From Candidatus Lustribacter sp. (GTDB lineage: Bacteria > Vulcanimicrobiota > Vulcanimicrobiia > Vulcanimicrobiales > Vulcanimicrobiaceae), in contig OZ255842.1 in assembly GCA_965277805.1 (NCBI GenBank), forward strand, positions 1,568,001-1,632,000: DNA of 64,000 bases. The letters run 5' to 3'. The notes under the pieces are model-generated. The model saw only the letters and a list, made by a program, of their open reading frames with translations, did not search any database and had not been told where the DNA came from. The translations under genes and the position numbers were made by a program. Shown piece by piece: positions 1-64,000 of this stretch (position 1 is the stretch's first letter; the number at the start of each line of letters is the position of its first letter).

Positions 1-938
1 ATGGTGCCGGCGCGATCGGTGCCACGCTCGGCGCGCGGCTGTTCGAAATCGGCCGCGACGTCATGCTGATCGCCCGCGGCGAGCACGGACGGATCCTGGC
101 CGAACGCGGCCTGCGTTTCGGAACGCCGGAGGGCTGGCGCACGCTGCGCATCCCGGTCGTCGCGCATCCCGACGCGCTGACCCTCGGCGACGGCGACATC
201 GTCGTGCTCACGATGAAGAGCCAGGACACGTCCGCGGCGCTGGACGCGCTCGTCGAGCGCACGCCGCGCGACATCGCGATCGTGTGCGCGCAGAACGGTG
301 TCGAAAACGAACGGCGCGCGCTGCGGCGCTTCGCCAACACGCACGGCATGTGCGTGATGATGGCGGGCGTATTCACCGAACCGGGCGTCGTGCATCAGCA
401 CAACCCGCCGCACGGCGCGCACTGCGACATCGGCCGCGTGCCGCACGGCACCGACGCGATCGACAAACTGGTAGCCGCGGATCTCGAAGCCGCCGGCGTG
501 CGCAGCAGCGCCGCGGCCGACGTCATGGGCCTCAAGTATGCGAAGCTGCTCTCGAACGTGCTCAACGTGCTCGAAGCAGCCTGCGGCGCCGTGAGTTACG
601 GCAGCGATCTCGGCAACCGTGCCCGCACCGAAGCCGAAGCGGTGTTTTCCGCCGCCGGCATCACGCTCGGCAGCGGTCCGGAAAGCCCGCGCATCGCAAT
701 GCGCTTCGGTGAGGTCGAGGGCACGACGCGTCCCGGCGGCTCGACGCTGCAGAGCCTCGTGCGCGGCGCCGCAACGCTCGAAGGCGACGATCTCAACGGC
801 GAGATCGTGCTGCTCGGGCGCCTGCACGGCATCGCAACACCGGTGAACGCGATGTTGCAACGCCTTGCGCGCCGGCTCGTCTCCGAGCGCATTCCACCCG
901 GCTCACTGCCGCTCGCCAAGGTGGAAACGCTCGTCTAA
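1..938 (+). CDS. Ketopantoate reductase family protein (ApbA/PanE), 5' end outside window
   Basis: Frame open from window start with GAGAIG Rossmann motif (nt 3 onward), QNGV motif, K-L-x-x-N motif and C-terminal LNGEIV..G...G..TPVN. Confidence 0.85.
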   Translation, partial: GAGAIGATLGARLFEIGRDVMLIARGEHGRILAERGLRFGTPEGWRTLRIPVVAHPDALTLGDGDIVVLTMKSQDTSAALDALVERTPRDIAIVCAQNGVENERRALRRFANTHGMCVMMAGVFTEPGVVHQHNPPHGAHCDIGRVPHGTDAIDKLVAADLEAAGVRSSAAADVMGLKYAKLLSNVLNVLEAACGAVSYGSDLGNRARTEAEAVFSAAGITLGSGPESPRIAMRFGEVEGTTRPGGSTLQSLVRGAATLEGDDLNGEIVLLGRLHGIATPVNAMLQRLARRLVSERIPPGSLPLAKVETLV

Positions 939-941
939 GAC

Positions 942-2711
942 TTAGTCGTGGCGGCGGTCGTCGCTGCCGCGGGTCGCACGTGCTTGCGGATGTGCGACCG
1001 GAGCGGCGTGACTGTAGGACGGCGCGCCGGTCCGGTTATACGTTGGAGCCGCGGGATGCGTGTATGCCGGTGCGGTCTGCCGATCGTAATGCGGCTGCAC
1101 GTAACCCGGCGCTGCTTGCCGGTTATACTGCGGCTGCGCATATGCCGGCGCCGCTTGCCGATTGTACTGCGGCTGCGCGTACGGCGGTGCAGCCGGACGT
1201 GCATACGGCGGAACGTTGCCGTAGGACGGCGCGGCCGCGGCACCCGGCAGTTGCGGATGATATGCCACGTGCGTCGCGCGTGCGACCGACGCTTGCTGCG
1301 TTGTGAACGGCGTGCGCGCTGCGAAGCTTCCCGGCGTTCCGGCGAATCCGCGGGTGCTGAACTGCGGACGCACCGCGAGCGACGGCGCGACCGAGCGCTG
1401 CGTGAAGCGCAGGTTTGCTTGACTCGGAACGATCGGCAGTGCGCCGCGCAGCGGCACCGTTTGGATCCCACGCAATTGCGCCGTCGACACGACGGTCGGA
1501 TTGCCGAAGCGGCCGTTCTGGAAGTTCTCACGCGTGACCGCCGTGAACGCGCCGTTCACGGCAATGTTGCGGTAGTGCACGTCGGTGCTCACGATTGCGG
1601 TAGCGTGCGGCCCCCACCACGGGTGGAACGTTTCATACGGTGCGAGCGGCACCCAGCCGATGTTGCCGAAGCCGACGCCCACACTCACCGCGCCGATGTT
1701 GAAGCCGACGAAACCGACCAATGCGGGACTCCACGCCGGCGCGCGGCGTCCGGGAGCCGGCGGATACCACGCCCACTGATGGTGCGCCGTGCTGAAATAC
1801 CAGCGGCCATAGTGATACGGTGCCCAGCCCCACGGTTCGGCGGCGACCCAGGTCCAGCCGTAGCCCTCTTCCCATACCCAGTTGCCGTTGCGATACGGCG
1901 CCCAGCCGGCCGCGACGTTGGTTGGAATCCAAACGTTGCCGTAGGTTCCGTCGTCGACCCATTGTCCGTTAGCGGCGAGGTCGCCGACGCCCTGAATGCT
2001 CGTGTCGACGTACTGCCCTTCGCTCGAAGCCGCGAGATAGATATGGTCGCGGTCGCCGTTGTACGAATCGAAATCGTCGAGCGCGATCGCGCCTTGCATT
2101 TGTACTTGCGGATTTGCCGCCGGACCGTCGGCGATCAGCGTAGAGCCCGGCCCCAACGGCTGACTGCCTTGCGGCGTCACGATGTCGGCGCGACCGGCGC
2201 GCACGGTAACGGCGGTTTCGCCGTTCCCATCGACCGAGACGCGAAAGCTGCCGGCGGTGCGCGGGATGACCGAGATCGACGGCGTGTCGATCGCCGATTG
2301 ACCGTCGGTATCACCGAACAGGCGCAACTCGATCGTCCCCGCAGCAAGCTGGATCTGACGATTCGCCGAATCGACGTTGACGAAACGGATCTGCACGTTT
2401 TGGCCGAGCCGCACGGCCGAACGCCCGTCGAAGCCGACCTCGGCGCGGCCGTCCTGCCCCGTCGTTACGTAATCCGCGCCGAGCACCGGCGCATTGAGAA
2501 CTGCGGCGAGCGCCGAGCTGTCGTCGCCGCGCTGAATTGCAACGTCGCCGGAAAGGGCATCGATGCGCGCGACCGGCCCCGGAGCAGCTTGCGCGAAGTC
2601 GTCATCTTGTGCAAACGCCGCCGGCGCGAACGCCGGCGGCATCATGAGGGAGAAAGCCACCGCGATGACGAGCGGCAACGCCCGGCGCCGCCCGGATAAT
2701 GATGATTGCAT
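942..2711 (-). CDS. Secreted FecR-domain / DUF6600-like protein with Pro/Tyr/Gln-rich repeat tail
   Basis: Signal-peptide-like N-terminus, FecR-like beta region (VTTGQDGRAEVGFD), Trp-rich WAPYRNGNWVW..EPWGWAPYHYGRW block; start trimmed to ATG 2711. Confidence 0.75.
   Translation of the reverse strand: MQSSLSGRRRALPLVIAVAFSLMMPPAFAPAAFAQDDDFAQAAPGPVARIDALSGDVAIQRGDDSSALAAVLNAPVLGADYVTTGQDGRAEVGFDGRSAVRLGQNVQIRFVNVDSANRQIQLAAGTIELRLFGDTDGQSAIDTPSISVIPRTAGSFRVSVDGNGETAVTVRAGRADIVTPQGSQPLGPGSTLIADGPAANPQVQMQGAIALDDFDSYNGDRDHIYLAASSEGQYVDTSIQGVGDLAANGQWVDDGTYGNVWIPTNVAAGWAPYRNGNWVWEEGYGWTWVAAEPWGWAPYHYGRWYFSTAHHQWAWYPPAPGRRAPAWSPALVGFVGFNIGAVSVGVGFGNIGWVPLAPYETFHPWWGPHATAIVSTDVHYRNIAVNGAFTAVTRENFQNGRFGNPTVVSTAQLRGIQTVPLRGALPIVPSQANLRFTQRSVAPSLAVRPQFSTRGFAGTPGSFAARTPFTTQQASVARATHVAYHPQLPGAAAAPSYGNVPPYARPAAPPYAQPQYNRQAAPAYAQPQYNRQAAPGYVQPHYDRQTAPAYTHPAAPTYNRTGAPSYSHAAPVAHPQARATRGSDDRRHD
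1020..1190 (-). repeat. Degenerate 39-nt in-frame tandem repeat (AAPxYAQPQYNRQ, about 4 copies)
   Basis: Translation: AAPPYAQPQYNRQ AAPAYAQPQYNRQ AAPGYVQPHYDRQ TAPAYTHP. Confidence 0.8.
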
Positions 2712-2912
2712 TGAGGGCCTCCGATCGATGTGTACCCTGGAACGGCTGCTTCCCTCGTGGGAGTTCCGCGGCCGGCCCGGCGCCGGCGTAAGCTTAATCC
2801 GAGTCCAATCTCCGCGGCTCATGGCGGCAGCGTGGCCGCCGATACGTTCTACATACAACTGCACGGACGCATGGCGCGGCCGCACGCTTCACTTGGTAAG
2901 GGGACGATCGTT

Positions 2913-3551
2913 GTGAAGGTTCGCTTGGCACTCATAATTGCCGCCTTTTCTGCAATGCTCGCGCCGGCGATGGCGCAAGACACGCAGGGCCTCGCGCCGG
3001 CGGATGAATACTTCGGCCACTATAGACTCAGCGTGCTCGGGATCGCCAATACGATTCGCGACGCCGGCGCGCGCATCGACGCGGGCACGGCGCCGGGCTC
3101 GATGCTGACCGGTCCGCTCGGCTTTGTCACCGATGCGATCAAGGATTGGGAAAGCCAGTACCCCGCCGACCCGTGGATCTCAAAAGATCTGCTCGCGCTC
3201 GAAACGGTGTATCTGCGCGTGCCGACCGACGAAGGCTTCCGGCTCGCATCGCAAACGGAATCGTGGCTCGTCGCCGACTATCCGAACACGGACAGCGCCG
3301 CGAACGGCCGCAGCGAGTTGGCTGCCAATCGGATTCCCTATATGCCGCAGCAGATTCCGCAAGTCGCGCAAGCGCCCGCACCGGCTCCCGCGCCGCAGCA
3401 ATACTACACGCCGCTGCCGCCGGTCGCGTACGCTCCGCCGCCGCAACCCGCAATCCCATCCTACGCAATTCCGTGGCAACGCTTTGCCGCGATGCGCGCA
3501 CCGCTTCCGCCGCCACCGGTGCGCTATTATCGGTACGGATACGGTTACTAA
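2913..3551 (+). CDS. Hypothetical secreted protein, Pro-rich C-terminus
   Basis: GTG start after GGGGA SD-like sequence, signal peptide ending AMA-Q, APADEYFG motif. Confidence 0.65.
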   Translation: MKVRLALIIAAFSAMLAPAMAQDTQGLAPADEYFGHYRLSVLGIANTIRDAGARIDAGTAPGSMLTGPLGFVTDAIKDWESQYPADPWISKDLLALETVYLRVPTDEGFRLASQTESWLVADYPNTDSAANGRSELAANRIPYMPQQIPQVAQAPAPAPAPQQYYTPLPPVAYAPPPQPAIPSYAIPWQRFAAMRAPLPPPPVRYYRYGYGY

Positions 3552-3578
3552 AATCGCGCGGGCGGGTATGACGGTGAA

Positions 3579-4097
3579 GTGATACGCGCCCTCGTCGTTC
3601 TCGTTGGTCTGCTGGCAGGCGTCCTGGCGTTTGCAGCGGGCGGCGCACAAGCGGCCGGTCCCTCGCAAGCGCTCGGCGTCACGCTGCACCACAATCGTGC
3701 GGCGACCGAGCGCTTACCGCAATATCTTTCGGCCGCCCCGATTGCGGTCAACGTCAAAGGCCGCTACGCCGGCCGGCTGCAATCGCTAACGGTTACCGCA
3801 ACCGGACCGAGCGGCGAGGCGGTCAGCACGCCGCTCGCGCGCACCGGCAATACATTCAGCGGCAATTTGCACTTGGGCGCTCCGGGAACGTGGACGGTCG
3901 CGTTTTCAACGCAACTCGGTTCCGTCAGCGCCGCGCTGGCCAACGTGCCGCTCGATGTCGTCGATGAAGATGCCGCCGATCTCGCTGCGCGCTTTGCGTT
4001 CGCGCTCTCGGCGTTGTCGATCGTGGCCGGTTTGGCACTGGTCGTGCGCATGAACGGCCGCCCGCTCGTGCTCGCGGTCGCTAAGAAACGTAGCTGA
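3579..4097 (+). CDS. Hypothetical exported Ig-like (YtkA/FixH-like) protein with C-terminal membrane anchor
   Basis: Signal peptide, beta-rich core (PGTWTV), C-terminal TM helix followed by basic tail. Confidence 0.6.
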   Translation: MIRALVVLVGLLAGVLAFAAGGAQAAGPSQALGVTLHHNRAATERLPQYLSAAPIAVNVKGRYAGRLQSLTVTATGPSGEAVSTPLARTGNTFSGNLHLGAPGTWTVAFSTQLGSVSAALANVPLDVVDEDAADLAARFAFALSALSIVAGLALVVRMNGRPLVLAVAKKRS

Positions 4098-4500
4098 CGT
4101 TGACGCTGTAGCCGCCCGCTTCGGCGCGGTGCAGCACGTTCAAAACCGAATCGATGTCGGAGTCGACGTCGATCATCTCGCCCGCGCTGATGCCGACGGG
4201 TCCCGCGTTCGCCCACAACAAACGGCGCGCGGTTTGGAACGCGGCACGTAACCGCTGCGGCGTTGCTTCGAGTACCGGCCAGTCGTCGTACGATGCCGCC
4301 GGAACGATGCGCCAGCCGTCACCCGAACATTCGACCTCATCGGCGTAGGCATGCGGAACGTTGGCCAAAACGTCGAGATTGGCCCGATCTTGGATGGTCG
4401 TCGCGACGTCGGCTTCGGCGAGCCGGATGACGTAGCGATAAAACGATGAATTTGCGACGGAGCACATCCCGGCGGGGGAACCGACGCTAACGCTAACCAT
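4081..4500 (-). CDS. Hypothetical protein, last gene of ilvD-thrC-thrB run
   Basis: Protein-like composition, ATG 4500, co-oriented 30 nt after thrB. Confidence 0.6.
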   Translation of the reverse strand: MVSVSVGSPAGMCSVANSSFYRYVIRLAEADVATTIQDRANLDVLANVPHAYADEVECSGDGWRIVPAASYDDWPVLEATPQRLRAAFQTARRLLWANAGPVGISAGEMIDVDSDIDSVLNVLHRAEAGGYSVNVSYVS

Positions 4501-4530
4501 TGGCCAACGGCCTTCGCGCGCCGGCAAAAC

Positions 4531-5430
4531 TCACCCCTCTCGGACGATGCCGTGGGCCGAGATCGCCAGCTCGAGCACGCGCGACGCCACGCCGTGCTTG
4601 GCGAAGATCGCCTGCATCCGCTCGCCCGCATCGCAGCCCGGGCGCACCAGCGCGATCACGGACGGCCCGGCACCCGAGAGCGCCACACCGAGCAAGCCCG
4701 GCGCGTCGAGCGCGAGCATCTCCGGCAATCCCGGCACGAACGACGCCCGGAACGGCTGGTGCAGCCGGTCGTGCATGGCGGTCCGCAAGAGATCGATTTG
4801 ACCGCTTGCTAGAGCGGCGGCAAGCAGCGCGGCATGTCCTACGTTATAAACGGCGTCGCGGCGCGGGTAGGCGTCGGGCAAGATCGCTCGCGCTTCACGC
4901 GTCGGCATCGAAAAATCGGGCACGACGACTTGCGCGCTCAGCTCGGCCGGCGCATCGAACCGTGCGTACACGACGTCTTCGCCTTCGGAAACGGCGACCA
5001 CGATACCGCCGACGATCGCCGGCACGCCGTTGTCCGGATGGCCTTCGAGCACCGTGATCGTGCGCGTGAGCTCATCGATCGTCGGCTCGGGGTCGCGCAG
5101 TGCCGCCGCGATCGCCAAACCGAGCGCCGCGCCGGCCGCGCTTCCGCCGAGCCCGCGTCCGAGCGGGACCGGATTTTCCACGCTGATCGCAAGCGGCGGC
5201 GGCGTTTGACCGACGCTCGCATAGAGCGTGCGCATCGCGCGCAGCATCTCATCGCGTAAACCGCCGTGCGTCGGCGCTTCGGAGCCGCTGAAGTCCCACG
5301 CCGGTTCGCTGCCCGGGTCCAGCACGCGCACGTCGGCGCGAATGCGGAGTTCGAGCGCAAGACCGATCGTGTCGAAACCGGGACCGAGGTTGGCGCTCGT
5401 CGCGGGAACGCTGACGGCGAACCGCTTCAC
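4531..5430 (-). CDS. thrB: Homoserine kinase
   Basis: VPATSANLGPGFD, PLGRGLGGS GHMP motif, EGHPDN, SGAGPS. Confidence 0.95.
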   Translation of the reverse strand: MKRFAVSVPATSANLGPGFDTIGLALELRIRADVRVLDPGSEPAWDFSGSEAPTHGGLRDEMLRAMRTLYASVGQTPPPLAISVENPVPLGRGLGGSAAGAALGLAIAAALRDPEPTIDELTRTITVLEGHPDNGVPAIVGGIVVAVSEGEDVVYARFDAPAELSAQVVVPDFSMPTREARAILPDAYPRRDAVYNVGHAALLAAALASGQIDLLRTAMHDRLHQPFRASFVPGLPEMLALDAPGLLGVALSGAGPSVIALVRPGCDAGERMQAIFAKHGVASRVLELAISAHGIVREG

Positions 5431-6674
5431 GCGGGGGCGTTGAGGCGGTCGATGACCTCGGCGGGATCGACGCCGCGCAAGATACGGTTCGCGAACGGCG
5501 CCGCGCTCTCATGATAGTTGGCAGCATACGCGCCGTCTTTGAGCACGTGCCCGGTAAGGATCAGCACGATGTCGTCGCCCGCGCCGATCGTACCGTCGCC
5601 GGCGAGTTGACGCAGGCCGGCCAGCGTTGCCGCCGAGGCAGGTTCGCTGCCGATGCCGTCGCGGCCGACGATCGCGCGCGCATCGGCGATCGCGTCGTCG
5701 TCGACGTGCAGCACCGTGCCGCGCGAAGCGGCAACTTCGGCACGGGCCTTCTTCCACGATGCCGGAGCTCCGATCTTGATCGCGGTCGCGGTCGTATCGG
5801 CGTGCACGGGAATGAGATCGGCTTTGTCGCGGAACGCCCGCGCGAACGGCGCCGCGCCGGAGGCTTGCACCACGGCGAGACGCGGCAGGCGATCGATCCA
5901 GCCCAATGCCAGTGCTTCGCGAAAGCCTTTGCCGAGCGCGCTCGTGTTACCGAGGTTGCCGCCCGGCAAGACGATCCAATCGGGCACGCGCCAGCCGCGC
6001 TGTTCGAGCAGCACGAACGCGGCGGTCTTCTGGCCTTCGATGCGATAGGGGTTGACGGAATTCACGATTGCAACGCGCTGCGGATCCATCGCGCGCACTG
6101 TCACGAGCGCGGCGTCGAAATCGCCATCGATGGCGACGACGGTCGCGCCGTAATCGAGCGTTTGCGCGACCTTCGCTTCGCTGATCCCGGTCGACGGCAC
6201 CAGCACGACGGCGTGGATGCCCGCACGGGCCGCATACGCGGAGAGCGACGCCGACGTGTTGCCCGTGCTGGCGCAGATCGCAACGCGCGCGCCGGTCGCC
6301 GCGGCGCGCGAAATCGCCACCGTCATACCGGCGTCTTTGAACGAGGCGGTGGGATTCATGCCGAGGTGCAGACACGAGAGGTGTTGCACGCCCGCGTATG
6401 CGGCGCTGCGCGGCGCATCGTAGACCGGCACGTCGCCTTCGCGCAGCGTCACGATCGAATCGAACGGAATCGGCGGCAGCAGATCGCGATATCGCCACAC
6501 GCCGCTGCGGTCGCGCAGATCGTTGGAGTTGCGGCGCGCCGCGATGCGGTCGCGATCGGGCGCCGTGCCCGAAGCCGCGGCAAACGTCTCGAACGCCAGC
6601 AACCCTTCGCACGACGCGCAGAACATCGCGTCGGGCGCGGCGGCGCGGCCGCATTCGCTACAAACGAGGTTCAC
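5427..6674 (-). CDS. thrC: Threonine synthase
   Basis: [11 protein letters not shown] lysine, [28 protein letters not shown]. Confidence 0.95.
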
Positions 6675-8356
6675 GCGGTCGTAACTGCCCCTTCCGCCGC
6701 CGAGCCCACCAGGCGCGCGTACTTTGCCATCACGCTGCTGTTCCCGTAACGCGGTGCAGGCTGCTTGACGGTTGCGAGCCGCTGCTGCATCTCGGCATCG
6801 GAGATGTCGAGGGTCAGTTTGCGGTTGTCGATGTCGATCGTGATCGTATCGCCGTCGCGTACGGCAGCGATCGGACCGCCCACGTAGGCTTCGGGCGCGA
6901 CGTGGCCGATCATCAGCCCGCGCGTTGCGCCGCTAAAGCGGCCGTCGGTGATGAGCGCGACCGTTTCGCCGAGGCCTTGGCCGACGATGGCGGCCGTGAC
7001 GCCGAGCATCTCGCGCATACCCGGACCACCCTTCGGTCCTTCGTAGCGAATGACCACGACGTCGCCGTCCACGATCTCGCGCTTGTCGACCGCGTGCATC
7101 GCGTCTTCTTCGCGTTCGAATACGCGCGCGCGCCCCGTGTGCAGCGAACGTTCGTGCCCCGCCACTTTGACGACCGAACCGTCCGGGGAAAGATTGCCGC
7201 GCAGGATCACGATGCCGCCGGTCTTCTTGAACGGGTGTTCGGCCGTTGCGATGACCTTCTGCCCCGGTGTTTCTTTGATGTTCGCGGTTTCTTCGGCCAG
7301 CGTACGGCCGGTGGGCGTCAAGGTCGAGCCGTTCACGAGTCCGCCGGCGATCATGCGTTGCGCGATCAGGCCGATACCGCCGGCTTGGTCGACGTCGAGC
7401 GCGACGTATTGTCCGCCGGGCCGCAAGTCGGCGACGATCGGCGTGCGTTCGCTGATGCGATCGAAGTCATCGATCGTCAGCGGTACGCCGGCTTCGCGCG
7501 CCATCGCAAGCAGATGCAAGACGCTGTTGGTCGAGCCGCCGGTTCCGGCGGCCGCCGCAATCGCGTTGTCGAACGCATCGCGCGTGCAGATGTCGCGCGG
7601 TTTCAAATTCCGGCGCAACAGTTCCATTACGATCTGCCCGGCGCGATACGCTTCTTTTTCCTTGCGCGCGTCGGTTGCGCCGGGACTCGCGCTGCCGACC
7701 GGCGAGAGCCCGATGAACTCGAGCACGCCGGCCATCGTATTGGCGGTAAACTGACCGCCGCACGCGCCGGCGCCGGGGCAGGCAAAGTTTTCGATCTGCA
7801 ACAGTTCGTGATCGTCGATCTTGCCGGCGGCGTGCGCGCCGACCGCTTCGAACACGTCGCCGATCGTCAGATCGCGGCCCTTATACTTGCCGGGCGCAAT
7901 CGAACCGCCGTAGAGCGCGAGCCCCGGAATGTTCAAGCGCAACAGCGCCATGCCGGCGGCCGGAATCGTCTTATCGCACGCGACCAGGCACACCACGGCG
8001 TCGAAGCCGTAACCGCGCGCGACCAGCTCGATCGAATCGGCGATCACTTCGCGGCTGATCAGCGAGGTTTTCATCCCCTCGGTGCCCATCGAGATCCCGT
8101 CGCTGATCGCGATCGTGTTGAACTCGAGCGGCGTTCCGCCGGCCGCCCGAACGCCCGCGCGCACGTGGTCGGCCAGACCGCGCAGGTTGAAATTGCACGG
8201 CATCGCGTCGGTCCACGTATTGGCGATGAGGACCAGCGGTTTTTTGAGATCTTCGTCGGTCAAACCGACGGCTTTGAAGTACGAGCGTGCTGCGGCCCGA
8301 TCGCGTCCATCGACGACGACCGAACTTCGCGCGCGCATCGCGTCTGAAACGGACAT
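6671..8356 (-). CDS. ilvD: Dihydroxy-acid dehydratase
   Basis: [38 protein letters not shown] motifs; ATG 8356 with GAGG SD. Confidence 0.95.
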
Positions 8357-8392
8357 GGGGAGCCTCTTCTTCATGCCGAACAGGATTGCATC

Positions 8393-9736
8393 GTGATCGA
8401 CCAACAGCCGCGTTTAGGCTTCAGTGGGCAGGACGTTCCCCCCGAGGACGTATTCAATCAATGCGTCCGCTGCGGGCTGTGCCTGCCCACCTGTCCGACC
8501 TACGTCGAAACCCTGGTCGAGACATCGGGACCGCGCGGGCGCATCGCCTTGATCCGGGCCGTTGCCGAGGGGCAACTCGACCTGACGAGTCCGGGCTTCA
8601 TGCATCAGATGAGCGAGTGCCTCGATTGCCGGGCTTGCGAGGCCGTTTGCCCGTCCGGCGTGCGTTACGGCGAGTTGCTCGAGCCGGCCCGGACCCAGAT
8701 CGTGCGGGCGACCGCACCCACGCGCTCGCCCTCCGCAACCTTCGGCCGCAGCGTGCTGATCGGCGCGCTCTTCTCGCAGTTGTGGTTCATGCGGCTGGTT
8801 GCGAACTTCGTGCGCATCTACCAGCGCAGCGGCTTGCAAGCGCTCGCGCGCAAGAGCGGCATCCTGCGCGCGCTGCGTCTCGAGGAACTCGAAGCGCTCG
8901 CGCCGCGGATGTCGTCGTCGTTTTTCGTTGCGCGCGGCCAGCATTTTCCAGCGCAAGGCACCCGTAAAGCCACGGCCTTTTTGCACGCGGGCTGCATCAT
9001 GCACGTCGCCTTCGCAGACTGGAACGAAGCGTCGGTGCGCGTGCTCAACCGCGCCGGCATCGACGTCGTCGTGCCCGCCGATCAAGGCTGCTGCGGGGCG
9101 ATCACGATCCATGCCGGCGAAATGGATCGCGGCCGCGAGCTCGCCAAGCGCAACATCGCGGCGTTCGAGCGCAGCGGCGCCGACGTGTACGTGATCAACG
9201 CCGCCGGCTGCGGTTCGGCGCTCAAGGAATACGGGCAGCTCTTTCATGGCGATTCGGCTTGGCACGAACGCGCGCTCGCGTTCAGCGCCAAGGTCCGCGA
9301 CATCACGGAATATCTCGACGAAGTCGGCATCGGCGCGGGGCTGGGCACGTTGAACGCCGTCGTCACGTATCAAGACCCGTGTCATCTCGCACATGCGCAA
9401 CGCATCACGGCCGCGCCGCGGCGGCTGCTCGCGCAGATTCCGGGCCTCGAACTTCGTGAGATGGAAGAGAGCTCGCTCTGTTGCGGGAGCGCCGGAATCT
9501 ACAACGTCACGCAACCGGAAATGGCCGGCCGCCTCGGCCGCCGCAAAGTCGAGCACGTGATCGACGTCGCGCCCGACATCCTCGCCACCGCCAACCCCGG
9601 CTGCGCCCTGCAAATCGCCAACGGCCTGCGCACGACCGGCAAGAACATCGAAGTCCTCCACGTCGTGCAATTATTAGATCGAGCCTACTCTTCCGATGTC
9701 ACCCCGAGCTTGTCGAGGGGCAGCCGCCAAGCTTGA
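8393..9736 (+). CDS. glcF: Glycolate oxidase iron-sulfur subunit (2x4Fe-4S + two CCG domains)
   Basis: CxxCxxCxxxCP twice, [21 protein letters not shown]. Confidence 0.88.
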
Positions 9737-9772
9737 CGATCGAGGCGGTCCCTCGACAAGCTCGGGATGACA
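9697..9772. repeat. REP-like inverted repeat, 23-bp arms (22/23 match)
   Basis: TGTCACCCCGAGCTTGTCGAGGG (9697-9719) ... CCCTCGACAAGCTCGGGATGACA (9750-9772) at the junction of convergent genes. Confidence 0.8.
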
Positions 9773-9773
9773 A

Positions 9774-10112
9774 CTACGCTTTGTACTCGCGCCACTCCGA
9801 GATTTTGCCGTCGCGGGTGTGGACGATCGCGCAGCCGGGGCTACCCGTCCAGGTGCCGTCTTTGAGCTTGATTTCCCAGGTGTAGGCAACCGCGAAGCGT
9901 TCGCCGTCGCCGAAGAGATCGTGCACTGTCATGCGCCACTCGGGCCCGCCGTGAAAGAACGGCTTCCAGTGCGCGGCGATCGTATCGCGTCCGACGACCG
10001 GCTCTTTCTTGGCTTCGTGAAAGATGCCGTCGGCCGTGAAGTATGCGGCCGAACCGGTTTCGTCACCGGCTCGCCACAGGTCGAACATCTGCTCGAAATC
10101 GGAAACGGTCAC
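9774..10112 (-). CDS. SnoaL/NTF2-like family protein
   Basis: F.ADG.F....PVVGR..I, RDGKI..WREY pattern. Confidence 0.85.
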   Translation of the reverse strand: MTVSDFEQMFDLWRAGDETGSAAYFTADGIFHEAKKEPVVGRDTIAAHWKPFFHGGPEWRMTVHDLFGDGERFAVAYTWEIKLKDGTWTGSPGCAIVHTRDGKISEWREYKA

Positions 10113-10483
10113 AGGTCGCCGACGCGCACCCCGTCGGTAAGGGCATCGTTGAGCGTCGAGTAGACGGCGAAGATCTTGAGCAGGCCGGTGATGCGCAGCA
10201 GGCGCACGATCTGGCCTTCCTTCACTACGAGGCGCACTTCGCCGTCGAACTCTTTGGCCCGCCGCTGCGCGCCGATCAGCGCGCCGAGGCCGGTCGAGTC
10301 GAGGAAGTCGACGTTGGTGAGATCGACGATGAGCCGATGATCGCCGCGCGCGGACGCATCGAGCAGCGATGCCCGGACCGTCGGCGAGGTGGCGATGTCT
10401 AAACTGCCGCTGAGTTCGAAGACTTGCATGCCGTCCACGACGTGCATGTGCAGTTTGAGATCTTCGTGACTGTGATTACTCAA
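10109..10483 (-). CDS. STAS-domain anti-sigma factor antagonist
   Basis: GSLDIATSP, DLTNVDFLDSTGLG with conserved phospho-Ser; start trimmed to exclude tRNA-Gln (exact start uncertain). Confidence 0.9.
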   Translation of the reverse strand: MSNHSHEDLKLHMHVVDGMQVFELSGSLDIATSPTVRASLLDASARGDHRLIVDLTNVDFLDSTGLGALIGAQRRAKEFDGEVRLVVKEGQIVRLLRITGLLKIFAVYSTLNDALTDGVRVGDL

Positions 10484-10520
10484 ATTGTCCAACCCTTCCG
10501 AATCCGCCGGGAGAGCGATG

Positions 10521-10593
10521 CTGGGGCGGCTGGACTCGAACCAACGCATGCCAGGATCAAAACCTGGTGCCTTACCAACTTGGCTACGCCCCA
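10521..10593 (-). tRNA. tRNA-Gln(TTG), CCA not encoded
   Basis: TGGGGCGTAGCCAAGTTGGTAAGGCACCAGGTTTTGATCCTGGCATGCGTTGGTTCGAGTCCAGCCGCCCCAG cloverleaf. Confidence 0.95.
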
Positions 10594-10648
10594 CAAAATC
10601 GCGCCTCGGCGCCAGCGCGTCTAGTTAGACGACACGGCCTCTGAGCCT

Positions 10649-11035
10649 TTAGGTGCGAACGCGGAACGCGCGGTCGGCGAGCGCCGAGACGATCGGGATC
10701 GTGAAGAGCTCGCCCCGGCCCGCGCGCGCCGAGTAGGAAAACGCGAGCACGGTCAGCGTCACGAACACGATCGCGTCGAGGAGCAATCCGGCCATGTAGA
10801 TGGTGACGGTCGCGCCGGTCGAGATGCCGGCGTCGAAGATGACCGTCAGCAGCGGCAGGGCCATCACGACGACGAAGACCACGCTGGCCAAGATCCCGAA
10901 CGTCAGCGCTTGGCGCGTATGGATGCGCGTCCAGCGCGACGCATCCGGCACTTCCCGGACCAGCGCGGCTAATGCGAGCGGCCAGACCAAGTACGCGCTT
11001 GCGGCGCGCTGATAATCTTGCTGCTCTTCGATCAG
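10649..11035 (-). CDS. DUF4870-like membrane protein (3 TM)
   Basis: AYL..., H..QAL..., A.RGE.F.IPIV pattern; only plausible start is CTG overlapping the upstream TGA. Confidence 0.7.
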   Translation of the reverse strand: MIEEQQDYQRAASAYLVWPLALAALVREVPDASRWTRIHTRQALTFGILASVVFVVVMALPLLTVIFDAGISTGATVTIYMAGLLLDAIVFVTLTVLAFSYSARAGRGELFTIPIVSALADRAFRVRT

Positions 11036-11706
11036 ATTAGCCGTTTGGCTCCGAGGTAGCGCGCCGACCAGTAGCTCTCGTGCAGGTTCGAGACGGTGAC
11101 GCCGTGGCTCGACGAGGCGTGCACGAAGCGGTCGTTGCCGAGGTAGATTCCCACGTGCGACGCTCCGGCAGCGTACGTTTGGAAGAAGACCAGATCGCCC
11201 GGAACCATCTTGGCGCCGGTCACGCGTTTGCCGGCGTCGTACTGCGCGTCGGCGGTGCGCGGAATGTGATAGCCGAGCATCGCGAAGACGTGCTGGACAT
11301 AGCCCGAACAGTCGAAACCGCGCGAACTGGTCCCACCGAACACATAGGGTACACCGAGGAAGCGCATCGCGTTGCGGGTCAGCGTGACCGCGAGCTGCGT
11401 GCTGCGATTGACGATCCCGTCGGCGAAGCGCCGAACCAGACGCGAACCGGTCAGCCGGGACTCGGCCGGCGTCGCTTCGGTTGAGGGGTCGACCCCCCAC
11501 ATGGCGAGATCTGCGCCGGCCGTCGGTGCCACGGCCTCGATGGCGGCTGCGCGCACGGCCTGGGCCTGCGAGGCGGGGGCGGCCTCGGCGGCTGCGGTGG
11601 CGACCGTGACGGCCGGCGGAAGCGCCGTCTCCGCGGCTCCGCCAATAGCGAAACTCGTTGCGGTCAAAAGGACCGTACACGCCCCGGTAACGAGGAAACG
11701 AAACAA
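11032..11706 (-). CDS. NlpC/P60 (C40) cell-wall endopeptidase
   Basis: PYVFGG....FDCSG, GDLVFF, HVGIY, FVHASSS; TTG start with AAGGAG SD, signal peptide. Confidence 0.93.
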   Translation of the reverse strand: MFRFLVTGACTVLLTATSFAIGGAAETALPPAVTVATAAAEAAPASQAQAVRAAAIEAVAPTAGADLAMWGVDPSTEATPAESRLTGSRLVRRFADGIVNRSTQLAVTLTRNAMRFLGVPYVFGGTSSRGFDCSGYVQHVFAMLGYHIPRTADAQYDAGKRVTGAKMVPGDLVFFQTYAAGASHVGIYLGNDRFVHASSSHGVTVSNLHESYWSARYLGAKRLI

Positions 11707-11723
11707 GAACTGCTCCTTCTTCC

Positions 11724-11840
11724 AACACTTACGGGGTTAGTTGACGGGTTAGGACAGAAGAATTGCCCTCGAGCCGACCGGCTCGTTCACCCCTACCGGG
11801 AATCCCCCGTTCCGGTCTGCGAGGCCGGACTCAGCGATTA
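11724..11840 (-). ncRNA. c-di-AMP (ydaO/yuaA) riboswitch
   Basis: Minus strand: CGCTGAGTCC..GGAACGGGGGA..GGGGTGAA..GAGGG..AACCCGTCAACTAACCCCGTAAG matches ydaO consensus blocks; in 5' UTR of NlpC/P60. Confidence 0.9.
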
Positions 11841-11930
11841 CGTAAGCAGAGATATTGTGTGGGTTTAATCACCCACTAACCCTGGGTAGAGGGCTGAGCT
11901 TAGTATTTCCTTCCGCCAAACGGCGAAATA

Positions 11931-13292
11931 TTAACTTTCTGCAAGGGTCCCCGCGGCGGTACGAATTACCGCGGCTACGGCCTCCGCGACGTCGCTCGTG
12001 GTCGCCTCGTCGGCCGCCTCGACCATCACCCGGACCAGCGGCTCCGTCCCCGAGGGACGTACGAGAATCCGGCCGGCCTGCCCGAGGCGCGCCTCGGCCG
12101 CAGCCACGGCGGCCAGCACGGCCGGGGCGCCGGCGATGTCGCGGTCCTCGACCCGCACGTTGATCAGGATCTGCGGGAACACGGTCATGGCTGCTGCGAG
12201 ATCGCGCAGCCGCTTCCCGCTGCGCGCGGCGACGCCGAACAGGGTCACTGCCGTCATCAAGCCGTCGCCGGTCGTGTTGCGGTCGAGGTCGATCACGTGG
12301 CCCGATTGCTCGCCGCCGAGCCGGTAGCCGCCGGCGCGCATCGTCTCGAGCACGTAGCGATCGCCGACCGCGGCCCGTAAAAGCGCGATGCCGGCACGCT
12401 CCAGGGCGCGCTCGAGTCCGACGTTGCTCATCACCGTCGCCACGACCGCATCGCCCGGTAGCGCGCCGCGCGCGTGGCGCTCACCCGCCAAGATCAGCAG
12501 CGCATGATCGCCGTCGAGCAGCTCACCGGTTTCGTCGACGAACTTCGCGCGGTCGGCGTCGCCGTCGAGCGCGACGCCCACGACGCGCGTGGTACCGCGC
12601 GCGATCTCAGCGCGAACCGTCGCCTGCAGCATCGTGAGGTCGGTCGCGCCGCAGGCCACGTTGATGCGCGCCCCGTCGTCCTCGGCATTGATCGCGATCA
12701 CGCGCGCGCCGAGCCGTTCGAACACTTGCGGTCCGATGCGAAAAGCCGCGCCGTTGGCCGCATCGACGACGATCGTCCAGCCGCTGAGATCGCTGCCGGC
12801 GGCGACGAGCATCGCGACGTACCGTTCGGCGAGTTCCGGGGCGGCGGTTGCGACGCCGACGCCGGTGTGCGTTGGACGCGGCAGCGTCACGTCGTGCAGC
12901 CGCTCGCCGATCTCATCTTCGACCGCATCGGAGAGCTTGAAGCCGTCCGGGCCGAAGAACTTGATGCCGTTGTCTTCAATCGGGTTGTGCGAGGCCGAGA
13001 TCATCACGCCGGCGGCAGCACCGAGAGTCACCGTCACGGCGGCGACGCACGGCGTCGGCACGACGCCGAGCAGCACGGCGTTGCGGCCGGTCGAGGTGAT
13101 CCCCGCGATCATCGCGGCCTCGAGCATCGTGCCGGAAAGCCGCGTGTCGCGGCCGATCACGATCGGCATATCCGGACCGGCCGCATGCGCGATCACCGCG
13201 GCGCCGGCGCGGCCGACGGCAAACGCGAGTTCCGGCGTGAGGTCGGCGTTGGCTACGCCGCGTACGCCGTCGGTGCCGAAGAGGCGGCTCAC
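11931..13292 (-). CDS. glmM: Phosphoglucosamine mutase
   Basis: LFGTDGVRG, ISASHNP, DGDADR, GGEQSGH, RPSGTEP. Confidence 0.96.
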   Translation of the reverse strand: MSRLFGTDGVRGVANADLTPELAFAVGRAGAAVIAHAAGPDMPIVIGRDTRLSGTMLEAAMIAGITSTGRNAVLLGVVPTPCVAAVTVTLGAAAGVMISASHNPIEDNGIKFFGPDGFKLSDAVEDEIGERLHDVTLPRPTHTGVGVATAAPELAERYVAMLVAAGSDLSGWTIVVDAANGAAFRIGPQVFERLGARVIAINAEDDGARINVACGATDLTMLQATVRAEIARGTTRVVGVALDGDADRAKFVDETGELLDGDHALLILAGERHARGALPGDAVVATVMSNVGLERALERAGIALLRAAVGDRYVLETMRAGGYRLGGEQSGHVIDLDRNTTGDGLMTAVTLFGVAARSGKRLRDLAAAMTVFPQILINVRVEDRDIAGAPAVLAAVAAAEARLGQAGRILVRPSGTEPLVRVMVEAADEATTSDVAEAVAAVIRTAAGTLAES

Positions 13293-13969
13293 GATTTCAC
13301 GCCCGCAGAGTTGGTCGACGGCGCGAAGCGCGCGCGCACGCGCACCAGATTCGGAGAAACTTGGGTGTTCGCGACCTCGTTGCCGTGCGCGTCGGCGGCG
13401 ATCGGCCGTACCATCGCATCAAAGTTTCCGGGCTTCGTGCCGAGCGGAATCTCAATCTTCACCACATCGACCTTCGCCAAATCATTGGCAATGCCGCGCA
13501 CGGTGGTCAGCGACGGGTTGACCGTCGATGATTCGACGACCAGCGAACCGTTGCCGCCGGCATACGAAATGCTCACCGGCACGGTGCGCGTTTCCAGGCG
13601 GTCGACGCTCAGCGTCACCGATGCCGGCGACAGCGACTTGATATTGAGGTCGGGCGCGACGATCTTCACCGGCAAGTTCATGATGCCGGGATCGGGCTTG
13701 TCGTTGAGATCGAGCACCGCTTGGATCTGATCGGATTTGATCGGCGGCCCGTTGCGCGGCTGCTCGACCGTCACGATCGCCGTGCGCTCGTCGTAATTTG
13801 CCACGAGGCCGGGGCGCAAACCGGTGACCACGATCGGCACGCTGAGCTGTTGATCGAAGTGGGCCGTGATCGACGCTGCAGCGGAGAAATGGAAATAAGC
13901 CCACGCCGTAACGGCGAGGGCCAGCGCCAACAGCTTAAGCCTGAAGTTTCTCTTGATCGCTTGAAGCAC
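13289..13969 (-). CDS. cdaR: CdaR/YbbR-like diadenylate cyclase regulator
   Basis: N-terminal KLLALALAV..W TM, YbbR-like beta repeats, between cdaA and glmM. Confidence 0.8.
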   Translation of the reverse strand: MLQAIKRNFRLKLLALALAVTAWAYFHFSAAASITAHFDQQLSVPIVVTGLRPGLVANYDERTAIVTVEQPRNGPPIKSDQIQAVLDLNDKPDPGIMNLPVKIVAPDLNIKSLSPASVTLSVDRLETRTVPVSISYAGGNGSLVVESSTVNPSLTTVRGIANDLAKVDVVKIEIPLGTKPGNFDAMVRPIAADAHGNEVANTQVSPNLVRVRARFAPSTNSAGVKS

Positions 13970-14810
13970 GGGTCATTCGCGTTAACAGATTGGCAAGCCA
14001 CGGCGGCGGTTCGGCGGCATGCGGACGGCGGCGCGGCCGGATGCACGCTTCCAGCACTTTGCGCAGCCGCTCTTCATCGTCGATGCGTACCGACAAGCGG
14101 CCCGCGCGCGCGACCGAAACGGTGCGCGACTCTTCCGAAACGACCACCACCACCGCGTCGGCCTGTTCGGTCAAACCGATCGCCGCGCGATGACGCGTGC
14201 CGAGATGCCGTTCGGCGACGATCGCGTTTTCCGAGAGCGGCAGAAAACATGCGGCGCCCTCGATCAGCAGATCGCGCACGATGACCGCACCGTCGTGCAG
14301 CGGCGACTGCTTGTTGAAGATCGCCATCAGCAGATCGCTCGAGAGCTTCGCATCGAGCGCGGTGCCGCTCTCGACGTATTCGCGCAGACCGGTTTGGCCT
14401 TCGATCACGATAAGGGCACCGAGGTTTTCGGCTGCCAGGCGAAACGCCGCGGCCGCGACCGTGCCCACCAGCTGGTTCGCAATCGCTTCTTCGTCGGCCG
14501 GCGCGCGATGAAAGAATCTGCCACGGCCGATCTGTTCGAGCGCGCGCCGCAACTCCGGTTGAAATACGATCGGCAGCGTGACCGCGGTGCCCAGCAGCAA
14601 ATACTGCATGACCGTGGCCAAAACGAGCAGGTGCAACAGGTTGGAGACGCCGAGAACGATCACGAGCGTCAGCAGGCCCAGCACGATCTGAACCGCGCGC
14701 GTGCCGCGGATGAGGAGCAGCAGATAGTAGATCAGGATAGACGTAGCGACGATATCGATCGCGTCGGAGATGCCGAACGTACCGGAGAACGCGCCGAAAT
14801 AGGGGATCAT
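13935..14810 (-). CDS. cdaA: Diadenylate cyclase CdaA/DacA
   Basis: Three N-terminal TMs, FQPELRRALE, LHDGA and GTRHRAA catalytic motifs, VSEE. Confidence 0.95.
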   Translation of the reverse strand: MIPYFGAFSGTFGISDAIDIVATSILIYYLLLLIRGTRAVQIVLGLLTLVIVLGVSNLLHLLVLATVMQYLLLGTAVTLPIVFQPELRRALEQIGRGRFFHRAPADEEAIANQLVGTVAAAAFRLAAENLGALIVIEGQTGLREYVESGTALDAKLSSDLLMAIFNKQSPLHDGAVIVRDLLIEGAACFLPLSENAIVAERHLGTRHRAAIGLTEQADAVVVVVSEESRTVSVARAGRLSVRIDDEERLRKVLEACIRPRRRPHAAEPPPWLANLLTRMTRASSDQEKLQA

Positions 14811-15127
14811 TCGAGGCCGACCAGGTGGCGCTCGAGGATGCGCGACGCGTCGAGTTCCGGATCGGCGAGACCGACCGCCGCCAAGTGCGCCGCTTCTTCA
14901 TCTTCGATCGGTTCGGCCTCGGCGGCCGGGACGAAATGCGTTTCGATCGTGATCAAGTCGTCGATCAAATCCGGCCGCGTCACCTCGTCATCGAAGCTGA
15001 CCGTCACCACGTCGTCGCGCTCGAAACACGACTGGATGCCCGCGGGCGCGCCGGGGCCGACCAGCGCGGCCAGCAAGTTGGCGCGCACGGCGGGATCGGC
15101 AGCGATGACGGAACGGACCACCTGCAC
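14807..15127 (-). CDS. Hypothetical protein coupled to cdaA
   Basis: Acidic 106-aa ORF, ATGA overlap with cdaA. Confidence 0.6.
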   Translation of the reverse strand: MQVVRSVIAADPAVRANLLAALVGPGAPAGIQSCFERDDVVTVSFDDEVTRPDLIDDLITIETHFVPAAEAEPIEDEEAAHLAAVGLADPELDASRILERHLVGLE

Positions 15128-15142
15128 CGGTCTAGGGTTCGC

Positions 15143-16048
15143 ATGACGTCATCGCAAGTCCGCCGCGCGATCGTGATCGCCGTCGGCCGCAACGCCGCCT
15201 GGGTAGTGCGCGACGGCGAACGCGAACCGGTGCTGGCGGCGCTGCGCAAGACGCTGGCTCGCACGGTGCTCGCGCCGGGCGACATGGTCACCGTTCAAGC
15301 ACTCGACGACGACCGGGTGGTGATCGACGCGGTCGAACCGCGCAGCTTCGCGTTGGTCCGGCGCACTGCCGGCGGCCGCACCAAAACGATGGCCGCCAAC
15401 ATCGAGACGATGGCGATCGTGGCGGCCCTGGCCGATCCGCCGCCTAGCCTGCCGATGCTCGACCAGCTGATCGCCTTTGCCGTCCAGCACGAGGTCGAAG
15501 CGGCGCTGATCTTGACGAAGCCCGATCTCGCCGAACCGGACGCCGTCGAGCGCATGCGCGCGATCTACGGGCCGGCCGAGGTGCCGGTGCTGGTCGTTCA
15601 GCCCAAAGCCGGCGACGGCATCGACGAGCTCGCTGCCTACCTGACCGGCCGCCACGCCTTGCTGGTGGGAAACTCCGGGGTCGGCAAAAGCAGCATTTTC
15701 CGGGCCTTGGGCGGGACGGCGACCGTCGGCGACCTTTCGCGCTTTGGACGCGGCCGCCAGACCACCACCTCGGCCAAGCTCTTCCAAACGCCGGGCGGCT
15801 TCCTCGTCGACAGCCCGGGGATCGGCGAGTTCATCCTCGACCCGATGCCGGCGGCCGAGCTCTCCTACCTGTTCGTCGAAATGCGCGAACCGGCGACGCG
15901 CTGCCGGTTTGACGACTGCCGGCACCTTCACGAACCCGATTGTGCCGTCCGCGAGGCCGTGGCCGATGGCCGGATCGCTGCCAGCCGCTACGCCAGCTAC
16001 CGGGCGCTGTGCGAGGTGCACGACGACAAACGGCCTTGGAGCAGCTAG
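15143..16048 (+). CDS. rsgA: Ribosome small subunit-dependent GTPase A
   Basis: TKPD, GNSGVGKS, GRQTTT, DSPG, CRFDDCRH..EPDC Zn site. Confidence 0.95.
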   Translation: MTSSQVRRAIVIAVGRNAAWVVRDGEREPVLAALRKTLARTVLAPGDMVTVQALDDDRVVIDAVEPRSFALVRRTAGGRTKTMAANIETMAIVAALADPPPSLPMLDQLIAFAVQHEVEAALILTKPDLAEPDAVERMRAIYGPAEVPVLVVQPKAGDGIDELAAYLTGRHALLVGNSGVGKSSIFRALGGTATVGDLSRFGRGRQTTTSAKLFQTPGGFLVDSPGIGEFILDPMPAAELSYLFVEMREPATRCRFDDCRHLHEPDCAVREAVADGRIAASRYASYRALCEVHDDKRPWSS

Positions 16049-16052
16049 AGCC

Positions 16053-16081
16053 TTGTTCTTGGGCGCGTTTTTTGGTATGCT
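16053..16081 (+). promoter_or_regulatory. Putative sigma70 promoter of rpsT
   Basis: TTGTTC-N17-TATGCT with extended TG. Confidence 0.55.
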
Positions 16082-16138
16082 GACCGGCGTGCCCGGACGA
16101 CTGCGTCCGAGCCGAAATACCATTGTCCGGAGCCGAAC

Positions 16139-16441
16139 TTGCCCAACATCAAGGCCGCGATCAAGTGGCAGCGCCAAACCGAACGCCGTACCCTGCGGAA
16201 CCTCGACCTCAAGACGCGTCTGAAGACGCTTTTCAAGAAGGCCAAGGCCAATCCGGACCAAGCGGGCTCCGTTCAAGCGCAGTTCGACAAGGCCGCCCGC
16301 AAGGGGATCATTCATCCCAATAAGGCCGCCCGCAAGAGCGCCCGCCTGGCCCGTGCGATCCGCACCGCCAAGGCCGCAGCAGCCGCCGCTCCGCCGCCGA
16401 GCGCCGCTCCCGCCAAGAAACGCTCGACGAAAAAGGGCTAG
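16139..16441 (+). CDS. rpsT: 30S ribosomal protein S20
   Basis: PNIKAAIK, DKAARKGIIHPNKAARKSARL; Ala/Pro/Lys tail. Confidence 0.95.
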   Translation: MPNIKAAIKWQRQTERRTLRNLDLKTRLKTLFKKAKANPDQAGSVQAQFDKAARKGIIHPNKAARKSARLARAIRTAKAAAAAAPPPSAAPAKKRSTKKG

Positions 16442-16454
16442 CCCGAACCTGAGT

Positions 16455-18359
16455 TCAGTGAAGCCGCTCGGCGACCGGGCGGCTTTTTTGTTTACGCAGC
16501 AGCGCCACCGACCGCTTCGGATCGATATTGTGGATGCGGCCGCCGGCACTCGTGGTGGCGCCGGCGCGGATCAGCGCGATCGTCTGCTGCGGCGTCAACG
16601 ACGGGTCGAGCGCGATGAGTTTGGCCGCGAGGTTGGTGACCATCGGCGCCGACATCGAGGTGCCCGAAAGCTCGACGTGGTGGCCGCCCGGCACCGTGCT
16701 GTCGACGTGGTAGCCGTCGGCGTCGACCAGTACCGTTTTGCCGTAGCTCGAAAACGATGCTTCATCCCCGGCTTGATCGGTCGCGCCCGCGACCAATAAG
16801 TTCGGCAGCACGAACGAGGCCGGCATCGTTTGATCGAAGCCGGAATCGGCGTCGGAGTTCCCGGCCGAGCAGACGAAGAGAATCTCGGGCGCGCTCTTCA
16901 GCGCCGCGTAGAGTCCGGCGGAATCGATCGCAAACAGGCGCGCCGCGATCGCTTTGCGTTCGGCTGCATCTTTGCCGATGTTGTTCTTCTCGAGCGCGGC
17001 CTCGACGCCGGCCGGCGTCCCGCCCCAGCTCATGTTGACCACGCGTACGTGACGCGCGCGAAAGTAATTCACGTAGGTCTTGTAGTCGGCAACGTCGCGG
17101 CGCACGAGCGCTTCCGACGGTGCTGCCGGCACGGCGCGGTAGTCGAACGTCAAGCGCCCGACGACGAGGCGCGCGGCCGGATTTCCGCGCAACGCGATGC
17201 CCGCCACGTGCGTGCCGTGCGCGTAGATCGAAAACATGTTCAGGTCTTGAAAGAACGGACCGACCTCCGGGGCTTTGAGCGCAGCGAACTGCTTCTTCAC
17301 AAGCGTCGCGGCGGGGCTATCGATCGACGATTGCAGATCGCTGTAACCTTCGAGCAGATCGATGGCTTGCGGGTAGGCTGCGCGTTGGGCCGGGGTGAGC
17401 GGCGCCAGCGGACCATGCGTCTTGAAACCGTCGATGTCGAAGGCGAGCCCGTGTGCGTCGAACTCTTTCGGCGCCGGATCGGTGTAGAGCTGATGCGGAA
17501 ACATCGTCACGTCGGAACCGGAATCCCAGATCGCGACACGCACCGGGGTGAGGCGGTCGCTTGCGTGCAGCGAGACCGAGCGCGCGGCCCAGATGTCGGG
17601 CTTTACCGAGGTGTGCTGCGCGATGATGGCGGCGATCACGGCCGACCCCTGCGGCCCGGCCGGAATGAGGATGTCGACGATGTAGCGCGATTGGATGACG
17701 AGTGCCGCGCTATCGTTGCCGAGCGTGTGTGACTGCGACGCACCGGGATCGATTTTCGCGGCGACGTTGCCGGCCATCAACGCCGGCGTGAGGATGTCGA
17801 AACGCGTCTTCGTTTGCTGTAAGAGCGATCCCACGACCGGCCACGGCAACGGTGCGAGTTCGGCCGCGTACGCCGCTTGGAACGCGTCGAGATAGGCCGG
17901 GCCGGACGTTGCGCCCGCTTTTGCGCGGGCGGCGACGATCGCGCGCGTCGTCAGGCCGCTCAATAGCTTCGCATCGGGCTTGTCTTCGAGCGCACGTATC
18001 TGATCGGCCGTCGCGAGCGCGCCGGCATCGTCGGTGCCCGAGAGCAGCTGCAGCTCGAGTTTTTCTTCCAGCAGAGCGCGCAGCGCGGCGTGATCTTGGA
18101 TGTCGTCGTTCGCCAGCAGCGTGTCGATGTCGGCCCGCACTTTCGCGGCCAAGAGATCGAAGTTCGGCCGGTCGCCGGCGACGAGCGCCGACGGCGCGAC
18201 CGCGATCGGATAGGTGAAGGCGGGCAGATCGGCCGCCGACGTGACGATCTTCTTCGCGGCGGTCTGAGCGCCGGCGGGCAGCGCCAATGCGAGCACGCAT
18301 GCCGCAATAGCAGCCAACCGTGCCGGCAAACGGCAAGTTATTGAAAACGTCACACGCAA
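16455..18359 (-). CDS. Secreted subtilisin-like S8 serine peptidase
   Basis: Triad motifs IWDSG, HGTHVAG, SGTSMS; signal peptide. Confidence 0.92.
   Translation of the reverse strand: MRVTFSITCRLPARLAAIAACVLALALPAGAQTAAKKIVTSAADLPAFTYPIAVAPSALVAGDRPNFDLLAAKVRADIDTLLANDDIQDHAALRALLEEKLELQLLSGTDDAGALATADQIRALEDKPDAKLLSGLTTRAIVAARAKAGATSGPAYLDAFQAAYAAELAPLPWPVVGSLLQQTKTRFDILTPALMAGNVAAKIDPGASQSHTLGNDSAALVIQSRYIVDILIPAGPQGSAVIAAIIAQHTSVKPDIWAARSVSLHASDRLTPVRVAIWDSGSDVTMFPHQLYTDPAPKEFDAHGLAFDIDGFKTHGPLAPLTPAQRAAYPQAIDLLEGYSDLQSSIDSPAATLVKKQFAALKAPEVGPFFQDLNMFSIYAHGTHVAGIALRGNPAARLVVGRLTFDYRAVPAAPSEALVRRDVADYKTYVNYFRARHVRVVNMSWGGTPAGVEAALEKNNIGKDAAERKAIAARLFAIDSAGLYAALKSAPEILFVCSAGNSDADSGFDQTMPASFVLPNLLVAGATDQAGDEASFSSYGKTVLVDADGYHVDSTVPGGHHVELSGTSMSAPMVTNLAAKLIALDPSLTPQQTIALIRAGATTSAGGRIHNIDPKRSVALLRKQKSRPVAERLH
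16461..16489 (+). terminator. Intrinsic terminator of rpsT
   Basis: AAGCCGCTCGG-CGA-CCGGGCGGCTT followed by T run. Confidence 0.85.
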
Positions 18360-18396
18360 CCGTTGTGCGACGCGCGTGCAGCGTCCTTGCCCGGGC

Positions 18397-20808
18397 TCAT
18401 GCCTCGAACGTTACGACCAAGCGCGTTTCTTTGGACCGCGCGGCCTCGGGCAATACGCGGCTGCGCAATGCATCGCGCAGCGCCTCGAGTTCGCGCGTCT
18501 TGACGGCGATGCGGTAACGCCACTCATCGTTCAAACGCGCCAGCGGATAGGTGGCCGGACCGAGCACTTCCCAGCGTTCGTCGCCGCGCAGAAGTTCGGC
18601 GTAGCGTTCGATCGCGGACTCGACGCTCGCGCGGCTGCGGCCCATCACGCCCGCAAACACGAGCCGCACGAACGGCGGCCACTGCAGCGCGCGCCGTTCG
18701 GCCAGCTCCTGGTGCGCGAAACCCTCGTAGTCGTGCTGCGCGGCAAATGCGATCGCCGGATGCGACGCGCTATACGTTTGGATGAACGCTTCGCCGGCGC
18801 GCGCGCGCCCGCTGCGGCCGCACACCTGCACGACGACGTCGAACGTGCGCTCCGCCGCGCGATAGTCGGCGACGTGCAGATCGAGATCGGCCGCAATCGC
18901 GCCGACCAGCGTCACTTCGGGGAAATCGAGCCCCTTCGCGACCATCTGCGTGCCGACGAGCACGTCGGCTTCGCGCGCGAAGCGATCGAGCAGACGCGCG
19001 TGATCGCCGATGCGGGTCGTCGTGTCGGCGTCCATCCGCACGATGCGCGCGGCCGGAAACAAGGCTTCCACTTCGGTTGCGACGCGTTGCGTCCCGACCC
19101 CGTACGTTGCGATCGGACCGAGCCCGCACGACGGACAGATCTCGGGAATCGGCTGCTGCGCATCGCAGTAATGGCAGCGCAACCGCCCTTCGTCGCGATG
19201 CACGACGAGCGAGGTGGAGCAGCGTTCGCAGTTGGGAACGTAGCCGCACGAACGGCAGAGCACGAACCGCGCCGCGCCCCGCCGGTTGACGAACAGCACG
19301 CTCTTCTCGCCGCGCTCGAGCCGTTCGCCGATCGCAGCCACCAGCCGCGTGCTGAAAATCCGGTTGCTGCCGGCTTCGAACTCGCGCGCCATGTCGACGA
19401 TGTGCGTTTCCGGCAGCGGCTGCGCGGTGGCCCGTTCGCGCAGCCGCACGAGGGGGAAGCGTCCGGCCTTGGCGCGCGCGTAGTCTTCGAGCGCGGGGGT
19501 CGCACTGCCGAGCACGAGCACGCCGCCGGCGCGGCGCATGCGTTCGCGCGCCACGTCGACGGCATGGTAGCGCGGCGTGTTGTCTTGCCGGTACGAGGAT
19601 TCGTGTTCTTCGTCAACGACGATCATCTGCACGCCGGGGAGCGGCGCGAACACCGCGCTGCGCGCGCCGACGACGACGTCGAGTTCGCCGCGCGCCGCGG
19701 CTTGCCAAGCATCGTAGCGTTCGCGCTCCGAAAGCGCTGAGTGCAGCACGGCCACGCGCTCGCCGAACGCGCGCTCGAAACGCTCCGCGGTTTGCGGGGT
19801 CAACGCGATCTCCGGCACGAGCACGATCGCGCGGGCGCCGCGCGCCAGCACGCGCGCGATCGCGTGCAAGTACACGAGCGTCTTGCCGCTGCCGGTTGCA
19901 CCGTACACGAGCAGTTGCGCGTACGTTCCGGCATCGGTAGCGGCGGCGATCGCATCGATTGCGCCGCGCTGTTCGTCCGTCGGCACGAGATCGGGCAAGT
20001 TGAGCCGCCGTTCTCGCGCGGCGGCGAGCGAACGCGCCGATTCGATCACCGCGCCCGCAGCGATCGCGCGCCGGATCACGGCGTCGCTGAACCCCGCCAG
20101 CACCGCATCGGTGCGGCGCACCGGTGCGTGTTCGCGCACGTAGGCGGCGAGCGCCGCCGCGCTGCGCCCGCGAATCATTGCTTCACCCGGCTCCAGGACG
20201 CGAATCGTCCGCTCGCTCACCGGCGGACGCACGAACGTGCGCCGCCGCTCCAGCGCGCCGCCGCGCACGAGCGCACCGATCGCCGCGATGAGCGTGCGCC
20301 GGTCGCCGCTGCGCCGCGCTTCGGGATGCCGCAGCAACGCCGCCGGTGAGATCCCGGCCGCCGCGTCGTCCCATAGCAGGCGAACCAGACGTTCGGGCAC
20401 GCTCGGAAAACGCTCGGGCGCCGGCGGCGCACCAACCGGCACGAATCGTTCGACGACGCGCGGCACCGCATCGGCCAGCACCACGGTGGTCAGCGCTTCG
20501 CGCAGCGAGCACAAGTAGGTTTGCGCGACCCAGCGCGCGAGGGCCAGTCCTTCGTCATCGAAAGCACGCGGCGCATCGGTGCGCGCGGCGACGGCACGCA
20601 GCTTGATCGCGGGATCGGTCACGTCGCGCTCCGCCGTCACGACGTAGGCGAACACCTCACGCGAACCGAGCGGAACGCGCACGATTTCGCCCACGCGCAG
20701 CGCGGGCGAGCTTGCCCCGAGCGCAGTCGAGGGGTCCGGGACGCTGTAGGTGAGCGCGCGATCGAAACGAGCCGTGGTCAGGTGAACGAGAACGTCGACG
20801 GCCCGCAC
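18397..20808 (-). CDS. priA: Primosomal protein N' helicase
   Basis: GATGSGKT, DEEH, SAT, four CxxC, GTQMVAKGLDF; start approximate. Confidence 0.96.
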   Translation of the reverse strand: MRAVDVLVHLTTARFDRALTYSVPDPSTALGASSPALRVGEIVRVPLGSREVFAYVVTAERDVTDPAIKLRAVAARTDAPRAFDDEGLALARWVAQTYLCSLREALTTVVLADAVPRVVERFVPVGAPPAPERFPSVPERLVRLLWDDAAAGISPAALLRHPEARRSGDRRTLIAAIGALVRGGALERRRTFVRPPVSERTIRVLEPGEAMIRGRSAAALAAYVREHAPVRRTDAVLAGFSDAVIRRAIAAGAVIESARSLAAARERRLNLPDLVPTDEQRGAIDAIAAATDAGTYAQLLVYGATGSGKTLVYLHAIARVLARGARAIVLVPEIALTPQTAERFERAFGERVAVLHSALSERERYDAWQAAARGELDVVVGARSAVFAPLPGVQMIVVDEEHESSYRQDNTPRYHAVDVARERMRRAGGVLVLGSATPALEDYARAKAGRFPLVRLRERATAQPLPETHIVDMAREFEAGSNRIFSTRLVAAIGERLERGEKSVLFVNRRGAARFVLCRSCGYVPNCERCSTSLVVHRDEGRLRCHYCDAQQPIPEICPSCGLGPIATYGVGTQRVATEVEALFPAARIVRMDADTTTRIGDHARLLDRFAREADVLVGTQMVAKGLDFPEVTLVGAIAADLDLHVADYRAAERTFDVVVQVCGRSGRARAGEAFIQTYSASHPAIAFAAQHDYEGFAHQELAERRALQWPPFVRLVFAGVMGRSRASVESAIERYAELLRGDERWEVLGPATYPLARLNDEWRYRIAVKTRELEALRDALRSRVLPEAARSKETRLVVTFEA
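20711..20734. repeat. Single REP-like arm inside priA coding sequence
   Basis: CCCCGAGCGCAGTCGAGGGG resembles the 9697 arm CCCCGAGCTT-GTCGAGGGG; encodes PSTALGAS. Confidence 0.65.
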
Positions 20809-21836
20809 GGAGCAGTCGTTCGTGTCCCGCAAACGAGGGCCCCGTCGAGACCGAAATACGAGACCGCATTGCGCCCGCTCCGCTTGCTATGGTACATAGC
20901 CTCGTCGGCGCGCTCCAGCAGCTCGCTCGGCGTGGCAGCATCGGCCGGATACGCAGCCACACCGATGCTCGCGGTGATCGCAACATCCGCGCGCGCAGCC
21001 GGCGAACGCAGCGCGGCGAGATCGAGCGTTTCGATCGCGCGGCGCACGGTTTCGGCGCGTTCGACGGCGCGCGACTTCTCGGTATCGGCAAACACGATGC
21101 AGAACTCGTCGCCGCCGTTGCGTGCGACGAGGTCATCGTCGCCGCACGCGCCGCGCAGCACGCGTGCCAGCGCGCGCAGCAGCGCATCGCCGCCGGCATG
21201 TCCGTAGGTGTCGTTCCAGCTCTTGAAGTGATCGGTGTCGACGAAGAGCAATGCCATCCGCGCGAGCGGCGCGAAGCGCGCACGTTCGATCGCAAGCGCG
21301 AGCCGTTCGCGCAGCGCGCGCGGCGAAAGCAATCCGGTCAGCGCGTCGTATTCGGCGCGGTGCAGATACGCTTCGCGTTCGTGTGCGAGGGCATACGCGA
21401 AGCCGGCGTGATCGGCCAGCGCAACGATCGCTTCGAGCGCGGCATCCTCGACCGCGCACGGTGCCGCGGCATAGACGACGCTGGCGCCGCCGCCTTCGCG
21501 CAACAACGGCACGGCAACGGCGAACACATCGGCCGGATGAAAGCCGCGTGCGCCGCCGTCGCCGAGGACGGCCCGGTGGCCGCGCGCCAGCGCTTGCGCC
21601 GGCAGGGTGCGCACTTCGCGGCGCGTGATGCGCACGCCGGCGAAGTACATCACCCGCGCGCCGCCGGCCGCAACGCAGACGAGGTCGCCGTCTTCTTCAT
21701 CGAAGATTAGCACGGAATCGATCGCGGGCGCAACGCTGCGGATCGCCGCCGCAAGTTCGGCCCGCACGTCGCCGACCGAACGCGTCGCCGCGAGGCCCAG
21801 GCGCCGTACGCCTTCTACGAGGTTCACGAGCTGCAT
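20778..21836 (-). CDS. GAF-GGDEF diguanylate cyclase
   Basis: D.LTGL, DTDHFKSWNDTYGH, GGDEF, ADEAMY.SK. Confidence 0.9.
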   Translation of the reverse strand: MQLVNLVEGVRRLGLAATRSVGDVRAELAAAIRSVAPAIDSVLIFDEEDGDLVCVAAGGARVMYFAGVRITRREVRTLPAQALARGHRAVLGDGGARGFHPADVFAVAVPLLREGGGASVVYAAAPCAVEDAALEAIVALADHAGFAYALAHEREAYLHRAEYDALTGLLSPRALRERLALAIERARFAPLARMALLFVDTDHFKSWNDTYGHAGGDALLRALARVLRGACGDDDLVARNGGDEFCIVFADTEKSRAVERAETVRRAIETLDLAALRSPAARADVAITASIGVAAYPADAATPSELLERADEAMYHSKRSGRNAVSYFGLDGALVCGTRTTAPCGPSTFSFT

Positions 21837-21875
21837 GACCCCGTACAGTGCCCGGCCCGCGCCGGGTGATTCGCC

Positions 21876-22556
21876 TTACGGGATAAGGGCGCGGAGGCGG
21901 TCGGGTTCGACGATCACGACGTGGGCGGTGCGCATGTCGACGAGCTTGTCGTCCCAGAACCGGTTCAGCGTACGATTGACGGTCTCGCGCGTTGTCCCGA
22001 TCATGTTCGCCATTTCCTGATTGGTCAGGCGCAGCGTGATCCGCGTGCCGTTGTCGACGCGCTCGCCGAACTGATCGCTCAGGTTCAGCAGCAGCGAGGC
22101 GAGACGCGCCCGGATGTCTTGCGAGGTCGTCGCGGCGATCAGGGCATTCGCGGCGCGCAACCGCTCCGAGAGCGCGATCACGAGCGAACGCCCGATTTTG
22201 GGATTGCGGTCGAGCAGCACCAGGAAGTCGGCCTGGCGGATCGCCCCGACCTCGGTTTCGGTCAAGGTCTTGATCGACGCGCTGCGCAGTGAGGAATCGA
22301 ACATCGACATCTCGCCGAAGAAATCGCCCTCTTTCAGGATCGAGAGAATCGTCTCGCGGCCGTCAGGTGCGATCCGGCACACTGATATCGATCCCTTGAC
22401 CAGAATGAAGAAGGTGTCGCCAGGGTCGCCCTCGCGCACGATGAATTGGTGTTTTCCGTAACGACGATCGGTGACCGTGGCAGCTACGGCAGCTGCCTCG
22501 TCATCCGCGAAGTCGCGAAAGAGCGGAACACGTCGTATGGACGCGACGTCGATCAT
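21876..22556 (-). CDS. Crp/Fnr family transcriptional regulator
   Basis: cNMP domain FFGEMS..RSAS; HTH LTNQEMANMIGTTRETVNR. Confidence 0.95.
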   Translation of the reverse strand: MIDVASIRRVPLFRDFADDEAAAVAATVTDRRYGKHQFIVREGDPGDTFFILVKGSISVCRIAPDGRETILSILKEGDFFGEMSMFDSSLRSASIKTLTETEVGAIRQADFLVLLDRNPKIGRSLVIALSERLRAANALIAATTSQDIRARLASLLLNLSDQFGERVDNGTRITLRLTNQEMANMIGTTRETVNRTLNRFWDDKLVDMRTAHVVIVEPDRLRALIP

Positions 22557-22576
22557 ATTGAGGACGGAGTTTGCCG

Positions 22577-25408
22577 ATGCCGGAGCCCAGCCTTCTTCCA
22601 GAGCGGATTTTCGGACTCTCCGCCGTGGACGGCCGGCGCGCGGTCCGTCCGGGCGAGGTAATCAGCTTCCACTTCCGGGCGAAAAACGGAAGCCAAGTTG
22701 CAACCCCGCCCGCACTGCTCGTGCTCGTGCTGCCGCCGGGGTGGTCGCCGCTGGATAAGCTCGAGGCCGAGATCCCATCCGTCGCCCCCGGGGCCGAACA
22801 CAGCGTCGCCTTTCGCGCCCGTCCCGACGTGGCCGACGCGACGACCGCGCACTCGCCGGTGCAGGCCGCCCTTCACCTCGACACGCTGGTGCTCGGCTCC
22901 AACGTCGTCCACATGCGCGTCTTCGGGCAACCGCGCCTCAACGGGCCGGCCAGCGGCGTGCGGATCGAGCCCGCCGGCGGCGATGCGCTGCGCGTCTCGG
23001 TCACGATCGTCAACGAGGGCGACGCCGCGGCCCGCGCCGTGCGCGCGGTCGTGCCGCCCCCGCCCGGCTTCGGTGCCGAAGAATCCGCGATCGTCGCGAG
23101 CGTCGCCGAGCTACCGGTCGGGGGCACGTTGTCGTACGCGTACACAATGATACCGCTCGGGCCGGCCGCCGCGACCGTGCGCATCGACGACGCCTACGTC
23201 GCCTTCGACGGCGGCCGCGTCGCGCTGACCACCGGCGCATCGGCCCTCCTCGCGCCCGACATCGACGAACCGGCGATCGAGGCCGAACGCCGGGCGAGCC
23301 GCCTCGACCTCAAGATCCGCATCGCGAACACCGGCTGGGTCGCCGCGCGCGACGTGCGCTGCGCGTTGGAGTTGCCGGCGGGCTGGCGGGTGCTGCGCGG
23401 CACGATGCGGGCCGACGGTGCGCCGCCCGCAATCCGCCGTGACAACGAATCCGAGAACGGCGTCGCCATGGCGCTGCCGCTCGTGCCCGCGCGCGGCTTC
23501 GTCGACCTCACCGTCGTCGCCAGCGCGTCGCGGCCGCGGGTCGAAGGCGATCTGACCGTGCGCTGCGGGAGCCACACAGTGACGTTCCCGATCCCGGAAG
23601 TGGCCGAGCGCGCCCTGCGCATCGATGCGCGACCCGAATCGGCCTTTGCCGAACCGGGTTCGGATATGCCGATCGCGATCGACGTGCAGAACACCGGCGA
23701 GACGTCCGAACGCGTCATCGTAACGCTCGACGAACAGCCGTGCTGGAACGGTGAACTGCGCGCCGGCGCGGCCGCGGCGTTCATCGCGCGGCTCATGGTG
23801 CCGAGTCACTTGGGCGACGGCGACATACTGCCCGTGGCGGTTACCGCCGGGGGCGACGACGGCGTGCAACTCGCGACGGCGACCTTCGACCTTCGCACCG
23901 TCGACCGCCCGTGGATCGCGATCGACGACGTGGTTTGGGAATGCGGTCAAGCGCGCGTCACGATTCGTAACGTCGGCGCAACTGCGGCCCGCGACGTGCG
24001 GCTCGACGGGGAGGACGAGATCCTGATCGCATCGCTCGCCCCGGGGGAAACACATTCGATCGTGGTCGCACCCGCGGTCGCGCGCGCGGCTTCGCTCGTC
24101 GGACACGACGGCCGCGCCGTGCCGATCGGCTGGGACGATCAAGCCGCGCCGGTCGCGGTCACGGCACAACTCGTCGCCGCAGCAACGGCGCGCAGCGGCG
24201 AGCGGCTCGACGTGCGCTTGCGCATTACTGGTGCCGGTGCGATACAAACGTTGCGCGTGCGTCCGCGCGCGCATGCCGCGGCGGTCTACGTCGACGGTTC
24301 CACGACCGTCAACGGACACGCGGTCGTTGACGGTATCGAAGGCCCGCCGCTGTTCACGCGCGACGGTCTTGCGCTGCACGACATTCCGGCCGGCACGTTC
24401 GTCGAAATTGCGTGGTCGCTCTTGCCGCGCACGCCGGGCGAACTCATCGTCGCGGCCGACGTCGAGGCCAACGGCAATGCCGTCGACGTGGAGGTGCGCA
24501 ATGTGACGATCGCCGACGCGCCGCCGTTCGGTGCCCGTCCCAACGCATTGCCCTTCCACATCGACGCTCCGACCGTCGGCGACTTCAGCATCGCCGCGCC
24601 GTACACGGGCGCAGCAGCCGTCCTGCCCGTGGCGGCCGGACCGACAGGCATCGACGAGTTACCGGCCGCTCCCGATTCATCCGATCCCGGCGCCTGGACC
24701 CTCGCGCCGCCCGACGTGCCTACCGGCGAGACGAGCGCGTCTCCGGCGACCGGCGGTGCGGTCGTCGCGTGGCTGACGCTCGACGCCGTGCGCTCCGCCG
24801 CGATCGTGCGCGTGTTGCGCGGCGCACGCGGCACGGGCATGATCAGCCACGTTCCGTCGCTCGCGGTGCTGTTTCCGAACGCGATCGCATCGGGTGATCC
24901 CGCGCTCGACGCGGCGTTCGCCGGCGCATCGGAAGCGATCCGCGGCATGTACGAACGCCTCTTCGTGAAACTGCGCATCCCGGGTTACGGCGTCACGCCC
25001 GCCGATCTCGAAGATGCAGCGACGCGCACGGAATTGCTGGCGCTGCTCGAACGCATCGATACGACGAACGATCCCGCGGGCACGCCCGATTCGAGCGCGG
25101 ACGTGTACGTGTGCGTCGATCGCAGCCGCGTTCGCGCGGCGCGGGCGGCGCTGGCGCAAGCTCCGCTCGGCGGACCGTATACGCTGGCCGCGATCGCCGC
25201 GTTGCTGCCGCGCTTCGGCCGCGGCGATGCCGCGGTTGCCGTCGGCGCATATGCGAGCGAGTTGGCGACAACGTTCGATGCGGCGTGCGCGTTCTCACAT
25301 GCTGAGTTTGCCGCGTATCTCACCTCGCAAGGTTCGCCCGACCTCGATAATGCGCGCGCCGTTGCCGTCGCCGTGCTCGATGCGCACAACGAGTTGACGT
25401 CACCGTGA
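22577..25408 (+). CDS. Large hypothetical protein with repeated DUF11/CARDB-like beta-sandwich modules
   Basis: Recurrent x.I.N.G..AAR.V motifs (IVNEGDAAARAV, IANTGWVAARDV, VQNTGE, IRNVGATAARDV); no signal peptide. Confidence 0.65.
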   Translation: MPEPSLLPERIFGLSAVDGRRAVRPGEVISFHFRAKNGSQVATPPALLVLVLPPGWSPLDKLEAEIPSVAPGAEHSVAFRARPDVADATTAHSPVQAALHLDTLVLGSNVVHMRVFGQPRLNGPASGVRIEPAGGDALRVSVTIVNEGDAAARAVRAVVPPPPGFGAEESAIVASVAELPVGGTLSYAYTMIPLGPAAATVRIDDAYVAFDGGRVALTTGASALLAPDIDEPAIEAERRASRLDLKIRIANTGWVAARDVRCALELPAGWRVLRGTMRADGAPPAIRRDNESENGVAMALPLVPARGFVDLTVVASASRPRVEGDLTVRCGSHTVTFPIPEVAERALRIDARPESAFAEPGSDMPIAIDVQNTGETSERVIVTLDEQPCWNGELRAGAAAAFIARLMVPSHLGDGDILPVAVTAGGDDGVQLATATFDLRTVDRPWIAIDDVVWECGQARVTIRNVGATAARDVRLDGEDEILIASLAPGETHSIVVAPAVARAASLVGHDGRAVPIGWDDQAAPVAVTAQLVAAATARSGERLDVRLRITGAGAIQTLRVRPRAHAAAVYVDGSTTVNGHAVVDGIEGPPLFTRDGLALHDIPAGTFVEIAWSLLPRTPGELIVAADVEANGNAVDVEVRNVTIADAPPFGARPNALPFHIDAPTVGDFSIAAPYTGAAAVLPVAAGPTGIDELPAAPDSSDPGAWTLAPPDVPTGETSASPATGGAVVAWLTLDAVRSAAIVRVLRGARGTGMISHVPSLAVLFPNAIASGDPALDAAFAGASEAIRGMYERLFVKLRIPGYGVTPADLEDAATRTELLALLERIDTTNDPAGTPDSSADVYVCVDRSRVRAARAALAQAPLGGPYTLAAIAALLPRFGRGDAAVAVGAYASELATTFDAACAFSHAEFAAYLTSQGSPDLDNARAVAVAVLDAHNELTSP

Positions 25409-25746
25409 ACGAAGCCGTTCCCGCAGCGCTCGCAGTCGCCGGTACCGCGCTGATGGCGGTCGCGTTCTTCGGCCCATTCCGCCGCCGCGCGCTCGACGCC
25501 GACCCCGAAACGGAAGCCGCGAACGGCGTAGCGCACACCGGCAGGGTCGCGTGGCCGGCGCTCGTCGAAGCATCAGCGTCGGCGATCGACGTCCCCGCGC
25601 GCATCGACCTCGCCGACGCGCTCGGCGCGTTGCAATCGGTGTGGTCGGAATCCGTCCTGCGCAGAGCCTACGAGACGGAATCCGATCCCGGTGTGCGCTC
25701 CGCCATCGAAGCGGCATTATCGTCGAGCCAGTCCCTCGTCACGTAA
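25405..25746 (+). CDS. Small membrane-anchored HEAT-repeat-like protein
   Basis: N-terminal TM, R..LA.ALG.L....L..AY..E.DP.VR.A; GTGA overlap with upstream gene. Confidence 0.6.
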   Translation: MNEAVPAALAVAGTALMAVAFFGPFRRRALDADPETEAANGVAHTGRVAWPALVEASASAIDVPARIDLADALGALQSVWSESVLRRAYETESDPGVRSAIEAALSSSQSLVT

Positions 25747-26624
25747 CACCAGAACGCGAGGCCGGCAAAGCGCCCGTAGGGTTTGAAGCGCCGGATGATC
25801 GGTTTGTCGGAGCGCGGTTTGCGGCCGCTCAGTCGCGCGTATCTCGGGCGCGTTGATGAGTCCAAGACGGGACGTGAATAGCGGCCCATCAGCATCATGA
25901 TATGCGCGGCAGCGTAGGGGCCGACGCCGGGTAATTCCAGCAAACGTTTTTCGAGCGCTTCGTCCGGCAGCTGTTCCGGCGACATGTCTTCCAGCGCATC
26001 GAGATCGATCTCGCCGCGTGCGACCGACGAAGCGATGGCGCGCAGATACGCGCCGCGATAGCCCGCACGCGCAACGTCGCGATACCAGGCTTCGTTCGCC
26101 TTCGCCATCGCCTGCGGCGTCGGGAAGAGCCGCATGCCGGGCGCGCCGGCGACCGGCTCGCCGAGGCCCGCAACGAGCGCATCGGTCATGCGAATCGTGG
26201 CCGACCACGTGCAATTGGTCGTGCAGATCGTCTTCACGACGTCTTCGAAGAGCGTCGCGCTGTGCACGAAACGCCCCGCACCGCGCGTCACCCAGCGCAG
26301 TTCGGGATCGTTTGCAGCGACGCGGTAGAATTCCGAGTAATCGCCGTCGAGGTGCATGATTCGCCGCACGCGCGCCGTGAGTTCCGCCAGTACGGCCGCG
26401 CCGCGCAGCGCACCGGACGCCGTTACGCGGACAAAACCCGGCTTACCGGGTCGAAGCTCGATGACGGTCGCGCGGCCGCCGGAGAGGCGCAACGGCATGC
26501 GCAGCGAGTCGCCCTCATCGGGCACGTCGTTGGGCGACAAGGTGATAAGTCCGTGCGAGTGGATGGTCCGGTGGAAGTCGACCGGCTCGCCGCCGGCGCC
26601 CCGTAAGGGAAGATCGAAGGTCAC
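25668..26624 (-). CDS. HhH-GPD DNA glycosylase (AlkA/Ogg family)
   Basis: FEDVVKTICTTN, FPTP, GYRG, LLELPGVGPYAA HhH; start approximate. Confidence 0.85.
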   Translation of the reverse strand: MTFDLPLRGAGGEPVDFHRTIHSHGLITLSPNDVPDEGDSLRMPLRLSGGRATVIELRPGKPGFVRVTASGALRGAAVLAELTARVRRIMHLDGDYSEFYRVAANDPELRWVTRGAGRFVHSATLFEDVVKTICTTNCTWSATIRMTDALVAGLGEPVAGAPGMRLFPTPQAMAKANEAWYRDVARAGYRGAYLRAIASSVARGEIDLDALEDMSPEQLPDEALEKRLLELPGVGPYAAAHIMMLMGRYSRPVLDSSTRPRYARLSGRKPRSDKPIIRRFKPYGRFAGLAFWCYVTRDWLDDNAASMAERTPGSDSVS

Positions 26625-26710
26625 TTTGAAAACTGTCCCGCCGTTTCGTCCGTTCTCCTGGTGTAAGCAAACCCACGTCACACCATCCGACAGAAGGCTA
26701 TACTAGCGCC

Positions 26711-27181
26711 ATGATCGACCGACGCACCGTTCTCACCGCCATCGGAGCCCTCGCGCTCTTCCCGGCCGTCGCCCGTGCCGCCGCGAATCCGGGCCGGCTC
26801 GTGCTCACGGACGCCCAGTGGAAGGCACGTCTGACGCCGGCGCAGTTCGACATCCTGCGCCGCGAAGGGACCGAAGAGCCGTTCTCGAGCCCGCTCGATC
26901 ACGAAACCCGCGCCGGCACGTACTATTGCGCCGGCTGCGATCTCGCGTTGTATTCCTCGAAGACGAAGTACGACAGCGGCACCGGCTGGCCGAGCTTTTG
27001 GAAGCCGCTGCCGAACGCCGTGTCGACCAAGAAAGACGATTCGCTGCCGGGCGAAGAGCGCAACGAAGTGCACTGCGTGCGCTGCTCGGGTCACCTCGGG
27101 CACGTGTTCGACGACGGCCCGCCGCCGACCGGACTGCGCTATTGCATGGACGGCGTCGCGCTGAAGTTCAGGCCGGCGTAG
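26711..27181 (+). CDS. msrB: Peptide-methionine (R)-S-oxide reductase with Tat signal
   Basis: DRRTVL twin-Arg leader, SGTGWPSF, HLGHVFDDGP, RYCMDG. Confidence 0.95.
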   Translation: MIDRRTVLTAIGALALFPAVARAAANPGRLVLTDAQWKARLTPAQFDILRREGTEEPFSSPLDHETRAGTYYCAGCDLALYSSKTKYDSGTGWPSFWKPLPNAVSTKKDDSLPGEERNEVHCVRCSGHLGHVFDDGPPPTGLRYCMDGVALKFRPA

Positions 27182-28025
27182 CTTCGCGATAGGCGTCGAG
27201 AATTTCGGCGCCCGTCGCCCACCACACGCCGTCGTGGCCGGCGATATATTTCAGGCCCTCGGCCAGATAGCGGATGCGGTGCGGCACGCCGATCTTGCCC
27301 GGATGCAGGCAGATCGCCATCACCTTGGCGCTCGTTTGCGCTTCGTGGTAGAGCGTGTCGAACTGGTCCTTGATCATGCGCAGAAACTCGACCGGCGTGT
27401 GCGACGGGAAGACGACCGTGTCGTTGATCTCGGTGGAATACGGCACCGAGTGGAGCACGCCGTGCTGCGTGGTCATCGCGAACGGCTGATCGTCGACGCA
27501 CCAGTCGGCCACGTAGTGGAGCCCGGCTTCTTTCAGCAGGTCGGGCGTGCGCGCGTTTTCGGCTAATCCCGGCCCAAGCCAGCCGCGCGGCCGCGCGCCG
27601 GTGGCGGCGCCGATGCGCGCCAGCGTGCGCACGATGACGTCGCGTTCGGTCGCCTCGTCCAGGCCGCTGAGCCCCTGCCCGTTGGTGAGGCCGTGCCCCA
27701 TCCACTCCCAATTGCGTGCGACGCCGGCGGTGATGATCTGCGGATAGACATCGCACACGTCGGCGTTGAGCGCAACGGTGGCGCGGATGCCGAATCCGTC
27801 GAGCAGCGACATGATGCGCCAAATCGCAACGCGATTGCCGTAATCGAACTCGCTGTAGCCGATCATGTGCGGCGCCGCGCGGCCGCCCCAGCGCGGCAGG
27901 AGCGTATCGAAGTGGATGTATTCGATATTCGGAATCACCCACACCGCCAGGCGCTTTCCGTTCGGCCAATGCCAAACCGGCCGATCGACGATCGGGCTAT
28001 ACGCGAAGCGGCCGTGCTCCATCAC
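27168..28025 (-). CDS. Polysaccharide deacetylase family (PuuE-like)
   Basis: WPNGKRLAV, DYGNRV..WR, EWMGHG, GWLGPG, LHP. Confidence 0.85.
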   Translation of the reverse strand: MMEHGRFAYSPIVDRPVWHWPNGKRLAVWVIPNIEYIHFDTLLPRWGGRAAPHMIGYSEFDYGNRVAIWRIMSLLDGFGIRATVALNADVCDVYPQIITAGVARNWEWMGHGLTNGQGLSGLDEATERDVIVRTLARIGAATGARPRGWLGPGLAENARTPDLLKEAGLHYVADWCVDDQPFAMTTQHGVLHSVPYSTEINDTVVFPSHTPVEFLRMIKDQFDTLYHEAQTSAKVMAICLHPGKIGVPHRIRYLAEGLKYIAGHDGVWWATGAEILDAYREATPA

Positions 28026-28037
28026 CGGAGCGCGGCC

Positions 28038-29297
28038 CTAGGCGCTCTGGTCTTTGGGGCGCTCGGCGTAGATGAGCGTCGGCTGTTCTTTCTTGTCGAC
28101 GACTTCTTTGTTGACGACGCACTTCTTGACGCCTTGCAGTGAAGGCAAGTCGTACATCACGTCGAGCATGATCTCTTCGAGAATCGAGCGCAGGCCGCGC
28201 GCGCCGGTTTTCCGCGATTGCGCGCGGATGGCGATCGCGATCAAAGCTTCTTTGGTAAACGTGAGCTCGACGCCGTCCATGCCCATGATCTTCTGGAACT
28301 GGCGCACGAGCGCGTTGCGCGGCTCGACGAGAATGCGGCGCAGCGCGAGTTCGTCGAGCGCTTCGAGCGTGACGACGATCGGCAGGCGGCCGATGAACTC
28401 GGGGATGAGTCCGAACTTCAGCAGATCTTCCGGCATCAGTTGCTGGAGCATCTTGCTGGACTTCTGTTCTTTTTTGGACTCCGGATTGGCGCGGAAGCCG
28501 AGCGAGTTCGAGGCGACGCGGCCCTCGATGATCCGTTCCAGACCATCGAATGCGCCGCCGCAGATGAACAGCACGTTGGTGGTGTCGATCTGAATGAACT
28601 CTTGATGGGGATGCTTGCGCCCACCCTGCGGCGGAACGTTGGCCGTCGTGCCTTCGAGGATCTTGAGCAGCGCTTGCTGCACGCCTTCGCCCGAGACGTC
28701 GCGCGTGATCGACGGGTTCTCGCTCTTGCGCGCTATCTTGTCGATCTCGTCGATGTAGACGATGCCCTTCTCAGCCCGCTTGACGTCGTAGTCGGCGGCC
28801 TGAATGAGCTTGAGCAGAATGTTCTCGACGTCTTCGCCGACATAGCCGGCTTCCGTCAGCGAGGTCGCATCGGCCATCGCCAACGGCACGTCGAGAATCT
28901 TCGCGAGCGTCTGCGCGAGATACGTCTTGCCGGAGCCCGTCGGACCGACCAGCAAGATGTTCGATTTCTGCAGCTCGACTTCGTCGGTGCTCGCGCCGGC
29001 GTTCACGCGCTTGTAGTGGTTGTAGACCGCTACTGCGAGCGACTTCTTGGCGCGCTCCTGACCGATCACATACTGATTGAGGATGTGATTGATCTCTTTG
29101 GGCTTCGGAATGTTCCGCAGCCGCAGGTTCTCGTCGACGTTCTTGTAGAGCTCTTCTTCGATGATCTCGTTGCAGAGCTCGATGCACTCGTCACAGATGT
29201 ACACGCCGGGGCCTGCGATCAACTTACGCACCTGCTCCTGCGACTTACCGCAGAAGCTACACTTCAGCTGACCCTTCTCATCCCCGAATCGGAACAT
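28038..29297 (-). CDS. clpX: ATP-dependent Clp protease ATP-binding subunit
   Basis: CSFCGK Zn finger, [16 protein letters not shown] loop. Confidence 0.98.
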
Positions 29298-29316
29298 ATC
29301 GTCTTTCTGGTCGGCG

Positions 29317-29937
29317 CTAAAGGCTGGTGGAGCTGGGCGCGACGGAGCGGTTTTCTTTGGTGAACACCTGGTCGACGATACCGTAGTCCCGCGCTTCTTC
29401 CGCGGTCATATAGTAGTCGCGTTCGATATCCTTGAGAATTTGCTCGATCGGCTTGTTGACGGTCTTCTCGTAAATACCGGCCAGGGACCGGCGCGTCGCG
29501 ATCAGATCGCGGGCATGAATTTCGATATCCGTCGCCTGGCCACCCACCTGCTGGACCCATGGCTGGTGAATCAGGATTTTGGCATAGGGCAGGGCATAGC
29601 GCTTGCCTGGCGCACCGCCGGTCAGCAAGATCGAAGCCATCGAGGCGGCCATGCCGGCGCAGATCGTCGCGACGTCCGGCTTGATCAGGTTCATGGTGTC
29701 GTAAATAGCCAAGCCGGCCGTAACGGAGCCGCCCGGGCTATTGATGTACATGTCGATGTCTTTGTCGGCATCCTCGCGCTCGAGGAAGAGCAGCTGGGCA
29801 ATGATCAGCGACGACATGCCGTCGTCGATCGGCCCCTGCACGAAAATAATGCGTTCTTTGAGCAGCCGCGAGTAGATATCATACGCCCGCTCACCGCGCG
29901 CGCTCTGCTCGACGACCATCGGAACCAAGTGACCCAA
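29317..29937 (-). CDS. clpP: Clp protease proteolytic subunit
   Basis: DIYSRLL, YINSPGG, AASM, IHQP; AGGAGG SD. Confidence 0.98.
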
Positions 29938-29967
29938 GATGGAACCTCCTTTGCCGAGAGACCGGCG

Positions 29968-31269
29968 CTATACGCTTTTGGTTGCCGGAACGCGCTTGGA
30001 CCGTTCGATCAAGCGATCGATGGTCTTTGTGCGCACGATGCCGTCGACGAGCGCGCCGATGTTCCGGCCCAGCAACTCGAGGATCTTTTCACGCGGCTGC
30101 CCGTACTGGCGCGCGAGCGCACCGAGCTCCGCTTCGAGGTCGGCGGGGGTCGTCTCGATCTTCTCCCGCTTGGCGATTTCCTCGATCAAGAGCGTGGTCT
30201 TCACGCGCCGCTGGGCTTCCTCGCGGAAGTCTTCCCGGATCGTTTCCTCGGACTTCTCGCTCTGCTTGAGGTACTCGTCCCACGTGATGCCCATGCGCGC
30301 GATGTACTGCTTCGACTCGTCGAGCAGGCCGTCGATCTCGCGCTCGACCAGAACCGCAGGCAGCGGAAAATCGTTGGCGGCAACGAGTTTGTCGAGCAGC
30401 TCGGTGCTGATCTGACGGCGCGCTTTTTGGGCGGCGACGCCGTCGAGCCGCGTGCGCAGTTCGTCTTTGAGCTCGGCTAGGGTCTGGTGCTGTGAGACGC
30501 GCTTGGCGAACTCATCGTCGAGTTCCGGCAGCTCGGGCTCCTTGATCTCGTGTACGGTGATCGTGAAGGTCGCGTCCTTGCCGGCGAGCTCCGTTGCGCC
30601 GTACTCGTCCGGGAACTTCACGTTGATGTCGCGCGTCTCGCCGGCCTTCATGCCGACAATGCCGCTCGCGAAGCCCGGGATGAACCGCTCCTCGGAGATC
30701 TCGGCTTGCTGGCCTTCGGCCGTGCCGCCCTCGAAGGGCACGCCGTCGATCTTGCCGGCGTAGTCGATGGTGGCCGTGTCGCCGAGCTGGACCGGCCGTT
30801 CGACCGGAACGAGGGTCGCGGCGTTCTTGCGCATCGTTTCGAGCGCCTGATCCATGTCGTCGTCGCCGGCTTTCTCCGGGACGTCCTCGACTTCGATTCC
30901 CTCGTAGGGTGCCGGTTCGATCGGCGGACGCACGGCCACGACGGCCTTGAAGCGCATCGGCTGGCCCTCTTCTTCGGGCAGCATTTCCATTTCGGGACGC
31001 GCCAACGGCTCGATGGCGTGCTCTTTGACCGCTTCGGCGTACTTCTCGGGCACGAGGTCTTCGAGGGCGCGATCCATGATGGTGCCGACGCCGTACGTGT
31101 TCTCGAAGATTTTGCGCGGGACTTTGCCCGGACGGAAACCCGGGATCTTCGCGCTGCGAACGAGTTTGCGGAACGCGGCGTCCTGTGCCTTACCGAACTC
31201 TTCGGGGGAGATCTGAATCTCGAGTTCGACCTGCGTCGGATCGAGCTGTTTCATCGTCGTTGCGGACAC
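29968..31269 (-). CDS. tig: Trigger factor
   Basis: IPGFRPGKVP signature, FKBP domain; start trimmed to GTG 31269 (GGAG SD). Confidence 0.96.
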   Translation of the reverse strand: MSATTMKQLDPTQVELEIQISPEEFGKAQDAAFRKLVRSAKIPGFRPGKVPRKIFENTYGVGTIMDRALEDLVPEKYAEAVKEHAIEPLARPEMEMLPEEEGQPMRFKAVVAVRPPIEPAPYEGIEVEDVPEKAGDDDMDQALETMRKNAATLVPVERPVQLGDTATIDYAGKIDGVPFEGGTAEGQQAEISEERFIPGFASGIVGMKAGETRDINVKFPDEYGATELAGKDATFTITVHEIKEPELPELDDEFAKRVSQHQTLAELKDELRTRLDGVAAQKARRQISTELLDKLVAANDFPLPAVLVEREIDGLLDESKQYIARMGITWDEYLKQSEKSEETIREDFREEAQRRVKTTLLIEEIAKREKIETTPADLEAELGALARQYGQPREKILELLGRNIGALVDGIVRTKTIDRLIERSKRVPATKSV

Positions 31270-31324
31270 GTCGTTGGTTCTCCGGGGATGAGGAGCAAAT
31301 TTCTGTCCGAAATTTGTCCCAAGT

Positions 31325-31355
31325 ACGAACGGCGGGCTCGTGGCCCGCCGTTCGT
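31325..31355 (-). terminator. 13-bp hairpin between tRNA-Gly and tig (processing stem or leaky terminator)
   Basis: ACGAACGGCGGGC-TCGTG-GCCCGCCGTTCGT, no clear U tract. Confidence 0.5.
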
Positions 31356-31359
31356 CAAC

Positions 31360-31434
31360 TGGAGCGGAAGACGAGATTTGAACTCGCGACCCTCGCCTTG
31401 GCAAGGCGATGCTCTACCGCTGAGCTACTTCCGC
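31360..31434 (-). tRNA. tRNA-Gly(GCC)
   Basis: GCGGAAGTAGCTCAGCGGTAGAGCATCGCCTTGCCAAGGCGAGGGTCGCGAGTTCAAATCTCGTCTTCCGCTCCA. Confidence 0.97.
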
Positions 31435-31480
31435 GTTCCCGGACGCTACACGTACCACGAGCGTCCGGGTCAACCCTCGG

Positions 31481-31509
31481 ATTGTATGCGCCCGCCCCAA
31501 CCACGTCAA
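31481..31509 (-). promoter_or_regulatory. sigma70 promoter for tRNA-Gly/tig-clpP-clpX
   Basis: TTGACG-N17-TACAAT. Confidence 0.75.
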
Positions 31510-31534
31510 GCGAACCGGGTCCGGGAGCAGATTC

Positions 31535-31616
<82 letters not shown>

Positions 31617-31741
31617 GTGGCCTTGTTCTTCGCCTGCTTGCTTTGGGTTGGCATCCGCTCTGCCACGGCCTAAAACGGGGCGCGGAAGCATAGAAGGTGC
31701 ATCCTTGTTAGGAGCGAGACAGTTTAGGGCATGAGATACCT

Positions 31742-31939
31742 ATGACATTCGCGCAACTGTTCTCCGCACTTTTCAACCTCGGCGCGACGACCAACTTCTG
31801 GAACTCGACGACGGCAGCCAAAGACTTCTGGCTGGTGTTCTCGGCGGCCGTGGTGGCCGGGATCATCTACGTGAGCCTCCGTACGGCACGGCACCGTCGC
31901 GAGCACACGCATCCCTTCGGGCACAGCCTCCAGCGCTAA
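31742..31939 (+). CDS. Small hypothetical membrane protein
   Basis: 65 aa, one TM segment then basic/His tail, followed by terminator. Confidence 0.55.
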   Translation: MTFAQLFSALFNLGATTNFWNSTTAAKDFWLVFSAAVVAGIIYVSLRTARHRREHTHPFGHSLQR

Positions 31940-31955
31940 CGGAGGCCGAGGATGA

Positions 31956-31989
31956 GAAAAGGGACGGAGTTCGATCTCCGTCCCTTTTC
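31956..31989. terminator. Bidirectional intrinsic terminator
   Basis: GAAAAGGGACGGAG-TTCGAT-CTCCGTCCCTTTTC. Confidence 0.85.
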
Positions 31990-31995
31990 GTTATC

Positions 31996-32070
<75 letters not shown>

Positions 32071-32082
32071 AGGCCGTTCCTA

Positions 32083-32111
32083 AAAATACCGGTGCGCGGT
32101 CTCATAGTCAA
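32083..32111 (-). promoter_or_regulatory. sigma70 promoter for tRNA-Lys(CTT)
   Basis: TTGACT-N17-TATTTT. Confidence 0.65.
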
Positions 32112-32180
32112 GTTCCCGCCTGTCGCTCGCACGCGCAACTCGGGAACGCCGGATGTGTTTGACGAAGGGTGTCCGTACCG

Positions 32181-32253
32181 GGGACGGTAGCTCAGCCGGT
32201 AGAGCAGCGGCCTTTTAAGCCGTTTGTCGGGAGTTCGAGCCTCCCCCGTCCCA
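32181..32253 (+). tRNA. tRNA-Lys(TTT), CCA not encoded
   Basis: GGGACGGTAGCTCAGCCGGTAGAGCAGCGGCCTTTTAAGCCGTTTGTCGGGAGTTCGAGCCTCCCCCGTCCCA. Confidence 0.95.
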
Positions 32254-32621
32254 CAGACTTATCGCTTGGCCGACAGATGACTGTTCACTGTCGGCCTTTT
32301 GATATAACCAAGGTCTAGTCCGGTAGCTACCGCACTCTGCCGCAGTCTTCCGTCGATGGCAATTAGCGCAACGCACCACGCATTTGTCCATTTCCGCGCG
32401 GAGCTTTTGCAGCGCCGTCCCGCCGAAAATCATCCGGCTGATTGCGGCAAATTTCGTGCCGCGTACATGATCAAAGTCCAAGACCAGGATGTCGCTTTCA
32501 TGGCAGTCCACACATGGATGTTCCACCAGATGCTCAAGAACGACGCGGCGATTTCGTTCCGTATAACCTAATAGAATTCATCGAACGGCTTTGTCTCGCC
32601 ACAGCGAGGGCAACGTTTCAT
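32215..32621 (-). pseudogene. Disrupted Zn-ribbon/HNH nuclease (copy 1)
   Basis: ATG 32621 gives MKRCPRCGETKPFDEFY-stop; another frame resumes YTERNRRVVLEHLVEHPCVDC..LDFDH..KCVVRCANCHRRKT; middle segment seen in paralogs is missing. Confidence 0.8.
32268..32300 (+). terminator. Intrinsic terminator after tRNA-Lys(TTT)
   Basis: GGCCGACAG...CTGTCGGCC-TTTT. Confidence 0.7.
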
Positions 32622-32642
32622 GTCCAGATCTTCTCAAATCGT

Positions 32643-32662
32643 TGTGCCACCATTATGGCACA
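32643..32662. promoter_or_regulatory. Palindrome TGTGCCA-N6-TGGCACA upstream of HNH copy 1
   Basis: TGTGCCACCATTATGGCACA, 22 bp from ATG. Confidence 0.7.
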
Positions 32663-32686
32663 GCAATTGAACGGATGCTTGCACTA

Positions 32687-32720
32687 AAAAAACAGCCTCG
32701 CGCTACGCGGAGGCTGCCTT
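32687..32720 (-). terminator. Intrinsic terminator of tRNA Pro-Arg-His operon
   Basis: Minus strand CAGCCTCCGCGTAGCGCGAGGCTG-TTTTTT. Confidence 0.8.
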
Positions 32721-32726
32721 TCATAC

Positions 32727-32804
32727 TGGGGTGGCTGACCGGGATCGAACCGGCGACCTTCGGAATCACAACCCGACGCTCTAACCGACTGAGCTACAAC
32801 CACC
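32727..32804 (-). tRNA. tRNA-His(GTG) with G-1
   Basis: GGTGGTTGTAGCTCAGTCGGTTAGAGCGTCGGGTTGTGATTCCGAAGGTCGCCGGTTCGATCCCGGTCAGCCACCCCA. Confidence 0.96.
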
Positions 32805-32848
32805 ACGGGGACGACCGACGCATTTTCGGGGCGCCCCGGTTCGTACCT

Positions 32849-32925
32849 TGGTGCGCCCGGAGGGAATCGAACCCCCATCGTTCGGCTTAGAAGGCCGATG
32901 CCTTATCCAGTTAGACCACAGGCGC
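32849..32925 (-). tRNA. tRNA-Arg(TCT)
   Basis: GCGCCTGTGGTCTAACTGGATAAGGCATCGGCCTTCTAAGCCGAACGATGGGGGTTCGATTCCCTCCGGGCGCACCA. Confidence 0.96.
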
Positions 32926-32933
32926 TCGAGAGT

Positions 32934-33010
32934 TGGTCGGGATGACCGGATTTGAACCGATGGCCCTTGCGTCCCAAACGCAATGCTCTACCAAACTGAG
33001 CTACATCCCG
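32934..33010 (-). tRNA. tRNA-Pro(TGG)
   Basis: CGGGATGTAGCTCAGTTTGGTAGAGCATTGCGTTTGGGACGCAAGGGCCATCGGTTCAAATCCGGTCATCCCGACCA. Confidence 0.96.
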
Positions 33011-33458
33011 TTAAGAGACTTATTCCTTTTACCCACCCGAACTGCCTCGCAGTCCTCCTTCGGTGGCAGACCACACATCTGACGGCGCACTTAGCCATCT
33101 CCTGTTTGAGCTCCTCAAGGCCGCGGCCAGCGCGGCTCAGCTGCGAAAGTACATGCTTCTTCTCGTGCGGATTTATGTGATCGAACTCTAAAACGACCGG
33201 ATCAGTTTCTCCGCAATCCACACACGGGTGAGTTCGCAAATACTCTACGACAAACGCGCGATTGCGAATTCGATAGCGCCTTCGCGCTTCGCGGCGGCGC
33301 GCATTGTGAGCTTTTGCGTTCTTGACGTAGTGACGACGGCAATAAAGCGACATGCACGGGCTGCAGTATGATGCGATCCGCCCAGCTTTGGAGACCGTAA
33401 AGCTTGATAAGGGCAAGTCCATATCGCACTTCGGACAATGTTTGAGATTCTGTTCCAT
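32988..33458 (-). CDS. Zn-ribbon/HNH-type nuclease (copy 2), stop codon inside tRNA-Pro
   Basis: CPKC..CSPC N-terminal Zn ribbon, basic helix, HPCVDCGE.DPVVLEFDH..KCAVRCVVCHRRRT; TGATG coupling to copy 3. Confidence 0.85.
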   Translation of the reverse strand: MEQNLKHCPKCDMDLPLSSFTVSKAGRIASYCSPCMSLYCRRHYVKNAKAHNARRREARRRYRIRNRAFVVEYLRTHPCVDCGETDPVVLEFDHINPHEKKHVLSQLSRAGRGLEELKQEMAKCAVRCVVCHRRRTARQFGWVKGISLLTGCSSVW

Positions 33459-33898
33459 CACGCGCCCAACATCCATCCGAACTCCTTTGCCGTACGCTTA
33501 CGATGGCAGCGAGCACATCGGACGACGCATTTTGCGATCTCCGCTTTTAAGCGATCAAGCGACCAACCTTGTCGAATGAGGTTCGAGACTTCGTTTGCTT
33601 TCGTCGACCTATCGATATGGTCAAAGTCAAGTACGACAGGATCACATTCACCGCAGTCGATACATGGATTCGTCCGTAAATATTCAATCACATACTGTCG
33701 ATTTCTGGCATAGTATCGCCGACCCGACTCACGGCGGCGAAGTTTGTATGGCGCAGGATCTTTCACATAGTGATTACGTGAATAAATCGATTGGCACGGT
33801 TTACAATATGCCAAACACTTGCCGTTTTGGCGCTTGTTGAATTTTTCTTGCGGCAGTTCGCACTTGCACATGCCGCAACGTTTTGTTTCATCACTCAT
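33458..33898 (-). CDS. Zn-ribbon/HNH-type nuclease (copy 3)
   Basis: CGMC..CKPC, NPCIDCGECDPVVLDFDH..KCVVRCARCHRKRT; ATG 33898. Confidence 0.85.
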   Translation of the reverse strand: MSDETKRCGMCKCELPQEKFNKRQNGKCLAYCKPCQSIYSRNHYVKDPAPYKLRRRESGRRYYARNRQYVIEYLRTNPCIDCGECDPVVLDFDHIDRSTKANEVSNLIRQGWSLDRLKAEIAKCVVRCARCHRKRTAKEFGWMLGA

Positions 33899-33922
33899 GG
33901 CAAAGCCATGGTATCGAAATCG

Positions 33923-33942
33923 TGTGCCACCTGTATGGCACA
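33923..33942. promoter_or_regulatory. Palindrome TGTGCCA-N6-TGGCACA upstream of HNH copy 3
   Basis: TGTGCCACCTGTATGGCACA, 25 bp from ATG. Confidence 0.7.
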
Positions 33943-34270
33943 AGCGATTTACTATTGCGTTATACTATCGTGATGATTGCAGCGGCAAGAATATCGGTTC
34001 GTTAATATCTGTCCCTTTCAATCTAGAACTCGACGTTTGCAACCCTAATTTCACAGTCGCTGAAACTCGCGCGCCACATCAAGCATTAATGCGCAGTTGA
34101 ACGGTCAGACCTCAATCGGTCGCTGCCCTTTTTGTAAAGCGGTCGACTCAAGCTTCTAAACTCATAGATCTCCTAGCCGGGCATCCATCAGACGTTCCCG
34201 CTCCGAGCGCCCGTACCAGGCACACCACCAGGCCCGTCTTCTCCCGCCAACGGCTGTTGTGTTCTGCGCC

Positions 34271-35266
34271 ATGCATGGGACGCTCGATAGCAGCGAGAAA
34301 CCCGCGTCCGTGGGCACGTCGCGCAGCCTCGTTGCCATCGTATTGTTTTTCGTCCTGACGCTCGGCATTTCGTACGGCGCCGACGATTTGCGCGCGCCCC
34401 AGCGGGACGAATCCCCATCCGGCCGCTCGTCCCCAACGCCGATTCCGTATTTCAGCTACGACCGCAAAGCCGTCTTCACGATGGCCCTCGGCACCGACAC
34501 CGCGACCGCATCGAAAATAACAAATGCGCTGGCCGATCGGTTGATCGCGCTGAGCGGCAAGCTCCAACACGCATCCGCGCCGCGGTCCGACGGCCACTAC
34601 TGGTTCGTGCCGCAGGGCGACTGGACCATCGCCGACTACCAGAACCAATGCGCGAAGGACCCGGCGCACACGCTCGGCGCGTATATCGTCTTGCCGCCGT
34701 CGCGCAGCGACCACACCGAAAACTCGCTCGTGTTCATCCGCACGCGCACCACGGTCCGGTTCAGCTTGGTCGTTGCGGTCTGCCATCCGGCGGGCGACCA
34801 GACGGACGCGACGAGTTCCGTCACCTGGGTGAGTGAAAGCGCGAGCGGCGAGGCCATGCGCAGCGAAATCGAGATCTTTCCGCTGGCCCTACTGACGTCG
34901 CTCTATCTCGCGTTCTCGCCGCAGCGCACCTACCAAACCGTCACGACGCAAGCCTTCCCGACGCCCAATCCATTGCCGGCCGAAGGCGCGCGAGCCTCAA
35001 CGCAAACCACCGCATCGAGCGTCTTGAACCCGTCCGGCTCCGCAACGCTGCAAGGCGGGATCCTCGGCGCTTTTGCCGGCAGCGGCATCGGCAGCACCAC
35101 CGGCGCCACGGGTTCACCCGACCTGCAATTCGCGAAAGCTGCCGACGATGCAGTCGGCAAATTGCTCGAACCGATCAAGGCGCGCTGCGCACCCTACGTC
35201 GGAACCGCCGCAGCGCCGCCCGACGGCTACGCCTTTTGCACGTGGTTCGCAGCGCCGGCGCGCTGA
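34271..35266 (+). CDS. Hypothetical exported protein
   Basis: Hydrophobic N-terminal segment, paired Cys, host-like codon usage; start uncertain. Confidence 0.6.
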   Translation: MHGTLDSSEKPASVGTSRSLVAIVLFFVLTLGISYGADDLRAPQRDESPSGRSSPTPIPYFSYDRKAVFTMALGTDTATASKITNALADRLIALSGKLQHASAPRSDGHYWFVPQGDWTIADYQNQCAKDPAHTLGAYIVLPPSRSDHTENSLVFIRTRTTVRFSLVVAVCHPAGDQTDATSSVTWVSESASGEAMRSEIEIFPLALLTSLYLAFSPQRTYQTVTTQAFPTPNPLPAEGARASTQTTASSVLNPSGSATLQGGILGAFAGSGIGSTTGATGSPDLQFAKAADDAVGKLLEPIKARCAPYVGTAAAPPDGYAFCTWFAAPAR

Positions 35267-35272
35267 CGGAAC

Positions 35273-35875
35273 CTAACCGGCTTTGCGGCTGCGCAATCCG
35301 TGCAGCAGCGCGGCGACCGCGCGATAGCGATGACTCACCGCATTCTTTTCCGCTTCGGTCAGTTCCGAAAACGACTTCTGCGCTGCCGGATACACGAAGA
35401 TAGGATCGAAGCCGAAACCACGTTCGCCGCGATCGCGCAGTGCGATCGTTCCGCCCACGGAAGCATCTACCGCGAGCTCGCGGCCGTCTTCATCGATAAA
35501 GTGCAGATAGCACACAAACCGCGCGCTGCGATCGCCGTCCTCAATACGCGACAACTCCGAGAGCACGTACTCGCGCCGCTGCGGCCACGTCAACGCCGCG
35601 CCGCCGTAATACGCCGTCACCACACCGGGCCGCCCGTCGAGCGCGTCGATCTCCAGTCCCGAATCATCCGCCAGCACCGCCGCCTCAATGCCCGCCGACA
35701 ACAGCTGTTCCCGCAGCGCATGCGCCTTCAGCGCCGCGTTTTCCGCATAGTCCGTCTCGCCTTCGACGACATCACGATACCCGGGAAACTCGAGCAGTTC
35801 GATTCCCGTGCCCTCGAGGAGCGCTTGGAACTCTGCCCGCTTACCGGCATTTTTTGAGGCGAGATAGACGCGCAA
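35273..35875 (-). CDS. rdgB: Non-canonical purine NTP pyrophosphatase (Ham1)
   Basis: ASKNAGK, ENA..KA, ADDSGL, GFGFDPIF, SHR. Confidence 0.95.
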   Translation of the reverse strand: MRVYLASKNAGKRAEFQALLEGTGIELLEFPGYRDVVEGETDYAENAALKAHALREQLLSAGIEAAVLADDSGLEIDALDGRPGVVTAYYGGAALTWPQRREYVLSELSRIEDGDRSARFVCYLHFIDEDGRELAVDASVGGTIALRDRGERGFGFDPIFVYPAAQKSFSELTEAEKNAVSHRYRAVAALLHGLRSRKAG

Positions 35876-35889
35876 CGGAAAGGCTAGAT

Positions 35890-37719
35890 CTAAGGCTCGT
35901 CGAGTTGGAGCACGGCCATGAACGCCTCTTGCGGCAGATCGACGCGGCCGACGCGCTTCATGCGCTCCTTACCGACCTTCTGCTTCTCCAAGAGCTTGCG
36001 CTTACGCGTGATGTCGCCGCCGTAGCATTTCGCGAGAACGTTCTTGCGCATTGCGCCGACCGTTTCGCGCGCCACGACCTTGCCGCCGATCACAGCCTGA
36101 ATCGGCACGTCGAACATCTGCCGCGGAATCAGCTCCTTGAGCTTCTCCGTCAGCGCACGACCGCGTGCCGGCGCCTTGTCGCGGGCCACAATGAACGAGA
36201 GCGCATCGACCGGTTCGCCGTTGAGCAAGATCTCGAGCTTCACCAAATCGCCTTCGCGGTACCCGATCAATTCATAGTCGAGCGACGCGTAGCCCTTGGT
36301 GCTGGATTTGAGCCGGTCAAAGTAATCGATGATCAGCTCGATCAGCGGCATCTCGTACGTCAGGATGACGCGGCCGTCGACGAGGTACTCCATGTTCGCG
36401 AGCGTGCCGCGGCGATTCTGCGTCAGCTCCATGATCGCGCCGACGTACTCCGGCGGCGTGATCACCGTCGCCTTGACGAACGGCTCTTCCATCAGCGTGA
36501 TCTTGTCGCGCGGCGGCAGCTTCGCCGGGTTGTCGATCATCTCGACCGCACCGTTCGTCAGCGTCACGCGGAACACGACCGACGGCGACGTCGCGATCAG
36601 ATCGAGATTATAATTGCGCTCGAGCCGTTCTTGCACGATTTCCATGTGCAAGAGTCCCAAAAATCCGCAGCGGAAACCAAAGCCCAGCGCGATCGAACTC
36701 TCGGGCTCGAAGTGCAGGGCCGAATCGTTGAGCGCGAGCTTCTCCAGCGCATCGCGCAGGTCGGAAACCTCGACGCCTTCGTTCGGGTAAAGCCCGCAGT
36801 ACACCATCGGCACGATCGGCTTGTAGCCGGGCAGGGGCGTGGGCGCCGGGTTGGCGGGGTTCGTGATCGTGTCGCCGACGTCCATATCGCCAAGCGACTT
36901 GATGTTCGCGATCACGTAGCCGACGTTGCCGATCGTCAGCTCTTCGGTCTTGCGCATCTCCGGCTTGAAGACGCCGACTTCGGTCGCTTCATACACTCGC
37001 TCGTGCGCCATCGACATGAACTTCATGCCCTGCCGCAGCTCGCCGTCGACGATGCGCACGTAGGCGACGACGCCGCGATACGGGTCGAACTGCGCGTCGA
37101 AGATGAGCCCGCGCAGGTGCTCGTTGTTGCCCTTGGGCGGCGGGATCCGCGTAACGATCGCCTCGAGGATCTCCTCGATCCCGATGCCTTCCTTGGCGCT
37201 GGCTGCGATCGCGTCGCTGCCCTCAATGATCAGAAGTTCCTCGATCTCGTGGCGCACGCGCGCCACATCGGCCGAGGGCAGATCGATCTTATTGATCACC
37301 GGGATGATCGTGAGGTTTTGCTCCAGCGCCAAATGGTAGTTCGCAAGCGTCTGGGCCTCGATGCCCTGCGCCGCGTCGATCACGAGCAGCGCGCCCTCGC
37401 ACGCCTGCAGCGAACGCGAGACTTCCGACGAGAAGTCGACGTGGCCGGGCGTGTCGATGAAGTTCAGCTCGTAGGTCTGACCGTCTTTAGCGTGATAGGT
37501 CAGCGTGACCGGATGCATCTTGATCGTGATGCCGCGCTCGCGCTCGAGGTCCATCGCGTCGAGCATCTGCTCGCCCATCTCGCGCTCCGCGATGGTACGC
37601 GTAATCTGCAGCAATCGATCCGACAAGGTCGTCTTGCCATGGTCGATATGCGCGATAATGCAGAAATTGCGCACGTTCGCCGCACCCTTCGGTACGGCGA
37701 GTGGCTGAGATTCGATCAC
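35890..37719 (-). CDS. lepA: Elongation factor 4
   Basis: [43 protein letters not shown]. Confidence 0.98.
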
Positions 37720-37732
37720 GGGTGTCCGGTCG

Positions 37733-37996
37733 TCAGAAGCAGGTTTGGGCGTTGCTTTGGGCGAGCCGGACCACGAATTGGAGCGCGATGATCACGACCA
37801 AGAACGAGATGTCGAGCCCACCCATCGGTGGGATGATTCGCCGTACGGGCGTCAACACCGGTTCGACAAGCATCGCGACGTAATCCGTCCAGCGTCCGCG
37901 CAGGCTCGGCACCCATGAAACGAGCGCGTACACCAGCATTACGAGGACATAGGCGTTCAGCAGCCATGCGACGACCGTATAAAGCGAGCAGATCAT
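37733..37996 (-). CDS. YggT family membrane protein
   Basis: SWVP..., [18 protein letters not shown]. Confidence 0.92.
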
Positions 37997-37999
37997 TGC

Positions 38000-38941
38000 T
38001 TATTGTACGCGTTCGGCGCCGGGAAGTGTCGCGAGCACCTTGGCCGGTACGCCGTTCAGATACGGCGCGGGGTCGATCGGCCGGCCATCCAGCATGAGCT
38101 GATAATGGAGGTGCGGTCCGGTTGCATCGCCCGTGGCCCCAACGTACCCGATGATCTCGCCCTTGCGTACGCGCTCGCCCGGCGCGACGCCGAAGCGCGA
38201 GAGGTGTGCGTACCAGCTGTGGTACCCGTTCTCGTGGTCGACGTCGATCTTGTTGCCGAAGCCGCCCTCCCAGCCGGTGGACCGCACGACGCCGTCGGCG
38301 GACGCGTGGATCGGGGTCCCGTAGTCGGCCGCGAGGTCGACGCCTTGGTGGAATTCCGGCCACGGATTTACCCGCCAGCCGAAGCCGGCCGAAATCGAGC
38401 CGTCGACCGGGTTGATCGAGGGCAGCGCCGCGATCATGCGGTCGCGCGCGATGAGGGCAATGCGGCGCAGGTCGAGCACGCGGTGCGCGAGGCGGTCGAA
38501 GCTCTTGCCGTCCGAGAGGCGCTGCTCCGAAAACTTGACCAGTCGCGCGAGCCGGGCTTGGACGGCGGCGACCGTCGCCGGAGCGCCCGGGTGAACGAAG
38601 CCGTGCGTCGGATGGATCGGGGCGGCCGGGACCGGGTGGACGCCGAGCAGTTTGCGGATCTCGGCGTCTTGGCGCTGGATGTCGCGCAGCTCGCCGGCGA
38701 GGGAATCGGCCTGCCGGTCGATGGCCTGGAGCTTCTCGTGCTGGGCCGCCGTGATCGCCCGCAGCGCCTGAACGTCTTGCTCAGCCCGGTGCAATTGCCA
38801 CGCGTGGAAGCCGAGTGCCGCGCACAGCAAGGCCACGAAGCCGGCCGCCACGGCGATCGCCAGCGTGCGGCTGAAGTGCAGCCGGTAGACGTTGTAGCCT
38901 TCGGGCGGAATGATCTTGATGAGGAACGCGTTGTTGGTCAC
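38000..38941 (-). CDS. M23 family metallopeptidase
   Basis: TM + coiled coil, HQGVD, YAHL, TGPHLHY. Confidence 0.93.
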   Translation of the reverse strand: MTNNAFLIKIIPPEGYNVYRLHFSRTLAIAVAAGFVALLCAALGFHAWQLHRAEQDVQALRAITAAQHEKLQAIDRQADSLAGELRDIQRQDAEIRKLLGVHPVPAAPIHPTHGFVHPGAPATVAAVQARLARLVKFSEQRLSDGKSFDRLAHRVLDLRRIALIARDRMIAALPSINPVDGSISAGFGWRVNPWPEFHQGVDLAADYGTPIHASADGVVRSTGWEGGFGNKIDVDHENGYHSWYAHLSRFGVAPGERVRKGEIIGYVGATGDATGPHLHYQLMLDGRPIDPAPYLNGVPAKVLATLPGAERVQ

Positions 38942-39432
38942 GACGCGGCCGCCTTAGCTGCCGCGATGGCGGACCGCTCCTCCGCCGACGCCTCTTGCGA
39001 GGCTTGGAAGTTCACCACGGTCTTGCCGTACGTCCGCGTCTCTTCGCGCGAGTAGATGCTCGAGAGCACCACGCCGTCGCCGTCGCGCGTGAGCAGCGCC
39101 AACGCATACGACTGGTCGGAACCGACGTCGGCGAAGGCGTTGTAGCGCAGGAAGCCGATCCGCGGCGTCTCGCTCTGCGCGACTTTCTCAAGCGCCTCGA
39201 TCCGCGCGGCGAGCGTTTTCAGCTCCCGGTCCGTCGCGGCGGCGGTCGCCTCGAGGGAGTTGATCCGCTGCGTCGCCGGCTCGGCCCCGCCGCCGCCCAG
39301 CAGCCCGTCGTGCGTGCCGAGGGTCGTTTGGACCGCCCGCAAGCGGGGCGCCGCCACGAGGAAATGATAGCCGGCCAAGACGACCAGCGCGCTGCCGATA
39401 CCGGCGAGCACGGAGACGGTGAGTTCCGGCAG
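38938..39432 (-). CDS. DUF4446 family protein
   Basis: RYNAFADVGSDQSY.LALL...DGVVLSSIYSREETRTYGK; GAGGAG SD 6 nt before a CTG. Confidence 0.85.
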   Translation of the reverse strand: MPELTVSVLAGIGSALVVLAGYHFLVAAPRLRAVQTTLGTHDGLLGGGGAEPATQRINSLEATAAATDRELKTLAARIEALEKVAQSETPRIGFLRYNAFADVGSDQSYALALLTRDGDGVVLSSIYSREETRTYGKTVVNFQASQEASAEERSAIAAAKAAAS

Positions 39433-39451
39433 ACGTTTCTCCTCTGGGAAA

Positions 39452-39572
39452 GACCTTGACGAGGGCCAGGTGACTTGCGGCACACGGGAGTGACCGCTTA
39501 CCGTTGCTCCCTTCCGGTCCTGGCGGGGTTCACGGTTTTCCGTTGCGCGAGGCCCAACCCTCGTCGAAGGCC
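39452..39572 (-). ncRNA. ffs: Signal recognition particle RNA (S domain)
   Basis: GAACCCCGCCAGGACCGGAAGGGAGCAACGG helix-8 motif inside a long closing helix. Confidence 0.92.
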
Positions 39573-39730
39573 CCGACATCGTACCACACCCAACAGGCTC
39601 GGCTTCACCGTCCAATGTCGGGCCCTGGAGCCTCAATCCGCTTGCCTGCCCTCAAAATCTTGGCAGAAATCACGCAAATCTTCGGGGCCGGCGACGTAAA
39701 TCTGCAGCCCGAATCTCCGATAACTTCGAC

Positions 39731-40045
39731 ATGAATAAACGCTCGTTCGCAGACCTTATGGTCGGCGTGCTGGCCTACGTCTCGCTCACCGGCCTCGCGG
39801 CGATTGCGGTGGAACCGGCCGCCGGGCCCCGCGTCCGTACGGCAGTTGCCGACGAGCGCTGGTCGTTGCCGGTCAAACGCCGCCGGCGCCGCGTGCGCGA
39901 AGATGCGTGCCGGCATTGCGCGGGAAGCGGAGCGTGCAATGCGTGCATGCCCGCGACATGCCGGGTTTGCCGCGGCACGGGTTTGCAGCCCCGAGACGCA
40001 ACGCTGGTGCCGCGTCTCACCGAACTCTGGAACGGCGCTTCTTAA
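39731..40045 (+). CDS. Small protein with N-terminal TM and DnaJ-like CxxCxGxG zinc finger
   Basis: CRHCAGSGACNAC....CRVCRGTG. Confidence 0.6.
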   Translation: MNKRSFADLMVGVLAYVSLTGLAAIAVEPAAGPRVRTAVADERWSLPVKRRRRRVREDACRHCAGSGACNACMPATCRVCRGTGLQPRDATLVPRLTELWNGAS

Positions 40046-40102
40046 GATATACCCTGCACGGCGCGGAGGTCAGGGGGCGCGAGTTTCGCGAACCCTCATT
40101 GG

Positions 40103-40987
40103 ATGCTAGCGTTCGCGCCGTCGCCGGCCGTCGATGCGGTCATGTTGGAAGCCCGCGCGGCCGACTTTTCCAAGCGGTCTCTCAAGCGCGAGGCGAAGCG
40201 CGCCGCGATCGATCTTGCAATCCGCTGTATCGATCTCACCACGCTCGAAGGCAAAGACTCGCCGGGTAAGGTTGAGTCGATGTGCGCGAAGGCCGTGCAT
40301 CCCGGTTACGGCGCGCCGCCGGTTGCCGCCGTTTGCGTGTATCCGAATATGGTGTCCGTCGCGAAGGCCGCCGTTGCGGGCACGGGCGTGAAAGTTGCAT
40401 CGGTGGCGACCGCGTTTCCGAGCGGGCTTTCCTCGCTCGATGTCAAGCTGCGCGATACCGAATCGGCCTTGGCTGACGGCGCGGATGAAATCGATATGGT
40501 CATCAACCGCGGCGCGTTTCTGGCCGGCGATGAGACGTTGGTCTTCAACGAAATCGCGGCCGTCAAGCGCGTGTGCGGCGACGTGCACGTGAAAGCGATC
40601 CTCGAAGCGGGCGAGTTGGGTTCGTACGATGCGATCCGGCGCTGCAGCGATCTCGCGCTCGAAGCCGGCGCCGATACGATCAAGACGTCGACCGGGAAGA
40701 TCGGCGTTTCCGCAACGCTGCCGATCTCGCTCGTGATGTGCCAGTCGATCCTTTCGTTCTATCACCGCACGGGCGAACGCCGGGGATTCAAGGCCGCCGG
40801 CGGCATCCGCACCTCGAAGGTCGCGCTGTCGTATCTCGTGCTCATCGACGAAGTGCTCGGCGGTGATTGGCTCGATCCCGATTACTTCCGGATCGGCGCG
40901 TCATCGCTGCTCGACGACTTACTCTTGCAGCGCGAAAAAGAACGCACCGGCCGCTACCCGTCGCCCGACATCATCCCGAAAGACTAG
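40103..40987 (+). CDS. deoC: Deoxyribose-phosphate aldolase
   Basis: IDLTTL, AAVCVYP, GADEIDMV, IKTSTGK, FKAAGGIR, RIGASS. Confidence 0.95.
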   Translation: MLAFAPSPAVDAVMLEARAADFSKRSLKREAKRAAIDLAIRCIDLTTLEGKDSPGKVESMCAKAVHPGYGAPPVAAVCVYPNMVSVAKAAVAGTGVKVASVATAFPSGLSSLDVKLRDTESALADGADEIDMVINRGAFLAGDETLVFNEIAAVKRVCGDVHVKAILEAGELGSYDAIRRCSDLALEAGADTIKTSTGKIGVSATLPISLVMCQSILSFYHRTGERRGFKAAGGIRTSKVALSYLVLIDEVLGGDWLDPDYFRIGASSLLDDLLLQREKERTGRYPSPDIIPKD

Positions 40988-40994
40988 GCGACCG

Positions 40995-42491
40995 ATGATC
41001 GAAGAAAAACCGCTCACCGCTGCTCGTAACGGCAACGGCGTAAAGCCGTCTAAGCGTTTAGCCTATGCAACCTCGCGCGAATCGACGCCCGCGAACATCG
41101 CGCCGTCGTACGGCCACTTCATCGGCGGCGCGTTCGTCCCGTCAAGCGGCGGCGAAACGTTCGAGACGACGAACCCCGCCACCGGCGAAGTTCTCTCGCG
41201 CGTCGCGACCGGCACGCCCGAAGACGTCGACCGCGCGGTCGCGGCGGCGCGCAAAGCGTACGAGAAATACTGGCAGCCGCTCAGCCCGGCCCGGCGCGCC
41301 GCGTACATCTACCGCATCGCGCGCGCGATTTCGGAACGCTCGCGCGAACTGGCCGTGCTCGAAACGCTCGACAACGGCAAGCCGATCAAAGAATCGCGCG
41401 ACTTCGACGTGCCGATGTCCTCGGCGCACTTCTTCTACTACGCCGGCTGGGCCGACAAACTCGAGTACGCGGCGCGCGGCGGTCACATGCCGCATGCGCG
41501 CGGCGTCGTCGGCTCGATCGTTCCGTGGAACTTCCCGCTGCTGATGGCGGCGTGGAAGATCGCGCCCGCGCTCGCCGCCGGCAATACGATCGTGCTCAAA
41601 CCCGCCGAGACGACGCCGCTCTCGGCGCTGCGCTTGGCGGAAATCTGCGCTGAGGCCGATCTGCCGCCGGGCGTGCTGAACATCGTCACCGGCGACGGCG
41701 TCGCGGGCGCCGCGCTGGCCGCGCACCCCGGCATCGACAAGATCGCCTTCACCGGTTCCACCGAAGTGGGCAAGGCAATTCAGCGCAGCCGCGCCGGATC
41801 GCGCATCCCGATCACGCTCGAGCTCGGCGGCAAAGCCGCGAACATCGTCTTTGCCGACGCACCGCTCGATGAAGCGATCGAAGGCATCGTCAGCGGCATC
41901 TACTTCAACCAAGGCCACGTCTGTTGCGCGGGCTCGCGGTTGCTGGTGCAAGAGCCGATCCACGACGAGATCGTCGCGCGTCTCGAAGCGCGCATTGAAA
42001 CGCTGCGCCTCGGCGACCCGCTCGACAAGAACACCGACATTGGCGCGATCAACTCGCGCGCGCAGCTCGACCGCATCAACGAGCTCGTCGCAGCCGGCGT
42101 CTCCGAAGGCGCGGTGCTGCATCGCCAATCGGCCGCCGTGCCCGAAACCGGTTGTTTCTTCCCGGCCTCGTTCTTTACCGGAGTCGGTCCGGGGATGCGC
42201 ATCGCGCGCGAAGAGATCTTCGGACCGGTCCTCTCGATCCTGACTTTCCGCACGGCCGACGAGGCGATCGAGAAAGCCAACAACACGCGTTACGGTCTGA
42301 GCGCGGGCGTGTGGACCGACAAGGGTTCGAAGAGCATGTACGTCGCCGGTAAACTCAAAGCGGGCGTCGTGTGGTGTTCCACCTTCAACAAGTTCGACCC
42401 GAGCTCGCCGTTCGGCGGATACCGTGAATCCGGCTTCGGCCGCGAGGGCGGCCTCGAAGGCTTGCGTCCATACCTCGAGTTCGACCAATAG
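40995..42491 (+). CDS. Aldehyde dehydrogenase (DeoC-associated)
   Basis: PWNFP, FTGST, LELGGK, GHVCCAG, EEIFGP, PFGGYRESG. Confidence 0.95.
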   Translation: MIEEKPLTAARNGNGVKPSKRLAYATSRESTPANIAPSYGHFIGGAFVPSSGGETFETTNPATGEVLSRVATGTPEDVDRAVAAARKAYEKYWQPLSPARRAAYIYRIARAISERSRELAVLETLDNGKPIKESRDFDVPMSSAHFFYYAGWADKLEYAARGGHMPHARGVVGSIVPWNFPLLMAAWKIAPALAAGNTIVLKPAETTPLSALRLAEICAEADLPPGVLNIVTGDGVAGAALAAHPGIDKIAFTGSTEVGKAIQRSRAGSRIPITLELGGKAANIVFADAPLDEAIEGIVSGIYFNQGHVCCAGSRLLVQEPIHDEIVARLEARIETLRLGDPLDKNTDIGAINSRAQLDRINELVAAGVSEGAVLHRQSAAVPETGCFFPASFFTGVGPGMRIAREEIFGPVLSILTFRTADEAIEKANNTRYGLSAGVWTDKGSKSMYVAGKLKAGVVWCSTFNKFDPSSPFGGYRESGFGREGGLEGLRPYLEFDQ

Positions 42492-42496
42492 CCTCT

Positions 42497-45412
42497 GTGC
42501 GTACGTCGCTACACGTTCCGGAGAATCTGCTCCAGCTCTACGTCGAGAACAGCCCGTTAGCACTGATTCAGTTCAACGCGGACTTGCGCATCGTGGCGTG
42601 GTCGGAACGTGCGACGGCGATGTTCGGCTGGACCGAAGACGAGGTGCGCGGGAAAACGCTCGATGAGTTCGGCTTCGTCCACGAGGACGACCGCGAGCAC
42701 GTGGCGGGACTCTTTCGCGCGATGGCGGACGGCCCGGCGAATTGGAACGCCAATACCAATCGCAACCGGCGTCGCGACGGCGAGATCATCCATTGCCGCT
42801 GGTTCAACGCCTACCTCGTCTCCGACGCGTTCAGCGGCTACGTTTCGCTGGCCGAAGACGTCACCGAAGCAACGCTCGCGCGCGACGCCGCCTCGGCCAG
42901 CGAAGAACGGCTGAAGGCACTCTTCGAGGCCACGCCCGACGCACTGACGTTCTTCGACTTGAACGGCCGCATCACCGATTCGAATCCGGCCTCGGAACGC
43001 TTGATGGGCGTCAGCAGCGCCGAACTCAACTCGCATCCGTTCAGCGACTTCGTTCTCTCGGAAGATCAAGAATTCGCGGCCGACCTGTTCAGTCAGGTGC
43101 TGCGCGGCGACACGGTCTCGGCCGAACTCACGGTCCGCCGGCTCGACGGTCACACCTTTCCGGTCGAGCTCGTCGCCGGACCGATCCGCGAACGCGGCGC
43201 CGTCACCGGGGTCTACTGTTCGGCGCGCGACATCACCGAACGCAACGAAGCGCGCGAAAAGATCGAGACGAGCGAAGAACGTTTCCGCTCGATCTTCGAC
43301 AACAACCCCGATCCGATGATCGCCTTCGATGCCGACGGCACCGTGACGCGCGCGAACGGCGCCGCCGGCCGCGTGCTCGAAATCGATCCCGAAACGCTGG
43401 TCGGCCAAACGCTGGGCGACGTTGCGACCGACGGTGACCTGACTGCGGCGCTTGCCTGCTTCAATCGCGCGCTCGCCGGCATGGCCGGCGGGATCGAACT
43501 GCACGTGCGTCACGCGCGCGAACATTCGCTGCCCGCGTTCGTGACGATGATTCCGATCCGGTTCCGCGGTCTCGCCGCCGGCGTCCATCTGCACGTGCGC
43601 GACCTGCGTTCGACGATCGCCTCGCAACGCCAGATCGCCGCGCACGCCGAACGCATTCGCGATCTCTACATGAGCGCGGCGGCAGCCAGCGGCAACACCG
43701 AACAGCAAATCGCCGCCACGATCGAGGCCGGTTGCCGCATCCTCGGCCTTTCGGCCGGCGCGCTCTACGAGAGCGAGAGCGACAAGCTGGTCGAGATCTA
43801 TGGCGAATCGCTCGGACTCGGTCTCGCGCGCTTGGCGCTGGGTTCCGATCGCGCGCTCGCGATCGATGACGTCCGCGGCTTACCGCAGCTGGCCGAGGAA
43901 CCCGAGACTCCTGATGGCGCGCCGTTCGTCGCGTTCATTGGAACGCCGATCGACGTGAGCGGAACGCGGTACGGCACGCTGTGCTTCGCCGATCGCCGCC
44001 GCCGGCGCACGCCGTTCGACGACGTCGATCGCGATCTCGTGCAGTTGATGGGCGCGCTGGTCAGCTCGGCGATCGAACGGGTGCGCTCGCGCGCGCGCCT
44101 GCAAACGCTGGCCTACAGCGATACGGTCACCTCGCTGCCGAATCGGGCGTGGCTCGTCGATCATTTGCGGGCGCTGCTCGACGAAGCGCGGCGCTCGGAA
44201 ACCGCCGTGGGCGTGCTCTTTCTCGATCTCGATCGTTTCAAGGACATCAACGACACGCTCGGCCACGACAGCGGCGACCGCCTGTTGCGCATCGTCGGCG
44301 AGCGGCTTGTCCGCGCGATCCGCACCGACGACGTCGTGGCGCGCATGGGCGGCGATGAGTTCGTGGTGCTGGCCGGCGGCAACCCGGATATGCAGGCGCT
44401 GGGCGGGCTCGCCGAACGTATCGTCGCCACGGTCGAAGAACCGATTCCGATGGACGGCTCGGAGCTGTTCGTCACGACCAGCATCGGGATCGCGTCGTTC
44501 CCGGCCGACGGCGGCGATGCCGAAACGCTGGTCAAACACGCCGACGTCGCGATGTACCGCGCCAAAGATCGCGGGCGCAACACCTACCAATTCTTCACGC
44601 CCGCTCTCAACGCGACGCTGCACACGCGCCTCTCGCAAGAGAAGTCGCTGCGCAAGGCGCTCGACAACGGCGAGTTCGTCGTCTACTACCAGCCGCAGCA
44701 CGACCTGGTCAGCGGCGCGCTGGTGGCGGTCGAAGCGCTCGTGCGCTGGAATCATCCGCGGTCGGGCCTCGTGCTGCCGGGGCAATTCATTCCCAACGCC
44801 GAGCTCAGCGGCCTGATCGTCGCGCTCGGCGATTTCATTCTCGAACGGGCCTGCACCGACATCAGCGGGCTGCGCAAAACGATCGCGCCGGATCTACGGC
44901 TCGCCGTCAACCTGAGCGCGCGGCAATTCCATCAGCAACGCCTGGCCGCAAAGGTACGCGGCTATGTGGAACGCACCGGTTTCGATCCGACCGCGCTCGA
45001 ACTCGAGATCACCGAATCCGTCGCGATGAACGACGCCGCGCTCACCGTGAGCATCATGCGCGACATCGGCGCGGAGGGCATGAGCCTGTCGGTCGACGAT
45101 TTCGGCACCGGCTACTCATCGCTCGGCTACCTGCGGCGCTTTCCGCTGGACTCGATCAAGATCGACCGCTCGTTCGTCACCGATCTCGCTCAAGAGCCCG
45201 ACGACGCAACCATCGTGCGCACGGTCATCGCCATGGCCCACTCGCTCGACCTCGAGGTCATCGCCGAGGGCGTCGAGACGCCCGAGCAGCTGGATTTTCT
45301 GCGCAACGAGCGCTGCGACCGGGTCCAGGGCTTCTACTTCTCCCAGGCCGTGCCGCTGGAAGCCCTCGAAACCTACATCCTGCGTGGAACGGAAACCGTC
45401 GCGGCGGGGTAA
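42497..45412 (+). CDS. PAS-PAS-PAS-GAF-GGDEF-EAL c-di-GMP enzyme
   Basis: Three PAS/PAC, GAF (FIGTPI..GTLCF), RTDD I-site + GGDEF, EALVRW, DDFGTGYSS. Confidence 0.93.
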   Translation: MRTSLHVPENLLQLYVENSPLALIQFNADLRIVAWSERATAMFGWTEDEVRGKTLDEFGFVHEDDREHVAGLFRAMADGPANWNANTNRNRRRDGEIIHCRWFNAYLVSDAFSGYVSLAEDVTEATLARDAASASEERLKALFEATPDALTFFDLNGRITDSNPASERLMGVSSAELNSHPFSDFVLSEDQEFAADLFSQVLRGDTVSAELTVRRLDGHTFPVELVAGPIRERGAVTGVYCSARDITERNEAREKIETSEERFRSIFDNNPDPMIAFDADGTVTRANGAAGRVLEIDPETLVGQTLGDVATDGDLTAALACFNRALAGMAGGIELHVRHAREHSLPAFVTMIPIRFRGLAAGVHLHVRDLRSTIASQRQIAAHAERIRDLYMSAAAASGNTEQQIAATIEAGCRILGLSAGALYESESDKLVEIYGESLGLGLARLALGSDRALAIDDVRGLPQLAEEPETPDGAPFVAFIGTPIDVSGTRYGTLCFADRRRRRTPFDDVDRDLVQLMGALVSSAIERVRSRARLQTLAYSDTVTSLPNRAWLVDHLRALLDEARRSETAVGVLFLDLDRFKDINDTLGHDSGDRLLRIVGERLVRAIRTDDVVARMGGDEFVVLAGGNPDMQALGGLAERIVATVEEPIPMDGSELFVTTSIGIASFPADGGDAETLVKHADVAMYRAKDRGRNTYQFFTPALNATLHTRLSQEKSLRKALDNGEFVVYYQPQHDLVSGALVAVEALVRWNHPRSGLVLPGQFIPNAELSGLIVALGDFILERACTDISGLRKTIAPDLRLAVNLSARQFHQQRLAAKVRGYVERTGFDPTALELEITESVAMNDAALTVSIMRDIGAEGMSLSVDDFGTGYSSLGYLRRFPLDSIKIDRSFVTDLAQEPDDATIVRTVIAMAHSLDLEVIAEGVETPEQLDFLRNERCDRVQGFYFSQAVPLEALETYILRGTETVAAG

Positions 45413-45421
45413 GAACTTTAC

Positions 45422-46684
45422 GTGGAAACCCTCAGCCTGCTCCTCGACCGGGCTGCGCTCGTCGACCGCTACCGTGCCGGCCGCGCCCGCAGCGCCCAAC
45501 TCTTCGCATCGATCGCACCCTCCGCATATTACGAGGCGCCGATCCCGCTGCGCCACCCGTTCGTGTTCTACGAGGGTCATCTGCCGGGCTTCGCCTATCT
45601 GGTGCTGCACGAGCGCGCGCTCCACGGCGCACAGATCGACCCGCGCCTCGAGTTGTTGTTCGAACGCGGCATTGATCCGAGCACGATCGACCTCGCCAAC
45701 CGCCATCGCCGCGACGACTGGCCGGACCGCGCCACCGTTCGCCGCTTTGGGGATGCGTGCGACACCGCGCTGATCGACGACATCGCGCACGCGGTGCTCG
45801 ACGATCCGTCGAACCCGCTGCTCGTGCATGCCGAGGCGCTCTTCAATATCCTCGAACACGAGGAAATGCACCACGAGACGCTCACCTATATCATCCACCG
45901 TTTACCGGCCGATACCAAACGCGGCCCGCGCATCGACGTGCGCGACGTGATGCCGGCGCGGCGCGATCCGATCGCGATCGCGGCCGGCCGCGCAACGCTC
46001 GGACTGCGGCGCGGCGAAGCCTTCGGCTGGGACAACGAGTTCGACGTTCACACGGTCGACGTGCCGGCGTTCGGCATTGACGCCTACGACGTGACCAACG
46101 GCGACTACCTCGCGTTCGTACGCGACGGCGGAGCACCGCCGCCGTTTTGGATCGAGCGCGACGGCGGCTGGTCGCTGCGCTGCGTGTACGGCGAGGTCCC
46201 GCTGCCGCTCAGTTGGCCGGTCTACGCGAGCCACGACGACGCCGAGGCGTTCGTTGCGTGGTCGGGCGCGCGCTTACCGAGCGAAGCCGAATATCATCGT
46301 GCCGCCTTCGGCACGCCGGCGGGCGACGAACGCGCGTTTCCGTGGGGGTCCGCCGCGCCGGCACCGCAACACGGCAACTTCGATTTCCGCCGTTTCGATC
46401 CCGAACCGGTCGGCAGTTCGCCCGCCGGCGCCAGTGCATGGGGCGTCGAGGACCTCATCGGCAACGGCTGGGAGTGGACGTCGACGCCGTTCGGCCCGTT
46501 CGACGGCTTCGTTCCGATGGCGTCGTACCCGCAATACTCGGCGGACTTCTTCGACGGGCGTCACTACGTGATGAAAGGCGCCTCGCCGGTCACCTCCTCC
46601 AACCTCATCCGGCGCAGCTTCCGAAACTGGTTCTTCGCCGACTACCAATATATGTACGCGACCTTCCGCCGCGCTTATTCCTAG
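45422..46684 (+). CDS. EgtB/OvoA-family non-heme iron sulfoxide synthase (DinB + FGE-sulfatase domains)
   Basis: RHPFVFYEGH, HEEMHHE iron motif, RLPSEAEY, GNGWEWT, Y..YSADFFDG, FRNW. Confidence 0.8.
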   Translation: METLSLLLDRAALVDRYRAGRARSAQLFASIAPSAYYEAPIPLRHPFVFYEGHLPGFAYLVLHERALHGAQIDPRLELLFERGIDPSTIDLANRHRRDDWPDRATVRRFGDACDTALIDDIAHAVLDDPSNPLLVHAEALFNILEHEEMHHETLTYIIHRLPADTKRGPRIDVRDVMPARRDPIAIAAGRATLGLRRGEAFGWDNEFDVHTVDVPAFGIDAYDVTNGDYLAFVRDGGAPPPFWIERDGGWSLRCVYGEVPLPLSWPVYASHDDAEAFVAWSGARLPSEAEYHRAAFGTPAGDERAFPWGSAAPAPQHGNFDFRRFDPEPVGSSPAGASAWGVEDLIGNGWEWTSTPFGPFDGFVPMASYPQYSADFFDGRHYVMKGASPVTSSNLIRRSFRNWFFADYQYMYATFRRAYS

Positions 46685-46708
46685 ACGGCGGCTTGGGCGA
46701 GGGCCTGA

Positions 46709-48973
<2,265 letters not shown>

Positions 48974-49033
48974 GCGGGGTCTCTCAGGATTTGAGCCAAT
49001 TCGCCGAAGTTAAGCTAAGCCAGGAGGGCATTT

Positions 49034-50890
49034 TTGGGAGGACTCGGGTCCGGGGGTGCGGTTTCGTCCTGGCCGTTGTTTGCGGTCGGGGGCTTTGTCG
49101 TTGCCGTAGCCGTGGTCGCGATCGTCACGCTCACGCGCGTCTTCGGGGCCAGCCTGCGCTCCATGTCGCTGCGCAACGAGTCCGAACGCCTCAAATCCGA
49201 AGTCGCCCTGGCCCGGGCTGAGGCCCGCTTCCGCACCGTCTTCGAAGGCGCGCCGCTCGGCATCGCCGTCGTCGACGTCGACGGCACCCTGAAGGAAACC
49301 AACGCCGCGTTCGATCTGATGCTCGGCTACGAGCGTCGCGAACTGGTCGGCAAGACGATGACCGAGCTGAGCGATGAATCGGATCGCGAGCGCACGCTCG
49401 AGGCCTTCGGCGCGCTCGTGCGCGGCGAGGTGTCGTCGTACGAACACGAGATGCGCTATAAACGAAAGAACGGATCCACGCTCTGGGGCGACGTCAGCGT
49501 AACCTACGTACCCGAAGACGACGAACCGTTTGCCATTGCGGTCATCGACGACGTCAGCGACCGGATCGTCATTCGCGACCGCCTGATTCACGAAGCGACG
49601 CACGACTCGCTCACGAGCTTGCCCAACCGGGGCCTCTTCTCCGCGCAGCTCGGTGATGCGCTGCGCTCGCGGCTGCCCGGTCTCGCCGTTGCGTTCGTCG
49701 ACCTCGATCACTTCAAAGTGGTCAACGACAGCCTCGGACATCTCGCCGGCGATGCGCTCCTGCGCGCGGTCGCGCAGCGCTTGCGCTCGATCATGCGGCC
49801 CGGCGAAATGGTCGCGCGGCTCGGCGGCGATGAGTTCGGAGTGATCTTTCTCGATGAAGATATCGAGGCGCGCGTCGAGTGGCTGCACGCCACCGTTGCC
49901 GAACCGGCCAACATCGAAGGCCGCCGCCTCTACACGACGGCCAGCGTCGGGGTCGCGGTCGCGCACGCGCGCTACGAGCGCGCCGAAGATCTGCTGCGCG
50001 ACGCCGACATCGCCCTCTACCGCTCCAAAGCGGACGGGCGCGCGACCTACACGATCTTCAACGAGATCATGCACGATAGCGCCGTGCGCCGGCTGCAGAT
50101 TTCCTCCGACGTGCGCGACGCGATCAACGCACCCGAGCAATTCCGCGTCGCCTTCCAGCCGCTCGTGCGGCTGAGCGATTGGAAGACCGTCGGCTATGAG
50201 GCGCTGGTGCGCTGGCAACACCCGACGGAGGGCTTGATCCAGCCCGATCTCTTCATCCCGGCGGCGGAAGAGACCGGCGTGATCATTCGCTTGGGGCGCG
50301 AAGTGCTGGTCCGCTCGCTCGAGCGGTTGGCGCGCGAACAGCGCGACGATCCGACCCTCACGATGCACGTGAACGTGTCGGTCCAAGAGATCATGCACGG
50401 CGATCTGCCCGAGCACGTGTTCGCCGCCATCAAAGCGACCGGCGTACGCCCGGAAACGGTCACGCTCGAGATCACCGAAAACGCGATCATCGATACGAGC
50501 ACGGGCGCGGGCGCCGTGCTCGAACGTTTGCGCGCCGGCGGCGTGCGCATTTGCGTCGACGACTTCGGCATCGGCTACTCATCGCTGCGCTATTTGAGCC
50601 TCTTCCCGATCAACAGCTTGAAGATCGATCGCAGCTTCGTGTCGGGCACCGGCGAGGGCATCCAGAGCGAGCCGATCTGCCGGATGCTGCTCGACCTCGC
50701 GCGCTCGCTCGAACTGACCGTGGTCGCCGAAGGAATCGAAACTCCCGAGCAGGCGGATCGTCTGCTCGCGCTCGGCGCAACGACCGGTCAAGGCTATATC
50801 TTCTCGCGCCCGATCATTCCGGATCGCGACAGCCGGATCGTGCTCCCGGACATCTTGCTCAAAGGCCGGCCGGTCTCAATCTCCGTTTAG
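49034..50890 (+). CDS. TM-PAS-GGDEF-EAL c-di-GMP enzyme
   Basis: TM, PAS, GGDEF, YEALVRW, DDFGIGYSS; start uncertain. Confidence 0.92.
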   Translation: MGGLGSGGAVSSWPLFAVGGFVVAVAVVAIVTLTRVFGASLRSMSLRNESERLKSEVALARAEARFRTVFEGAPLGIAVVDVDGTLKETNAAFDLMLGYERRELVGKTMTELSDESDRERTLEAFGALVRGEVSSYEHEMRYKRKNGSTLWGDVSVTYVPEDDEPFAIAVIDDVSDRIVIRDRLIHEATHDSLTSLPNRGLFSAQLGDALRSRLPGLAVAFVDLDHFKVVNDSLGHLAGDALLRAVAQRLRSIMRPGEMVARLGGDEFGVIFLDEDIEARVEWLHATVAEPANIEGRRLYTTASVGVAVAHARYERAEDLLRDADIALYRSKADGRATYTIFNEIMHDSAVRRLQISSDVRDAINAPEQFRVAFQPLVRLSDWKTVGYEALVRWQHPTEGLIQPDLFIPAAEETGVIIRLGREVLVRSLERLAREQRDDPTLTMHVNVSVQEIMHGDLPEHVFAAIKATGVRPETVTLEITENAIIDTSTGAGAVLERLRAGGVRICVDDFGIGYSSLRYLSLFPINSLKIDRSFVSGTGEGIQSEPICRMLLDLARSLELTVVAEGIETPEQADRLLALGATTGQGYIFSRPIIPDRDSRIVLPDILLKGRPVSISV

Positions 50891-51429
50891 AGCTTGTCGA
50901 CGTCGAAGCGATCGGCGGCTTCCATGATGATGCGCCGCGCTTCGCCTGCATCCGACCAGCCGTGCGTACTGGTCTTCTTACCTTCGAGCAATTTGTAGGT
51001 TGCGAAAAAGTGTTCGATCTTGCGCAGCTGGTGCGCGAAGATCTGTGTGTAGTTATGCACGTCCGCGTACTCGGGCTCACCGACCGGCACGGCGAGAACC
51101 TTGTCGTCGGACTTGCCGTCGTCGGTCATGCCGAGGATGCCGATCGGACGCGCGACCACGAGGCAGCCGCTGAACGTCGGTTCCGAGACGAGGATCAGCA
51201 CGTCGAGCGGATCGTCATCGAGCGCGAGCGTTCGCGGCGCGAAACCGTAATCGCCGGGATAATACACCGGTGAGTGCAGCGCGCGGTCGAGCCGGAAGAT
51301 GTCCAGTGACTTGTCGTATTCGTACTTGTTGCGCGAGCCGCTCGGAATTTCGACGATCACGTTGATCGCCTCCGGCGCGCGTTCGCCCAGCGGGAGCATA
51401 AGCCGGTTTTGCCGCGAATCAAGGGTCAC
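50887..51429 (-). CDS. ppa: Inorganic pyrophosphatase (family I)
   Basis: EIP..SRNKYEYD, LDR, DYGF, DDDPLD, DDK. Confidence 0.96.
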   Translation of the reverse strand: MTLDSRQNRLMLPLGERAPEAINVIVEIPSGSRNKYEYDKSLDIFRLDRALHSPVYYPGDYGFAPRTLALDDDPLDVLILVSEPTFSGCLVVARPIGILGMTDDGKSDDKVLAVPVGEPEYADVHNYTQIFAHQLRKIEHFFATYKLLEGKKTSTHGWSDAGEARRIIMEAADRFDVDKL

Positions 51430-51562
51430 CGCTCAGGCCTTCCCCCCGTCGAGGCGATGCCCTTGTACGTTTCGGCCGGCTGCGACCGCACTAATGCGCC
51501 TCGGGGGACGAACCGATGCCATATCATATGACCCTCGGGAACGGCGCTGCCGTGCCGGGCGC

Positions 51563-51645
51563 GAACACGATCGCTGCTACACCAATTTCGGCCCGCTTAT
51601 CGGACGCTTGGAAGGGCGTTTGGCGAGCCATTTCGGCATTCCGAT
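51563..51645 (+). pseudogene. Fragment of DegT/DnrJ/EryC1/StrS aminotransferase
   Basis: YTNFGPLIGRLEGRLASHFG resembles the family N-terminal block; frame ends at 51691. Confidence 0.55.
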
Positions 51646-51705
51646 CGGTGGCACTCGAAGGCGCGCTGCACGCGCCGGTGTGACGCTCTGACCACCGCGG
51701 CGGTC

Positions 51706-52362
51706 ATGCAACCGTATTTCGTTCCATATGCCGGTTACTTTCGGCTGTTTGCGGCAGCCGACGTCGTCGTCATGCTGGACACGGTGCAATTTGCGCGCCG
51801 CGGCTGGGTGCACCGGAACCGGTTCGCAATCGCCGGCGGTGAAAGCGACTGGTTGACGCTTCCCCTTATGAAGCCCGCATACGACGCTCGCATCGGCGAT
51901 CTGCGCTTCGCAGCCGACGCCCGTCAGCGGCTCGAGCGCGCGCTGCTACGGTTTCCGGTTCTCGCTCAAGCGGCCGCGGAAGGAAGTCCCATCGTGGAGC
52001 GCACCCTCACGCTCGGAGCCGGCTCGGTGGCGGACTACCTGGCGGCTCTCGTGAGCGAACACTCGACGACACTCGGCTTCGGAGCCCGGATCATTCGGGC
52101 CGGCGAACTCGACATCGATCCGGGCTTGCGCGCTCAGGACCGTATCCTCGCGATCGTGCGCGCCTGCGGCGCAACGCGCTACGTTAATCCATCCGGTGGC
52201 CGCGATCTCTATGACGCGCAGGCCTTTCACGCCGCCGGCATAGAATTGCAATTCCTCACGCCGTATGCCGGCAGCATGGAAAGCATCTTAACACGCCTAT
52301 TGCTAGAGCCGGTCGCGGCGATCGCAAATGAGATCGTCCGCGAAACCCAACTCGTGCCGTGA
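51706..52362 (+). CDS. WbqC family protein
   Basis: MQPYFVPYAGYF, DTVQF...GWVHRNR, YVNPSGG..LY. Confidence 0.92.
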   Translation: MQPYFVPYAGYFRLFAAADVVVMLDTVQFARRGWVHRNRFAIAGGESDWLTLPLMKPAYDARIGDLRFAADARQRLERALLRFPVLAQAAAEGSPIVERTLTLGAGSVADYLAALVSEHSTTLGFGARIIRAGELDIDPGLRAQDRILAIVRACGATRYVNPSGGRDLYDAQAFHAAGIELQFLTPYAGSMESILTRLLLEPVAAIANEIVRETQLVP

Positions 52363-52387
52363 CGACGGACTACCCCGGAAAGACAGA

Positions 52388-52627
52388 ATGACCCACGGCG
52401 AACGGCTCTCCGCGATTCTCTCCGACGCGTTACGTCTTCCCGCCGCTGCCATCTCCGATGACCTGGATATGGCCGGCTCCGGTACGTGGGATTCGTTGAG
52501 CCACATACAACTCATCGCCGGCATCGAAGATGAGTTTTCCATCGAACTGACTTCGGACGACATCGTGGCAATGACCAGCGTCGATGCAATCAAGCAAACC
52601 CTGCGCGCGCGTGCAGTCGACATCTGA
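52388..52627 (+). CDS. Acyl/aminoacyl carrier protein
   Basis: WDSLSH phosphopantetheine Ser, IEDEF.I. Confidence 0.9.
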   Translation: MTHGERLSAILSDALRLPAAAISDDLDMAGSGTWDSLSHIQLIAGIEDEFSIELTSDDIVAMTSVDAIKQTLRARAVDI

Positions 52628-53364
52628 TGGATCCTTCGGGTAAGGTCGCCCTTGTCGCCGGCGGCAAGGGCAATCTCGGAACTGCGATCGTCGCCGCTCT
52701 GCGTGCACGCGGAGCGAAGGTTGCAACCATCGATCTCGATGCCGCCGCCGCAACGGAAGACGATGATACGCTCTCGGTGCAGGCCGATATTGCCGACGAT
52801 GCATCGGCAGGCGGCGCCGTGGCAGCAGTCCTGGCGGCTTATGGCCGCATCGATATCCTCATCAACGCAGCAGGATTTATACATAGCGAACCGCTTGTCA
52901 ATCTGCTCAATACCGCGCAGCGACGCCATTCCGCCGGCACCTGGCAGCGAGTGCTGCGCGCCAACCTCGACGCGACGTTCGTGCTGACGGCACATGTCGC
53001 GGAACAGATGGTGGCAAAGCGAATCAAAGGCGTGATCGTGAGTTTTTCGTCCGTGGCATCGGCCGGCAACCCGGGTCAAAGCGCGTATGCCGCGGCGAAA
53101 GCCGGCGTCGAAGCGCTTACCGGGGTCTGGGCGCGCGAGCTGGGGCCCTTCGGCATCCGGGCGGTTGCGATCGCGCCGGGCTTCGTCGACACAGCCTCGA
53201 CGCGACAGTCGCTCAACGACGAGGCGCTTCAAGAATGGAAGCGCCGGACGCCGCTCCATCGCCTTGCCGCAACCGGCGAAATTACAAGCAGCGTCATGTT
53301 CGCCATCGAGAACGATTTTCTAACCGGCCAAACGCTACGCATCGATGGCGGGCTTACGATATGA
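52627..53364 (+). CDS. SDR oxidoreductase (FabG-like)
   Basis: GGKGNLG, NAAG, YAAAK, PGFVDT, IDGG. Confidence 0.9.
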   Translation: MDPSGKVALVAGGKGNLGTAIVAALRARGAKVATIDLDAAAATEDDDTLSVQADIADDASAGGAVAAVLAAYGRIDILINAAGFIHSEPLVNLLNTAQRRHSAGTWQRVLRANLDATFVLTAHVAEQMVAKRIKGVIVSFSSVASAGNPGQSAYAAAKAGVEALTGVWARELGPFGIRAVAIAPGFVDTASTRQSLNDEALQEWKRRTPLHRLAATGEITSSVMFAIENDFLTGQTLRIDGGLTI

Positions 53365-54041
53365 AGCCGGTCATTATCTTCGGAGCCGGGAAAGTGGCCG
53401 AAGTCGTCTATCGTCATATCTTGCGCGATCGCACGTCGAAGATCGCCGGCTTCACCTGCGAAACGGCGCATCTCCCGGCGGGCGGCACGGCTTTCGACGA
53501 TTTGCCCGTCGTCGACTTCGCGCGAGTGGCCGAGCGCTTTCCGCCGGTGGAATACGATATGCTGATTGCCGTCGGCTACCACGAGCTCAACCGGGTGCGC
53601 CGCCGCATTTACGAGCAGGCTGCGGCGCTCGGCTACCGCTTCGCGTCCTACATCAGCGCGCAAGCCGGGGTGGGTGACTGGCTGCGAGCGGGCGACAACT
53701 GCATAATCTTGGATAACGCGAGCGTCGAGCCCGGCGTTGTCCTCGGCAACAATGTCGTTTTATGGAGTAACGTTCTCGTCGGTCATCATACCGTCATTGA
53801 AGATCACTGCTGGCTGGCCGGCCACGCCGTCTTCGGCGGCACGGCCGTGCTCGGCGCGGGATCGTTCGTCGGTCTCGGCGCAATCGTCGCGCATGAGGTC
53901 GAGCTCGGCCCGGAGAGCTTTCTTGGCGCAGGAGTAGTCGTGACGAAGTGTGCCGGACCAAAGAGCGTTTTCGTCGCAACCGGCACCGAGCTTTTCCGTC
54001 TCGACAGCGACCGGTTTCTGCGCATCACCAAGATGCGCTAG
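53361..54041 (+). CDS. NeuD/PglD-like hexapeptide acetyltransferase
   Basis: IIFGAG N-domain, left-handed beta-helix repeats, GHH. Confidence 0.88.
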   Translation: MKPVIIFGAGKVAEVVYRHILRDRTSKIAGFTCETAHLPAGGTAFDDLPVVDFARVAERFPPVEYDMLIAVGYHELNRVRRRIYEQAAALGYRFASYISAQAGVGDWLRAGDNCIILDNASVEPGVVLGNNVVLWSNVLVGHHTVIEDHCWLAGHAVFGGTAVLGAGSFVGLGAIVAHEVELGPESFLGAGVVVTKCAGPKSVFVATGTELFRLDSDRFLRITKMR

Positions 54042-55609
54042 ACCGCTGCGGCGCGATCGGCGGCGAGCGCGATGCGGTCGATTTTTCCGTTCGCATTCTT
54101 CGGCAGGTCGTGGCGAATTTCGAAACGCTGCGGGATCATGTACGGCGGCAGCAACGCCCCCAATCCTGTCCGCAGCGCGTCTTCGGTGATCGCAGACGCA
54201 CTTGCTACGAATGCGACCAGCACCTTCATGTCGCGCCGGCCCGTCACCTGAAGCACGGCCGACTGGGACACACCCTCGAGCCGGTTGAGTGCCGTTTCGA
54301 TCTCCTCGAGTTCGATGCGATAACCCATATGTTTGATCTGATGGTCCTTGCGGCCTAAGAAATTCAACGACCGGCCATCGGCGGCGATGGCCACACGGTC
54401 ACCCGTCCGATACATGCGCTCGGGCCACGCATCATTTACGGGATTGACGACGAAAGCGCCCGCGGTGCGTTCAGGATCATTGATATAACCGAGGCCGACT
54501 TGCGGCCCGAGTAAACAAAGTTCTCCGATTCCGCCCGCGCCGGCCGGCAACTCGTCGTCGTCGAGTACGAGCATCGAGAAATTCTCTGCAAGCGGTCCGA
54601 GGGTGACGAGCCCGCTCGGGTCCTCGAGATCGCCGGCTCCCACGTCCCAAGCGGAACAGATGCACGTGCACTCCGTTGGGCCATAGACGTTTACCAAGCG
54701 GCAGCGGCCGCCGAACGTGTCAAACAGTTTCCGCAACTCAGGTTTCGGATAGCCCTCGCCGCCGAAAACGAACGTGCGCACCGACGGGAGCCGGCGCGCA
54801 CTCAGCAGCCGCATCGTCGTCAGGTAGATGAGCAGAGACGGAACAGAGAACCAAATCGTGCAAGCCGCTGCTTCGATTGCATCCACCAAGCCTGTTGAAT
54901 CCGCGACCAGGTCGCGCGGAACCGGCGCCATTGAAGCGCCGTTGAGCAGGGCTGCGTAAAAGTCAAAAACCGAATTGTCGAAATACATCGGGTTGACGTT
55001 GCTCAGCGTATCGTCGACGCCGATGGAGAAACGCGACCCGGCCCAGCGCGCAAAATTCAGCACGCTCGCATGGCTGATAACCGCGCCTTTCGGCACGCCG
55101 GTAGAACCCGACGTATACATCACGTACGCCGCGTCTGTACCCGTCACGCCGGGCGCCTCCGGCTCGGCTTCCGAGGCACCTGCCAGCTCGCTTTTCACCT
55201 CTCGCGCCGCGAGGTCGACAACGGCGGCACCGAACGCCGCAGCAGCGGCGGCAGCCGGTGACTCCGCGACCCCGGTCCCGACGACGACCTTCGGCCGGCA
55301 TGAACCGAAGATCAGCGCAAGACGGGCCGGCGGGTTTTGATCGTCGAGGTTGACATAAGCTGCGCCGAGTTTGAGGCACGCGATCATCGTCGCATAATGC
55401 GCAACGAACTTTGTATGGACGATCGCGACGACGTCACCGCGAACCACGCCGCGCGATAACAACAGCGCCGCCACTTGATTGGCAAGCCGATTCAATGCAT
55501 CGTGGGAGATCGCGCTGCCGCCGGGCATTTTCAATGCCGGGGCGCTTCCATTTCGTGCGGCTAGCCTCGCATAGGCTGCTCCCGCACTAACGACGTACTC
55601 ATGCGACAT
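54038..55609 (-). CDS. Stand-alone amino-acid adenylation enzyme (DltA-like)
   Basis: YTSGSTGVPKG, FDNS, GGEG, YGPTE, YRTGD, NANGKIDR; no C or T domain. Confidence 0.9.
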   Translation of the reverse strand: MSHEYVVSAGAAYARLAARNGSAPALKMPGGSAISHDALNRLANQVAALLLSRGVVRGDVVAIVHTKFVAHYATMIACLKLGAAYVNLDDQNPPARLALIFGSCRPKVVVGTGVAESPAAAAAAAFGAAVVDLAAREVKSELAGASEAEPEAPGVTGTDAAYVMYTSGSTGVPKGAVISHASVLNFARWAGSRFSIGVDDTLSNVNPMYFDNSVFDFYAALLNGASMAPVPRDLVADSTGLVDAIEAAACTIWFSVPSLLIYLTTMRLLSARRLPSVRTFVFGGEGYPKPELRKLFDTFGGRCRLVNVYGPTECTCICSAWDVGAGDLEDPSGLVTLGPLAENFSMLVLDDDELPAGAGGIGELCLLGPQVGLGYINDPERTAGAFVVNPVNDAWPERMYRTGDRVAIAADGRSLNFLGRKDHQIKHMGYRIELEEIETALNRLEGVSQSAVLQVTGRRDMKVLVAFVASASAITEDALRTGLGALLPPYMIPQRFEIRHDLPKNANGKIDRIALAADRAAAV

Positions 55610-55691
55610 ACCTAATTCGGGGCGTTTGGCACCCGTTGCGGGATCGCCCTTTATGGCGGGCGGGCTCAGATTTTACGGCGAATGAGCCGGC

Positions 55692-56912
55692 ATGAATTTC
55701 GCCGCCGGCGACGGCCTCGGAACGACGATCGTCTTTATCGATGCGGGCTACCCGGTCGACCTCGAAATCTCCCGATATGTCGGCGGCGCCTTTGACCAAC
55801 TCGGATACCGCTTCGAGGAGTACAGCCTGAACGATCCGGAGTTCGTCGGGAAAATCGGCGAACTGTTGCGAACGCGCATCCGGGACGTCCTGTGCTTCGT
55901 GAGCCTCAACTACACTGCGGCAGCGATCCATTCCGCGGATGGCCACCTTCTGCATCACGCGACCGGGTGTCCGTTGGTCTTCTACTTGATGGACCATCCG
56001 CTGTATTTTCTCGACAAGCAGCTGCCGGAGAATGCCGGCGCGTTGGTGTTCGTAGCCGGCCGCGACCTGATCGACTTTGTCGGCAAGTATTTCCCATCCG
56101 GGACGGTCGCGATCGATAATCAAGCCTTTATTCCGCCGCCGTTCGAGCAACATCCGCCGAGTTACGAAGACTTCATCGCCCGGCACAACGTCATTCTTTG
56201 CCCGATGAATCTGTCAATCTGGGACGAGACCATGGACAGCATATGGGCTGCCATAGGCCGGATGCCTGCGGAACGCCGCGACTTCGTCAAAGGGCTGATC
56301 GAGGCCGGCTTGACCGACGTCTTCACTCCGCTGCACGTGCTCGCAGAATCATTGCCGCGCGCCGGCCGAACGATCGAACATCAAATGGCCGACGGCAACA
56401 TCGCGCTCGATTTCATCAAGATTTGGCGGCGCAACCATATGATCCGGGCGCTGATCGATCTGCCGATCCGTATCAGCAGCAAATACGTGCCGGCGGACCT
56501 CGCCGCGAGGTATCCGGATAAGTTTACATTGCTGACGATCCAAGAGACGACGCCGCTTTACCAGCAGTATCGTTTTGTTCTCAACGCGTTTCCGCTGATG
56601 ACTTACGCCAACCACGATCGGATCATCAACGCCATGTGCGCGAACGCCGTCGTTATCACCGATGAGAACAATACGACTCGCGAGCGATTCACGGATGAAG
56701 TCGATGCTCTGCTCTATAGTTATACGAACGGTGATAATGCGAACAAGATCGCGCGCTACCTCGACGATCCGCGCGCGGCCTACGAGCTCACCGTCAATGC
56801 GTACGACTTGCGCGTGCGGCGCAATGTCTTCACGCTCGACACCTACGCGAACCTCATCGAGGCAGTGAAGCACCAGAAGCGCATTGCGCGCGCGGCGAAC
56901 CCTACTTCTTGA
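55692..56912 (+). CDS. Putative glycosyltransferase (CgeB-like C-terminus)
   Basis: DHP motif; FVLN....HDRI..AM...AVVITD block typical of GT-B C-terminal domain. Confidence 0.6.
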   Translation: MNFAAGDGLGTTIVFIDAGYPVDLEISRYVGGAFDQLGYRFEEYSLNDPEFVGKIGELLRTRIRDVLCFVSLNYTAAAIHSADGHLLHHATGCPLVFYLMDHPLYFLDKQLPENAGALVFVAGRDLIDFVGKYFPSGTVAIDNQAFIPPPFEQHPPSYEDFIARHNVILCPMNLSIWDETMDSIWAAIGRMPAERRDFVKGLIEAGLTDVFTPLHVLAESLPRAGRTIEHQMADGNIALDFIKIWRRNHMIRALIDLPIRISSKYVPADLAARYPDKFTLLTIQETTPLYQQYRFVLNAFPLMTYANHDRIINAMCANAVVITDENNTTRERFTDEVDALLYSYTNGDNANKIARYLDDPRAAYELTVNAYDLRVRRNVFTLDTYANLIEAVKHQKRIARAANPTS

Positions 56913-57912
56913 GGTCGCGGTCCGCCGCCGACCGCACGGCTTCGTCCAGCCACGCGTGCATGCTGATATTTCGCTTTTCGCGCGCTTCGTGGGCCAGGCG
57001 CTTCGCCTCGAGCGTAACGCCCTCCAGTTGGCCGTAGAAGCGCGTGCGATGGGTCCCGCCTCGCTCGCCCGGAATCTCGAAATCGAAGTCGGCTATCGGC
57101 TCGCCGACCCCCACCGTGAAGCTGAGTTGGTAGAACGCGCCCCCGAGGATGTACTCGATCGTGACGTCTCGGGCTTCCACCGGCAACGCCGCAAGCGGGA
57201 GCTCACTGTCATAGTGGCTGCTCGAATTGATCAGCACTTTGGCGAACTCCGTATGCCGCAGCCATGGGGGCATGCTCTCGTCGCCGACGACTACGCGACC
57301 ACCGGGCCTCACGATGCGGGCCATTTCGCGGAAGGAACGCGCCACATCCGAAAACATGTTCAAGCCGCCGAAATGGAAAATTGCATCGAAGTGGTTGTCG
57401 GGAAACGGCAGATACACCGCATTGCCGACAACGTAAGATACTTGAAGCGCTTCATCGTGAAGCCGTTCGGCTGCTTTCAACAGTATTCCGCGCGAAATAT
57501 CGTGGACGTACAGGTGCCCGGCCCCTTTGAGCCGCGCGGCAATAACGGAACTCGTGCGTCCCGATCCCGCGCCCACTTCGAGGACGACTTGACCGGGGGA
57601 GAGGCGCATCCGGTCGACCATCGCGTTGCGGATATCGCGTTCGTTGCTATCGAACGTGCTGAACAGCAGCGGCAGATATTCATCATACACCGGCGCGACA
57701 CGATCGTATGTCGTCCGTGCGAATGCATCGGCATCGGGTAGTACGAGCGGAAAGGTCAGATCTGGGATGCCGCCGCTGATCGCGTAGTCTCGCCCTGCCG
57801 GATTGCGGAGGATCCCGGTCACAACCTCGTCGCCGGCTTGCTCCGTCACGATCAATTCGAGTGGCGAACCCGTTTCGGGGCAGCGATATACGCCGGCATC
57901 CAGGAGATTCAC
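56902..57912 (-). CDS. Class I SAM methyltransferase with Trm112-like N-terminus
   Basis: RCPETG..L...Y.I..GIPDL; VLEVGAGSG, LPFPDNHFD, RIVRPGG. Confidence 0.85.
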   Translation of the reverse strand: MNLLDAGVYRCPETGSPLELIVTEQAGDEVVTGILRNPAGRDYAISGGIPDLTFPLVLPDADAFARTTYDRVAPVYDEYLPLLFSTFDSNERDIRNAMVDRMRLSPGQVVLEVGAGSGRTSSVIAARLKGAGHLYVHDISRGILLKAAERLHDEALQVSYVVGNAVYLPFPDNHFDAIFHFGGLNMFSDVARSFREMARIVRPGGRVVVGDESMPPWLRHTEFAKVLINSSSHYDSELPLAALPVEARDVTIEYILGGAFYQLSFTVGVGEPIADFDFEIPGERGGTHRTRFYGQLEGVTLEAKRLAHEAREKRNISMHAWLDEAVRSAADRDLKK

Positions 57913-57964
57913 GAGTGATTCTCCTGCGGCAGTATGAAGCTTCCTTCTTCAAGAATCAACGTGC

Positions 57965-58543
57965 GTGCCGGTACCGCTCGTTTTAACAACCACACGCCTG
58001 CGACTGGAACCGGCAACGGCCGCGCACGCGCCGGAATTATTTCCGTTCGCGAGCGACCCTCACCTAACGGCCTATCTTGCATGGAAACCGCATACGGCGG
58101 TAGCGGAAACCACCAGCGTCTTAGAGGGGCTGTCGGCGGCACACGAACGCGGTACCGGGTATCACTGGACCATCTTCGAGCGCGACCGTGCCGTCGGTCT
58201 CATTTCGCTTATCGACGTTCGGCGTGAACATCGTCTTTGGCGACTGGACCGCGCCGAAATGGCGTACTGGATCGGCAGAGGCGCACAGGGCCGCGGACTC
58301 GCCACCGAAGCGGCGACTGCGGTGATCGACGCCGCCTTTTTGCGACTTGGCTTGAACCGGCTGATCATATCGCATACGAGCGGTAATCCGGAAAGCGGTC
58401 GCATTCCGCAAAAGCTGGGCTTTCGCTATGTGGGCCGTGAAGAAGAATTCTTTATGAAAGACGGTGTATGGCACGACATGAATCACTATGAGCTGCGGGC
58501 AGCGAACTGGCCCGCAGCCGCGTCGGCCGCAGGCGAACGGTGA
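57965..58543 (+). CDS. GNAT N-acetyltransferase (RimJ/RimL-like)
   Basis: T.RL.L, AEMAYWI...QGRGLATEA, N..S..I..KLGF. Confidence 0.9.
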   Translation: MPVPLVLTTTRLRLEPATAAHAPELFPFASDPHLTAYLAWKPHTAVAETTSVLEGLSAAHERGTGYHWTIFERDRAVGLISLIDVRREHRLWRLDRAEMAYWIGRGAQGRGLATEAATAVIDAAFLRLGLNRLIISHTSGNPESGRIPQKLGFRYVGREEEFFMKDGVWHDMNHYELRAANWPAAASAAGER

Positions 58544-59490
58544 TGTCCGCGGCGCCGTTCCGTTGGGAGAAATTGGGATTGGTATACCGTCCGCCAAATG
58601 ACGGGAGTTGGCGCGACGGGTTTGGGCAAATGCCGGTCGTGGCCGAGTTGCCGGACCGCTTGCGCGTCTTCTTCTCGGTCCGCGCGCCACGCGACCCGGC
58701 CGGGCTTTTCAAGTCAAACATGTACTGGATCGACGTCCACCGCGATGACCCGATGCGCGTGATCGGCCAAGTGGATCGGCCGTTGTTGCCGTTTGGGCGG
58801 CCTGGGTCGTTTGACGAACACGGCTTGATGCCGAGCAGCATCAATTGGGCCGGCGACGTGTTGCGCATGTACTATTGCGGCTGGATGCGGCTCGCGGGCG
58901 TTCCCTATTCCATGTCGATCGGGCTTGCCGAGAGCCGTGACGGCGGCACCACGTTCACCAAACTCGGCGAAGGGCCGCTGTTCAGCCGAACGCCGACGGA
59001 GGCGTTCCTCGAAGGCGGACCATGCGTGCGTCACGATGGCACCCAGTGGCACATGATGTACACGTCGGGAACGGGCTGGATCGACGGTGAAGCGATTTAC
59101 GTGATCAAGCACGCACGCTCGGATGACGGCGTCGTGTGGGAACGCGACGGCAAGGCCGTGGTTCCGGAGCTCGTTGAGAACGAGTGCCAAGCACGTCCGA
59201 CGGTCATTCAAATCGAATCGCGTTGGCACATGTGGTTTTCATATCGGTTCGGTCTGGATTTTCGCACGAACACCTCGCGGGGCTACCGCATCGGCTATGC
59301 CTGGTCGGATGATCTGCTCACTTGGCATCGCGACGATGCTCTCGCCGGCATCGATCTCTCGACGACGGGCTGGGATTCCGAGATCGTCTGCTATCCGTAC
59401 GTGTTCTCGAGCGGCGATCAGCTCTTCATGTATTACAACGGCAACAACTTCGGTCAAGACGGCTTCGGCTGCGCCCGGCTCGCGGTATGA
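58540..59490 (+). CDS. Five-bladed beta-propeller glycoside hydrolase-like protein
   Basis: Repeated MYY.G / A.S.DG..W blades, YNGN.FG..GFG end. Confidence 0.75.
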   Translation: MMSAAPFRWEKLGLVYRPPNDGSWRDGFGQMPVVAELPDRLRVFFSVRAPRDPAGLFKSNMYWIDVHRDDPMRVIGQVDRPLLPFGRPGSFDEHGLMPSSINWAGDVLRMYYCGWMRLAGVPYSMSIGLAESRDGGTTFTKLGEGPLFSRTPTEAFLEGGPCVRHDGTQWHMMYTSGTGWIDGEAIYVIKHARSDDGVVWERDGKAVVPELVENECQARPTVIQIESRWHMWFSYRFGLDFRTNTSRGYRIGYAWSDDLLTWHRDDALAGIDLSTTGWDSEIVCYPYVFSSGDQLFMYYNGNNFGQDGFGCARLAV

Positions 59491-60173
59491 CCGCGAATAG
59501 ATATACGGCGTTCCATCGCGAACGAATGGGCCCGCATCTCTATCCGAACGAATTCCTGATCCGTACAATGCTCGGCCGCTACCCGCGTCTTACAATGAGT
59601 CGAGACTACAAAGGACGCCGATTGCTCGACCTCGGCTTCGGAGACGGGCGAAACTTCCCGCTCTTCCGCAACCTCGGTGTCGAGATTTACGGTGTCGAAC
59701 CCGACCCGGAGATGTGCCGCATCGTTGCCGAGCGCGTTGGGCCCGAAGGCATTCCTTGTACGTTGCGGCCGGGGTGCAACACGGAGATCCCGTTTGACAA
59801 CGGCTTCTTCGACTTCATCATTGCGAGCAGTTCCGTCTACTATGTTCGCGACGGCGAAACGTTCTCCGATAACCTCCGCGAGGTCGTTCGCGTGCTGCGC
59901 CCCGGCGGCTGGCTCGTTGCAACGCTCCCGGATCTCGATAACGCCCTCCTAGCCGGCGCGATCCCACTCGGCGACGGGCATTGGCGCATTACTTCGGATC
60001 CGTTCGATTTGAGAAACGGCTCCGTTTTCCGAGCCTTCGAATCGATGTCCCAGATCGAAGCCGCCTTTTCGCCGTCGTTCGAAGAGCTTGCGATCGCAAG
60101 GTTTCACGACGATTGGTACGGCTTAGTGGTAAGCGGATTCGCCCTCGTGTGCCGCGCGAAGGCTAGCGCGTAA
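59487..60173 (+). CDS. Class I SAM methyltransferase
   Basis: YPNEF, LLDLGFGDGRN, PFDNGFFD, RVLRPGG; ATGA overlap. Confidence 0.88.
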   Translation: MTANRYTAFHRERMGPHLYPNEFLIRTMLGRYPRLTMSRDYKGRRLLDLGFGDGRNFPLFRNLGVEIYGVEPDPEMCRIVAERVGPEGIPCTLRPGCNTEIPFDNGFFDFIIASSSVYYVRDGETFSDNLREVVRVLRPGGWLVATLPDLDNALLAGAIPLGDGHWRITSDPFDLRNGSVFRAFESMSQIEAAFSPSFEELAIARFHDDWYGLVVSGFALVCRAKASA

Positions 60174-60789
60174 GCGCGGCCGCGGTTTCGTTGATCGCGG
60201 TGAGTTCCCAACCCGCCGCGAACGAACCGCGTGCGCGCAGGATTCCGGCCGGCGAAAACTTGATGCCCGGTGCCACCGAGTCGGCCTTGTTCGCCCCGGC
60301 GCGGGTGAGGCTGCGCACGATCCCGTGCATGACGCCCGCGTGGCTGACGATCAGCGCCCGGTCATTCGCGGCCATGCGATCCGTCGCAGCGCGCAAGAAT
60401 ACGTCGACGCGCTCGCACAGCGCATCCCACGATTCGCCGCCCTCGGCGGTGTAGTGCATCGGGGCCTTTTCATTTTTCGCGTCGAGTTCCGGCCAGCGCG
60501 CGACGATTTGGTCCCATGTGAGCCCTTCCCACAAGCCGAAGTGCATCTCGCGCAGCAGAGGCGTGAACTCGATGCCGATCGCGCGTTCGGCGCAAATCGT
60601 TTTCGCTGTGGTCCGCGCGCGCACGAGATCGCTTGCCATGACGCGATCGAAGTGCTCGGCTCGCAAATGTAGCGCGAGGGCCTGCGCTTGCGCCAGGCCC
60701 TCGTGATCGAGCGGGATGTCGGTTTGGCCCTGGAACCGGCGATCCGCGTTCCATGCCGTGCGCCCGTGCCGGACGCAGATCAATTCCAT
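60163..60789 (-). CDS. Histidine phosphatase family protein
   Basis: RHG.T.WN, SDL.RA, LRE..FG.WEG, VSHAG. Confidence 0.92.
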   Translation of the reverse strand: MELICVRHGRTAWNADRRFQGQTDIPLDHEGLAQAQALALHLRAEHFDRVMASDLVRARTTAKTICAERAIGIEFTPLLREMHFGLWEGLTWDQIVARWPELDAKNEKAPMHYTAEGGESWDALCERVDVFLRAATDRMAANDRALIVSHAGVMHGIVRSLTRAGANKADSVAPGIKFSPAGILRARGSFAAGWELTAINETAAALTR

Positions 60790-60794
60790 CCAGC

Positions 60795-61382
60795 CTACTT
60801 CTTGATGAACGGCCGTCCTTCATGCGCGACCAGCAAGTCGTGCATGTCGTTCGCGTGCTCTTCTTCTACGGCCAGGATGCCTTCGAGCATCGTGCGCGTG
60901 GTAGAATCTTTCGTGCCGAAGTAGTTGATGAGCTCGCGGTAGTGGTCGATCGCGATGCGTTCGGCGATCAGGTTCTCCTTCAACATTTCGACTAGATTGG
61001 CTTCCGACGGGCCGTATTGCGAAGCGGATCGCGAAACCAGATTCTTGGGATCGAAATCCGGCGTGCCGCCAAGCTGATTGATGCGCTCGGCGAGCTGCAT
61101 CATGTGGCCCTGTTCCTCTTTGGCGTGCTGGAGGAACTCGTCTTTGGGGCCTTCGCTCGCGATGCCGGTGGCGGCTACCGCGTGCATCGTATAACGGAGA
61201 ACGCAGACGATTTCCGTCGCAAGCGCTCCCTGTAGCAAGTCGATCGCCGTTTCGACGTTGCCCTCGTAGGTGTCGGTAATCGCGCCCTGCTCGATGCGTT
61301 CGCGCGCGTTCTTCCGTAGCGTCGCGATGTCGGTCAAAAACGGTTTGTCGGCGCCATTGCGCCCTTTCGCTGTAGTCGTCAC
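60795..61382 (-). CDS. Bacterioferritin/ferritin-like protein
   Basis: E...LRY..H, EE..H, ERI.QLGG.P, AER.AI..Y, EEEH. Confidence 0.88.
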   Translation of the reverse strand: MTTTAKGRNGADKPFLTDIATLRKNARERIEQGAITDTYEGNVETAIDLLQGALATEIVCVLRYTMHAVAATGIASEGPKDEFLQHAKEEQGHMMQLAERINQLGGTPDFDPKNLVSRSASQYGPSEANLVEMLKENLIAERIAIDHYRELINYFGTKDSTTRTMLEGILAVEEEHANDMHDLLVAHEGRPFIKK

Positions 61383-61442
61383 GGGAAGCGGTTACCCGGC
61401 TCGCTTGGTCCCGAAACGTCCTCAAGGAGGCAGGCGAAACCC

Positions 61443-62321
61443 GTGGCGAACGCCCTGGCTGTCGTGAGCGAACGTGTGGCGGTCCGGAAAACCTACAAAC
61501 TCTACCTGAATGGCGCCTTCGTACGGAGCGAATCGGGCCGGACCGACAGCGTCGGCGGCGAGAACGTCGTGCGCGGCTCGCGTAAGGACGTCCGCGATGC
61601 GGTGCTGGCCGCGCGCGCGGCGCACGAGAAGTGGGCGGGCCAGACACCGTCCAACCGGGGCCTCGTCCTCTACCGCTTGGCCGAGATGATGGAGGCCCGC
61701 GCGACGAGCCTGGCCGAGCAGCTGGTGCTCGGCGGAACGGTCAGCTCCGCGGCCGCGCAGCGCGAGGTCGAGGCAGCGATCGATCGCACCGTCTGGTATG
61801 CCGGCTGGGCCGACAAGTACGTGGTGCTCGCCTCGGCCCGCAATCCCGTCTCCGGGCCCCACTTCAACTTCTCCACCAACGAGCCGGCCGGCATCGTCGG
61901 GGTCATCGCCCCGGACGAACCGGCCCTGCTCGGCCTCGTCACGGCCGTGCTGCCGCCGCTCGTCAGCGGCAACGCCGTCATCGTCGCGGCCTCGGAGCGC
62001 GACCCGCGCACCGCGGTCGTCTTCGCCGAATGCCTGGCCACGAGCGACCTCCCGGGCGGCGTCTGCAACGTGATCACCGGCGCGCGCTCGGAACTCGGGC
62101 CGGCGCTGGCCGGACACATGGACGTGGACGGCCTGCACGCCTTCGGCGTGGGGCACGAAGCCGAGGTGACGTTGGGCGAATTGGCCGCCGAAAGCGTTAC
62201 GCGCACGCGCTTCGAGGATGCGCCGCCGGCCAAGGCCTGGTTCAAGCCGTCGTATGACGATCTCGACCGCGTGCTCGCCTTTACCGAAGTGAAGACGATC
62301 TGGCACCCCGCTCGCATCTAA
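61443..62321 (+). CDS. Half-size aldehyde dehydrogenase family protein (no catalytic domain)
   Basis: KTYKLY..G.F.RSESGR, YAGWADK, SDLPGG..NVITG, E.KTIWHP; no ELGGK or catalytic Cys block. Confidence 0.85.
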   Translation: MANALAVVSERVAVRKTYKLYLNGAFVRSESGRTDSVGGENVVRGSRKDVRDAVLAARAAHEKWAGQTPSNRGLVLYRLAEMMEARATSLAEQLVLGGTVSSAAAQREVEAAIDRTVWYAGWADKYVVLASARNPVSGPHFNFSTNEPAGIVGVIAPDEPALLGLVTAVLPPLVSGNAVIVAASERDPRTAVVFAECLATSDLPGGVCNVITGARSELGPALAGHMDVDGLHAFGVGHEAEVTLGELAAESVTRTRFEDAPPAKAWFKPSYDDLDRVLAFTEVKTIWHPARI

Positions 62322-63475
62322 AGCACGTCACCTGCATCGAGGACCTGCGCACGCTTGCCAAGCGGCGGGTACCGCGCGCGTTCTTCGACTACGCCGACCA
62401 CGGCTCGTACACGCAATCGACGCTGCGCGCCAACCGCACCGATCTCGAAGCGATCAAGCTGCGCCAGCGCGTCGGCATCGACGTCGACCGGCGCGATCTC
62501 TCCACCACGATCGCGGGTGAAGCCGCCGCCGTCCCCTTCGTACTCGCGCCGATCGGGCTGTCCGGCATGCAGCACGGGGACGGCGAGATCCTCGCCTGCC
62601 GCGCGGCACAGGCCGCCGGCATTCCGTACACGCTCAGCACGATGTCGATCGATTCGATCGAAGACGTTGCCGCCGCGGTCGAAAAGCCGTTCTGGTTTCA
62701 GCTCTACGTGATGCGCGACCGCGGTTTCGTGCGCGAGCTGATCGAACGCGCGACGGCCGCCAAGTGCAGCGTGCTGATGCCGACCCTCGATCTGAACATC
62801 CTCGGCCAGCGCCATTGCGATGTGAAGAACGGCATGACGGTGCCGCCGGAACTCACGCTGCGCAACGTGCTCGACATCGCCTCGAAGCCCGCCTGGGCCT
62901 GGAGCGTTTGGCGCGGCAAGCGCAAGACCTTCGGCAACCTCGCCGGACACGTGGGCGGAATGGACGGCGTGACGTCGCTCGCGACGTGGGTGTCACGCCA
63001 ATTCGATCCGACGATGACCTGGAAAGACATCGAATGGATCCGCGGCTTGTGGCTGGGCAAGATCGTGCTCAAGGGCATTCTCGATCTCGAAGATGCCAAG
63101 ATCGCATCCAAACTCGGCGTCTCATCGATCGTCGTATCAAACCACGGCGGCCGCCAGCTCGACGGCGCTCCGTCGTCGATCGCCGCCTTGCCGGCCATCG
63201 CCGAGGCGGTCGGCAACGACGTCGAAGTGCTCTTCGACGGCGGCATCCGCACGGGGGCCGATGTCCTGCGCGCGCTGGCACTCGGCGCGCGCGCCTGTCT
63301 GATCGGCCGCGCATACGTCTACGGACTCGGTGCGGCGGGCGAAGCGGGCGTGAGCCGCGCGATCGACATCTTGCGCACGGAGCTCGACGTCGCGATGGCG
63401 CTCACCGGCACGACGTCGGTCCACGACGCGAGCCGCGCGGTTATCCCGAGCTCGCCGACGGACCGGCTTCGGTAA
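62318..63475 (+). CDS. FMN-dependent alpha-hydroxy acid dehydrogenase (LldD-like); canonical start codon absent
   Basis: Frame open from 62318 (L)KHVTCIEDLR..RVPRAFFDY; LSTMS, WFQLY, SNHGGRQLD, DGGIR. Confidence 0.88.
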   Translation, partial: LKHVTCIEDLRTLAKRRVPRAFFDYADHGSYTQSTLRANRTDLEAIKLRQRVGIDVDRRDLSTTIAGEAAAVPFVLAPIGLSGMQHGDGEILACRAAQAAGIPYTLSTMSIDSIEDVAAAVEKPFWFQLYVMRDRGFVRELIERATAAKCSVLMPTLDLNILGQRHCDVKNGMTVPPELTLRNVLDIASKPAWAWSVWRGKRKTFGNLAGHVGGMDGVTSLATWVSRQFDPTMTWKDIEWIRGLWLGKIVLKGILDLEDAKIASKLGVSSIVVSNHGGRQLDGAPSSIAALPAIAEAVGNDVEVLFDGGIRTGADVLRALALGARACLIGRAYVYGLGAAGEAGVSRAIDILRTELDVAMALTGTTSVHDASRAVIPSSPTDRLR

Positions 63476-64000
63476 TTGCGTTAAATTCGGCTTCGCCGAG
63501 CTGCGATGGGTCGCCGCGCATGAACAGCGCGTAGGCAGCCAGCGCGACGATGATGCCGAAGAACCAGCCGCCCTGCCAGAAGATGTGCAGCGGTGCGTAC
63601 ACGAGCCCCAGCACCGGGAGAATCCAGCCGACCACGAGCGCCGCGACGGCCTTCAAATTGGTGCCGCCGGAATACGTGTACCGGCCGCTGTTTTGATAGA
63701 GTGCGACGAGGTCGAGACGCAGCGCGCGCACGAGCCAGTAGTCGGCGATCGCGATTCCGTCGAACGGGCCGAGCAGCGTGCCGTACGAGCCCAGCCACGT
63801 GAAGATGTAGTTGCTGAACGCGGCCAGCACGTACCACGGCTGCATCACGAGCGAGAGCAGCCCGGTGAGTATCGCGCCGATCGCAAACGTAATCACGCGC
63901 GGCCAGAGATTCTCGAACGCGCGCGCGGGTGCCATCACGTTTGCGCCGACGTTGATCGTGATCGACGAGAGGATCACGACGATGCCGCCGATCAGCACGA
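63441..64000 (-). CDS. NCS1 nucleobase:cation symporter, 5' part outside window
   Basis: N..AN...P, QPW, LGP..G..IADY, LY...G.Y.Y..G.N..A. Confidence 0.88.
   Translation of the reverse strand, partial: VLIGGIVVILSSITINVGANVMAPARAFENLWPRVITFAIGAILTGLLSLVMQPWYVLAAFSNYIFTWLGSYGTLLGPFDGIAIADYWLVRALRLDLVALYQNSGRYTYSGGTNLKAVAALVVGWILPVLGLVYAPLHIFWQGGWFFGIIVALAAYALFMRGDPSQLGEAEFNAITEAGPSASSG

Follow-up and report, generated by a model that had tools for sequence, protein, structure and literature searches.

This locus raises the question of why the same palindrome should stand in front of two HNH genes whose products have diverged. The window that we analyzed, a stretch of 64,000 nucleotides, contains TGTGCCA-N6-TGGCACA at positions 32643 to 32662 (palindrome 1) and 33923 to 33942 (palindrome 2), both with perfect 7-bp arms, as an earlier note on this DNA had reported, and both oriented toward genes on the minus strand. 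A genome scan showed these to be the only two exact copies of the 20-mer in 5,533,281 bases; sites with one mismatch numbered four, vs. none for a reversed control pattern. Exactly two sites in the window matched the 20-mer pattern when up to two mismatches were allowed, and dinucleotide shuffles of the window gave a mean of 0.08 matches, reaching two in 1 of 100 shuffles. The 18-mer GTGCCA-N6-TGGCAC occurs six times in the genome, compared to zero or one occurrence of everted, direct, or reversed controls, and all six copies lie upstream of gene starts. The ATGs of HNH copies 1 and 3 start at 32621 and 33898, respectively; the offsets of 22 and 25 given previously are correct as coordinate differences, with 21 and 24 intervening bases. 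The flanking AAATCG(T) described in the same place was also found on the gene side of both palindromes (32636 to 32641, followed by T, and 33917 to 33922); copies 1 and 3 have an ACGATTT flank in common.

Palindrome 2 precedes HNH copy 3 (33458 to 33898, minus strand, 146 aa), which combines an N-terminal Cys4 zinc ribbon with an HNH/endonuclease VII-like core; a Pfam search returned no match for it, and it matched PHROG 2255 at 1e-34. Copy 2 (32988 to 33458, minus strand, 156 aa from an MEQ start) has no palindrome of its own and is coupled to copy 3, its start overlapping the copy 3 stop by one base (TGATG), which bears out what had been said of it. The copy 2 open reading frame extends 23 nt into the first of three tRNA genes, tRNA-Pro(tgg), tRNA-Arg(tct), and tRNA-His(gtg), which lie directly 3′ of it on the same strand (32727 to 33010, minus strand). 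An intrinsic terminator, with a GC-rich hairpin followed by U7, was found after tRNA-His (32686 to 32718, minus strand); it folded at −24.6 kcal/mol (z = −5.5) and has a bulged stem; a consensus promoter and terminator scan missed it. Palindrome 2 is the predicted activator box of the promoter that serves copies 3 and 2 and, possibly, the tRNA genes that follow. Palindrome 1, the same box, stands in front of what remains of copy 1 (32215 to 32621, minus strand), a pseudogene whose tail overlaps tRNA-Lys(ttt) on the opposite strand. Compared to its orthologs in two other genomes (G002 and G007), copy 1 has a 115-nt internal deletion that removes the second CxxC knuckle and causes a frameshift, with a TAG after 17 codons. 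A tblastn search (E ≤ 0.01) found only copies 1 to 3 in the genome with these queries, and a distant fourth HNH gene elsewhere in the genome bears the same box.

To see which other genes carry the box, a weight matrix was trained solely on HNH-upstream sites from other genomes and then run over this genome. The top matches lay before HNH copies 3 and 1, at a site at genome position 915107, and before the fourth HNH gene, a gene of unknown function encoding 152 aa, ssb, recA, an exonuclease gene, and a PDDEXK_5 gene. Pfam confirmed RecA, SSB, RNase_T, and PDDEXK_5 for the genes concerned, the exonuclease being a DnaQ-like protein of the RNase_T type and the nuclease a PD-(D/E)XK protein. The core GTGCCA-N6-TGGCAC also precedes lexA in this genome (the lexA/LysM site). 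The 915107 site, which is intergenic between a GGDEF-EAL gene and a small Cys-rich open reading frame, and the site of the 152-aa gene show no evident tie to DNA repair. In other genomes, the box precedes HNH homologs at 27 gene starts among 80 loci, and it does so likewise in genomes of the same genus. The other genes that it precedes there encode SSB, an RNase_T exonuclease, LexA, a UvrD helicase, a restriction-modification pair, and a WYL paralog; in one genome (G025), an MT-A70 methylase gene and a BglII-like endonuclease gene flank a single box.

The earlier note had proposed that the palindrome is a cis element that travels with the HNH gene, as an autoregulatory operator, an element-end hairpin, or a 5′ RNA hairpin, and that it ties the copies into one element family. 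Retention of the box before diverged HNH homologs and the flank common to copies 1 and 3 speak for such a unit. However, recA, ssb, and other unrelated genes have the same box, here and in relatives, while HNH homologs outside this order, such as those in Limnocylindria, CPR, and a third Eremiobacterota family (f3, see below), have none. The note itself had named the finding that would speak against its reading, a motif shared with unrelated genes as part of a host regulon, and this is what the genome scan turned up. That the box belongs to the HNH unit is therefore highly improbable: the idea of a cis-acting DNA element kept before diverged family members stands, but the element is not private to HNH genes, the shared box before recA, ssb, lexA, the RNase_T-type exonuclease gene, and the PDDEXK_5 gene does not set the copies apart as one family, and autoregulation by the HNH protein is superfluous to explain the box. 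The palindrome is most likely a shared host promoter element rather than a private part of a mobile HNH unit.

The arrangement of the promoters points the same way. A −10-like hexamer, TACCAT, is located at 33908 to 33913 (minus strand), exactly 10 nt downstream of TGGCAC, with the ATG 9 nt further; before copy 1, the hexamer GAAGAT (32628 to 32633, minus strand) again lies 10 nt past TGGCAC, with the ATG 6 nt further. If the hexamer at 33908 to 33913 is the −10 element, palindrome 2 would cover approximately −41 to −22, and the copy 3 mRNA would be nearly leaderless. Both hexamers are weak, and a consensus promoter scan found no sigma-70-type −35/−10 pair at either HNH promoter. In 44 reads, which cover both orientations of 22 exact sites from 10 other genomes, TAnnnT stood exactly 10 nt away 15 times and at any other distance from 0 to 29 nt zero to two times. 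TAnnnT was present at the 10-nt gap in 19 of 24 recA sites, and the looser nAnnnT in 24 of 27 HNH sites; in this genome, nAnnnT faces a gene at gap 10 in 9 of 10 sites, the lexA/LysM site being ambiguous. The bases at the −35 position vary; in two sets, of 17 and of 22 distinct sites, 16 different spacers were counted each time. The motif thus stands at a fixed distance from a −10-like element in promoters with no recognizable −35 element.

Two readings of the box bear on this geometry. The first is the hairpin form of the HNH-unit proposal. We observed no hairpin-type covariation in the arms: changes are one-sided (for example, C-G to A·G, tolerated in 10 of 22 distinct HNH sites), and the sequence of the arms is conserved rather than their pairing. 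Since the arms show no compensatory change, the palindrome is better explained as a DNA site than as a hairpin, and the constant 10-nt gap between it and the −10-like hexamer downstream makes its transcription improbable. Rfam gave no match to the box; a search of positions 31000 to 35000 (E ≤ 1) returned no family besides the tRNAs and weak chance matches. The second reading takes the box for part of a sigma-54 promoter, with TGGCAC as its −24 element; this hexamer is identical to the sigma-54 −24 consensus. We give this almost no credence, as no Sigma54_DBD was detected in the single-contig genome (95% complete) by a search that was positive in four known control genomes, the GC at −12 is not conserved (TTCGA, TTTGA, TTATA, and GGTGA occur), and such a promoter does not require the conserved left arm.

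A palindrome before recA, ssb, and often lexA could also be the LexA (SOS) box of the lineage, and 15 of 22 lexA loci in family f1 do carry it. Here f1 and f2 denote two related Eremiobacterota families and f3 a third. The LexA protein, however, is present in all 11 f3 genomes and in the f1 genome G009, where the box is missing, an exact box being found in only 1 of the 11 f3 genomes. Moreover, GAAC-N4-GTT(C/T) boxes precede lexA at 30 of 30 loci across all three families, and near genome positions 2826516 and 3634096 the two motifs are neighbors within one and the same promoter. Like the LexA or Cheo-type SOS box, the palindrome is an operator-like inverted repeat at DNA damage genes; its sequence, however, is different from GAAC-N4-GTTC, which is bound by a repressor and forms a separate set of sites in this genome. 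We consider it very unlikely that the two are the same.

We then compared the distribution of the box with that of candidate regulators. This genome (G000) encodes two WYL proteins, whose genes lie 1.5 Mb apart. The product of the first, WYL#1 (genome positions 2551780 to 2552793, minus strand), contains WYL (2.6e-19) and WCX (1.3e-13) domains. Pfam gave no N-terminal HTH for WYL#1; one is nevertheless suggested by the sequence and by an alignment to PafB that starts at residue 73. The best relatives of WYL#1 with solved structures are PafB, PafBC, DriD, and PafC (E values of 5e-10 to 2e-7); among the PDB matches, a PafB chain ranked best and a PafC chain ninth, and DriD chains had E values of about 1e-8. 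We looked for a box upstream of the WYL#1 gene as a sign of autoregulation and saw none. A different WYL paralog has the box upstream in family f2, and this paralog could be the true regulator, or a second one, in that family.

At up to two mismatches, the box precedes recA at 24 of 25 loci in f1 and f2 and at none of five in f3 (24 of 30 relatives' loci in all). By genome, exact boxes are present in 19 of 24 f1, 5 of 5 f2, and 1 of 11 f3 genomes, and WYL#1 in 22 of 24, 5 of 5, and 0 of 11, respectively. Phylum-wide, the exact box was found in 47 of 71 f1 genomes, the one f2 genome, and 8 of 78 elsewhere, and WYL#1 in 69 of 71, 1 of 1, and 0 of 78, the last comprising 19 other families. The distribution of WYL#2 is out of step with that of the box (12 of 24 f1, 1 of 5 f2, and 9 of 11 f3 genomes). 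Two f1 genomes that have no WYL#1, G009 and G110, have no box before recA; from the printed sequence, a GAAC-N4-GTTC box appears to take its place in G110. One exception, G155, lacks a WYL#1 match yet has a two-mismatch box before recA, in an assembly of 210 contigs. Many f1 genomes with WYL#1, among them 15 of 25 in genus g30, have no exact 18-mer, which is an insensitive proxy for the regulon, the recA genes of that genus bearing ATGCCA...TGGCAC. Regulator and motif thus appear to co-occur across genomes, which are related and so not independent observations; on this co-occurrence rests the link between the box and WYL#1, most likely its regulator.

Systems of this kind have been described elsewhere. 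PafBC promoters of Actinobacteria (RecA-NDp/P1) have the motif tGTCgg(N10)tA(N3)T; they lack a −35 element, and a −26 element occupies −23 to −28 (PMC8635444); RecA-NDp has been written as tTGTCRgtg-8nt-TAnnnT (PMC5656591) and called non-palindromic (PMC6789036). The box resembles these promoters in having a hexamer at approximately −28 to −23, N10, and TAnnnT without a −35 element, in preceding recA and other repair genes in parallel to a separate LexA/SOS system, and in its candidate regulator, which has WYL and WCX domains. Unlike in PafBC promoters, the hexamer is TGGCAC rather than GTCgg and a second, inverted half-site makes it a palindrome; and whereas PafBC is a heterodimer encoded by two adjacent genes, there is here one candidate gene, with the other WYL gene 1.5 Mb away. 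We accordingly rejected PafBC proper, given the non-adjacent WYL genes and a palindromic motif without GTCgg.

DriD of Caulobacter crescentus, a wHTH-3HB-WYL-WCX activator that acts as a homodimer, belongs to a damage response independent of SOS. Its site, the pseudo-palindrome ATACGAC(N7)GTCGTAT, overlaps the −35 position of promoters that lack a −35 element and keeps a constant spacing to the −10 element (PMC13004042). The box, too, is palindromic, covers the −35 position where no −35 element is recognizable, and has constant spacing to the −10-like hexamer, but its sequence, GTGCCA(N6)TGGCAC, differs, as do the phylum and the regulon members; the DriD regulon was rejected because its target is not matched. 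DdaA of Moraxellaceae is a WYL activator that binds an inverted repeat, CGWCA-N5-TGWCG, before recA and repair genes, controls restriction-modification systems, and has replaced SOS in that family; its authors describe a promoter arrangement different from the −26 type of PafBC (PMC12392091). As with DdaA, an inverted repeat precedes recA, and one box, that in G025, lies at a restriction-modification-type gene pair; unlike with DdaA, the motif is different and LexA is retained. These comparisons suggest that the box belongs to an already known kind, the WYL-activator damage promoters, with a sequence of its own. It joins the −26 geometry of PafBC (N10 to the −10 element) to a palindromic site of the homodimer type, as known from DriD and DdaA, and so bears on how these systems are related.

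We consider it likely that the palindrome is the promoter element of a WYL-type, LexA-independent DNA damage activator. The genome encodes a predicted WYL-WCX regulator, and the motif precedes recA and other repair genes. The palindrome would form the upstream half of a composite promoter, GTGCCA-N6-TGGCAC-N10-TAnnnT, and a homodimeric HTH-WYL-WCX factor, for which WYL#1 is the most likely candidate, would occupy the two half-sites where a −35 element would otherwise be. On activation by damage (ssDNA), this factor would bring in the housekeeping RNA polymerase at a promoter whose one core element is the −10. The HNH genes would be members of a LexA-independent DNA damage regulon that here would also include recA, ssb, the DnaQ-like exonuclease gene, the PD-(D/E)XK nuclease gene, the fourth HNH gene, and probably lexA. 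We infer the identity of the binding protein, activation rather than repression, the ssDNA or damage signal, and the position of the transcription start.

Alternatively, the box could be the operator of a repressor other than LexA that occludes the −35 region of DNA repair promoters until damage relieves repression. A perfect palindrome over approximately −40 to −23 is in the classic place for a repressor, and the content of the regulon, while it ties the box to DNA repair, leaves the sign of regulation undecided. However, the promoters have no recognizable −35 element, and repressed promoters can normally do without the help that its absence calls for; the rigid N10 spacing to −10 agrees with the PafBC activator motif (PMC8635444); and the one factor that we found to follow the box is of the WYL type, its characterized relatives being activators (PMC13004042, PMC12392091). 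We regard a repressor as rather unlikely and retain the WYL-type activator as our reading. If correct, it would give a first, testable picture of how the DNA damage response is laid out in the uncultured phylum Eremiobacterota, where two systems seem to run in parallel, one with a classical LexA box and the other with a WYL-type activator box of its own sequence, and where the predicted regulon is rich in nucleases. It also carries a caution: what looks like a motif carried along by a gene can prove to be a site of a host regulon.

The HNH proteins matched no Pfam or NCBIfam model; the family corresponds to PHROG 2255 (1e-34 and 9e-34). Relatives were found in the contigs of other genomes with an alignment as query, a single HNH query having confirmed none. 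Seven residues are invariant in 21 HNH sequences (C79, D81, C82, D93, H94, C128, and H132), and the genes are predicted to encode endonuclease VII-like HNH proteins with a beta-beta-alpha-metal core, DH...N...CxxCH plus a flanking CxxC. At 76 of 80 loci, from many phyla, the HNH gene directly precedes tRNA genes, and in Eremiobacterota this arrangement, with the HNH gene next to the first tRNA and in the same orientation, is conserved synteny. Nuclease genes within tRNA clusters, as free-standing homing endonuclease genes, have been reported for T4 SegB and for HNH genes in mycobacterial tRNA arrays (PMC2330249 and PMC6582537), and DNA damage-induced putative HNH endonucleases for M. tuberculosis (PMC8151990). 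The present genes are like T4 SegB and the mycobacterial homing HNH genes in being embedded in a tRNA cluster; unlike those, they directly precede the first tRNA in the same orientation and are chromosomal in many phyla, and any homing by them is putative.

Mobile or semi-selfish genes may plug into the damage-inducible promoter, as the tRNA-linked HNH nucleases would here. In one relative, many TnpB copies are plugged into a box-type promoter. It is also conceivable, though we think it doubtful, that the HNH genes, instead of being selfish passengers with a borrowed promoter, have a working role as effectors in the response to damage. Across at least eight phyla, the nuclease family has a fixed position just ahead of a tRNA-Pro, Arg, Gly, or His gene, in the same orientation, and in Eremiobacterota it would have come under the control of the WYL damage activator. 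A nuclease co-transcribed with essential tRNAs would then be turned on by damage and might trigger recombination or gene conversion at tRNA loci or couple tRNA supply to genome integrity.

Among words sampled in three RNA runs (one of them guessed to be RNA), a fraction of about 0.05 was present, probably from tRNAs; the runs consist of contigs, which do not reveal transcription starts. A second inverted repeat, CATGGC-TTT-GCCATG, encloses the start codon of copy 3. A leader hairpin hiding the ATG was considered for this repeat and rejected, as the predicted −10 would leave most of the 5′ arm untranscribed. The repeat has a variant changed on both sides, CATAGC-TTT-GCTATG, in one genome (G006), and start codon repeats in other genomes read ATGCGAC-GCTA-GTCGCAT and ATGCGAT-TATC-ATCGCAT.

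Both palindromes lie where the earlier note had placed them, with exactly the sequences it had given: palindrome 1 (TGTGCCACCATTATGGCACA) at 32643-32662, before HNH nuclease gene copy 1, and palindrome 2 (TGTGCCACCTGTATGGCACA) at 33923-33942, before copy 3. When up to two mismatches were allowed, the 20-mer had these two matches and no others in the window (shuffle mean 0.08, with two matches reached in 1 of 100 shuffles). In the genome, a single contig of 5,533,281 bases, the window pair were the only exact 20-mers, and four near-copies had one mismatch. The reversed control of the 20-mer had no match in this genome. The 18-base core, GTGCCA-N6-TGGCAC (the box), occurred exactly at six sites vs. 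zero to one for everted, direct or reversed controls, and a gene starts downstream of all six.

We scanned the same genome with a weight matrix made from 27 HNH-upstream sites of other genomes only. The two window sites were among the top matches, along with boxes before recA (929574, plus strand), ssb (3523214, minus), a 197-aa RNase_T/DnaQ-like exonuclease gene (3534646, plus), a PDDEXK_5 nuclease gene (2456842, minus), a 177-aa gene (3522603, minus) and a 152-aa gene with no family (2826516, minus), between a GGDEF-EAL gene and a small Cys-rich ORF (915107), and in the lexA/LysM intergenic region (3634096). The identities RecA, SSB, RNase_T and PDDEXK_5 were confirmed with Pfam. The 177-aa protein has the N-terminal zinc ribbon common to the HNH family (hhalign, 95% probability); its C-terminal segment matched no model, and by eye we read it as a putative HNH-type motif. 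The box is thus not private to HNH genes. The earlier note had taken the palindrome for a cis element that travels with the HNH gene, such as an autoregulatory operator, an element-end hairpin or a 5' RNA hairpin; we replace that reading and take the palindrome instead as a promoter box of a host regulon.

The same association was found in relatives. Among recA loci taken from 30 related genomes, the box (two mismatches or fewer) was located 53-151 nt 5' of recA in 24 of 25 loci from the Eremiobacterota families f1 and f2, and in none of the five from family f3. In ten other genomes, exact boxes lie upstream of the genes for SSB, LexA, an RNase_T exonuclease, a UvrD-type helicase and a WYL paralogue, as well as of several genes without a known family. 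In one genome (G025, locus L194, G025:C81), an exact box separates the gene of an MT-A70 methyltransferase from that of a BglII-like restriction endonuclease. Another, G021, has 21 exact boxes, most sharing identical middle six bases; in seven of the eight fetched (L176-L183), an ORF read as IS605-type TnpB begins 22 nt later, and the one ORF run on Pfam matched HTH_OrfB_IS605 and OrfB_IS605. Many IS605-type OrfB/TnpB gene copies in G021 are preceded by the same box and hexamer, and a multi-copy insertion sequence seems to carry a damage-regulon promoter there.

The distance from the box to a -10-like hexamer is fixed. At 22 exact sites from other genomes, picked regardless of downstream sequence and read in both orientations, TAnnnT lay exactly 10 nt after TGGCAC in 15 of 44 reads (14 of the 22 sites), while every other gap from 0 to 29 had zero to two. 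TAnnnT was present at gap 10 in 19 of 24 recA sites, and nAnnnT in 24 of 27 HNH sites of other genomes. The Lustribacter genome has a gap-10 nAnnnT facing a gene at nine of ten sites (for example recA, TACTGT; copy 3, TACCAT; copy 1, GAAGAT; ssb, CATAGT; exonuclease, GATACT), the lexA/LysM site being ambiguous. If the hexamer is taken as the -10, TGGCAC spans about -28 to -23 and GTGCCA about -40 to -35, and the place of a -35 hexamer is occupied by the variable middle bases of the box: the 17 distinct recA sites have 16 different spacers, as do the 22 distinct HNH sites. A consensus scan did not find a -35/-10 pair at either window HNH promoter.

The same layout bears on the hairpin proposed in the earlier note, which is contradicted by the position of the palindrome 5' of the -10-like hexamer and by one-sided changes in its arms. 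Since the ATG of several genes follows the hexamer by 6-9 nt, we infer that their mRNAs would have little or no leader, with the palindrome lying outside the transcript. Among the 22 distinct HNH sites, arm pair 5 reads C-G 11 times and A.G 10 times, 17 sites have a perfect promoter-proximal arm and two a perfect distal arm, and arm positions 2-4 are nearly invariant. Because changes are one-sided, the proximal arm is better kept and positions 2-4 are nearly fixed, the pattern is, judged from sequence, that of DNA read by a protein rather than of a conserved stem.

A candidate for that protein is WYL#1, a predicted HTH-WYL-WCX regulator (2551780-2552793, minus; 338 aa from the likely start, with WYL and WCX domains) and one of two WYL-domain proteins in the genome. 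Among proteins of solved structure, it best matches PafB in the mycobacterial RNA polymerase complex, PafBC, DriD and PafC (E 5e-10 to 2e-7). WYL#1 was found in 22 of 24 f1, 5 of 5 f2 and 0 of 11 f3 genomes, and the exact box in 19 of 24, 5 of 5 and 1 of 11, respectively. In an even sample of the phylum, WYL#1 was present in 69 of 71 f1 genomes, the single f2 genome and none of 78 genomes of 19 other families, and the exact box in 47 of 71, 1 of 1 and 8 of 78; summed by hand, f1 and f2 had about 154 box sites vs. 17 for the reversed control, and the other families 9 vs. 43. These counts overstate independence because the genomes are related, and two genomes flagged as unpublished (G015 and G036) entered the recA-locus, family-level box, WYL#1 and LexA tallies, G036 also the phylum-wide WYL#1 and box tallies; no conclusion depends solely on these two. 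Three f1 genomes gave no WYL#1 match: G009 and G110 have recA without the box (G110 instead with GAAC-N4-GTTC, by eye), and G155, an assembly of 210 contigs, yet keeps a two-mismatch box before recA. The second WYL protein, WYL#2, does not track the box (f1, 12/24; f2, 1/5; f3, 9/11). The best-supported inference as to mechanism is that a WYL activator, with WYL#1 as the candidate, would respond to a single-stranded DNA signal.

Family f2 also encodes a distant WYL paralogue that shares 27% identity with WYL#1 across the WYL-WCX part; it is itself preceded by the box and could be an autoregulated second regulator. In G026, G028 and G025 (L186, L188 and L192), a single exact box is common to this gene and a divergent 205-216-aa gene with no family, and each side of the box has a -10-like hexamer at gap 10.

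Two other identities for the box were considered. LexA is present in 23 of 24 f1, 4 of 5 f2 and 11 of 11 f3 genomes, and the palindrome also lies 5' of lexA (one mismatch or fewer) in 15 of 22 f1 loci, 0 of 4 f2 and 0 of 4 f3. We rejected a LexA box, as LexA also occurs in f3 and G009, where the palindrome is missing, and lexA has boxes of its own, GAAC-N4-GTT(C/T), upstream in 30 of 30 loci. A sigma-54 promoter was rejected as well, the sigma-54 DNA-binding domain having been looked for and not found in the Lustribacter genome. The presence of the WYL-type box before lexA in the 15 f1 loci suggests cross-talk between the WYL-type and LexA systems. At 3633410-3634600 (L157), lexA and a LysM-domain gene point away from each other, and the region separating them holds two GAAC-N4-GTT(C/T) boxes, an arrangement resembling lexA-yneA of Bacillus. 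Downstream of the palindrome and its -10 at 2826516 we read, by eye, a TTGACT-N17-TACAAT promoter holding GAAC-N4-GTTC in its spacer, so that both systems could act in tandem.

The box shares features with the promoter sites of known WYL-type regulators but has a sequence of its own. PafBC promoters are described as tGTCgg(N10)tA(N3)T; they lack a -35 and have a '-26 element' from -23 to -28, and PafBC is described as adapting the housekeeping sigma factor (PMC8635444; PMC11804915); an older version of the motif is tTGTCRgtg-8nt-TAnnnT (PMC5656591). The proximal half-site of the Eremiobacterota box has the N10 spacing of the PafBC consensus, although the PafBC motif is reported as non-palindromic and its factor as a heterodimer (PMC6789036). 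In being palindromic, the box resembles the sites given for DriD, a homodimer whose target ATACGAC(N7)GTCGTAT covers the -35 position of promoters that have no -35, at a constant spacing to the -10 (PMC13004042), and for DdaA, which binds CGWCA-N5-TGWCG 5' of recA and of restriction-modification systems (PMC12392091); its sequence differs from all three. The G025 box between methylase and endonuclease genes recalls the restriction-modification control described for DdaA (PMC12392091). Among the literature matches listed, no title or opening of an abstract described a bacterial regulon with this box, and a search for a DNA-damage regulon in Eremiobacterota found no paper, though its results mostly lacked the phylum name and are not decisive.

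We found HNH homologues in 16 of 41 related genomes; GTGCCA-N6-TGGCAC, with variable middle bases, lies 20-30 nt 5' of the HNH start codon in four of the same genus (G002, G003, G006, G007) and in G020. In a wider survey (alignment query, one genome per species), the best 80 of 558 relatives (L037-L116) were scored for a box with two mismatches or fewer over 12 arm positions. It was present 5' of 27 HNH starts, 24 of them on contigs titled as Eremiobacterota lineages (Eremiobacteraeota, Vulcanimicrobiota, Cybelea, Aquilonibacter, Lustribacter, Elarobacter, Baltobacteraceae), two as Acidobacteriota lineages and one as 'uncultured bacterium'. No box preceded the Limnocylindria, CPR, Planctomycetota or Actinomycetota homologues among these 80, so the motif is kept before HNH genes within one lineage but not outside it. 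In f3, a sister family of the same class, HNH genes have by eye a conserved TAGACA-N17-GTGATAAT-type promoter a few bases before the ATG (L012, L015-L018, L020, L021, L027, L028), and their mRNA would therefore be leaderless; in several, the spacer holds a possible operator, a stretch resembling GAAC-N4-GTGCG.

Across many phyla, including Eremiobacterota, Limnocylindria, CPR, Acidobacteriota, Planctomycetota and Micromonospora, 76 of these 80 loci have a same-strand tRNA gene behind the HNH gene, or behind the second gene where two stand in tandem. The tRNA starts between -40 and +150 nt relative to where the protein match ends (Arg 43, Pro 32, Gly 17, His 4, Lys 3). The ORFs often read into the tRNA; in the window instance of this layout (32934-33476), copy 2 and tRNA-Pro overlap by 23 nt. 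Mycobacterial HNH genes are described inside tRNA clusters (PMC6582537), whereas here the position is a tight 'tRNA-leader' one.

In the window, copy 3 (33458-33898) and copy 2 (32988-33458), both minus, overlap by one base of stop and ATG (TGATG), and tRNA-Pro, -Arg and -His genes lie directly 3' of copy 2 on the same strand. Beyond these come a strong hairpin and its U7 tract, then palindrome 1 and, last, copy 1 (32215-32621, minus). Copy 1 is a pseudogene with a 115 nt internal deletion relative to its G002 and G007 orthologues, a frameshift and TAG after 17 codons; it still has a perfect promoter box, and its ORF tail overlaps tRNA-Lys(ttt) on the opposite strand. The HNH proteins matched no Pfam or NCBIfam model; they match PHROG 2255 'HNH endonuclease' at 1e-34, and CxxC...DH...CxxCH is kept in 21 of 21 aligned relatives. 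At 48-54%, the genes (32215-33898) are lower in G+C than the window (64.7%) and the genome (64.3%), which would fit a foreign, phage-like origin.

An inverted repeat, CATGGC-TTT-GCCATG, surrounds the copy 3 start codon (33893-33910, minus), overlapping the predicted -10 and ATG. Both arms are changed in G006 (CATAGC-TTT-GCTATG), and ATGCGAC-GCTA-GTCGCAT or ATGCGAT-TATC-ATCGCAT occupies the same place in other genomes (loci L038, L040, L042, L043, L045). The rdgB stop and the copy 3 box are about 10-50 nt apart in genomes of the same genus; here, an insertion comprising a 335-aa ORF (34259-35266, plus) and some 300 nt of non-coding DNA separates rdgB (35273-35875) from the box.
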